In this document: one piece after another, positions 1 to 34,885 of the stretch
How the letters are laid out: each line of letters starts with the position of its first letter
Position numbering within the stretch: the first letter of the stretch is position 1
Origin: an uncultured virus (IMG/VR IMGVR_UViG_3300030060_003999)
Taxonomy: Duplodnaviria > Heunggongvirae > Uroviricota > Caudoviricetes
Direction: 5' to 3' (one strand)
IMG/VR virus record: IMGVR_UViG_3300030060_003999
Coordinates: 62,001 to 96,885 of that record
Length of the DNA: 34,885 bases
The notes under the pieces: generated by a model
Database searches by the model: none
The model's input: only the letters and a program-made list of their open reading frames with translations
What the model was told of the DNA's origin: nothing
Program-made: the position numbers and the translations under genes

Positions 1-6
1 TAATTT

Positions 7-338
7 AGGTTTCTCATCGTCTTGAGCAAGTGAGAAAACAAAGTCAAGCAAGAATCTTAGGGGTTATGTAGACATAAGTATATATTATTTTTACTTTTAT
101 CAATATTCTCATTTCTCATTCATTCATTCATTCTTCTACTACTACTTAACCGTCCAATAATCCTTTACTTATGCTATCATTTTCTTATGGGTTATGTATC
201 TTAGAGGGAGAGAGGCTTATGAGAATCGTGAGAAATGAGAAAAGTGAGAAACCTCGCAAACAAATGGAAGTTTCTAAACAGTTATGCTACATAGACTAGT
301 AGATTCTTAGTTTATCGTATCTTGAGAATCTTCTCAAG
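7..338. repeat. Non-coding AT-rich region with clustered TGAGAA/TTCTCA hexamers and nested inverted repeats (candidate replication origin or genome-end region)
   Basis: TTCTCA at 11, 106, 113, 331; TGAGAA at 31, 220, 229, 236, 245, 323. Exact IRs 7-16/245-254 and 106-118/229-241. Near-palindrome CTTGAGAA-TC-TTCTCAAG at 321-338. Direct repeat TCTTA(G/T)GGGTTATGTA at 55-70 and 183-198. Confidence 0.55.
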
Positions 339-534
339 GATGATAATTCATATGAAAAAATCCCACTTTCAACGGCCTGATGCTAAACTGTAAATCATTT
401 CAATTAATCTTAACAGGGCGAAATGCAAATCAATTAATTAAAATAGAATCGTTTGAAAAGCCCCTGACCTCTTTCGTAGAGATAAGAAAAAAGTTGTAAA
501 TTTCGTAGCAACGAAAAATCGGAGGGTTTGCGAA

Positions 535-550
535 AGGGTTGTTTATATAC
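535..550 (+). promoter_or_regulatory. Archaeal-type promoter (TATA box TTTATATA with upstream AGGGTTG element)
   Basis: AGGGTTGTTTATATAC, repeated exactly at 7963-7978; lies about 50 nt upstream of ATG 599. Confidence 0.75.
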
Positions 551-598
551 CCTATCAATAGTGGTAAGTTTGCCCGAAAAGGGCGGAGTTGAAAAAAC

Positions 599-1066
599 AT
601 GGATAACACACAATGGGATTCACTTTGTATTGAAGTGAACGAATACCTTGAAGCCGACACAACTTTGGATGCTGGATTGCGCCAAGTTGTTGAATTGAAC
701 CTGCAAATTGGAACAAATAACCCAAATGAGCGAAATGCTGCTGAAGGCGCATTAAAGGCTCTATTAAAGGGTAGAGATGGAACACCTTTCCGAAGGGGTC
801 AGAAATCTGCTGTTCCTGCAAGCGTTAGAGTAGCAATTGACCGCATTTGCGGTGTTGTTGAAGAAGCAAGCGTTCAATACTACAACCACGATGCAATTAT
901 TGGGGCTATCTCAATGAAGCACATTAAGTCTGGTGGCGGTCAATATGAGGATGCTGATGATTATGCTTCAGCAGTCGTTAAAAGAACCCGTAATAACCTA
1001 AGTAAGATGTTTAAGGAAGGAAACTGGGATGGTTCAGTTGAAAGCCTTTTACCATCTTCCGAGTAA
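599..1066 (+). CDS. Hypothetical protein (155 aa), probably an early, strongly expressed gene
   Basis: Clean ORF with GGAGTTGA RBS-like sequence and TATA promoter upstream; no family recognised. Confidence 0.85.
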   Translation: MDNTQWDSLCIEVNEYLEADTTLDAGLRQVVELNLQIGTNNPNERNAAEGALKALLKGRDGTPFRRGQKSAVPASVRVAIDRICGVVEEASVQYYNHDAIIGAISMKHIKSGGGQYEDADDYASAVVKRTRNNLSKMFKEGNWDGSVESLLPSSE

Positions 1067-1090
1067 GGTAAAAACGGTCTTTACACGCCT

Positions 1091-1255
1091 TTCAGGTCTT
1101 TGACCTGAACAACGGGGTTTTAGAGTCTAAGGATTCTTTAACCGTAATTATCAAGATTTATCTTGGTAAATGCCGAATCATGGGGGAGTTCGCTCCCCTG
1201 TGATTCCCCCCTTTACAACATGAGGGGAGAAACTAGATTGCAGGTTTCTCCCCTC
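1091..1255 (+). ncRNA. Cluster of five stem-loops (structured RNA or terminator region)
   Basis: Stems at 1091-1109, about 1113-1144, 1148-1169, 1175-1206 (14 bp, TTCG loop, 2 G-U pairs) and 1222-1255 (12 bp perfect). Confidence 0.5.
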
Positions 1256-1271
1256 GCCTTGAGGGATAATA

Positions 1272-1520
1272 ATGCGTTTAGTTGAAGAAGTATATGTTAA
1301 AGCCGAAAAGGATGAAATCTGCCAAAAGTGCGGAATTGATATTCCTAAAGGTTCAAACCATTTATTAGAAACATATGTGCATAAAGGCACTATTTCAACA
1401 AGTCATTACTGCCTCAAGAAAAGATGCAATCCCATCAACAATCTACGATTAAGGTTGTTTTGGGGAAGTATTATCGCAGGACTCACATCGTGGGTCGTTT
1501 ATCTTCATTGGTTCAATTGA
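1272..1520 (+). CDS. Small Zn-finger protein with C-terminal hydrophobic segment
   Basis: CQKC...HYC...C motif; C-terminal FWGSIIAGLTSWVVYLHWF; GAGGGA RBS. Confidence 0.7.
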   Translation: MRLVEEVYVKAEKDEICQKCGIDIPKGSNHLLETYVHKGTISTSHYCLKKRCNPINNLRLRLFWGSIIAGLTSWVVYLHWFN

Positions 1521-1675
1521 GAATCATTACTTCTTATTCAATCAAAGTTTGACCCCCTCCCCCCGCACCTTATACGGCATGGGGTCGGTCTATATGTTGA
1601 ACAGTATGCAAAGCGTGAGGTTTTTCATCCACACGAAATTAATTAGCATGGATTTCTTTTTGTTCAATTTAATAC

Positions 1676-1759
1676 GCTGAGATGGCTGAGTTTGGTTAAA
1701 AGCGCAGGGCTTAAACTCCTGTCCGAAATGGTTCGCAGGTTCAAATCCTGCTCTCAGCA
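1676..1759 (+). tRNA. tRNA-Leu (anticodon UAA)
   Basis: Acceptor GCTGAGA/TCTCAGC plus A discriminator; anticodon arm CAGGG-CTTAAAC-TCCTG; extended variable arm; T arm GCAGG-TTCAAAT-CCTGC; CCA not encoded. Confidence 0.92.
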
Positions 1760-1795
1760 CTTTATATTCTAATTAACAACTTTCCTGTTAGGAGG

Positions 1796-1815
1796 TTCTG
1801 TCAAATTTGACAGAA
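1796..1815. repeat. Perfect 20-bp palindrome TTCTGTCAAATTTGACAGAA
   Basis: Self-complementary; nested inside a further stem AACTTTCCT (1778-1786)/AGGAAAGTT (1822-1830). Confidence 0.85.
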
Positions 1816-1843
1816 AAAAAGAGGAAAGTTAGCAAAACACACA

Positions 1844-1942
1844 TGGCCGAAGTTGTAGGAAAAGGGGCGACTTTGGGAAGTATCAGATAATTACAAGCAA
1901 TTTACCTCCTGCGACATAATTATCTATTTCCTCCTTCGGCCA
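1844..1942 (+). ncRNA. Putative pseudoknotted RNA element in the helicase 5' leader
   Basis: P1 1844-1852/1934-1942; P2 1852-1860/1907-1915; crossing helix 1885-1893/1917-1925. Confidence 0.45.
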
Positions 1943-1974
1943 CCTATTCCCAATATTTATTGGAGGTAATTAAA

Positions 1975-3408
1975 ATGATAACAGGAACACAAGAACAAGA
2001 AAACATATGGAATGCAATTGCAGAAACAGATAATCATATATTTGTTAATGCTGGTGCTGGAACAGGAAAAACATTTACAATTGTTGAAGCAGCAAATAGA
2101 CTTCCTTTTGGTAATACTGCTGCCTTTCTAGCATTTAACAAATCTATCGCAACAGAATTAGCAAACAGGCTACCTTCTGATGTAGAAGCAAAAACATTTC
2201 ATGCTTTCGGATTTGCAGCAATTCGTCAGGCAGGTATTAAAACCCGCATGAGTGGATATAAAGTAAATAACATTATTAAAGAACTTCTTGGAAAAGATTT
2301 CCATGTTGCACCACTAAAGAAACTAATTGGATTGATTAAAGGTTCTCTTACAGAAGGAACTGATAAACATGCAATTATGGATTTGATTAGTGAATACAAT
2401 ATTAACTTTCAATCGGATAGAGAACTAGCAATTGCTTTAGAAGCGATTCCTGCTATCCTTACCATGTGTAGAACACAAACCCATCATATTGATTTTGATG
2501 ACATGATTTGGCTACCTTTAGTAAATAACTATCCAATGCCTAATTATGATGTAATGTTTGTAGATGAAGCACAGGATTTTAATGAAGCCCAAAGAGAATT
2601 GATTCGTAAATGCGTCAAAGGTGGCCGATGTATTATTGTTGGCGACAAAAATCAGGCGATTTATGGATTTAGAGGGGCTGACTCAAACAGTATTGGTATG
2701 TTTTATCAAAGTCTTGAAGGCGGAGAGAGAGAAATAAGCGAATTTCCTTTGAGTATTACATGGAGATGTCCAACATCGGTTGTTAAGGAAGCGAATAGAT
2801 TCGTAAAAGAGTTTAATGCACATAAAGATGCAATCGCTGGAACTGTTATTGAAAACGCTCCATTTAACCCTCAAACAAATGACATGGTTCTTTGTCGTTA
2901 TAATGCTCCATTGATTAGTGCTTTCTATGATTTAATTAGTCAAGGAAAGAATGCATATATTCTTGGTCGTGATATGACGCAAGGACTAATTATGGCAGTT
3001 GATAAAATAACAAAGAATGATAACATGGGAACTGATGAATTTTGGGAACTATTTACAACAGACTTTGAATATAACTTCAATAAACTTATCAAACAAGATA
3101 AGAAAGCACAAGCACTTGCTTTAGAAGATAAGAAAGATTGTATTGAAATCTTTGTTCATAAGGCAACAACAGTTGGTGGAATTAAATACGAAATTAAGCG
3201 AGTATTTGATAATGCAGATGATGGCGAGATTATGCTATCAACAGTTCACAAGGCTAAAGGTCTTGAGGCTGATAATGTTTATATTCTAGCGACTGAAAGA
3301 ATGCCACACCCGTTAGGTGGGCAGGAAGAAAACAATATCGCTTATGTTGCTATTACAAGAGCAAAAAAGAATTTATTCTATGTCGGGCCAAAACCCGAAT
3401 TAAATTGA
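1975..3408 (+). CDS. Superfamily 1 (UvrD/Rep-like) helicase
   Basis: AGAGTGKT Walker A, FVDEAQD, VGDKNQAIYGFRGAD, STVHKAKGLEAD, YVAITRAK. Start placed at ATG 1975 after GGAGGT. Confidence 0.95.
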   Translation: MITGTQEQENIWNAIAETDNHIFVNAGAGTGKTFTIVEAANRLPFGNTAAFLAFNKSIATELANRLPSDVEAKTFHAFGFAAIRQAGIKTRMSGYKVNNIIKELLGKDFHVAPLKKLIGLIKGSLTEGTDKHAIMDLISEYNINFQSDRELAIALEAIPAILTMCRTQTHHIDFDDMIWLPLVNNYPMPNYDVMFVDEAQDFNEAQRELIRKCVKGGRCIIVGDKNQAIYGFRGADSNSIGMFYQSLEGGEREISEFPLSITWRCPTSVVKEANRFVKEFNAHKDAIAGTVIENAPFNPQTNDMVLCRYNAPLISAFYDLISQGKNAYILGRDMTQGLIMAVDKITKNDNMGTDEFWELFTTDFEYNFNKLIKQDKKAQALALEDKKDCIEIFVHKATTVGGIKYEIKRVFDNADDGEIMLSTVHKAKGLEADNVYILATERMPHPLGGQEENNIAYVAITRAKKNLFYVGPKPELN

Positions 3409-3419
3409 GGTGAAGAAGA

Positions 3420-3608
3420 ATGATTTGTAAACACGAAAATATAGAAATGATTGGACATGATTATTATTTAGATGACGAACAAAATATGGTTGAAGAAACC
3501 AAATTTGTTTGTTTGGACTGCGGAAGTGAAGGTCATCAATTGACTATTCAAAAACCTTTGAAATGGTTTTATGACCCAGACCAAACTAAATTACCTATTC
3601 AACCTTAA
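3420..3608 (+). CDS. Small Cys/His protein (possible Zn ribbon)
   Basis: CKH...CLDC; GGTGA RBS. Confidence 0.7.
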   Translation: MICKHENIEMIGHDYYLDDEQNMVEETKFVCLDCGSEGHQLTIQKPLKWFYDPDQTKLPIQP

Positions 3609-3826
3609 CTGGTCATTTTAAGGTTAAGTTGAAACGCAGGTTTATGGAATAAAAGTAAAGAAAATCCGTCATACGGTATTCCTTGGGGTCGCTCTCAAAC
3701 ATGGACATTACCGCTTTACTTTCCTGCACAGGGGGTTTTTCTATTAAAAACAATAATCTTTCTTGAATTAGAATAGTAGCACTGTTGTCTTATGAATTGT
3801 TTTCCTCCGCCTTTTAGGTGATTAGT

Positions 3827-4054
3827 ATGTTTGAATGGATAAAAAAAATAATAGGTAAAATTCCTTTTACTACGGAAGAAGTAATCCGTTGTAAAGTTTG
3901 CTTTTTAAAAGCAACACACGAAATAACAATAAATACCGTTAATTTAGATACGGAAGAAATAGAAGAAATACATATGGAAATATGCCATAATTGTATTAGA
4001 GATATAAAAATAACAATGAATGTGATGAAAGATGAAGATGAGAGAAATAGTTAA
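3827..4054 (+). CDS. Small Zn-finger-like protein
   Basis: CKVC...CHNC; AGGTGA RBS before ATG 3827. Confidence 0.7.
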   Translation: MFEWIKKIIGKIPFTTEEVIRCKVCFLKATHEITINTVNLDTEEIEEIHMEICHNCIRDIKITMNVMKDEDERNS

Positions 4055-4199
4055 AGAAACAAGAATATGGAAAGAAGAATATCTTAACCTTGATGTTAAG
4101 GTAGCCGAACAAAGGCGAGAATATTGTAAGATTCAAAACATTAGTGGTCGTAAAGACCATTACAAAATTTACGAAGAAGCAAAGAGGTTATTCAAATGA
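4038..4199 (+). CDS. Hypothetical protein (53 aa, not in ORF track)
   Basis: MREIVKETRIWKEEYL...KRLFK*; fills the gap and ATGA-overlaps the next gene. Confidence 0.65.
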   Translation: MREIVKETRIWKEEYLNLDVKVAEQRREYCKIQNISGRKDHYKIYEEAKRLFK

Positions 4200-4888
4200 A
4201 TATATTCGCACTATCAAAATGTCCTGAAGAATCAGCACAACAAATGATTGACAAGCATATTGTCAAGATGCCGACAGAAACCTGTCAAATGTTGCATACT
4301 AACATTCTTTTTATGAAGTATGTTCAAAAATACGGCAAAGAACCATCTTTGCGTGAACTTAAGGCTTTTAATGACAAGTGGGGTGGAGGTTTTATGAAGC
4401 CAGCCATGCTAAACCACCCCTCAACCATTTGGGCGAGGCAATCTTTGGCTAATTTTGATTGGCTTTATCAACATGGTTTGGCTCTTTGTGAAGAATACGC
4501 TTATCGTTATGGCAAAGTGCATGGTTCACATAAACGAATCCTTGATTGTAAGTTATCCCGTAAAGTAGTTGCTAATCATCAATTTCCTACAAACAAATTG
4601 ACACCAGTATCTATCGCTATGGATGATTCATATAGATTAGACCGTGATGTATTCTATAATACTGCTAGAGTTCAATATGGAATTGAATATGATGAATGGG
4701 ATTTTGTAATAGAATCCTATCGTCATTATTACCGTGAAGGCAAATGGGAATTTGCTGAATGGAGAAAAAACAGACAGCCTTTTGATTGGTTTCCGAGTAA
4801 TTGGTTTGCAATCAAATGGAATAGACGAGCAACGGCATATAATAATGCTCAGCCTAGAAAATATCCTATGCCACTAATGGAGGAATAA
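4196..4888 (+). CDS. Pyrimidine-dimer DNA glycosylase / T4 endonuclease V-like protein
   Basis: MNIFxL...SAQ..IDKHIVKM..E..QML.T, NHPSTIWAR...NFDWL..HG..LC.EY..RYGK.H pattern typical of viral Pyr_excise-family proteins. Confidence 0.75.
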   Translation: MNIFALSKCPEESAQQMIDKHIVKMPTETCQMLHTNILFMKYVQKYGKEPSLRELKAFNDKWGGGFMKPAMLNHPSTIWARQSLANFDWLYQHGLALCEEYAYRYGKVHGSHKRILDCKLSRKVVANHQFPTNKLTPVSIAMDDSYRLDRDVFYNTARVQYGIEYDEWDFVIESYRHYYREGKWEFAEWRKNRQPFDWFPSNWFAIKWNRRATAYNNAQPRKYPMPLMEE

Positions 4889-4890
4889 AA

Positions 4891-5007
4891 ATGAAAATAA
4901 GACTACCACACCGATGTATTGCCTGTAATAAAGTTGTCAGTAAGAAAAACCCTTATTGTTTTTCTTGCTTAACTGAATTAACACAAAAAGCGGAGGAATC
5001 ACAATGA
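4891..5007 (+). CDS. Small Zn-finger protein (38 aa, not in ORF track)
   Basis: CIAC...CFSC; GGAGG RBS; ATGA overlap with next gene. Confidence 0.65.
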   Translation: MKIRLPHRCIACNKVVSKKNPYCFSCLTELTQKAEESQ

Positions 5008-5267
5008 ATAAATATGGACATAGCGAAACAGAAGAACTAATCTTTAATGCACTAAAACAGGAGTATGGTAAGATTTGGGAAGCACTAGATGAAGATTTGG
5101 TGCAAACTAAAATTGATAGTTCTAAGAAACTCTATGAATTAGCAGTTGATGAATACCGTGTAAATCAATCAGCATATAATTACAATATCCTGATTACTGC
5201 CATGATTTCTCTTCAATATTGGAATCAAAAGAAAACAAAGTTGTTTACTATTACGGAGGACTTTTGA
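5004..5267 (+). CDS. Hypothetical protein
   Basis: ORF with GGAGG RBS, coupled to its neighbours. Confidence 0.75.
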   Translation: MNKYGHSETEELIFNALKQEYGKIWEALDEDLVQTKIDSSKKLYELAVDEYRVNQSAYNYNILITAMISLQYWNQKKTKLFTITEDF

Positions 5268-5581
5268 TGCCCAATTCTGAATGTGAAAAGTGTAATGGTG
5301 ATGGGCACTATTTAGTCCCTAATTATCAACATGATATAATGGAAAGAATTGAATGTATGGATTGTTATGCAGAAGACCATTATAAATGGCATCTTAGTGA
5401 AGAACTAACTAAGGTATTGATTAACAGTAGTCCACAAAAACTAGCGCAGATTGTTGCTACATTAGTAGTTAATGGCGTAGATACAAACCCTAAAGATGAT
5501 TTATCTAGGATTGAAGTTATTATTCAAACAAAGAATGCTATGGAAGCACTTGTTTTAGGAGAGTTTTACAATAAACTGTGA
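5267..5581 (+). CDS. Protein with N-terminal CxxCxGxG...CxxC Zn finger
   Basis: CEKCNGDG...CMDC; start at ATG 5267 (TGATG overlap, GGAGG RBS). Confidence 0.75.
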   Translation: MPNSECEKCNGDGHYLVPNYQHDIMERIECMDCYAEDHYKWHLSEELTKVLINSSPQKLAQIVATLVVNGVDTNPKDDLSRIEVIIQTKNAMEALVLGEFYNKL

Positions 5582-5595
5582 ATAAGAACACAACT

Positions 5596-5668
5596 GGGCG
5601 TATGGTGTAATAGGATAGCATTTTGGCCTTCTAAGCCGAAGATTCGGGTTCAAATCCTGATACGCCCG
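5596..5668 (+). tRNA. tRNA-Arg (anticodon UCU)
   Basis: Acceptor GGGCGTA/TACGCCC; anticodon arm TTGGC-CTTCTAA-GCCGA; T arm TCGGG-TTCAAAT-CCTGA; CCA not encoded. Confidence 0.93.
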
Positions 5669-5692
5669 CTTGTGTCCTTATTTTTTGCTTCC

Positions 5693-5701
5693 TTTATATA
5701 C
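5693..5701 (+). promoter_or_regulatory. TATA box TTTATATAC
   Basis: Same core as 542-550 and 7970-7978; intergenic, about 55 nt before ATG 5756. Confidence 0.55.
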
Positions 5702-5755
5702 TGTCGTGGTCTGCCACTTTCAAGTCAGCAAACAACGGCAAAAGAGGTGATTAAT

Positions 5756-6127
5756 ATGCATACAAAACAAGAAACAAGAGAAACAGTATTACTTAATCTA
5801 TTGATAAACAATGATGGAGTAACAACTGAGGAATTAAAGAATGGAATGATTTTTGCAGGGGTTCTTGAACCAACTGATGAAAGTATGATTAACTTCATTA
5901 GAGCAAATTTGATTTCATTAGCGAGGCGTTTTAAGAAATGGAAGATTACGCTTTTTACTGGGCTTGACCCACAAATACACAAAAGGACTTATACTGCAAC
6001 AGAAGAAGCAAAGAACTTCTGTTTGTATAATCTATTAGAAAAAATGTATGATGAAGAAGGAGAAGAAATAGGTTTTGTTTATCAACACCCTATTTCACTA
6101 AATAAAGAAAGGTTGGAATTAGTATGA
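5756..6127 (+). CDS. Putative winged-helix DNA-binding protein
   Basis: GAGGTGA RBS; helical N-terminus followed by a KRTYTATEEA wing-like segment; fold call tentative. Confidence 0.55.
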   Translation: MHTKQETRETVLLNLLINNDGVTTEELKNGMIFAGVLEPTDESMINFIRANLISLARRFKKWKITLFTGLDPQIHKRTYTATEEAKNFCLYNLLEKMYDEEGEEIGFVYQHPISLNKERLELV

Positions 6128-6378
6128 AAAGAGAAAATAATGTTGAATTTAGAATAATTAATGCAAGTGATATGCCACCATTGGTTATATCACAGAATGA
6201 AAATGATGAGCCGAAGGTTGTTTTGAATACCTACCACCGCATATGGATTAGTTTAAATAGGCGGTTGATTGCAGGTATTATTGAGAACCTACAAGAAAAG
6301 ATGGACACAATCCTCACATCTTATCTAATGGAACAAAGACAGTTTGAAAAAGAGGATTATGAATTTAATGGTGAATAA
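6124..6378 (+). CDS. Hypothetical protein
   Basis: ATGA-coupled ORF. Confidence 0.75.
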   Translation: MKRENNVEFRIINASDMPPLVISQNENDEPKVVLNTYHRIWISLNRRLIAGIIENLQEKMDTILTSYLMEQRQFEKEDYEFNGE

Positions 6379-6380
6379 CA

Positions 6381-7685
6381 ATGGTAGAAACAATTGTAGC
6401 AAAAAGAGAACTCGGTAATGGCCGATGGGATAGAGCATTAAAAAGAAAAATGGTAGAACTATCGGTTGCTGATAATTATGACGATGCAAAAGAAGAATGG
6501 ATTGCTACTGGAGAAGTCTGGTGGAATGGTAATGCTGAAATGCCTGATTGGGTTGAAAATTCTCAAATGGGTGTTGGTAAGTGTCTATGTGGGCATATTG
6601 TAGTTTATCATTTTGAAATTATTAATACCGAAAATGGTGTCCGAGAATGTGTCGGTAGCGACCATATCAATACCTATCTAATTATGCGAGCAATTGCAGA
6701 AGATATGCAAATACCTATTGATGCAATTACTGATGAACAAGTCCAAGAATGGATTAATGTTCGTGTTAAGTCAATGAAGGCAGAAGCATGGTGGAAAGAG
6801 AATGGAACTTCTTTTGAATTGATGTTTAATACTGTTAAAGAAATGGATTTGCATTACAATACTCGTATTGAAGGAACTGTTTGGAATAATGAATTATCAA
6901 GAAATGACCCTATTCGTAAAATCATTAAGCGTGGTAGTGGTCAATTTGGTAGTGAATTCTATCAAATGGCTTCTATTGTTTGGAGATGGAATCACCCAGA
7001 TAATCCAAAAGCACAGATTAATACAACAGGATTCCCTAATGATAATCTAATGAAAGACTTAGCATTATTTTATGTTAAGTCTTTAGAACTATCAAAAGAC
7101 TTTGCTGAATATCAAATTGAGCGACAGAATCGTAAAGATGAAATTGCTGAAGAAAGAAGGCTTTCTCGCCTAAGAAGAGAAGAAAGAGAAAGAATTCAAG
7201 CAGAAGCAGAAGCAGAAAGAGTTCGCATTTACAATCTTCCTGAAAATGTAGAAAAGCGACGAATTGAAGCAGAATTGGCTGAACAACGACGACAAGAACA
7301 AATTCGTATTAATGAAGAACGAAGGCAACAAAGAGAGCGTCAAAGACAAATTGAACTTCAAAGAAAGCAAGAAAAGGCTGATAAAATCTTAAAGGAACAA
7401 AGTAAGGAATTTACCAATGGTTGTAGGAATTACGGTATTCCTGAGTTTGATGCGTCTTATGCAGCAAATGATTGGGAAGTAGATTTTCTTGTATCTGTTA
7501 AAGAACAAATGATGAAAAAGAAAACTTTATCAGCAAGTCAAAGGCAAACCTTAGTAAGAATTGTTAAGGCTAATTTGCCGACTGAAAAACAACTCCAATA
7601 TCTAAAAGACTTGGGATATACAGGAGTGGTGAAAACCAAAAAAGAAGCAAGCAAAAAAATAAAAGAAATAAAAGGAGATGAATAA
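6381..7685 (+). CDS. Hypothetical protein with Cys/His cluster, coiled coil and C-terminal 'PTxKQLxYL' module
   Basis: CLCGH...N..NG...CVGSDHI; long E/R/Q-rich helix; PTEKQLQYLKDLG...TKKEASKKI. Confidence 0.85.
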   Translation: MVETIVAKRELGNGRWDRALKRKMVELSVADNYDDAKEEWIATGEVWWNGNAEMPDWVENSQMGVGKCLCGHIVVYHFEIINTENGVRECVGSDHINTYLIMRAIAEDMQIPIDAITDEQVQEWINVRVKSMKAEAWWKENGTSFELMFNTVKEMDLHYNTRIEGTVWNNELSRNDPIRKIIKRGSGQFGSEFYQMASIVWRWNHPDNPKAQINTTGFPNDNLMKDLALFYVKSLELSKDFAEYQIERQNRKDEIAEERRLSRLRREERERIQAEAEAERVRIYNLPENVEKRRIEAELAEQRRQEQIRINEERRQQRERQRQIELQRKQEKADKILKEQSKEFTNGCRNYGIPEFDASYAANDWEVDFLVSVKEQMMKKKTLSASQRQTLVRIVKANLPTEKQLQYLKDLGYTGVVKTKKEASKKIKEIKGDE

Positions 7686-7686
7686 G

Positions 7687-7854
7687 ATGAATTGGAAAAA
7701 AATTGGATTGGGTGCTAGTTTAGCATCCATTATTGGAAGTATTGCGATATACGCAACATACGACACAGATTTGGGTATCTTTGTCGGTCTATGGGCTTCG
7801 GCTCTTTTGTTGCTTACTGAGCGAATTGAAGAAGTAAAGGAGATGAATGAATGA
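7687..7854 (+). CDS. Small two-helix membrane protein (55 aa, not in ORF track)
   Basis: MNWKKIGLGASLASIIGSIAIYATYDTDLGIFVGLWASALLLL...; GGAGATGA RBS. Confidence 0.7.
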   Translation: MNWKKIGLGASLASIIGSIAIYATYDTDLGIFVGLWASALLLLTERIEEVKEMNE

Positions 7855-7964
7855 TTGGAAAACTAATTAAAGGAATAGCATATACCGCAGGTTTTGTAGC
7901 ACTTGGCACAGTTGGTGTGTCAATTATTGCTTACTTAGAGAATGCCGATTACGACTTAGAATAG
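7851..7964 (+). CDS. Small membrane protein (37 aa, not in ORF track)
   Basis: MIGKLIKGIAYTAGFVALGTVGVSIIAYLE...; ATGA overlap. Confidence 0.6.
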   Translation: MIGKLIKGIAYTAGFVALGTVGVSIIAYLENADYDLE

Positions 7965-7978
7965 GGTTGTTTATATAC
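7963..7978 (+). promoter_or_regulatory. Archaeal-type promoter of the Ubl gene
   Basis: Exact copy of 535-550, AGGGTTGTTTATATAC. Confidence 0.75.
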
Positions 7979-8015
7979 TTGAGAGAACTAGAGAGAATGA
8001 ACGGAAGTGAAAATT

Positions 8016-8222
8016 ATGATTAAACTAAGAATTTTAAATGAAACAGGACATACAGACTTAATGCTTGATGCTTCAGGCATTATTGAGCAAATTGACAACC
8101 ACCCGACCCATTGGGCTTTTATTGATGGTGAAATGGTTGCTAGAGAAGAAATCGCTAACATTAACTGGGACACGGTGCAATCCGTAGATTTAACCCCTGC
8201 AATTGTTGGAGGAAACCTTTGA
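8016..8222 (+). CDS. Ubiquitin-like (ThiS/MoaD/SAMP beta-grasp) modifier precursor ending GG-NL
   Basis: 68 aa; WAFIDGEMV resembles the 'vNGe.v' strand and VQSVDLTPAIVGG the 'D.v.i.p.v.GG' C-terminus; 2-residue extension after GG; GGAAGTGA RBS. Confidence 0.75.
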   Translation: MIKLRILNETGHTDLMLDASGIIEQIDNHPTHWAFIDGEMVAREEIANINWDTVQSVDLTPAIVGGNL

Positions 8223-8259
8223 GGATAAATAATTCTTAAAGTTCTCTTTTGCCCAAATT

Positions 8260-8303
8260 GGGGGAGTCGTTGGTATTTATTTACTGATGGCTTCCCCTTT
8301 TTT
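8260..8303 (+). terminator. Hairpin plus T6 tract downstream of the Ubl gene
   Basis: GGGGGAGTCGTTGGTA/TACTGATGGCTTCCCC 16-bp stem (5 G-U) followed by TTTTTT. Confidence 0.65.
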
Positions 8304-8305
8304 GG

Positions 8306-8695
8306 GTGATGCAACCTGATTTACTCAATTTTATTCACGAAAATGCCCTCCAAATCATGTTAGATTTGAAGGGTTGGAATTACACAAAGAATGCTGTAAT
8401 TCTAAATGACCTTGCGGTAGTAAAACCCGATTTCTACCCCGACAATTTTATCCTTGCTACTGGTCGCAAGGGGTATATTTATGCGCTCGGTGAGAGTCGC
8501 ATAGAATACGCAGGGAAGACCTATTCATCTACGGATGAATTGCTATCATCCTGCGGAAATGAAGCGTTAAAGGACTTCATAAACTGGAAGTTTCTAATGG
8601 AAAAAGAGTGGGTGATTACTGATGGTAATAGAAAGTTTATTTGCTCTTTTACTACATTAGACCAACTTCCCAAAAGAACCAAACATAGGTGTTAA
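8306..8695 (+). CDS. Hypothetical protein
   Basis: ORF abutting the RNR gene; start uncertain. Confidence 0.7.
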   Translation: MMQPDLLNFIHENALQIMLDLKGWNYTKNAVILNDLAVVKPDFYPDNFILATGRKGYIYALGESRIEYAGKTYSSTDELLSSCGNEALKDFINWKFLMEKEWVITDGNRKFICSFTTLDQLPKRTKHRC

Positions 8696-8697
8696 TT

Positions 8698-10563
8698 ATG
8701 GAACAAGCCCCAAATAAAAAAATATTATCCGATATTACTGTGCATATGAAATACGCAAAGTATAAGCCTGAATTAGAAAGAAGAGAAACATGGGAGGAAA
8801 TCTGCCAAAGAAATATGGATATGCACATTAAAACATATCCTCAACTTGAATCAGATATTAAAGATGTTTACAAGCATTTTGTCTTGCCAAAGAAAGTATT
8901 GCCGTCTATGCGTTCAATGCAGTTTGGTGGTAAGCCAGTAGAAATTTCTCCTAATAGAGTTTATAATTGTGCTTATATGCCAATAGATTCACACATAGCA
9001 TTTAGTGAGGCTATGTTCTTATTACTCGGTGGAACAGGAGTTGGATATTCTGTTCAAAGACACCATGTTGAATTAATGAAAGAAATTCAAAAACCAAACC
9101 TAAACCGTCAAAGAAGATATTTAGTTAATGATTCTATTGAGGGTTGGGCTGATGCAGTAAAGGTTCTAATGGAATGTTATACTGGTATTAGAACATCAAG
9201 CCCTATATTTGATTATTCAGATATTAGACCTAAAGGAAGTTTATTAAAAACTTCTGGAGGAAAAGCACCTGGAAGTCAGCCATTAAGAAAGTGTTTAGTT
9301 TTAATTGAAAACTTACTACAAAACATTCCTAATGGAACTAAGTTAAGTCCTATTCAAGCACATGATATTATGTGCCATATTGCTGATGCAGTATTAAGTG
9401 GTGGAATTAGGAGAGCAGCGATGATTAGTTTGTTTTCTGCTGATGACCATGAAATGATTGCTTGTAAATCTGGTAGTTGGTGGGAAACAAATCCACAAAG
9501 AGGTAGAGCAAACAATTCAGCAGTATTACTACGACATAGAGTAACTAAAGAATTCTTTATGGATTTGTGGAATAGAATTAAAGCGTCAGGAAGCGGAGAA
9601 CCTGGAATTTATTTTAATAATGATAAAGACTGGGGAACTAATCCTTGTTGTGAGATTGCGCTACGACCATATCAATTCTGTAATTTAACAGAAGTTAATG
9701 CCTCAGATGTTGTAGACCAAGCAGATTTAGAATCAAGAGTTTCAGCCGCAGCGTTTTTAGGAACATTACAGGCTGGATATACTGATTTTCATTATTTAAG
9801 AGAAGTATGGCGCAAAGCAACAGAAAAAGATGCTTTATTGGGAGTATCTATGACTGGTATTGCTTCTAATGTTGTTGAGCATTTAGATTTAGAAATGGCC
9901 GCTTATGAAGTAAAGAAAGAAAATGAAAAGGTTGCTAAGATAATTGGTATTAATCCTGCTCAAAGAACAACCTGCGTTAAACCTGCTGGAACTACAAGTC
10001 TTGTTTTAGGAACAAGTAGTGGTATTCATGCTTGGCATAATGATTATTATATTCGTAGGCTTAGAGTTGGAAAGAATGAAGCGATTTATGGCTACCTTTC
10101 AAGAGAACACCCTGAATTAGTTGAAGATGAATTCTTTAACCCAACAGAACAAGCAGTTATTAGTATTCCTCAACAAGCACCTAAAGATGCAATTACCCGA
10201 CACGAATCAGTATTTGATTTATTAGAGCGTGTAAAGAACTTTAGTATTCGTTGGGTAAGAGCAGGACATAATGATGGATTAAATACCCACAATGTTTCAG
10301 CAACTATTTCTATTAAAGACAATGAATGGGAAAGAGTAGCCGATTGGATGTGGTTAAACCGACATTATTACAATGGTTTGTCTGTTTTGCCGTATGATGG
10401 CGGAACATATACTCAAGCACCATTTGAAGACTGTAATGCTGAAATTTACCATAACTTAAGTAAATCATTAACAGAAGTTGATTTAACTAAAGTAATTGAA
10501 ACTCAAGATAATACAGACCTGTCAGGCGAAATAGCCTGTGCAGGAGGACAATGCGAAATATAA
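8698..10563 (+). CDS. nrdJ: Class II (adenosylcobalamin-dependent) ribonucleotide reductase, monomeric RTPR-type
   Basis: YNCAY, GTGVGYSV, KTSGGKAPG, RRAAMI, TNPCCEI (NPCxE), CVKPAGTTS, C-terminal CAGGQC; no beta-subunit gene nearby. Confidence 0.92.
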   Translation: MEQAPNKKILSDITVHMKYAKYKPELERRETWEEICQRNMDMHIKTYPQLESDIKDVYKHFVLPKKVLPSMRSMQFGGKPVEISPNRVYNCAYMPIDSHIAFSEAMFLLLGGTGVGYSVQRHHVELMKEIQKPNLNRQRRYLVNDSIEGWADAVKVLMECYTGIRTSSPIFDYSDIRPKGSLLKTSGGKAPGSQPLRKCLVLIENLLQNIPNGTKLSPIQAHDIMCHIADAVLSGGIRRAAMISLFSADDHEMIACKSGSWWETNPQRGRANNSAVLLRHRVTKEFFMDLWNRIKASGSGEPGIYFNNDKDWGTNPCCEIALRPYQFCNLTEVNASDVVDQADLESRVSAAAFLGTLQAGYTDFHYLREVWRKATEKDALLGVSMTGIASNVVEHLDLEMAAYEVKKENEKVAKIIGINPAQRTTCVKPAGTTSLVLGTSSGIHAWHNDYYIRRLRVGKNEAIYGYLSREHPELVEDEFFNPTEQAVISIPQQAPKDAITRHESVFDLLERVKNFSIRWVRAGHNDGLNTHNVSATISIKDNEWERVADWMWLNRHYYNGLSVLPYDGGTYTQAPFEDCNAEIYHNLSKSLTEVDLTKVIETQDNTDLSGEIACAGGQCEI

Positions 10564-10575
10564 GGAAGTGAACAA

Positions 10576-10950
10576 ATGAGAAACCTCTTCAAAAGTTATG
10601 AAGAGTGTGAATCAGTAATAATAAAAATGTGTAAGGGACTCTCCGATGAGTCTATAAATAAGATAAGATTAGCAATAAATGTCTGCGAGTCATTAATGTA
10701 TGACAAGGACAAAATATTTAGATTAACACAAACATACATACAACAATTATGGGATATACCTGAAGCCGTTAATACTGGCTTTCATAAATATTTTAGACAG
10801 GAAGCAATCAAACAAAAGAAACTATTGCAGTATCATAAGAAACATTGTCCAAAAACATACGAATGTAAGGTCTGTGAAACAATGAATATAAATATAAATA
10901 AATTGAGGAATGCCAATGAAAGAAAAAGACCCAAATTATGTATCAAATAA
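10576..10950 (+). CDS. Hypothetical protein with Cys/His cluster
   Basis: GGAAGTGA RBS; HC...CKVC. Confidence 0.7.
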   Translation: MRNLFKSYEECESVIIKMCKGLSDESINKIRLAINVCESLMYDKDKIFRLTQTYIQQLWDIPEAVNTGFHKYFRQEAIKQKKLLQYHKKHCPKTYECKVCETMNININKLRNANERKRPKLCIK

Positions 10951-11077
10951 AAGAAAAAACTCAAAAATCGCTACTCGTTGTAGAGTATGCGGTGAACCTC
11001 TCTTGATTGCTCAAGAGATTAAGCGTGAGATTCACGAATCTTGCGATAAAGATAATAGCAATATGTATATGATGTGA
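10910..11077 (+). CDS. Small Zn-finger protein (55 aa, not in ORF track)
   Basis: CRVCGEPL...HESC; fills the gap before 11082. Confidence 0.6.
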   Translation: MPMKEKDPNYVSNKRKNSKIATRCRVCGEPLLIAQEIKREIHESCDKDNSNMYMM

Positions 11078-11081
11078 TATT

Positions 11082-12257
11082 ATGGCAACAATAAGAATAT
11101 CAAAACCCGATGATAGTAATGAAACCTATCAAACAGAAATTACCTGTGAAACATTTAGATTCATGGATAATCATGTTTCTTATGATAGAAGCGCACTTGA
11201 CCCGCTACAATCAGGATTAGAAAAATATTGGAGAAGTATTCTTTCTCCTAAGAATCGTAGGTATCACACAAGAAACTTTGGCTTTGGAAGAACTTTTAGT
11301 CATTTAGTTATGATTAATGGTTGTCCTGTTCTATTGGCGAGGGAAGGCATTAGATACGAAGTAAATGGTAAATCATACAATTTAGCGAATGTTGCATCTG
11401 CTTTAGCAAGATTAACTTTTAAATCTTGTTTTGAAAATGAACCTTCTAAGTTATTGTCTGCTCTTTACTCAACTTTGTCTTTACCAGAAAATGTAAAGTA
11501 TTGTTTAGAGAATAAAGCCCCTTATCATTGGTATGAACTAATGGAGAGCGACGACCCAATTAAAGTTCGTCTTAATTGTCAGCAAATTGGCGACAATGAA
11601 ATCGCTATGGAAGTAAGTGATGGCGTTTGGGGAACAATTACAGTAAAACAATTAGATGTATTCTGTAATTATTATAAGAACGATAAAAATAGAGGAAGTT
11701 GGGTTGATACTTCTCCCGAACAATTATACGAAAGAACGGTTGGAAAAGAACCAACAGAATCACAAGTAGAAGTAATGAAAGCATTTCTAAAACAGAACAG
11801 AACATCTGATTTAGTTGAGCGTAGGGCTATTCAATTAGTTAATGAGTTGCTTGAACAATATCCCGACAGACTAAGTGCTGAATGGGATGGAGAAGTATTA
11901 GATAACATCATAGTCAAAGGAAAAGATTATGATTGGAAACTATCTAATAATAAATACAAGTCCGATATTCAAATGGTTTCAACTTATGTTTGGCAACCAA
12001 CTAAAGAAAAGAAAGCAGTTGGTGTAGATGAAGAAGATAATACTATTTATGAAACTATTTTCTCAGAACCAACTTGGCAAGGGCCGATTTGTATAGATAA
12101 TATGGCTAAAGGTTCTTCTTTGGGCGACCAATTCGCAGCAAGAGCATTAGCCTTGTTAAATGACAGATTTACTATTACTATTGTTAATACAATTAAGCGA
12201 TATTTACTCGCTAATCCTAATGAATATAGAGTTGATGAAAATGAAAATATGCGATGA
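11082..12257 (+). CDS. Hypothetical protein; C-terminal GPICID motif (speculative E2-like catalytic Cys)
   Basis: 391-aa ORF overlapping the TFB start; the ORF is secure but the function is not. Confidence 0.8.
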   Translation: MATIRISKPDDSNETYQTEITCETFRFMDNHVSYDRSALDPLQSGLEKYWRSILSPKNRRYHTRNFGFGRTFSHLVMINGCPVLLAREGIRYEVNGKSYNLANVASALARLTFKSCFENEPSKLLSALYSTLSLPENVKYCLENKAPYHWYELMESDDPIKVRLNCQQIGDNEIAMEVSDGVWGTITVKQLDVFCNYYKNDKNRGSWVDTSPEQLYERTVGKEPTESQVEVMKAFLKQNRTSDLVERRAIQLVNELLEQYPDRLSAEWDGEVLDNIIVKGKDYDWKLSNNKYKSDIQMVSTYVWQPTKEKKAVGVDEEDNTIYETIFSEPTWQGPICIDNMAKGSSLGDQFAARALALLNDRFTITIVNTIKRYLLANPNEYRVDENENMR

Positions 12258-13086
12258 ATGCGGAAGCACAGAAACAGAATATAATGAACAATTGGGCGAA
12301 ACCTGTTGCGTTGTATGTGGCTTAGTTATAGTCACGGAAATGTTTGAGGAAACAGTTCGTATTGTTGAAAATGGAGTAAATGTTGCTTCATCAGATAATG
12401 GGCGTTTAGGTTCAGTTATTACTGGACAAGGCTCATATAAATTCAATCGTTGGGGAAAAGATAGTGTCTTTCCTAAGAAAGTAATTGAAGGTTTTTATCA
12501 TTGTAATATGGTATTAAGTAATGTTGCTCCTCAAATGAAACTAAAAGCAAGAGTAGAAGAATTGTATCTTCTTTTCTTAAACAAAGGTTTGTTTGGAAGA
12601 ACAACTTACGAAGCAAGAGGAACTGCTGTTGTTTATTACGCATTACTTGAAAATGGAACTCAACACTCAATTAAAGAAGTGAGTGAAGAATTTCCTGATT
12701 CAATGAAAAGTGCTAAGAAACTAATTAGAAAGATTAAACAATTTTCGGGAACAAAGAAACTTCCTTACAATCCAAGATATAGATTGTTAAGAACAGTTGC
12801 TAAAGTTTCTCCTGATGATTTAGCCTTTAGAAGAGAAGCAGAAAATACTCTTGAGTATTTTGAATCAGTCATTAATAAGACTGGTGATTTTACAAAGTCG
12901 CCCAGTTATTATGAAGCAATTTGTTGGATTACTGTAAATAAAATGGTTCATCCAACTCTTCAAAGACAAATTATATCTGAAAAGACAGGTGTAAGCGAAA
13001 AGACAATTTACTTAGAAACTAAGAAACTATTAGGTTTAATTGGTTATAAAGTAGCCCAAGATGTAAAGGGCAAACAATTATGGTGA
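12241..13086 (+). CDS. tfb: Transcription factor B (TFB/TFIIB) homologue
   Basis: N-terminal Zn ribbon CDECGS...GETCCVVCGLV; cyclin-repeat features (LFGRTTYEARGTAVVYYAL...SIKEVS; QRQIISEKTGVSEKTIY). Confidence 0.85.
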   Translation: MKICDECGSTETEYNEQLGETCCVVCGLVIVTEMFEETVRIVENGVNVASSDNGRLGSVITGQGSYKFNRWGKDSVFPKKVIEGFYHCNMVLSNVAPQMKLKARVEELYLLFLNKGLFGRTTYEARGTAVVYYALLENGTQHSIKEVSEEFPDSMKSAKKLIRKIKQFSGTKKLPYNPRYRLLRTVAKVSPDDLAFRREAENTLEYFESVINKTGDFTKSPSYYEAICWITVNKMVHPTLQRQIISEKTGVSEKTIYLETKKLLGLIGYKVAQDVKGKQLW

Positions 13087-13090
13087 TAAT

Positions 13091-13414
13091 ATGTTTGAAA
13101 AAGAATGGAATAAAATAGCAAAAGAAGTATATAAGAATGCAGTTAATCATGGATTCTGGAAAGAAGAAGTAAATGATGGAGAAAGAATGGCTTTAATTCA
13201 TGCCGAGATTAGCGAAGCATTAGAAGCATTAAGAGAGGGTAATCCCTCATCAAATAAGATTATGGAATTTACTAATCTTGAAGAAGAATTAGCAGATGCG
13301 GTAATTCGTATAATGGATTACGCATTTGGTAAGGATTTAGATATAGCGGGTGCGATTCTCGCTAAGTTAGAATATAACAAAAGCCGTGAGTTTATGCATG
13401 GTAAATCGTTTTAA
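13091..13414 (+). CDS. MazG-like NTP pyrophosphohydrolase
   Basis: ALIHAEISEALEA...EEELADAVIRIMD...KLEYNKSR. Confidence 0.88.
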   Translation: MFEKEWNKIAKEVYKNAVNHGFWKEEVNDGERMALIHAEISEALEALREGNPSSNKIMEFTNLEEELADAVIRIMDYAFGKDLDIAGAILAKLEYNKSREFMHGKSF

Positions 13415-13427
13415 GGAGAGAATAAAT

Positions 13428-13985
13428 ATGAGAAAAATATTAATTATTGGAGCAGGTGGAATTGGGTCATTTTTGATTCAGTTCTTAAATAAAGTTGAAT
13501 TATATGATATTACGGTGGCTGACCCTGATACGGTAGAAACAAAGAATCTACCCTATCAAAACTTCAAGAGTGGAGATGTTTCTATAAATAAAGCAGTAGT
13601 TATGTTTGGGCGTTTTGATTCTGTCAAAAAATGCTCGGAATATCCTATTCTAACTGAAAAACAAATGAAAGGATATGATTTGATTATCTGTTGTGTGGAT
13701 AACCTTTCAGTAAGGAGAACCTTATACAACACAAGTCTTAAATGGCTTGACCTAAGAGCGCAAGGTAGAAACTGTGCGCTTGTGAGTCATAAAGCCGACC
13801 CTAAAATGTATGATATGCTTTTAGCAGGTGAAGAAGGCTCATTTAGTTGTCAAGGAGATTCATGGGATGGAACAAATACAGGTGTTCAATTCATGCAAAT
13901 AGCAATTGCAGGAATAGGCGCACAATGGATTCAAAGATATTTCAATGATGAACAAGTAAAAGAATATATGGTGCTAAATGCATGA
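13428..13985 (+). CDS. E1-like (ThiF/MoeB family) Ubl-activating enzyme, minimal form
   Basis: ILIIGAGGIGS nucleotide-binding loop; DPDTVETKNL; NKA; CCVDNLSVRR; WLDLR; SCQ candidate catalytic Cys; AAGGAG RBS before ATG 13428. Confidence 0.88.
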   Translation: MRKILIIGAGGIGSFLIQFLNKVELYDITVADPDTVETKNLPYQNFKSGDVSINKAVVMFGRFDSVKKCSEYPILTEKQMKGYDLIICCVDNLSVRRTLYNTSLKWLDLRAQGRNCALVSHKADPKMYDMLLAGEEGSFSCQGDSWDGTNTGVQFMQIAIAGIGAQWIQRYFNDEQVKEYMVLNA

Positions 13986-14015
13986 AAACAAAAAAAAACA
14001 ATGGAAGTGAAAATT

Positions 14016-15119
14016 ATGAATAATAGATGGACAAAAGAACAAGAAGCATACCTCTTAATTAAAAGGGAAGAAAGGATTCCCTATCAAACAATTAGTGAGT
14101 TAATGGAAACAAAGTTTGGTATTAAGCGTAGTGCTAACACTATTGCTGCTAAATACGGAAGCCTTACAAAAGGAGATAAGAAACAAACACGAAAGCCTAT
14201 CAGTTGGAATGAACGGAAGGTTGATTTCGTTTATAGTTGTCTTTGGAATGGTTTGACTTTGGATAGAATCAAAGAGGCTTTTGAGGCCGAATTTGATTAT
14301 AAGTTGAGCAACACACAATTGAAGAATTGTTTGGCAAAGAAGAAGCCTTCGGGTAAAATTCAAGCATTGGCTGAAAAGATGCTAAATCCTGAAAAGCCAA
14401 CCTTTAATCCTCTAAAGGAAGCAAAGAAGGTTGAAGAAGTTGAAGAAGAGAATTGGCGCATTGAGCCAGCAACTCGCAAACAACTTCGTTATCTTGCTTC
14501 ATTGATGAATCCTGATACATACGGAAAAGATTTGTCAAAAATGGCTAAAGGAATGCAGGGTAATTTTACTAAGGGTGAAGCCTGTGATAAAATTGATGAA
14601 TTGCTTTCAATCAACGATACAATCATTGAAGAAGAAATTGCTGAAGAAAGACCACGAAACATTAGGCCGTTGGTATCTGAGCAACCAACAGATATTGAAG
14701 TATTTGTTGAGAAGCATGGTAATCCAAAAACCCGTCATCTTTCAAAGAACGAAAAGAAAATGCTACTTGAGTTGAATGAACAAATTAAGAGTCTTGATGA
14801 ACAAATTCAACCAATTGAATTTACAAGAGAACAAGATATGTATTTGCTTATTAACTGGCATACAATGTCAATTGATGAAGCAAGAGAATACTTTGAAATG
14901 CCTTATTATCTACTCGCAAAGCGTTTAGAATTGGTGATTGATAGCACAGAACCTTATCATATTGACTTACTTATGGAGGCCGCTAAAGCGATTTCAGCCC
15001 GTAAGGAACAAGAGGATGCAATCAAGAATATGGGCTACTGGAAGCGCAGGAAACTGCGAAAACAGGAGAAGAAAGTGGCTAAGTTGGAGAAGAAACTCAA
15101 GCGAATGAGAGGTGAATAA
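14016..15119 (+). CDS. Multi-domain DNA-binding protein with Myb/SANT-like HTH repeats
   Basis: RWTKEQEAYL, SWNERKVDFV and FTREQDMYLL repeat starts; internal PATRKQLRYL module; basic C-terminal coiled coil. Confidence 0.6.
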   Translation: MNNRWTKEQEAYLLIKREERIPYQTISELMETKFGIKRSANTIAAKYGSLTKGDKKQTRKPISWNERKVDFVYSCLWNGLTLDRIKEAFEAEFDYKLSNTQLKNCLAKKKPSGKIQALAEKMLNPEKPTFNPLKEAKKVEEVEEENWRIEPATRKQLRYLASLMNPDTYGKDLSKMAKGMQGNFTKGEACDKIDELLSINDTIIEEEIAEERPRNIRPLVSEQPTDIEVFVEKHGNPKTRHLSKNEKKMLLELNEQIKSLDEQIQPIEFTREQDMYLLINWHTMSIDEAREYFEMPYYLLAKRLELVIDSTEPYHIDLLMEAAKAISARKEQEDAIKNMGYWKRRKLRKQEKKVAKLEKKLKRMRGE

Positions 15120-15120
15120 A

Positions 15121-15750
15121 ATGGGTAAAAATTGGTCGGCTGATGAATGCACTAAATGTGGTAATTTGATTTATTATGGAGGAAAAAATCCTTGTTGTGA
15201 TGAACCTTCTGAAGAAGAAATGCTCCATCATCTTGAAGAATTAGACCGAAAGCGGGAAAGGGCTGAATTGTATATATTAAATGCATACAATGAAATATTG
15301 GAACAACAACTTTCTTCTTGTGCAGGTTCAAAAGAAAATTTAATTGATGTGGCTATGCATGATTTAGATTTTCATGCTGCTATTTGGGAGGCTTCAACAG
15401 AAATACTACCTGCTTTAGAAGTTCAAGTCGTTATTGATGGTAAGAACAATTGTTTCGTAACAACTGGTTCTTCAGGTTATGTTGAATTTGGAATGAAACC
15501 TCCTGTTGGTATGACTTTACCGATTAGATGCTGGATTCATACTCATCCATTTGGTTCTGCCTATTTTAGCGGAACAGACATTAGAACTGTTTCTATTTGG
15601 GAAACAAATATGGAATGTGCTTATGTTCTTGGTGGAGAAGGTCATTACGGTTATTGGAATCAAACAAATCCAAAACAACTTGAAATTTACAGAAACAAAG
15701 ATGATGTTGAAAGAATTCAAACTTGGAAAAAGGGAGATGAAGAAGAATGA
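15121..15750 (+). CDS. JAB/MPN+ (JAMM) metalloprotease
   Basis: LEVQV Glu plus WIHTHPFGSAYFSGTD (HxH-x7-S-x2-D); N-terminal CTKC...CC; GAGGTGA RBS. Confidence 0.88.
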   Translation: MGKNWSADECTKCGNLIYYGGKNPCCDEPSEEEMLHHLEELDRKRERAELYILNAYNEILEQQLSSCAGSKENLIDVAMHDLDFHAAIWEASTEILPALEVQVVIDGKNNCFVTTGSSGYVEFGMKPPVGMTLPIRCWIHTHPFGSAYFSGTDIRTVSIWETNMECAYVLGGEGHYGYWNQTNPKQLEIYRNKDDVERIQTWKKGDEEE

Positions 15751-16022
15751 GAAATAAAAGAAAATACGGAGAAACAGATTTTGCACAGGAGATTAAGCCA
15801 CGAATGACTTTGTTAGAAAGAACAAAGGCTCATCAATTGCGTCATCCTAATGATAAAAACGAAAAGAGAACAGACAAGGGAATTACTTGGTCTAAAAAGA
15901 CTGAAAAGGATAAAGTCCTTGATGAGTTTCATAAGACCCATATTTACACTTATGTAGATGTAAATATGAATAAAGGTTGGGTTCGTGTAGCAACAAATGA
16001 TGAAGTAGGTGAAGAAGAATGA
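15747..16022 (+). CDS. Hypothetical protein
   Basis: ATGA-coupled ORF. Confidence 0.75.
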   Translation: MRNKRKYGETDFAQEIKPRMTLLERTKAHQLRHPNDKNEKRTDKGITWSKKTEKDKVLDEFHKTHIYTYVDVNMNKGWVRVATNDEVGEEE

Positions 16023-16381
16023 GTTGGGAATACCGAGAAATTATTAATTGGTTGAAAGAATTTCACCCTGATATTTATGAGAAGTGGTATATTCATACTA
16101 AGCCTAAAAGAGATAGAGAAGAAGCAAAATTGAATGCAAAGATTAGTGAAGTTCAAAATTGGCTTGATGATTTAAAAGACCATCCTCGCTGGAAAACACA
16201 GGAAGAATGGCGAAAAGCGATTCAACTTTGCATTGATGAAATTAATAGTAATGATGATTATGATACAAGACAAAATTACTGGAATGGTATTAAGGCTTTA
16301 GCGGGTCGTCATCCTGAATTCCCCACAAGAAGGGCTGTATTCAATAATACTCATTGGCAAGAAAGGAGTGAAGAAGAATGA
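16019..16381 (+). CDS. Hypothetical protein
   Basis: ATGA-coupled ORF. Confidence 0.75.
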   Translation: MSWEYREIINWLKEFHPDIYEKWYIHTKPKRDREEAKLNAKISEVQNWLDDLKDHPRWKTQEEWRKAIQLCIDEINSNDDYDTRQNYWNGIKALAGRHPEFPTRRAVFNNTHWQERSEEE

Positions 16382-16527
16382 ATGCAGAATATGACAAAAT
16401 AGTTGCAGAATATGACAAAATAGTAGCATTACTTATTGAAAACCATTTTGTTGAGACTAGTCCTTATGAGACTATCAAGCACTTGATTGAAACACATCAA
16501 GATTACAAAGAAGGTGAAGAAGAATGA
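16378..16527 (+). CDS. Hypothetical protein (49 aa, not in ORF track) with in-frame 21-nt tandem duplication
   Basis: MNAEYDKIVAEYDKIVALL...; TGCAGAATATGACAAAATAGT x2 at 16383-16424; ATGA overlaps at both ends. Confidence 0.65.
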   Translation: MNAEYDKIVAEYDKIVALLIENHFVETSPYETIKHLIETHQDYKEGEEE

Positions 16528-16742
16528 AAGCAGTTGGTGAATATGCAATTGTTGTAATTGAGAATACAACGAATAGTTCTGGTATTCAAATTAAAAACGA
16601 TGGAGAAGGCACTTGTATTTCTTGTCCTAAATATCCTGAGATAGAAGGAAAGTCAATTGTTTTTGATACAAACCAAACTTATGCAGAAGTATCTGGATAT
16701 ATGATTATGCATAGTAGTTTTATTATGGCGGTGATTGAATGA
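16524..16742 (+). CDS. groES: GroES-like co-chaperonin (divergent, 72 aa)
   Basis: TTNSSGIQI mobile-loop-like segment; GKSIVF...AEV..Y.IM...IMAVIE; directly upstream of GroEL. Confidence 0.7.
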   Translation: MKAVGEYAIVVIENTTNSSGIQIKNDGEGTCISCPKYPEIEGKSIVFDTNQTYAEVSGYMIMHSSFIMAVIE

Positions 16743-18250
16743 TTATACAAGGAAAAGAAGTTAAGCAAAAACTATTACAGGGAATTGATTTAGTTGCTAA
16801 TACAGTTAAACCAACTTTAGGGCCACAAGCAAAAACAGTTATTTTGCAGAATAACCCTCCAGTAATTATTAATGACGGAGTAACTATTACAAAGTATATT
16901 TCTCATGAAGACCCTTATATTCAAATGGGAATTCAAATGGTTCAAAACTTAGCAAGCCAAGCACAAGATAAATCGGGAGATGGAACTACTACTGCTTGTA
17001 TTCTTGCACAGGCTATTTGTCGTGCATTAATAACATTTGATAATGAATCAACCCACACTATGAATCAAACTCTTAATGGTCTAAAAGAAATGGTTCTTAA
17101 TAATTTAGAAAAAAGAACAATTGAAATTGAAGATGGAGATATTCTTAATGTGGCTACTGTTGCTGCAAATAATGATGCTGAATTAGGAATGCTAATTCAA
17201 AAAGCATTAGATGTAGTTGGTAGAGATGGAATTGTAACTGTTGAGGAATCTAATAACTATAATACTGAAATGATTCATAGAGAAGGAATGGAAATCCCTG
17301 AAGGATATATCAGTCATTTGATGTGTAATAAAGAAGGAGGAACAGTTGAGTTTGATAATCCACTTATCTTTATGTCTAATATTCCTTTCAGGGCATTTAA
17401 GGATATACTACCCATGCTTGAGTATTCTTCTTCACAGGGAAGACCTCTATTGATTCTTTGTAAAGGTATGGAGTCTAATGCTCTAAATAATCTTGTAATG
17501 AATCTAATTAACAAGACTGTTGAATGTGCGGTAATTCTTGCACCAAACTTCGGTGATGCTCAAATTGATGAATTAGGCGACCTTCAATCTTTGTTAGGTG
17601 GTAAAGTATTTAATCACGAAAGTAAAGATGATGCTACAAGTATTGTGGCAGGAGATTTTGGAACTTGTTCAAAAGTTGTAATTACAAAGGAAAAAACAAC
17701 ATTTGTTGGCGGTGAAGGAAATACTGATGCTAGAATTAAAACTCTTAAAGAAGTGGCTGAAACCATGAAAGGATATGATTTGGGAAGAATAAAGTCCCGT
17801 ATTTCAAGACTTAAAGGCGGAGTAGCGACAATTAAGGTTGGTGCTTCTTCTTCTATGGAAATGAGAGAAACTAAAGAAAGACTTGATGATGCTTTAAATG
17901 CTACAAAAGCAGCATTAGAATCAGGTATTGTTCTTGGTGGTGGAATGACTTTATTTGATATTGCTAATGATGAAAACATACCTGCATGGTTTGGTAATGC
18001 TTTAATCAAACCCTTTGAGGTATTGAAAGAAAATGGAGGCTTTAAGCAAGATTCTTTGAACAAAAAGATTAAGTCCTTGAGAAAGGATAATCCAAACATG
18101 GGGTATAATGCATTGACTAATCATTATGGTGATTTAAGCGAAGCAGGAGTATATGACCCAGTTAAAGTAACTGCAAATAGTTTCTTAGCCGCTATGTCTA
18201 TTTCTCAGTTGTTTTATTCAACAGAAGTTGCAGTATTAGTGGAGGAATGA
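16739..18250 (+). CDS. groEL: Group I (GroEL-like) chaperonin
   Basis: TLGP, NDGVTI, GDGTTT, VGRDGIVTVEE, APNFGD, ATIKVGA..E..E.KERLDDALNATKAA, GIVLGGG, GVYDPVKV. Confidence 0.93.
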   Translation: MIIQGKEVKQKLLQGIDLVANTVKPTLGPQAKTVILQNNPPVIINDGVTITKYISHEDPYIQMGIQMVQNLASQAQDKSGDGTTTACILAQAICRALITFDNESTHTMNQTLNGLKEMVLNNLEKRTIEIEDGDILNVATVAANNDAELGMLIQKALDVVGRDGIVTVEESNNYNTEMIHREGMEIPEGYISHLMCNKEGGTVEFDNPLIFMSNIPFRAFKDILPMLEYSSSQGRPLLILCKGMESNALNNLVMNLINKTVECAVILAPNFGDAQIDELGDLQSLLGGKVFNHESKDDATSIVAGDFGTCSKVVITKEKTTFVGGEGNTDARIKTLKEVAETMKGYDLGRIKSRISRLKGGVATIKVGASSSMEMRETKERLDDALNATKAALESGIVLGGGMTLFDIANDENIPAWFGNALIKPFEVLKENGGFKQDSLNKKIKSLRKDNPNMGYNALTNHYGDLSEAGVYDPVKVTANSFLAAMSISQLFYSTEVAVLVEE

Positions 18251-18456
18251 ATATGAAAGAAATAACATTTACGAAGAAAGACATAACATCAATATCATTT
18301 AGCAGGGGATATATGTTTCATACAATTACTTTTTTGTTAAACGATGGTAAAAAACTTAGAGTTAGCACAGGAGATTTAATGACGCTATTTATGGCTAGTA
18401 GTGCTAAGAAGTTTAATGCTGTTTTGAAAAGAAAGTATTATCATATGGAGGATTAA
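18247..18456 (+). CDS. Hypothetical protein
   Basis: ATGA-coupled ORF. Confidence 0.7.
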   Translation: MNMKEITFTKKDITSISFSRGYMFHTITFLLNDGKKLRVSTGDLMTLFMASSAKKFNAVLKRKYYHMED

Positions 18457-18458
18457 AA

Positions 18459-18860
18459 ATGGTAAAGAAAGGAAACTATACTTGTAGGTATTGTAGTAAG
18501 AATTACAAGCGTGGAAAATATACCACTTGTTGTAATCAATGCGCTCAAACTAAAGACTATTGTTTAACCGATGGTTGTAATAACAATTCAATTTTATTAG
18601 ATGGCTATACTATGAAAGGCTATCCTAAATTTGCAGGAAAAACAGTTTTATTAGGAGATGTTAAGGACAAAGCATTTAATTTTTGTAGGGATAATAACAA
18701 AGAAGGTGAATGGTTGTTCAATCATTGTCCTTCTTGTTTTGAAAAGGTAATTGGTGTTGAAGAACAAGACCATGAACTTGCGATTAAAATGTTAGATATG
18801 AGTCTTGAAGAACAAATGAAGGCTGATAGTGAAAATCAATGGAGGAATAGAAATGCTTGA
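18459..18860 (+). CDS. Cys-rich hypothetical protein
   Basis: CRYC, CCNQC, HCPSC; GGAGG RBS. Confidence 0.75.
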   Translation: MVKKGNYTCRYCSKNYKRGKYTTCCNQCAQTKDYCLTDGCNNNSILLDGYTMKGYPKFAGKTVLLGDVKDKAFNFCRDNNKEGEWLFNHCPSCFEKVIGVEEQDHELAIKMLDMSLEEQMKADSENQWRNRNA

Positions 18861-18963
18861 TGATAAAGACATTGTAAGAATGACTATTGTTTACAAAGAC
18901 GGCTCAATGACTATTCTCGTAAGAGATGGTAATGTAATGAGAATTGAACGGAGGCAAAAGTAA
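18853..18963 (+). CDS. Hypothetical protein (36 aa, not in ORF track)
   Basis: GGAGG RBS; MLDDKDIVRMTIVYKDGSMTIL... Confidence 0.55.
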   Translation: MLDDKDIVRMTIVYKDGSMTILVRDGNVMRIERRQK

Positions 18964-19070
18964 TGGATTGTAAAAGATGTAAAAGGAGAATCAAGCCAAC
19001 AGATGAGTATTATCTTAGAAGATACGGTGTTTGTGAGAAATGTGTTAGGATTATGGGGAGTAAGAGATGA
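18963..19070 (+). CDS. Small Zn-finger protein (35 aa, not in ORF track)
   Basis: CKRC...CEKC; TAATG and ATGA overlaps. Confidence 0.6.
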   Translation: MDCKRCKRRIKPTDEYYLRRYGVCEKCVRIMGSKR

Positions 19071-19468
19071 AGACTAAGAAAGCAATAACTGTAACTTTAC
19101 CAGCCCCACATAAGGCTAAGATTCAATGTCCTATTTGTAAAGGAAATAAATGTGTTGTCTGTAATATGACAGGTAGTTTAGCAATTGATGTTGCACCAAA
19201 GATTCCTATTCAAAGAGCGCATATTATCAAATATGTTGTTGATAATATACACGAAGTTGCGAGAGAAATAACTCGTAAGTATGGATTAACACCAGAAATC
19301 AATACTTCTGAAGTATTAGAAGTCAATGGTTCTCAATATGAAATAGTTCAAGTATCTTCTTTAGGTGGAGTATGTTGGGTTGTTAATTGTTTAACTGAAC
19401 TAGATACACCGAGATACTTTACATCAAGGCAAGATTTAGATAAGTTTAAGCAGGGGTGGATGAATTGA
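19067..19468 (+). CDS. Protein with DnaJ-type Zn-finger-like motif
   Basis: CPICKGNKCVVCNMTG. Confidence 0.75.
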   Translation: MKTKKAITVTLPAPHKAKIQCPICKGNKCVVCNMTGSLAIDVAPKIPIQRAHIIKYVVDNIHEVAREITRKYGLTPEINTSEVLEVNGSQYEIVQVSSLGGVCWVVNCLTELDTPRYFTSRQDLDKFKQGWMN

Positions 19469-19677
19469 CAGATGAATTAGAAGTTATTGGAACTATTATC
19501 CGTGATGCCACTATGGAAGTAAAAGTAAAAAGAGGCAAGTATTGGAATATTGAAGTCTTGGATATTCGTTGGTTTAGAAGTAATAAACCAACAAACAAAG
19601 GTATTCGTTTGAATATGGAAGAAGCAAAAACATTATTAGATATATTAAGGAGAGATTTAGATGAAAAGAGTGAGTGA
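19456..19677 (+). CDS. PC4/YdbC-like ssDNA-binding protein
   Basis: VLDIRWF...PTNKGIRLNMEEAKTL matches the PC4 signature (DIR.W...PT.KGI.L..EE). Confidence 0.8.
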   Translation: MDELTDELEVIGTIIRDATMEVKVKRGKYWNIEVLDIRWFRSNKPTNKGIRLNMEEAKTLLDILRRDLDEKSE

Positions 19678-20053
19678 AGTTCAGGCTAAGATTAGTTTGA
19701 GAAAAGCAAATGAAGAAAGACAATACGGGAATAATGCTGTTCCTCGTTTTGGAACTTGTGCAGGTAAAATTATTGATTTGTTTGCACAATTTGTTGAAGA
19801 TGAAATGACTGTTCCGCCTAAAGGTGGTAGAGGTTGTAGAGTTCAAAAAGAACATATTGACCTTTGTTTTGGTAAGTTTTATCAGGCTATGAGAGAATTT
19901 ATGGATTCTGAACAAAAGGTTCAGACTGTTGTTAAAGAAGTAGTTGTAGAAGAAAGAATTAAACATATTGTATCAGAAGATGATGTCTCTCTATATCAAG
20001 ACATGATTAGTAGAATCAATGAATTAGAAGAAAGGCTAGGTGAAAAAGAATGA
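19661..20053 (+). CDS. Possible divergent histone-fold protein with C-terminal coiled coil
   Basis: Short helix, RQYGNNA loop, long helix, then RVQKEHIDLCF (compare KTIKAEDIELAL). Confidence 0.45.
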   Translation: MKRVSEVQAKISLRKANEERQYGNNAVPRFGTCAGKIIDLFAQFVEDEMTVPPKGGRGCRVQKEHIDLCFGKFYQAMREFMDSEQKVQTVVKEVVVEERIKHIVSEDDVSLYQDMISRINELEERLGEKE

Positions 20054-20256
20054 GAAAAGAACTAGCAGAAGAAATACAAAAAATGCTAGAAGATGTTAGA
20101 CAACAATTAATTAGTAGTCAAAAACTAATGATAAAATCAATTATAGGTTTATGTTCAATTGCATTAGCACATCTTCATAATCAAGATATAGATAAAGCAA
20201 AAGACAGTTTAGTATCTTTAATGACTCAATTAGAATCAAGGAGTGAGGACGCATGA
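20050..20256 (+). CDS. Hypothetical helical protein
   Basis: ATGA-coupled ORF. Confidence 0.7.
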   Translation: MRKELAEEIQKMLEDVRQQLISSQKLMIKSIIGLCSIALAHLHNQDIDKAKDSLVSLMTQLESRSEDA

Positions 20257-20618
20257 GTAATAAGTTATATTTGATTACAACAAACAATAAGAAGTTTGAA
20301 GAATGGTCTAAACAGAATAAGAAGCGTTTGAAGGGTCTTGCATTAGAACATTTTAATGCAGGTTATAATGATGTTTCTAATGGTAATTATTTAGCGAGAG
20401 CATCATTTGTTTGTTATTGGGAAATATACAATAACAACTCTTTAGCAAAGATAGCACCTGCTATGACTCAAGCATCATTAATTCACATGATGCACAGATT
20501 TATGGAAAGAGGACAACAAGAAGAAGTAATTGTTGTTCAACAATTAATGTCTAACTTCTTACGACTTCTTCAATCTTTGAATACACCTTTAGAGGCTGAA
20601 TCAGATGAAGAAGAGTGA
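20253..20618 (+). CDS. Hypothetical protein
   Basis: ATGA-coupled ORF. Confidence 0.75.
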   Translation: MSNKLYLITTNNKKFEEWSKQNKKRLKGLALEHFNAGYNDVSNGNYLARASFVCYWEIYNNNSLAKIAPAMTQASLIHMMHRFMERGQQEEVIVVQQLMSNFLRLLQSLNTPLEAESDEEE

Positions 20619-20823
20619 GTGGATATATTTAGCGAATGCTATGTGGACATATGCTGAAAAGCATGACGGGAAAATCAGTAGCCTGTTAAAAGAACTGGTA
20701 ATAATTGGAAATAAAAATATGGAGATGATTTTAAATGAATTGGCAGACAATGGCGAGAATGTTAGAAGCGACAGACCAACTGATACCAACGCAACAAATA
20801 GCGATGATTTCACGGAGTCTTGA
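20605..20823 (+). CDS. Hypothetical protein (3' part overlaps the ligase start)
   Basis: Fills the gap 20618-20735; GAGGCTGA RBS-like sequence. Confidence 0.55.
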   Translation: MKKSEWIYLANAMWTYAEKHDGKISSLLKELVIIGNKNMEMILNELADNGENVRSDRPTDTNATNSDDFTES

Positions 20824-22264
20824 TAACTTTGAAGATAAAGGACTAGTATTATCTATTTTAGATAAAGATGCACTACAAGCAAATAATCTAGGATTAGCAA
20901 AGGCTAAGAAATGGATGGCTAAAATCTTTGATGTTTTTGATGATGAAATTGATGGATTAATGGCGGCTCATAATGATTTAGGAGAAGCAATTTATCATAT
21001 AGATGTTTCAGCAGAAACAGATATTAATGCTGGTATTCTTTCAGTTAAGAGAGCCTTAGAATCCGACTGTGGTAAAATTGATTCTGATTCATTTAGAATG
21101 GTTGAAACTCTTATTGAAAATATGTCAGCCAATGAACGAAGATGGTTTGTTCGGTATTTGCTTAGAACTCCGAGAAACGGTATTAATCAAGGAACAGTTG
21201 CTAAGATTATGGCTAAACATTATGGAAAGAAGCAAGCAATTGTCAAGAAACATTTGAATTTTAATTCTATTGAAGTAGTTTGTTCTCATTATGATAATAG
21301 AACAGACCCTCCATGTAATTTAACCTATGGAAAATTCATCAAGCCAATGCTTGCTAAGGAAGTTCCGATGAATAAATGGCCGACTAATTTTGTAGTGGAC
21401 TATAAATACGATGGAAACAGGTATCAAATTCATATTGATGGCGATAAAACAATGATTTTTAATCGTAAAGGTAAAATTGTAACCCATCAATTCCCTGATA
21501 TTGTTGAGATTGTTCAAGAGTATGAGATTAATAATGCTATTTTAGATGGTGAAATCTATCCTATCTTAGAAAATGGCGCACCTGCACCTCATAAACAAAT
21601 GGGAACACGGGTTCATTCAAAGAATATTCAAGAGGCTATGGAACGAGTCAAAGTTAAGTGGGTTATTTTTGATTGTTTAATGCTTAATAATGAAACAGTT
21701 ATGGATTTGTCTTACACTCAGCGACTTGACCGTATGAAAAACCTACCGAATCAAGCACATAGAATTACAGAAGGCGACATTATGGCCTTTTACCATGAAG
21801 CAATCAACGAAGGATTTGAAGGAATCATCGTTAAAGATGCAAGCCAATCTTATCAATCAGGAAAACGCTCCGTTTTCTGGGCTAAATACAAACCTCCGCA
21901 GATAAATCTTGATGTTATTATCCTTTCAGCAAAATATGGAGAAGGGAAACGCTCAAGTGTTTTCGGCACTTATGAACTAGGGGTGAAGGCTAATAATGGT
22001 TATCATTCGGTTGGTTGGTGTGGAACTGGGTTTAGTGATGCCGATTTAATCAGTTTAACTAATACACTACGAAGAAATGTTGAATCATTTAAGGATGGTC
22101 AGTTCTTTGTTTCTCCAAAGATTGTTTTGGAAGTAAAGGCTGATTTAGTTTCAAGAGATGCAGAAGGTAATTTAGGATTAAGATTTCCTAGATGTGTCCG
22201 TATTCGTGATGATAAGTTTGTTGCAGATATTAATACCTTAGAAGATGTGGAGAGATTAGAATGA
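20735..22264 (+). CDS. lig: ATP-dependent DNA ligase
   Basis: KPMLA, KYDGNR (motif I), LDGEI, IFDCL, EGIIVK, WAKYK, GTGFSD, LRFPRCVRIRDDK. Confidence 0.95.
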   Translation: MNWQTMARMLEATDQLIPTQQIAMISRSLDNFEDKGLVLSILDKDALQANNLGLAKAKKWMAKIFDVFDDEIDGLMAAHNDLGEAIYHIDVSAETDINAGILSVKRALESDCGKIDSDSFRMVETLIENMSANERRWFVRYLLRTPRNGINQGTVAKIMAKHYGKKQAIVKKHLNFNSIEVVCSHYDNRTDPPCNLTYGKFIKPMLAKEVPMNKWPTNFVVDYKYDGNRYQIHIDGDKTMIFNRKGKIVTHQFPDIVEIVQEYEINNAILDGEIYPILENGAPAPHKQMGTRVHSKNIQEAMERVKVKWVIFDCLMLNNETVMDLSYTQRLDRMKNLPNQAHRITEGDIMAFYHEAINEGFEGIIVKDASQSYQSGKRSVFWAKYKPPQINLDVIILSAKYGEGKRSSVFGTYELGVKANNGYHSVGWCGTGFSDADLISLTNTLRRNVESFKDGQFFVSPKIVLEVKADLVSRDAEGNLGLRFPRCVRIRDDKFVADINTLEDVERLE

Positions 22265-22647
22265 GTAAAGAAGGCGCAAATTGGAATGCAAAGTATGTAA
22301 TGAACCCTAGTGGTAGAGCCTATAAAATTAAGGATTTAAGTTTGAAACAAACTAATTCATTTATTGGTGGCGCACATGGAAGAATGAAAACAGATAAGAT
22401 TGTTTTAGAAGGTCTTTATCAAAGAAGGGCACAATTGCTTGGAGAACCAATGGAAGAAGGAAAAGTCCGAAGAAAGGTTTTTGAGAACCTTCAATTCAAA
22501 GAAAAGAAAATGAATTGGGAAATTCGTAATGCAGATGAAGGGGCTAGAATTAAGGCTATTGTTTTGATGGCTCTAAAGCATTTAGAGAATGGTGCTGATG
22601 TTTCCTTAATTAAGGCAATTCTAATACAAGCGAGGGATGAAGAATGA
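22261..22647 (+). CDS. Hypothetical protein
   Basis: ATGA-coupled ORF. Confidence 0.75.
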   Translation: MSKEGANWNAKYVMNPSGRAYKIKDLSLKQTNSFIGGAHGRMKTDKIVLEGLYQRRAQLLGEPMEEGKVRRKVFENLQFKEKKMNWEIRNADEGARIKAIVLMALKHLENGADVSLIKAILIQARDEE

Positions 22648-23087
22648 TTCAACAGGGAGAAATGACTATTATTGATACTACAACATATCGTTGTATTAAA
22701 ATTGATAAAGAAGGTAATGCCCATTTAAAGAATATCTTGCATGAACAAGGCAGACCTAAAATTGTAAAACAAAAATACTGTCCTTATATTGTAGATGGTC
22801 AATTAATTGTTCCAGACAAACCTAAACCAAAACCAATTCCACGAACAACTAAGATTAATGTTACACAATTAATTAAAGAAAATACAGAACTAACTATTTC
22901 AAATAGCGCAAAGTATTTTATTAGTGAATGGGTTGAAACCGCAATTGCTAATCTCATAGCCAATGCCGAGCAAAATGCTATAAATCGGGGCGACAAGCGC
23001 ATTACCGCAGGTCATTTCTTTTGGCTGGAAACGAACACCGCACCTAATGGTTATTGGAAAGAACACGAAGAATATATGCAGGATTGA
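22644..23087 (+). CDS. Histone-fold protein with N-terminal beta-rich extension
   Basis: VTQLIKENTELTISNSAKYFISEWVETAIANLIANAEQNAINRGDKRITAGHF aligns by eye with the alpha1-L1-alpha2-L2 pattern of archaeal histones. Confidence 0.7.
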   Translation: MIQQGEMTIIDTTTYRCIKIDKEGNAHLKNILHEQGRPKIVKQKYCPYIVDGQLIVPDKPKPKPIPRTTKINVTQLIKENTELTISNSAKYFISEWVETAIANLIANAEQNAINRGDKRITAGHFFWLETNTAPNGYWKEHEEYMQD

Positions 23088-23090
23088 GGA

Positions 23091-23447
23091 TTGATGTTTA
23101 ATGATGAACAAATACAACATTGGATTGAAACTCACGGTCTTGCCACTAGTTTTACATTTGTAATCTATGGAGAGTTAAAACAACATGAAGTTGATTTACT
23201 AATTAAAGGATTAGTATTATGTCTTGATGAAATAGAAAATGGAAAGATTGCTATATTCTTTGATACAATAAATGAAGAACAAGCAGTTGCTTTTAATGTA
23301 TATCAAGGAACTAGCCTATCGTTTGTTTTTGCAGGAGATTTTAGCGCATTTGAAGAAGAAATCAAAGTAGTGATATTAGATGGCTTAGAGTATCTAAGAT
23401 ACAAAGTAGATTATTTAGGAACATACAGGAGTAATTCATATGTATAG
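23091..23447 (+). CDS. Hypothetical acidic protein
   Basis: ORF between coupled neighbours. Confidence 0.7.
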   Translation: MMFNDEQIQHWIETHGLATSFTFVIYGELKQHEVDLLIKGLVLCLDEIENGKIAIFFDTINEEQAVAFNVYQGTSLSFVFAGDFSAFEEEIKVVILDGLEYLRYKVDYLGTYRSNSYV

Positions 23448-23835
23448 TAAAGATATGTTGGCAGGTATTCTCTTAGGAGCATCTAAAGTTGATTTCAATA
23501 TTGAAAGAGCAAATGATTCTCAAATAGGTTATAGGGTTAAACTCAAACTAATTATTAGGGCTGACCTTTCTTTCCTTGTAGGAATACAACGCTCACTTGA
23601 ACAACATCAGATTTCTTCTAATCTAAAAGAAAAAGAAAGCAAAACAAGACCAAAGCCTATTCTTAAAATAGGAGGCATCAAAAACCTTTACAAAATAACT
23701 CAACTAGTTCCTATATTACCTGATGCAAAAGGTGAATGGGGAGTATTTAGAGAAGTAGTAAAATTACTTGATGAAAATAAACATAGAACTGCCGAAGGGC
23801 TAGATAGAATACTACAATTGAAAGGGGTAATTTAA
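23440..23835 (+). CDS. Single-motif LAGLIDADG-like protein, apparently catalytically degenerate
   Basis: MLAGILLGASKVDFNI...GYRVKLKLII...HRTAEGLDRILQLK; lacks the acidic residue of the LAGLIDADG helix. Confidence 0.65.
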   Translation: MYSKDMLAGILLGASKVDFNIERANDSQIGYRVKLKLIIRADLSFLVGIQRSLEQHQISSNLKEKESKTRPKPILKIGGIKNLYKITQLVPILPDAKGEWGVFREVVKLLDENKHRTAEGLDRILQLKGVI

Positions 23836-24680
23836 TGGGATTAACCACAATGAATAACGATAGAACAATACTAATAACTGGAAAACAAGGAACGGGCAAA
23901 TCAACTAAAGCAAAAACATTTGTAAATAATCCTGTTGTTTTATACGCAAATGATATTGATTTTGATGTAGGTTCGTTTCCTGTGGAGCAGGGAATTATCA
24001 TTGAAGATGTTCACTATAAACCAGACAAAAGCGCAATACTTGATATTATTAGAAGATATAGAGGACAAGTGGTTCTTACTTCTATTAATCAAAAAAGTGT
24101 TCCTAAAGAAATATTTGATATGTGTAAAGTAAAAAGAGCAGGTAGTAAAAACTATTTGTTGGATGAGATTAAATCACTAGCACCTAATTCAGTAGCCCCT
24201 CTTTCATGGGAAAGAGATACATATAAATTAGTATATGAGTATCTTAAACAGTCTGATAGAGAAGTAATTCGTAAATTATTACTTTATAACAAGCCGTCTG
24301 ATACTCAAATAATTACTTGGTTGAATGAAAATATGCATCCACATAGATTACTCTTTGTTGATGGAGTAGTTAAAAGAAGATGGAGTCAAAGGTATTTTTA
24401 CGAAATGCTTGCATATGCACATGATGGCGGTTTTAGAGGTAGATTAGAAATGCCTACAAGAAGGAAGTATTCTAAAGTTCCTTCTTTATCAAGAAGATTA
24501 GGAGTCAAAAACCCTAATGTATTGAAACAATTATTCAGCGACCCTGAATTCAAAGAATGGTCTAAAAAGAAACTAAACAACGCTGAGTGTCGTATTCTAA
24601 AAATAGGAGAAAAACGACGAAGAAAGAAAACAACACCAGTAGTTGTTGAACAAACTTCATTGGAGGATTTTATATGGTAA
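23835..24680 (+). CDS. Divergent RFC large-subunit-like clamp loader
   Basis: GKQGTGKST Walker A; IIIEDV Walker B-like; C-terminal PIP-like QTSLEDF; next to the RFC small subunit. Confidence 0.7.
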   Translation: MGLTTMNNDRTILITGKQGTGKSTKAKTFVNNPVVLYANDIDFDVGSFPVEQGIIIEDVHYKPDKSAILDIIRRYRGQVVLTSINQKSVPKEIFDMCKVKRAGSKNYLLDEIKSLAPNSVAPLSWERDTYKLVYEYLKQSDREVIRKLLLYNKPSDTQIITWLNENMHPHRLLFVDGVVKRRWSQRYFYEMLAYAHDGGFRGRLEMPTRRKYSKVPSLSRRLGVKNPNVLKQLFSDPEFKEWSKKKLNNAECRILKIGEKRRRKKTTPVVVEQTSLEDFIW

Positions 24681-24934
24681 GTAAATCCCTTGTTCCCAAA
24701 ATACAAAAGATATTAGATGGCAAAGAACTATCCGTTAGAGAAATAATGGAAGAACTTAAAAAACAAAACAATGAGAAAAAAGGCTCTAGTAAAAGAGTAT
24801 CTTCTTTTACAAGCAATCAAGTGGCTCAAATTATGAGATTTAAGCATTTTGAAAAAGCAGGATGGAGCAAAAAAACAAATTCAAATTTATGGAGGAATAA
24901 AAATGTTATGGACAGAAAAATACAGACCGAATAA
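24674..24934 (+). CDS. Small basic winged-helix-like protein
   Basis: ILDGKELSVREIMEEL...TSNQVAQIMR...LW. Confidence 0.55.
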   Translation: MVSKSLVPKIQKILDGKELSVREIMEELKKQNNEKKGSSKRVSSFTSNQVAQIMRFKHFEKAGWSKKTNSNLWRNKNVMDRKIQTE

Positions 24935-25814
24935 ACTAAACGAGATTATAGGACAACCACACTTTACTATGGATGCAAAAACATGGATTGAAGAAAAAAA
25001 CATGCCTAATCTTTTATTATACGGAAATCCAGGAAATGGGAAGACAGGAGCAGGTTTAGTTATTGGAAAAGAAATACTAGGTGATTCGTTTAGAGATAAC
25101 TTTGTAGAAGTAAATGCTTCCGATGATAGACGATTAGAAAATGTGCGAACAACTATTAAGAATATCGCACAAAGCGGAACAATTGGTGATGCTCCATTTA
25201 GAATAGTATTACTTGATGAAATGGATGGTATGACTAATGATGCTCAAAATGCACTAAAGCGTATTATGGAAAGATACGCAAGTAATGTAAGGTTTATTAT
25301 TACTTGTAATGATAGAAATAAGATTATCTTTGCACTTCAAAGTAGGTGTGCAAACTATCATTTTAAACCACTTTCTAATGAAGCCATGTTAGAAGTATTG
25401 ACTTCAATTCTTAAGGGTGAAGAAATAACTCGTTTCTCCCAAGATGAATTAGGGTCATTTATATACTCAATGAACGGTGATATGCGTAGGGCGATTACTG
25501 AATTACAGGCTGCTAAAGCCACTAATTCAACGCTCTCAAAGCAAATAGCGATTGGTTTAACTGACTATAATAAATTACTAATTTCAATAATCAATAAAAA
25601 TCACAATTCACTAAGCAGTATTCATAACCTTTTGCACGATGGTAGGACTATTAGAGAGATATGCGTAGGCTTGCACGATGCGGTTATTAATGCAGAAGAT
25701 GTAGAAAATAACATTAAATTCAAAATACTAAGAACATTAGGAGAAAGCGAATGGCGTTCCAATACAATGACACCCAAATTATTAGCCTCTTGGTTAATTG
25801 GGCAGTTAATGTAG
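24903..25814 (+). CDS. rfcS: Replication factor C small subunit
   Basis: LWTEKYRP, GNPGNGKT, EVNASDDR, LLDEMD, AQNALKRIME, LQSRC, GDMRRAI; GGAGG RBS before ATG 24903. Confidence 0.93.
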   Translation: MLWTEKYRPNKLNEIIGQPHFTMDAKTWIEEKNMPNLLLYGNPGNGKTGAGLVIGKEILGDSFRDNFVEVNASDDRRLENVRTTIKNIAQSGTIGDAPFRIVLLDEMDGMTNDAQNALKRIMERYASNVRFIITCNDRNKIIFALQSRCANYHFKPLSNEAMLEVLTSILKGEEITRFSQDELGSFIYSMNGDMRRAITELQAAKATNSTLSKQIAIGLTDYNKLLISIINKNHNSLSSIHNLLHDGRTIREICVGLHDAVINAEDVENNIKFKILRTLGESEWRSNTMTPKLLASWLIGQLM

Positions 25815-25856
25815 GAAAAACAAAAAAAACAAAAAAATAAATAATGAGGTGAAAAT

Positions 25857-27074
25857 ATGGATGAAAACATGAAGAACGAAATAATTAAAGGTGCTGAAGT
25901 TATCGGACTGACGGCTGAAGAAGGAATGGCGAAGTTTGAAGAGATTTGCTCGGAAAACAACATAGAAACAACAAACCCTATTGCTAAGGGTCTTTGGAGA
26001 AACTATGTCGCTAATACACGAAGAACACAAACGAATGACAATAATACAGAAGGAAACAGCGATGATTCTTTTTACAAGTCTGCATTTGGATTCTTTGTAT
26101 CTTTGGATGCTCCAAGAGATATGATGGCATATAACAGAATGAAGGCAAAAGAAGAGTTTATGCGTGATGAAGACAATGCCCTTGAAAAAGGAATTGTTGC
26201 AGTTGCTACACAAAACGCTTTAGGAAAGTGGGTTGTTTCTCGTTATCATAACGGTGAATACAATGAAAAGACCTTAACCACTCTTCCATCAGGAACAGAA
26301 GAAACAGAAGATGGTCGTTTCTATATTCCTTTGGATAACACACCCGTTTATATGAACGGTGGTAAGAACAATAACTACGGAAAACCTCTCCCTGCTGAAC
26401 AAATGCGAAGAAGTGGTATTTTCTATGGTTCATTGGGAACTGGTGAAATGAAGCCTTATTTCTTTTCTTATAAGAATCAAGGCGGAGTAGATTTTGCACC
26501 AAACACTTTTGAATGGTGTCATTTCCTATGTGTTCTGGGTTCAAATGGAACAGATATTTACGGTGCTAAACAATTAACTGTTGATAGTCTTACTATGAAT
26601 GTTGATATGGATAAAGAGAATGACCTCTATCGTGAAATGTCAAACTTTGACTTTGAAGATTGTCTAAGAAACAACTTTGGTAGTCATTTGATTCCTTTGG
26701 TTGAAATGGAAAAGGCTCACATTAATAGACAGGCTTTGCCTTCTAAAGAGCGTTATATCGTTACAGACGGAACAGTTTGTAATATGAACATGACACCGAC
26801 TAAGAATGGTAATCGTATTATCAATCTTACTGATTTAAATGCTGAAATGAACTATGATAACGACGGTATTACTACTTGTTGGATTCCTAATCATTTGAGT
26901 CTTGACTTCGGTATTGGTTCTACTGTTATTGTTGTTGGACGAACAAGCCAAAGAATTACTGATGAAGGTGCTGAACCCGTAACTATTAATGTTACTGGGC
27001 TTTATTGCACAGTTAAGCATGGTTCGGCAGTTGTTGTTGAACAAGCAGTTGAGGAAGACTTTGACTGGTTTTGA
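25857..27074 (+). CDS. Putative OB-fold ssDNA-binding protein (RPA-like)
   Basis: C-terminal OB-like strands (VTDGTV...INLTD...CW...GSTVIVVGRT...INVTGLY) and acidic-aromatic tail EEDFDWF; replisome context. Confidence 0.6.
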   Translation: MDENMKNEIIKGAEVIGLTAEEGMAKFEEICSENNIETTNPIAKGLWRNYVANTRRTQTNDNNTEGNSDDSFYKSAFGFFVSLDAPRDMMAYNRMKAKEEFMRDEDNALEKGIVAVATQNALGKWVVSRYHNGEYNEKTLTTLPSGTEETEDGRFYIPLDNTPVYMNGGKNNNYGKPLPAEQMRRSGIFYGSLGTGEMKPYFFSYKNQGGVDFAPNTFEWCHFLCVLGSNGTDIYGAKQLTVDSLTMNVDMDKENDLYREMSNFDFEDCLRNNFGSHLIPLVEMEKAHINRQALPSKERYIVTDGTVCNMNMTPTKNGNRIINLTDLNAEMNYDNDGITTCWIPNHLSLDFGIGSTVIVVGRTSQRITDEGAEPVTINVTGLYCTVKHGSAVVVEQAVEEDFDWF

Positions 27075-27139
27075 TTGAGTAATCAATCAATGTGTAGCCG
27101 TTGGCGTTAATGACGGTCATATAGGTGCGAAGCCTATAT
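27071..27139 (+). ncRNA. Three tandem hairpins including a GNRA tetraloop and a T-loop-like hairpin
   Basis: TTGATTGA-GTAA-TCAATCAA (27071-27090); GCCGTTG/TGACGGT; ATATAGG-TGCGAAG-CCTATAT (27119-27139). Confidence 0.45.
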
Positions 27140-27158
27140 CCCTTATGGGGGTGAAAAT

Positions 27159-27416
27159 ATGAATGATTTAAAAGGAAATAAATACTTACTAAAAAAGAAT
27201 AGTTATTTAATTGACTTAGAAAAAGTTGATTTTATAACATGGAAAGAGAATGATAATGAAGAAGGAACATACTGGACTAAACTCCATATTGGCTCTAAAG
27301 AAGCCCGTTATGTATGTGAAAACTTATCACAACTAAGAGAATTAGTCATGGCTTGGTGTGAAATTAGAGGACAATATTTGTCCGTAGAAGAAAGTGACTT
27401 AATACAGGAATGGTGA
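27159..27416 (+). CDS. Hypothetical protein
   Basis: GGGGTGA RBS. Confidence 0.75.
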   Translation: MNDLKGNKYLLKKNSYLIDLEKVDFITWKENDNEEGTYWTKLHIGSKEARYVCENLSQLRELVMAWCEIRGQYLSVEESDLIQEW

Positions 27417-27422
27417 ATAACA

Positions 27423-28244
27423 ATGGGATTAACTAGCAATACAGGAAATAAAGCCGTAGCGAATGAAACGACAAACAATCAAAGAGTTTTGTTGTTTCAA
27501 GATAAATTAAAGAAACAAACAAGCGAGAGATTGGCAAGAAATAACCGTCTTATCTGTGGTATTTGGGGAGAACCTAAAACAGTTAAGAGTGGATTAGCAC
27601 TTGATTTCCCTGATAAAAAGATTTATGTTTTAGACTGGGATGATGGTTGCGAACCAACATGGCGACAAAACCATGAAATGACAGATAGAATTACTCTATG
27701 GAATCCAGAAGTTAGAAATGATAATGGAGAATTAGATATTCAAAAGTCCGAAGCAAACTCCGAAGATTTTGTTTTGTTTGTAAAAGAAAGAATTGCACAA
27801 GGAGAAGATATTCTCTTTGTATTTGATGGAATAGATAAATGGTTGGATTGTTGCACACTTCATGTGACTGGCAGTTCAAAGATTGGTAAACCTCAAAAGA
27901 TGAAGTTTGAGTGGGGTAAAAGAAATGCTCCATTCTATTCTCTTTTGATGATGTGTAAGAATTTAAACTGCGACCAAATCTATATTACACATTCAAAGGC
28001 TGATTATGGAGCAACTGGTGAAGTAATTGGTTCTAAACCTAACTGGCATAATTGGGGAGATTATCTCCATCAAATTATTACAACCCGAAGAACACGCAAG
28101 AAGAACGATGTTGTGTATAAAGCAGAACTGTTAAGCAGTAAAACTAATACAGAACTTGTTGGAAAGTCTTGGGAATCTTTAACTGTTGGTGCAGGTAAAG
28201 TTTCTTGGACTGGTATTCCTGAATTGCGTGAGGGATTGATTTGA
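27423..28244 (+). CDS. RecA-fold ATPase (RadA/Sak4-like recombination protein)
   Basis: GIWGEPKTVKS Walker A variant; YVLDWDDG; FVFDGID Walker B; IYITH. Confidence 0.7.
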   Translation: MGLTSNTGNKAVANETTNNQRVLLFQDKLKKQTSERLARNNRLICGIWGEPKTVKSGLALDFPDKKIYVLDWDDGCEPTWRQNHEMTDRITLWNPEVRNDNGELDIQKSEANSEDFVLFVKERIAQGEDILFVFDGIDKWLDCCTLHVTGSSKIGKPQKMKFEWGKRNAPFYSLLMMCKNLNCDQIYITHSKADYGATGEVIGSKPNWHNWGDYLHQIITTRRTRKKNDVVYKAELLSSKTNTELVGKSWESLTVGAGKVSWTGIPELREGLI

Positions 28245-28480
28245 GTATTGATTCTCAAATAGATAATATACCTCCACATTCGGGATTAGGGGAACTTGTA
28301 TTGTCTTCAATGGATAAAGAAGGCTATATTAAAATATATAGACCTTGTTTATACCGTTGGACACAAGAACAAATTGAAGAGTATGAACTTCTTAATGATA
28401 AGAGTTGGTTTGGATGGTGCGTATATGGGGAAAATCCCATATATGGAGTAATGACTTTAATTAAAGGTGAAAGTAAATGA
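28241..28480 (+). CDS. Hypothetical protein (TTG start)
   Basis: Overlaps both neighbours by 4 nt. Confidence 0.6.
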   Translation: MSIDSQIDNIPPHSGLGELVLSSMDKEGYIKIYRPCLYRWTQEQIEEYELLNDKSWFGWCVYGENPIYGVMTLIKGESK

Positions 28481-29244
28481 TATTTACAGTTGAAAGCGAC
28501 AAACTAAGCAAAGCATTAACAAGTATTCAAGTTAAGGGTAAAGGAAGCACAAGCGGTGGTTTTGGAAACACTTCTCTTGGTTCTTATGTAATGCTTATTG
28601 TTAAAGAAAATACATTAAGTATTTGGAATGGAAACAATACTTTCTTTGTCAAACTTGATATTACCTTAACAGGTGAAACAAGTGAAGGAAGTTGTGTTGT
28701 TGATACCACGACTTTACTACCGTATTTGAAAACCTTTGGTGATGAAATAACTCTTAAAGTTGGGGATTTTATTTCACTTAACGGTGAAAACAAGAAAGCC
28801 TCAATACCAATAGTTGTTAATCATCCGAGTAATGATGCGTTAGTAAGGATTAAGAATATGCTAAACCATGTTAGGTATGAAATACAACCACAAACATTAT
28901 TTAATTTTGGTAAATCACAATTTGAAGGAGCATTTACTTTAACACAACCCCAACTGCAATCAGCGATTAAAAGTTGTGAGTTGGTTAAAAACGGTGTATA
29001 TAAGTTTGATTACAATGAAAATCTCTTGACAGTATCTTCAAGAGAAAATGTGACCAATAAATACGAGGAAGTAATTACTCCTGTATTTCCTATGGGAGAA
29101 CCTGCGACTGTTGAGTTCAGCAGTCCTGTTTATGCTTTCTTTGAGAAAGACCAAATGATTAATGTATATATGAAAGATGAATTCCCGCTTTTGCTAGTTT
29201 CTAATGATAGAATGCTATTGAAAGCCCCAACAGTCAATGGGTGA
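28477..29244 (+). CDS. pcn: PCNA-like sliding clamp (divergent)
   Basis: 255 aa; MIFTVESDKLSKAL start; two-domain alpha/beta periodicity; C-terminal EFPLLLV...LLKAP; directly upstream of PolB. Confidence 0.75.
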   Translation: MIFTVESDKLSKALTSIQVKGKGSTSGGFGNTSLGSYVMLIVKENTLSIWNGNNTFFVKLDITLTGETSEGSCVVDTTTLLPYLKTFGDEITLKVGDFISLNGENKKASIPIVVNHPSNDALVRIKNMLNHVRYEIQPQTLFNFGKSQFEGAFTLTQPQLQSAIKSCELVKNGVYKFDYNENLLTVSSRENVTNKYEEVITPVFPMGEPATVEFSSPVYAFFEKDQMINVYMKDEFPLLLVSNDRMLLKAPTVNG

Positions 29245-29250
29245 ATAAAA

Positions 29251-30879
29251 ATGATAATTAACAAGATGAAAGATGGTAAAACTATTTACAAATCATGGAG
29301 AGAAAACAATGAAAAGAAATTTGAATTGGTTGAGTTTCAACCGTATTTCTATGTGGATGAAGAATCCCATGAACCGCCAGCGTATAATGCTTCTAAATAT
29401 ATTACTAGAGAGTTTAGTTATGTTCGTGGTGATTGGGTTAATCTTATTAAAAATCCTCTAAAGAAGGTTCTTGTTGATTCAGCAAATGATATTAGAGAAG
29501 CAAAGAAGATATTCGGCAAAACCTATGAAGCAGATGTTCCTTTACACTTTAGATACTGTGTAGATGAATTAGATGAAATGCCTGAATATAATATGCGTAA
29601 ATGGTATTGGGATATGGAATGGCAACAAGGCGGAGAATATCACGACCAATTGACTACAATTGTTGTTTATGATAACTATGATAAAGAATACTATCAATGG
29701 GCGTGGTTTCCTGATTATGAAGGAGATGAAGAATATCGTTTTGATAATGAAAAAGATATGATAGAGTCTTTTATGACTACAATGATTGTAAAAGACCCAG
29801 ATATGTTAATTGCTTGGTTTGGTAATTTTGCTGATATTCCTAAACTTTTAGAAAGAGCGTGTGCAGTAGGTTTGAATCCCTGCGTTATGTCACCTATTGG
29901 TTATGTTAAAGGTATTAAAAAGACAAAGGAAGGATTTTCTTTTGCTTATGCGGAGAATGGATTTAATCCTATTGAACAACCTATTGGTGGGCGAATTACT
30001 CTTTCTTTAGACCTTGCATTTGAAAGACAATGGAATGACTCTCAAAGAGGAACATTACCATCAATGGCTTTAGATTACATAGGTGAAATGGTTCTCGGTA
30101 AAAAGAAATTAGTGTCGGAAAAGTTTCCTGATACAAATGAATTTTATCGTCGTGCTTGGTTAGAAGATACAGAAACTTATCTTGAGTATGCTCTAAAAGA
30201 TGTTGAATTGATTGTTGAAATAGATGAAACAAACTTTTGTAGTGAGGCTATTCTTTCTTTACAAAGATTACTAAAAGCACCATTTGATGCTTGTTTTTAT
30301 GCAAGTCATATGGGTTCTATTTACTTTATGCGTAATGCTGAGTGGAAAGCACCAACAGGAAGTAAAGTAGATAAAAGAGAAGAATATGAAGGTGCTATGA
30401 TTTATGACCCATTAAGTGAAGGAACAAATGGATTACATCTTAATGTTGCTGCTTTTGATTTTGCAGGTCTATATCCTAGTATGATGATTGCTCGTAATAT
30501 CAGTTGGGAAACAATTAGTGAAGAACCAACAGAATTTGCGGTAAATATTCTAACACCGAGAGATTTCAGCGAAACTACTAGACAACATATGTTATATTTT
30601 AAAACGGATGAACTGGGTTTATTGCCAAGAGCAGTATTGGAACTCAAGGAGTTGCGAAACGAATATAAGCGACTTATGAGAGATGCAAGAGGAACGGGCG
30701 AATATGCAAAGTGGTATAACAATCAAATGGCAGTAAAGCGATTAATGGCTTCTTTTTATGGTATTGTTGCTTTTCAAGGATTTGGTTGGGCTAATGTCAA
30801 TTTAGCCGCATCAATTACTGCAAGTGCAAGAGAAGCAATTAGATTAGCAGCATTTAAGGCAAAGGAGATGGAAGTATGA
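29251..30879 (+). CDS. polB: Family B DNA polymerase, N-terminal part (3'-5' exonuclease plus motifs A and B)
   Basis: YEADVP, WDMEW (ExoI), YALKDV (ExoIII), FDFAGLYPSMM, QMAVKRLMASFYG, ASITASAREAI; stops before motif C. Confidence 0.93.
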   Translation: MIINKMKDGKTIYKSWRENNEKKFELVEFQPYFYVDEESHEPPAYNASKYITREFSYVRGDWVNLIKNPLKKVLVDSANDIREAKKIFGKTYEADVPLHFRYCVDELDEMPEYNMRKWYWDMEWQQGGEYHDQLTTIVVYDNYDKEYYQWAWFPDYEGDEEYRFDNEKDMIESFMTTMIVKDPDMLIAWFGNFADIPKLLERACAVGLNPCVMSPIGYVKGIKKTKEGFSFAYAENGFNPIEQPIGGRITLSLDLAFERQWNDSQRGTLPSMALDYIGEMVLGKKKLVSEKFPDTNEFYRRAWLEDTETYLEYALKDVELIVEIDETNFCSEAILSLQRLLKAPFDACFYASHMGSIYFMRNAEWKAPTGSKVDKREEYEGAMIYDPLSEGTNGLHLNVAAFDFAGLYPSMMIARNISWETISEEPTEFAVNILTPRDFSETTRQHMLYFKTDELGLLPRAVLELKELRNEYKRLMRDARGTGEYAKWYNNQMAVKRLMASFYGIVAFQGFGWANVNLAASITASAREAIRLAAFKAKEMEV

Positions 30880-31007
30880 AATGTATAGTCTGTAAAACAG
30901 AATTAGTTTGTAAGTATTACAAACCGAGAGGATATGGTTATAGTTCTGCAAAAGAAAAAGCAGTATATGAATGTCCTAAATGTGGACACAAGGAGAGATT
31001 TCTATGA
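30876..31007 (+). CDS. Zn-ribbon protein (43 aa, not in ORF track) within the PolB split
   Basis: CIVC...YECPKCGH; ATGA overlaps at both ends. Confidence 0.7.
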   Translation: MKCIVCKTELVCKYYKPRGYGYSSAKEKAVYECPKCGHKERFL

Positions 31008-31219
31008 ATAGTCATGTTAAAAGATGGATTGATTCAATTGTTTCTGAATATCCAGTAGGGCATGAATTTCTTGCTACTACTGTTAGAGAACAGTTAGTTT
31101 TTGAAAGAGGAACTACTTTTGTAGCAGATAATAGCGCAATAGGATGGTATTTGAATCGTAAAGATAATATCATATCTAAAGATATGAATAGAGGAAGAAG
31201 AACATATGTGAGGATTTAA
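31004..31219 (+). CDS. Small winged-helix-like protein within the PolB split
   Basis: AAGGAG RBS before ATG 31004; FLATTVREQL...SAIGWYL...RRTYVRI. Confidence 0.6.
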   Translation: MNSHVKRWIDSIVSEYPVGHEFLATTVREQLVFERGTTFVADNSAIGWYLNRKDNIISKDMNRGRRTYVRI

Positions 31220-31220
31220 A

Positions 31221-31391
31221 ATGAGAACAAAAATAGTAACAGTCAAAGTATCGTATGATACAGAAGAAACATGGGATATAACCATGCAAGAAATAAAAGA
31301 AATATTTCAAATGATGAATAACTTAAAGCGTCATGCTATCATTTTAGAAGTTGAACAAGGTGTTAATCGTGATGATGGACAGAACGAATGA
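31221..31391 (+). CDS. Hypothetical protein (56 aa, not in ORF track) within the PolB split
   Basis: GTGAGGA RBS; MRTKIVTVKVSYDTEETW... Confidence 0.65.
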   Translation: MRTKIVTVKVSYDTEETWDITMQEIKEIFQMMNNLKRHAIILEVEQGVNRDDGQNE

Positions 31392-31500
31392 GTTATTAGA
31401 AGAATTGCTGGCTATGATAGCAAGAAGTAATAAGATATTGATGATGGTAAATATCGTGAACATAGCAACCATTATAACAATAATTACGGTGGTAATATGA
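31372..31500 (+). CDS. Small membrane-anchored protein (42 aa, not in ORF track) within the PolB split
   Basis: ...ILMMVNIVNIATIITIITVVI*; ATGA overlap with next gene. Confidence 0.55.
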   Translation: MMDRTNELLEELLAMIARSNKILMMVNIVNIATIITIITVVI

Positions 31501-31697
31501 AAGAAGAAATTAAAGAATTAAAAAGAGAAATTAAAGCACTTAAGCAAAGAATTAGCGGTTTGGAAAAAGACTTAGATTATCAAGTTGAGCAGAATAGCAC
31601 CAATGGTAAAATGTCAAATGATATAAGAGATTTACAACAAGCAGTTGCCGATTTAGCAAAAGAACCAGTTGGAATGATGTTTGATTACCGAGCGTGA
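31497..31697 (+). CDS. Coiled-coil protein within the PolB split
   Basis: IKELKREIKALKQRISGLEKDL heptads. Confidence 0.7.
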   Translation: MKEEIKELKREIKALKQRISGLEKDLDYQVEQNSTNGKMSNDIRDLQQAVADLAKEPVGMMFDYRA

Positions 31698-31702
31698 ATA
31701 AT

Positions 31703-32596
31703 ATGAAAGTAGTTTATGGACATACCGATTCTATCTATGTGCAAATTGATTCCGTAGAAACTGCTCAAAAAGCGATTAAAGAAATTGAAGCATCAGTAAG
31801 GGAACACTTTCCTAATGTAATGGGATTAGATGAACACCCAGTAGTATTAGAATTTGAAAAGTATTTTTCAGCATTAGGTGTAGGAACAACCAAAAACAGA
31901 AATGCAGGGTTAGTATCTTGGGATGATGGAGAATGGTTAAAAGAACCAAAGTTCACTATGACTGGTTTTACTGCTAAAAGAGTGAGCGAAACTAAACTAG
32001 CCAAAGAAGTTCAAACTAATACTCTTCAAATGTGGGTTCAACAGAAAACTCAAGCAGAAATAAACAAGTATCTTTTTGACACATATCAAAAGGTCTTAAC
32101 TGGACAAATAGATTTAAAATCAATCATTAAAAGAAGCCGACTACGCCCTGCTAGATTCACAGTAAAATGCCCAGAATGTAAAACTAAATATCATCTTAGA
32201 GAATGTTTAGAGTTGAAACATTCTGTTTGTAAAAAATGTTCAACAGAAACAAAGCATTTTACTACTATGGAAGGAAAAAGACCGTCAATTGGTTCAGGAA
32301 TTGCTGGTGTTTTATATGCTTGGCAGGAAAATGACACTAATTTTGATGATTCTTATTTATTTATTAAAGTAATGGGCTTTTGTAATTCATTTATTCATCC
32401 TTTGACTCAAGAAAAGAAAGATGTTGAATACATATCGGGCATAACCAATGAAGATTTCAAAGGTTATACTCCCGATTGGAAGCACTACGCTGAACAAGTA
32501 GTAAAGAAAGCCGAACCTATTTACAAGGCTATGGGTTGGGATATATCGTCTATCCGCACAGGATATACACAACAAAGCCTTGATGAATGGTGGTAA
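31703..32596 (+). CDS. polB: Family B DNA polymerase, C-terminal part (motif C, thumb, Zn-finger insert, PIP box)
   Basis: VVYGHTDSIY, LEFEK, KNRNAG, GFTAKR, CPEC...CKKC insert, YAEQV, QQSLDEWW; alternative GTG start at 31694. Confidence 0.92.
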   Translation: MKVVYGHTDSIYVQIDSVETAQKAIKEIEASVREHFPNVMGLDEHPVVLEFEKYFSALGVGTTKNRNAGLVSWDDGEWLKEPKFTMTGFTAKRVSETKLAKEVQTNTLQMWVQQKTQAEINKYLFDTYQKVLTGQIDLKSIIKRSRLRPARFTVKCPECKTKYHLRECLELKHSVCKKCSTETKHFTTMEGKRPSIGSGIAGVLYAWQENDTNFDDSYLFIKVMGFCNSFIHPLTQEKKDVEYISGITNEDFKGYTPDWKHYAEQVVKKAEPIYKAMGWDISSIRTGYTQQSLDEWW

Positions 32597-32598
32597 AT

Positions 32599-32808
32599 AT
32601 GAATAGAGAAGAATTAGAAAAAAGAAAAGAAGAATTATGGAAAGACTATCAATCAGCACAAGTTGAAGGATATTTTGAAGATTACGATTTTGTGGAATAT
32701 ATGATTTATATGCATGATTTTGTTTCTGATGAATTAAGGTCGGCATCTAAAGAACTTAGAGAATGGGAAATGCGAAATCACCCGCAGTATAGGGGGAATA
32801 AAAGATGA
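32599..32808 (+). CDS. Hypothetical protein
   Basis: GGTGGT RBS; ATGA-coupled to next gene. Confidence 0.7.
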   Translation: MNREELEKRKEELWKDYQSAQVEGYFEDYDFVEYMIYMHDFVSDELRSASKELREWEMRNHPQYRGNKR

Positions 32809-33716
32809 ATACCGAAGATAGATATAATGCAAGAATAGCGTCAATGAGAGAGTTTACTTATGATTGGTCGCCTGAAAATGCAGAAGACCCCTCTAAACCG
32901 ATTCTAAAGATGAGTAAATCTTCTTTAGTCAATTCATTTGGTTGGTGTCCTAAAAAATATGAGTTTGCTTATATTCAAAGATTACCACAAGACCAAACAG
33001 AAGCGATGAGAAAGGGAACTATCCTGCATAATGCGAGAGAAGATTTCTTTAATGAGTTTGATGTCAAGAAAGCCGAATCAATGAACAACTCAGAAGTTCT
33101 TGAATATTGCACTTCACTTCTGCCAGTTGATGAGTATTTTGATATTTCATTAACTGTTGCTGCATTTGAAGCACAACGCTTTATTGAAGCAAGAAGTGAA
33201 GAAAGAGTTGATGAATATTTACCAGTAATTAATGAAAAGATGTTTGACTGTGAAATTACTATTCCTAAGAACGGTAGTAAAAAATATCCACTACAAAGAG
33301 ATTATGTAGTAAGGCTTCAAGGAATCATTGACCGAGTATTTATTGAGAACGGCAAACTTATTCCGTTTGAATACAAAACAGGAGGTTGGAAAGATTCAAA
33401 GGTATCTTCTATGCGACAAGAAATGGCTTTCTATCAATTGATGATTGAAAATGCTCCTGATGAAGTTCTTGAAATGCATGGATTAACCCGTGATATGGAA
33501 GTATCTCATTGGGGTTGGTATTATCCAGCCGCTAATCATATTACGGTTGAACCAGTAAAGAAACGGTCAATGACCGCACTTATGGATAACATGGCTAAAT
33601 TGATTTATACATATGAACAGAATCATTTCCCTGAAAAGTTTTGGAATGATTCCTGTTCTAATTGGTGTTCTTATTATGGCATTTGCCCTGCCGCACAAGA
33701 GGATTCGTGGTTATAA
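32805..33716 (+). CDS. Cas4-like PD-(D/E)xK exonuclease with four-Cys Fe-S cluster motif
   Basis: SKSS...WCPKKY; GTILH; GIIDRV; EYKTG; QEMAFY; CSNWCSYYGIC. Confidence 0.88.
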   Translation: MNTEDRYNARIASMREFTYDWSPENAEDPSKPILKMSKSSLVNSFGWCPKKYEFAYIQRLPQDQTEAMRKGTILHNAREDFFNEFDVKKAESMNNSEVLEYCTSLLPVDEYFDISLTVAAFEAQRFIEARSEERVDEYLPVINEKMFDCEITIPKNGSKKYPLQRDYVVRLQGIIDRVFIENGKLIPFEYKTGGWKDSKVSSMRQEMAFYQLMIENAPDEVLEMHGLTRDMEVSHWGWYYPAANHITVEPVKKRSMTALMDNMAKLIYTYEQNHFPEKFWNDSCSNWCSYYGICPAAQEDSWL

Positions 33717-34087
33717 TGAATGATTTAATTAAAAAGAAAGTATTAGCAAGAAACTGGACATTCAATGAAATATCTAATCTAAAAGAAACAATAGGTTCTC
33801 TTTCTCAAGAGATTTACCTTGAGTTGTCTTTAGCGGAAAGATATGAGTTGATTAGAGATATTAGAATAAATGAAGGTTGGGTTGGTCTTGTTTATGAAGA
33901 TGCTATGAGAGAAGCAATTATGACTACATTACAAGGTGATGTAGCAGGAATTATTAGAAATATGCTAAATACGGCAACAGTAAATTTTGGAGGGAATATC
34001 AATGAAATATCCGAGAATGGTATGGGCGGGGAGTCAAATAAGAAACGCTCCACAAATGCGAAGAAAAAAGATGACGACAAGGAATGA
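33716..34087 (+). CDS. Hypothetical protein (3' end overlaps the primase start)
   Basis: TAATG coupling at 33716. Confidence 0.65.
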   Translation: MNDLIKKKVLARNWTFNEISNLKETIGSLSQEIYLELSLAERYELIRDIRINEGWVGLVYEDAMREAIMTTLQGDVAGIIRNMLNTATVNFGGNINEISENGMGGESNKKRSTNAKKKDDDKE

Positions 34088-34885
34088 TTATATTGATTTC
34101 GTTCAATCACATAACAACAGAACAAATGTATATACTACTGTTTATGATTTTGAATATTTCACGGAGAAAATGCCAGTTGAAGCAAGTGTAATTATTGATA
34201 GAATATTTTTAGATTTTGATGCTCACGAAGATGAATTAGATAAAGCATGGCGTGATGTAAAACAGGTGATGGAATTGGTTATTACAAATAATTATCAACA
34301 TACTTTGTTTTTCTCAGGTCGTGGATTTCATTTATTTTTGTTCGGTAAAAGAACTAAAAACATGAGAGATGTTCAAACATTCTTTAAAGAAATCAAAGAG
34401 TATTTAGTTATGAAAGTCGGAAAAGACAATACTCTTGATGAAAGAGTTGGGCAGACTACAAGATTAAGAAGAGTGCCAAATACAGTTAATATGTCTTCTT
34501 CTGATGGAGAAGGAAATGCTCGTTATTGCATACCTTTGACTATTAATGATTTATCTTTAAGTATTGAAGAAATACTTACAATGGCTCTTAAGCCTCGCCA
34601 TTTACCCTTCCAAAAGGGAGGCAAAAATGAGGTTGTGTTTCCCAAAGCACCCCCTATTGAGGCTATGGAGGGGTCTGTTTCTGTGCCTTCAAGCATAGGT
34701 AAATTGCCTATCTTGCCCTGTTTGCATAATGCGGTTATGGTAGAGAATCCCACGCATTTAGCAAGAGCATACCTTGTTTCTTGGTATCGGGATTTATTGT
34801 CGGGATATACAGATTTGTCTAATAACGCAGATAAACAAAAAGTTCATCAACTAATAATTGAAGAATTAGAAAGAGTCTTTGCTGA
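34002..34885 (+). CDS. Archaeo-eukaryotic primase (PriS-like) with PriL-like C-terminal region; truncated by window end, not in ORF track
   Basis: Read from ATG 34002 (GGAGGG RBS): IFLDFD, FFSGRGFH, TLDERV...RLRRVPNT, then LPCLH...NPTHLARAYL; open to the end of the window. Confidence 0.88.
   Translation, partial: MKYPRMVWAGSQIRNAPQMRRKKMTTRNDYIDFVQSHNNRTNVYTTVYDFEYFTEKMPVEASVIIDRIFLDFDAHEDELDKAWRDVKQVMELVITNNYQHTLFFSGRGFHLFLFGKRTKNMRDVQTFFKEIKEYLVMKVGKDNTLDERVGQTTRLRRVPNTVNMSSSDGEGNARYCIPLTINDLSLSIEEILTMALKPRHLPFQKGGKNEVVFPKAPPIEAMEGSVSVPSSIGKLPILPCLHNAVMVENPTHLARAYLVSWYRDLLSGYTDLSNNADKQKVHQLIIEELERVFA

Follow-up and report, generated by a model that had tools for sequence, protein, structure and literature searches.

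Three genes of a marine archaeal virus, which encode a small protein ending in Gly-Gly plus two residues, an E1-like enzyme and a JAMM (JAB) protease, raise the question of whether they make up one ubiquitin-like (Ubl) pathway, and whether such a pathway would tag proteins or relay sulfur. The window, that is, the whole stretch of 34,885 nucleotides that was analysed, is part of a 96.9-kb (96,885-bp) genome of a magrovirus, an ocean virus of Marine Group II archaea. The preliminary description had assigned the gene set to an archaeal tailed virus, which is borne out, and the Ubl, E1 and JAB features were all found at the positions it gave. The set is located within the array of replication and transcription genes, outside the virion module, with the Ubl, E2-like, E1 and JAB genes scattered across 7.7 kb of the window. 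Comparisons were made over 81 loci, namely 80 viral loci fetched via the Ubl gene and the window. The features discussed below are:

7970..7977, plus strand: TTTATATA, resembling an archaeal TATA box, 39 nt ahead of the ATG of the Ubl gene
8016..8222, plus strand: Ubl precursor of 68 aa with a predicted beta-grasp fold, ending in PAIVGG and then the cap NL (ATG at 8016, stop at 8222)
8260..8303, plus strand: conserved, terminator-like hairpin followed by T6, directly 3' of the Ubl gene
11082..12257, plus strand: orf391, a candidate E2-like carrier, with a C-terminal domain at about residues 241-391 and an invariant Cys337
12235..13086, plus strand: TFIIB-like zinc-ribbon protein, encoded between orf391 and the E1
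13428..13985, plus strand: minimal E1-like adenylyltransferase of 185 aa, a single ThiF domain (Pfam PF00899)
14001..15119, plus strand: orf372, between E1 and JAB, variable and outside the assigned set
15121..15750, plus strand: JAMM/MPN+ metalloprotease with a JAMM motif and a variable N-terminal region

The Ubl precursor, whose C-terminus reads TPAIVGGNL, belongs to a real family with 283 homologues at E ≤ 0.01, and the Gly-Gly is kept in 118 of the 120 homologues among the matches listed. G65 and G66 are invariant in an alignment of 50 sequences. Across the magrovirus Ubls the Gly-Gly is constant (81/81) and is followed by a variable tail of zero to two residues: 18 proteins stop exactly at the Gly-Gly, six carry one extra residue and 57 carry two, the latter with 19 different dipeptides. 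The AlphaFold2 model of the Ubl (pLDDT 89.8) has the element order beta-beta-alpha-beta-beta-(alpha)-beta, and the 50 listed Foldseek rows are almost all of ubiquitin/ISG15/NEDD8/SUMO type (best E 4.7e-3), in keeping with the beta-grasp fold expected for 8016-8222. Structural comparison gave Z scores of 5.4 to MoaD (21% identity), 5.3 to Fubi and 5.2 to a bacterial Bil Ubl; these fold scores are modest (Z ≤ 5.4), and sulfur carriers such as MoaD fit as well as ubiquitin. TTTATATA or TTTAAATA is found at the matching position upstream of the Ubl gene in all 14 loci inspected, a strict TATA-like pattern matched 37 of the 81 loci, and the element plausibly serves as a promoter. The downstream hairpin has a folding energy of -39.1 kcal/mol (z -6.1; none of 200 shuffles was as stable), its stem sequence varies between loci with pairing retained, and 56/81 loci have a T5+ run within 120 nt. 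Flanked by promoter-like and terminator-like elements of its own, the Ubl gene probably yields its product in quantity.

The protease carries HTHPFGSAYFSGTD, that is, H-x-H-x7-S-x2-D; 45 sequences all keep E100, H140, H142, S150 and D153, and the JAMM motif is intact in all 77 complete JAB copies. Against Pfam Prok-JAB it scores 21.2 bits, below the cut-off of 25, and its profile matches AMSH-LP at E 1e-3 and, more weakly, Rpn11. It had been argued that the NL cap makes the Ubl dependent on this protease, a claim that fails in general given that 18 of the 81 Ubls already end at a free Gly-Gly. All 18 genomes with such a Ubl retain an intact JAB, which must therefore act beyond maturation, most simply in deconjugation.

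The E1-like protein matches the Pfam ThiF family (PF00899) at E 1.3e-16 (60.9 bits, cut-off 28.1) when searched as its 199-aa GTG form; as its homologues are mostly 185-186 aa long, the ATG start at 13428 is supported. Its invariant residues are G8-G13, D32, D34, K39, N40, Y43, Q44, D91, N92, R96, S140, C141 and Q142. The E1 profile matches UBA5, UBA3, MccB, Cap2, Uba4, MoeB, ThiF and TcdA at E 5e-9 to 1e-5, and the best NCBIfam rows are ThiF and MoeB, both under their equivalog cut-offs (50 vs 275 bits and 36.5 vs 266 bits, respectively). The canonical arginine of the NLxRQ motif is missing (an arginine occupies the Y43 position in one of 106 family representatives), and the sequence has neither a CxxC zinc site nor a separate catalytic-cysteine domain; therefore, the chemistry of this E1 may differ. 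The complex of E1 with Ubl residues 1-66, the modelling of which had been suggested earlier, was predicted with a score of 0.58, the best of three controls reaching 0.01, with at least 97% of contacts agreeing between runs and a partner pLDDT of at least 86. The mark applied to this score is met by 116 of 157 solved complexes and two of 215 mismatched pairs, and 18 of the 157 solved complexes, plus both passing mismatches, lie at the mark but no higher than 0.60. The predicted interface thus weakly supports binding of the Ubl by the E1, and because E1-Ubl complexes of relatives have already been solved, the pass may reflect likeness only.

Both orf391 and its Cys337 are present in all 81 loci. 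By hhalign, orf391 matches the protein that precedes the Ubl in the phage operons described below with a probability of 68% (E 4.7e-5), compared with at most 1.6% for three control families. Superimposing the C-terminal domain of its AlphaFold2 model (pLDDT 89.7) using VIA-align gave modest scores for FANCL (Z 5.9), E2S (Z 5.6), UBE2F (Z 5.2) and RWD (Z 5.1). A Foldseek search with orf391 found nothing at E ≤ 1e-3, and at the sequence level no E2 family was matched (0 of 48 members in Pfam, 0 PDB chains). The C-terminal domain of the model looks like an E2/RWD domain, with Cys337 as the candidate catalytic cysteine. With this candidate E2-like protein in the array, the earlier picture of a SAMPylation-like system that works with E1 and JAMM but no E2 is probably inaccurate in its details.

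The E2-like gene is found in 81/81 magrovirus loci, E1 in 79/81 and JAB in 78/81, the absences being confined to loci cut short (L017 and L068 without E1 and JAB, L009 without JAB), so that Ubl, E1 and JAB occur together wherever the flank is long enough. This co-occurrence is weak evidence alone because the whole gene array is conserved. Four distant bacteriophage contigs of 106-204 kb, all of which have a sigma-70 gene, carry a contiguous operon encoding, in order, a 684-731-aa protein, a Ubl ending in GG-C or GG-N, a Prok-JAB and a minimal E1; the magrovirus Ubl profile, scored locus by locus, matches these phage Ubls at E 2e-7 to 4e-5. In the Ubl of L088, some 140 residues come after the VGG and would need to be removed. 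The cassette occurs in both archaeal and bacterial viruses. Among the best 150 of 10,216 E1 relatives, a Ubl is fused to an E1 in the metagenome proteins P0299 and P0349 (E 3e-18 and 6e-8 with the Ubl profile), and an E1 to a JAB in P0388 (E 7e-16 with the JAB profile). One divergent magrovirus group has E1 and JAB genes that overlap by 4 nt, immediately preceded by the E2-like gene. Taken together, adjacency, fusion and co-occurrence support the view that Ubl, E1 and JAB form one functional set, as the preliminary description had proposed. The zinc-ribbon gene, present in 78/80 loci, is only a candidate member of this set; its start is uncertain (the ORF opens at 12160), and the only matches of its product are weak ones to Zn_Ribbon_TF in Pfam (E 2e-4, under the cut-off) and TFIIB in NCBIfam (E 0.0031). 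Pfam and NCBIfam searches with orf372 gave no family match, and tblastn detected it in 50 of 80 loci in addition to the window.

Searches for ThiG, MoaE, PALP, PP-loop, rhodanese and PAPS-reductase matched none of the 128 ORFs of the genome; the absence of a sulfur-acceptor gene noted for the window thus holds across all 96,885 bp. Of five further complete magrovirus genomes, all had ThiF and none had PALP, PAPS_reduct, ATP_bind_3 or Rhodanese. Since no sulfur-acceptor or transfer gene was found and the set has a candidate E2-like part, we consider protein tagging by a viral Ubl pathway to be the best reading, with a probability of roughly 0.6. The preference for tagging over sulfur relay stated earlier stands insofar as no viral sulfur partner is seen; capped Gly-Gly ends accompanied by JAMM proteins also occur in sulfur carriers, so the cap alone gives no preference, and tagging is only the likelier of the two.

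We hypothesize that the virus runs its own four-part ubiquitin-like modification pathway, consisting of a tag, an E1, an E2-like protein and a JAMM protease. The tag would be the 68-aa beta-grasp protein, from which the protease would trim the one- or two-residue cap after Gly-Gly, where present. The E1, probably a homodimer like MoeB and ThiF, would adenylate the exposed glycine with ATP, as its conserved nucleotide loop and active-site residues D91, N92 and R96 suggest. The activated tag would then be passed, perhaps via the invariant Cys141 of the E1, to Cys337 in the E2-like domain of orf391, and from there to lysines of target proteins. The protease would also undo the tagging, which would explain its retention where the tag has no cap. 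If this is true, an ocean archaeal virus tags proteins with its own ubiquitin-like machinery.

It is conceivable, but unlikely, that the Ubl is instead a sulfur carrier, uncapped by the JAB, adenylated by the E1 and converted to a thiocarboxylate by a host sulfurtransferase, with the sulfur given to a host enzyme or an unrecognised viral one. The product might be cysteine, thiolated tRNA, or a cofactor or nucleotide modified with sulfur, and the JAB could then also hydrolyse a Ubl-product adduct in the manner of Mec+, which reportedly hydrolyses CysO-cysteine. MoaD as the top structural match of the Ubl, ThiF and MoeB as the top NCBIfam rows for the E1, and the minimal E1 itself agree with this, MoeB-type enzymes not being known to need a catalytic-cysteine domain, and the virus could draw on sulfurtransferases and acceptors of its host. 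Furthermore, JAMM-removed caps are present in QbsE (GG-CF)/QbsD and CxnE/CxnF, going by the accessible part of PMC5925218, and cysH and a PLP-dependent enzyme are auxiliary genes in some magroviruses (PMC10160649). Those auxiliary genes are sporadic, however, whereas all loci fetched via the Ubl gene have the Ubl set; the E1 scores below the ThiF and MoeB equivalog cut-offs, the acceptor and sulfurtransferase families are missing from the genome (four of them also from the five other complete genomes), and a conserved E2/RWD-like partner with an invariant cysteine has no role in a sulfur relay.

The JAB of genomes with no cap to remove, and the spread of the cassette over archaeal and bacterial viruses, would also suit proteins that act on a host Ubl system rather than in an independent pathway, for example a JAB that strips host tags off viral proteins, or a Ubl and E1 that feed into, or compete with, the host's SAMP-type machinery and proteasome. 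Since bacterial Bil systems tag phage tail proteins in defence (PMC10557695, available portion), a virus would benefit from a deconjugase. We find such hijacking improbable, as the JAB alone would suffice for stripping, yet the Ubl, E1 and orf391 are retained alongside it in all loci, and the fusions join the viral Ubl to a viral-type E1, which points to a self-contained pathway. That the E1-like enzyme acts on some other substrate, as TcdA does on tRNA and MccB on a peptide, with the small GG protein and the protease independent of it, is hardly credible: its profile does match TcdA and MccB and the three genes are non-adjacent in the window, but the operon adjacency in four distant phage loci, the Ubl-E1 and E1-JAB fusions, the invariant GG end and, weakly, the predicted Ubl-E1 interface stand against it.

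The RaFAH paper (PMC8276007) counts a ThiF/MoeB gene among the auxiliary genes found most often in archaeal virus genomes, and reports the E1 of marine archaeal viruses as 'MoeB' with a passing one-sentence link to ubiquitination, and Asgard 'Nidhogg' viruses encode three E1-like proteins (bioRxiv 10.1101/2021.07.29.454249). Unlike our proposal, these reports, in their available portions, name an E1 only, propose hijacking of host systems and describe no viral Ubl, JAB or E2-like partner. The preliminary description knew of no account of such a system for an archaeal tailed virus; in print, we found only the E1 of the set, as a 'MoeB' auxiliary gene. The combination of Ubl, E1, JAB and candidate E2 recalls the conjugation-type clusters of E1-like, E2-like, JAB and novel Ubl genes predicted by Iyer, Burroughs and Aravind in 2006 (PMC1779556), who also note ThiF proteins with fused Ubl domains; the accessible part of that paper gives as sole viral case the lambda/T1 tail-assembly pair of a Ubl (TAPI) and a JAB-NlpC protein (TAPK), without an E1. 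Unlike PRTRC-type cassettes, the magrovirus set has an E1 that scores below the PRTRC ThiF model (42.7 vs 144.75 bits).

With the archaeal SAMP system (SAMP1-3, UbaA, HvJAMM1), as far as the available portions of PMC4443979 and PMC4895103 describe it, the magrovirus set shares the archaeal setting, a beta-grasp modifier ending in GG, a MoeB/ThiF-type E1 and a JAMM protease that reverses modification. It differs in that its E1 scores far below the UbaA model (30.4 vs 450 bits) and in having an E2-like candidate. SAMPylation is not known to need an E2; UbaA also serves sulfur transfer. The QbsE/QbsD/QbsC and CxnE/CxnF systems likewise have a small GG protein that continues past the GG, by two residues in QbsE, and a JAMM protein is proposed to take these off before ThiF-type adenylation. 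Unlike the magrovirus genes with their cysteine-bearing E2-like candidate, these systems belong to biosynthetic clusters in which sulfur is accepted, and their E1 is of MoeZ type with a rhodanese domain; no such gene was found in the magroviruses searched (PMC5925218, accessible part).

The bacterial BilABCD systems (Types I and II), composed of the Ubl BilA, the E2 BilB, the JAB BilC and the E1 BilD, are compared here on the basis of the available portion of PMC10557695. In Type II, up to nine variable residues come after a conserved glycine, the JAB pre-processes the Ubl as well as cutting conjugates, and the cysteines of both E1 and E2 are required. In contrast to this host defence, the magrovirus set is virus-encoded and dispersed over 7.7 kb of the window, its E1 is a single 185-aa domain rather than a tandem inactive/active pair with a cysteine domain, and its E2-like protein matches neither BilB nor any E2 family in sequence. 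Nevertheless, the four kinds of component correspond, with the magrovirus E2 as a candidate, as do the conserved glycine with a variable cap, the lack of an E3, the maturation and deconjugation of the Ubl by the JAB (for the magrovirus, as proposed) and, in the phage relatives, a compact operon that ends with JAB and then E1.

The window forms the terminal 34.9 kb of one viral contig of 96,885 bp. Besides the genes discussed below, it carries a clamp loader, a sliding-clamp-like protein, two ATP-dependent ligases, a class II ribonucleotide reductase (RNR), a GroEL-type chaperonin and a family-B DNA polymerase split into two genes (29251-30879 and 31694-32596, ~800 nt apart with small ORFs in between), and the remainder of the genome encodes the major capsid protein, prohead protease, portal, terminase and tail tube. 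This gene content matches that of the magroviruses as described in the available text of PMC5434244, according to which these viruses rank with the most abundant in the surface ocean and infect Marine Group II archaea, hosts that are so far uncultivable. One homologue of the small ubiquitin-like protein (Ubl) is an NCBI hypothetical protein of "Poseidoniales virus YSH_150918". The only matches among the genome contigs searched (L095, L096 and L097, from metagenome-assembled genomes) were binned under Altibacter sp. and Maricaulis sp. They were rejected as bacterial homologues and are probably viral contigs binned by mistake, because their genes are arranged as in magroviruses (Ubl, RNR, orf391, E1, JAB, chaperonin). 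The genes under study are as follows.

8016-8222, plus strand, Ubl, 68-aa protein with a C-terminal Gly-Gly and the cap NL
11082-12257, plus strand, orf391, candidate E2-like carrier
12235-13086, plus strand, TFB-like gene
13428-13985, plus strand, E1, 185-aa ThiF-family protein
15121-15750, plus strand, JAB, JAMM/MPN+ metalloprotease

The Ubl reading frame is present as first proposed, from the ATG at 8016 to 8222, and its 68-aa product ends in PAIVGGNL. It belongs to a family of small proteins with at least 283 members, and the Gly-Gly is kept in 118 among the 120 homologues listed. It is likewise found in all 81 copies from the 80 viral loci fetched via the Ubl protein and the window, with G65 and G66 invariant in the alignment. 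Eighteen of these copies end exactly at the Gly-Gly, 6 have one extra residue and 57 have two (19 different kinds). Modifiers and carriers that are trimmed before use typically show such a pattern, with an invariant Gly-Gly and a short, freely variable tail behind it. Only two longer forms were found, one with an over-long start call and the other a 131-aa read-on from a single 705-bp contig, and both were set aside as uninformative. The copies have at most two lysines each and 23 of the 81 have none, so that lysine-linked chains of the tag look unlikely from sequence.

No profile match to ThiS, MoaD or ubiquitin was found for the Ubl in Pfam, NCBIfam or PHROG, and its own profile retrieved nothing under E 0.24 from the sequences of the PDB. 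The AlphaFold2 model (50 sequences, pLDDT 89.8) has the beta-grasp order of elements and a loose C-terminal tail. Among the 50 Foldseek matches listed for this model almost all are of the ubiquitin, ISG15, NEDD8 or SUMO type, with a best E of only 4.7e-3. VIA-align gave Z scores of 5.4 for MoaD, 5.3 for Fubi and 5.2 for the bacterial Bil Ubl (BilA), the range across MoaD, Fubi, BilA, ISG15, TtuB, SAMP1 and ThiS being 5.4 to 4.2. Foldseek and the wider structural search thus support the beta-grasp fold on which the preliminary description depended, with modest scores that do not separate a ubiquitin-type from a ThiS/MoaD-type protein.

Residues 11-13 and 29-33 of the Ubl form invariant histidine motifs, G-H-T and H-P-T-H-W, which are unusual in comparison with ThiS, MoaD and ubiquitin and of which remnants (GH and W) persist in the phage and fused homologues described below; these motifs may constitute a putative binding surface or metal site. 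A TTTATATA box lies at 7970-7977, 39 nt upstream of the start codon, and the stop codon is followed at 8260-8303 by a strong hairpin (-39.1 kcal/mol, z -6.1) and then T6. In related viruses the stem sequence of this hairpin varies and the pairing is maintained. This arrangement suggests that the Ubl gene is transcribed on its own.

The assignment of 13428-13985 to the ThiF/E1 adenylation domains was borne out, as the protein passes the Pfam cut-off for ThiF (PF00899; 60.9 vs 28.1 bits, E 1.3e-16) and its nucleotide loop and D91-N92...R96 are invariant; the ThiF family is also present in all five other complete magrovirus genomes. E1/ThiF enzymes are characterised by a glycine-rich nucleotide loop and by the Asp in their D-N...R active-site motif, and in 30 diverged copies of the viral protein G8, G10, G11, G13, D32/D34, D91, N92 and R96 do not vary. 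In canonical enzymes the arginine of NLxRQ is ATP-binding. The viral E1 is devoid of this arginine and has an invariant Y43 at the position, and S140-C141-Q142 is also invariant in the 30 copies. When 1.84 billion representative proteins were searched with the E1 profile, 10,216 relatives were retrieved at E<=1e-3, 475 of them at E<=1e-10, and the best 150 of the 10,216 include 106 full-length representatives (175-230 aa). We regard these as a distinct family of minimal E1-like enzymes on the basis of sequence, since the SCQ motif is found in 98 of the 106 and the finger position equivalent to Y43 is Tyr in 59, His in 9, Phe in 6 and Arg in only 1.

The scores of the E1 against the ThiF/MoeB equivalog models TIGR02356 (50 vs 275.25 bits), NF004281 (36.5 vs 266 bits) and TIGR02355 (30.7 vs 376.55 bits) lie well below their cut-offs, and none of the curated cut-offs for ThiF, MoeB, UbaA, PRTRC and Cap2 is reached. 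In PADLOC, whose 2023 library may lack Bil models, the CBASS E1-E2 models alone touch the E1 (best 36.7 bits), and the Ubl and JAB are unmatched. The closest solved structures to the minimal E1 profile (PDB identifiers 9egb, 9egc and 9egd; E 5e-9) are those of an uncharacterised protein of ~265 aa annotated as 'THIF-type NAD/FAD binding fold domain-containing protein'. A single distant E1 protein (P0257), used as query, found no match in genome contigs or viral contigs.

The preliminary description had joined the genes for the Ubl, E1 and JAB into one pathway. Within the magroviruses, 78 of the 80 loci have E1 and 77 have JAB, the misses being truncated loci (L017 and L068 for both genes, L009 for JAB). 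This co-occurrence is weak evidence of linkage, because the entire array is conserved, the chaperonin and the TFB-like gene included. The evidence from outside the magroviruses is stronger. Four viral contigs of 106-204 kb (L085 to L088) were reached through a distant member of the minimal E1 family, and they are bacteriophages since each has a sigma-70 factor gene. In all four, contiguous genes encode a 684-731-aa protein, a 75-80-aa protein with a GG-C or GG-N end, a Prok-JAB protease and a minimal E1, and the small proteins are found by the magrovirus Ubl profile with E 2e-7 to 4e-5 (scored within the locus). In L088, ~140 residues continue past the VGG of the Ubl domain, which from its sequence would be releasable only by a cut after the Gly-Gly. 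Fusions were also observed among the best 150 of the 10,216 E1 relatives, two of Ubl to E1 (Ubl profile E 3e-18 and 6e-8) and one of E1 to JAB (JAB profile E 7e-16); another relative, P0377, resembles a Ubl-E1 fusion by eye, without a match to the Ubl profile. In a divergent magrovirus group, 4-nt overlaps join the genes for a zinc-ribbon protein, E1 and JAB. Thus, the view of the three genes as one set is upheld by their adjacency in distant phages and by the fusions, and co-occurrence within magroviruses carries little weight alone. Complex prediction for E1 with Ubl residues 1-66 (score 0.58 vs 0.01 for the best of three controls) lends weak support, and the result may reflect no more than likeness to relatives, because related E1-Ubl complexes have been solved.

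The phage sigma-70 genes lie 1.9-3.6 kb downstream of E1 (L085:14139-14921, L086:12462-13259, L087:14227-15009, L088:14151-14972), and in magroviruses the TFIIB-like gene (12235-13086 in the window) sits between the E2-like gene and E1. In viruses of both domains the cassette thus lies close to a transcription initiation factor encoded by the virus itself, which may be chance. A ribonucleotide reductase is also encoded near the set in the window (8689-10563) and, upstream of the cassette, in three of the four phage loci (L085, L086 and L087), the one in L086 carrying inteins with LAGLIDADG domains. A functional tie between the set and this enzyme was dropped, as 41 of the 80 magrovirus loci have the set with no RNR match within the fetched flanks.

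The JAMM motif, given as E...H-x-H-x7-S-x2-D in the available text of PMC5925218, is intact in the JAB, in agreement with the initial observation: E100, H140, H142, S150 and D153 do not vary across 45 sequences whose mean column identity is only 33%, and the motif is preserved in all 77 complete copies. The JAB profile matches AMSH-like proteases (E 1e-3) and, more weakly, Rpn11. The window JAB scores 21.2 against the Prok-JAB family (PF14464; cut-off 25 bits), and phage-cassette JABs score 41.1, 30.2 and 25.4. The magrovirus JAB profile had no match to the phage-cassette JABs at E<=0.01, and these were recognised by their motif and by Pfam. An intact JAB is kept in 18 of the 18 genomes whose Ubl needs no trimming, and its retention beside an uncapped Ubl would fit a deconjugating role. 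The same GAAGAAGAATGA ends four consecutive genes, JAB, orf91, orf120 and orf49 (15736-15750, 16008-16022, 16367-16381 and 16513-16527), and because of this common gene end all four products terminate in Glu-Glu-Glu, with the stop codon overlapped by the ATG of the next gene. The EE end of JAB is >90% conserved, and the repeated gene end looks like a reused translational-coupling signal.

A fourth component is perhaps provided by orf391, which is present in all 81 loci and which we consider, with moderate confidence, a candidate E2-like carrier. In profile comparison it resembles the C-terminal half of the large protein encoded before the Ubl in the phage cassettes (probability 68%, E 4.7e-5); three unrelated magrovirus families used as controls reached 0.1-0.3% against the same profile and 0.1-1.6% across both query profiles. 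Cys337, located in the common C-terminal motif, is invariant in the 81 copies and the 4 phage homologues, and comes after the last strand of the sheet in the AlphaFold2 model (pLDDT 89.7). Residues 241-391 of this model align best with FANCL (Z 5.9 over 85 residues), E2S (5.6 over 112), UBE2F (5.2) and an RWD domain (5.1), and E2, UEV or RWD proteins make up most of the 50 structural matches listed. Foldseek returned nothing at E<=1e-3, many of its weak rows being UbcH5-type E2s, and an ESM Atlas search with orf391 gave no usable match. At the sequence level, none of 48 members matches UQ_con, Prok-E2 or another E2 Pfam family at E<=1, the orf391 profile has no match to PDB sequences at E<=10, and no known family was found across the sequence-family libraries searched.

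We favour the reading that the virus encodes its own protein-tagging pathway, as predicted from these genes, and assign it a probability of about 0.6. A cap that a JAMM protease takes off cannot by itself distinguish tagging from sulfur relay, because QbsE/QbsD and CxnE/CxnF, as described in the available part of PMC5925218, are sulfur carriers of the same kind. Host enzymes could supply the pathway of such a carrier. The sulfur partners that the preliminary description had not seen in the window are also not seen in the whole genome, whose 128 ORFs include no match to ThiG, MoaE, a PLP-dependent synthase, a PP-loop ATPase, rhodanese or PAPS reductase. PALP, PAPS_reduct, ATP_bind_3 and Rhodanese are each absent from the five other complete magrovirus genomes, with the controls for this search detected in 13-14 of the 14 named genomes; the sulfur-related auxiliary genes reported from some magroviruses (PMC10160649) are sporadic. 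The conserved cysteine of the E2-like candidate partner and the JAB retained where the Ubl needs no trimming also speak for tagging and deconjugation, and we therefore consider a sulfur-carrier pathway unlikely. That the viral proteins act on Ubl systems of the host seems less likely still, and in view of the cassettes and fusions it is very improbable that the genes are functionally unrelated.

Beyond the tagging reading itself, we tentatively propose, at slightly less than even odds, that archaeal and bacterial tailed viruses share a self-contained four-part Ubl tagging pathway, comprising the tag, a minimal E1 of 185 aa whose active site has a variant of its own, a previously unrecognised E2-like family and the JAMM protease. 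In magroviruses it would reside in the conserved replication and transcription array, and in both groups always near the viral transcription initiation factor (TFB-like here, sigma in the phages); given this proximity, it could retarget or remove host transcription or replication machinery during infection. If true, a protein-tagging pathway owned by the virus would add a new route of host takeover for prokaryotic viruses. The very small E1 and the new E2-like family would be easily expressed and studied, and both would help trace the origin of ubiquitin-type conjugation from sulfur-carrier chemistry.

Four-part systems encoded by hosts (Bil) and the prokaryotic Ubl clusters predicted in 2006 are well described in the available text of PMC10557695 and PMC1779556, respectively. 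Searches on ubiquitin-like systems encoded by phages or viruses, and full-text searches on magrovirus together with ThiF or ubiquitin, found nothing in the freely accessible literature. In the text and available supplements of the three main papers on magroviruses, ThiF, JAB, MPN and ubiquitin go unmentioned, with the exception of Table S3 of PMC10160649, which has a 'moeB' column and a 'Saccharopine dehydrogenase NADP binding domain' column. The accessible part of PMC8276007 counts a MoeB/ThiF gene as one of the commonest auxiliary genes in the genomes of archaeal viruses, with a one-sentence link to ubiquitination, and that of an Asgard virus preprint (bioRxiv 10.1101/2021.07.29.454249) reports three E1-like genes. 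The metabolic label 'moeB' for the E1, as it appears in Table S3 and in that part of PMC8276007, probably misleads ecological readings of these genomes.

Among known systems, SAMP/UbaA differs in its E1, as the viral protein scores 30.4 against the 450 bits of the UbaA equivalog NF047750, and the PRTRC cassette likewise, with 42.7 vs 144.75 bits for TIGR03736. Of the four BilABCD components, the Ubl, JAB and E1 have counterparts here, and for the E2 there is a candidate. The E1 of BilABCD, as far as described in the available text of PMC10557695, consists of tandem inactive and active adenylation domains with a cysteine domain, whereas the viral E1 is a protein of 185 aa with one ThiF domain.
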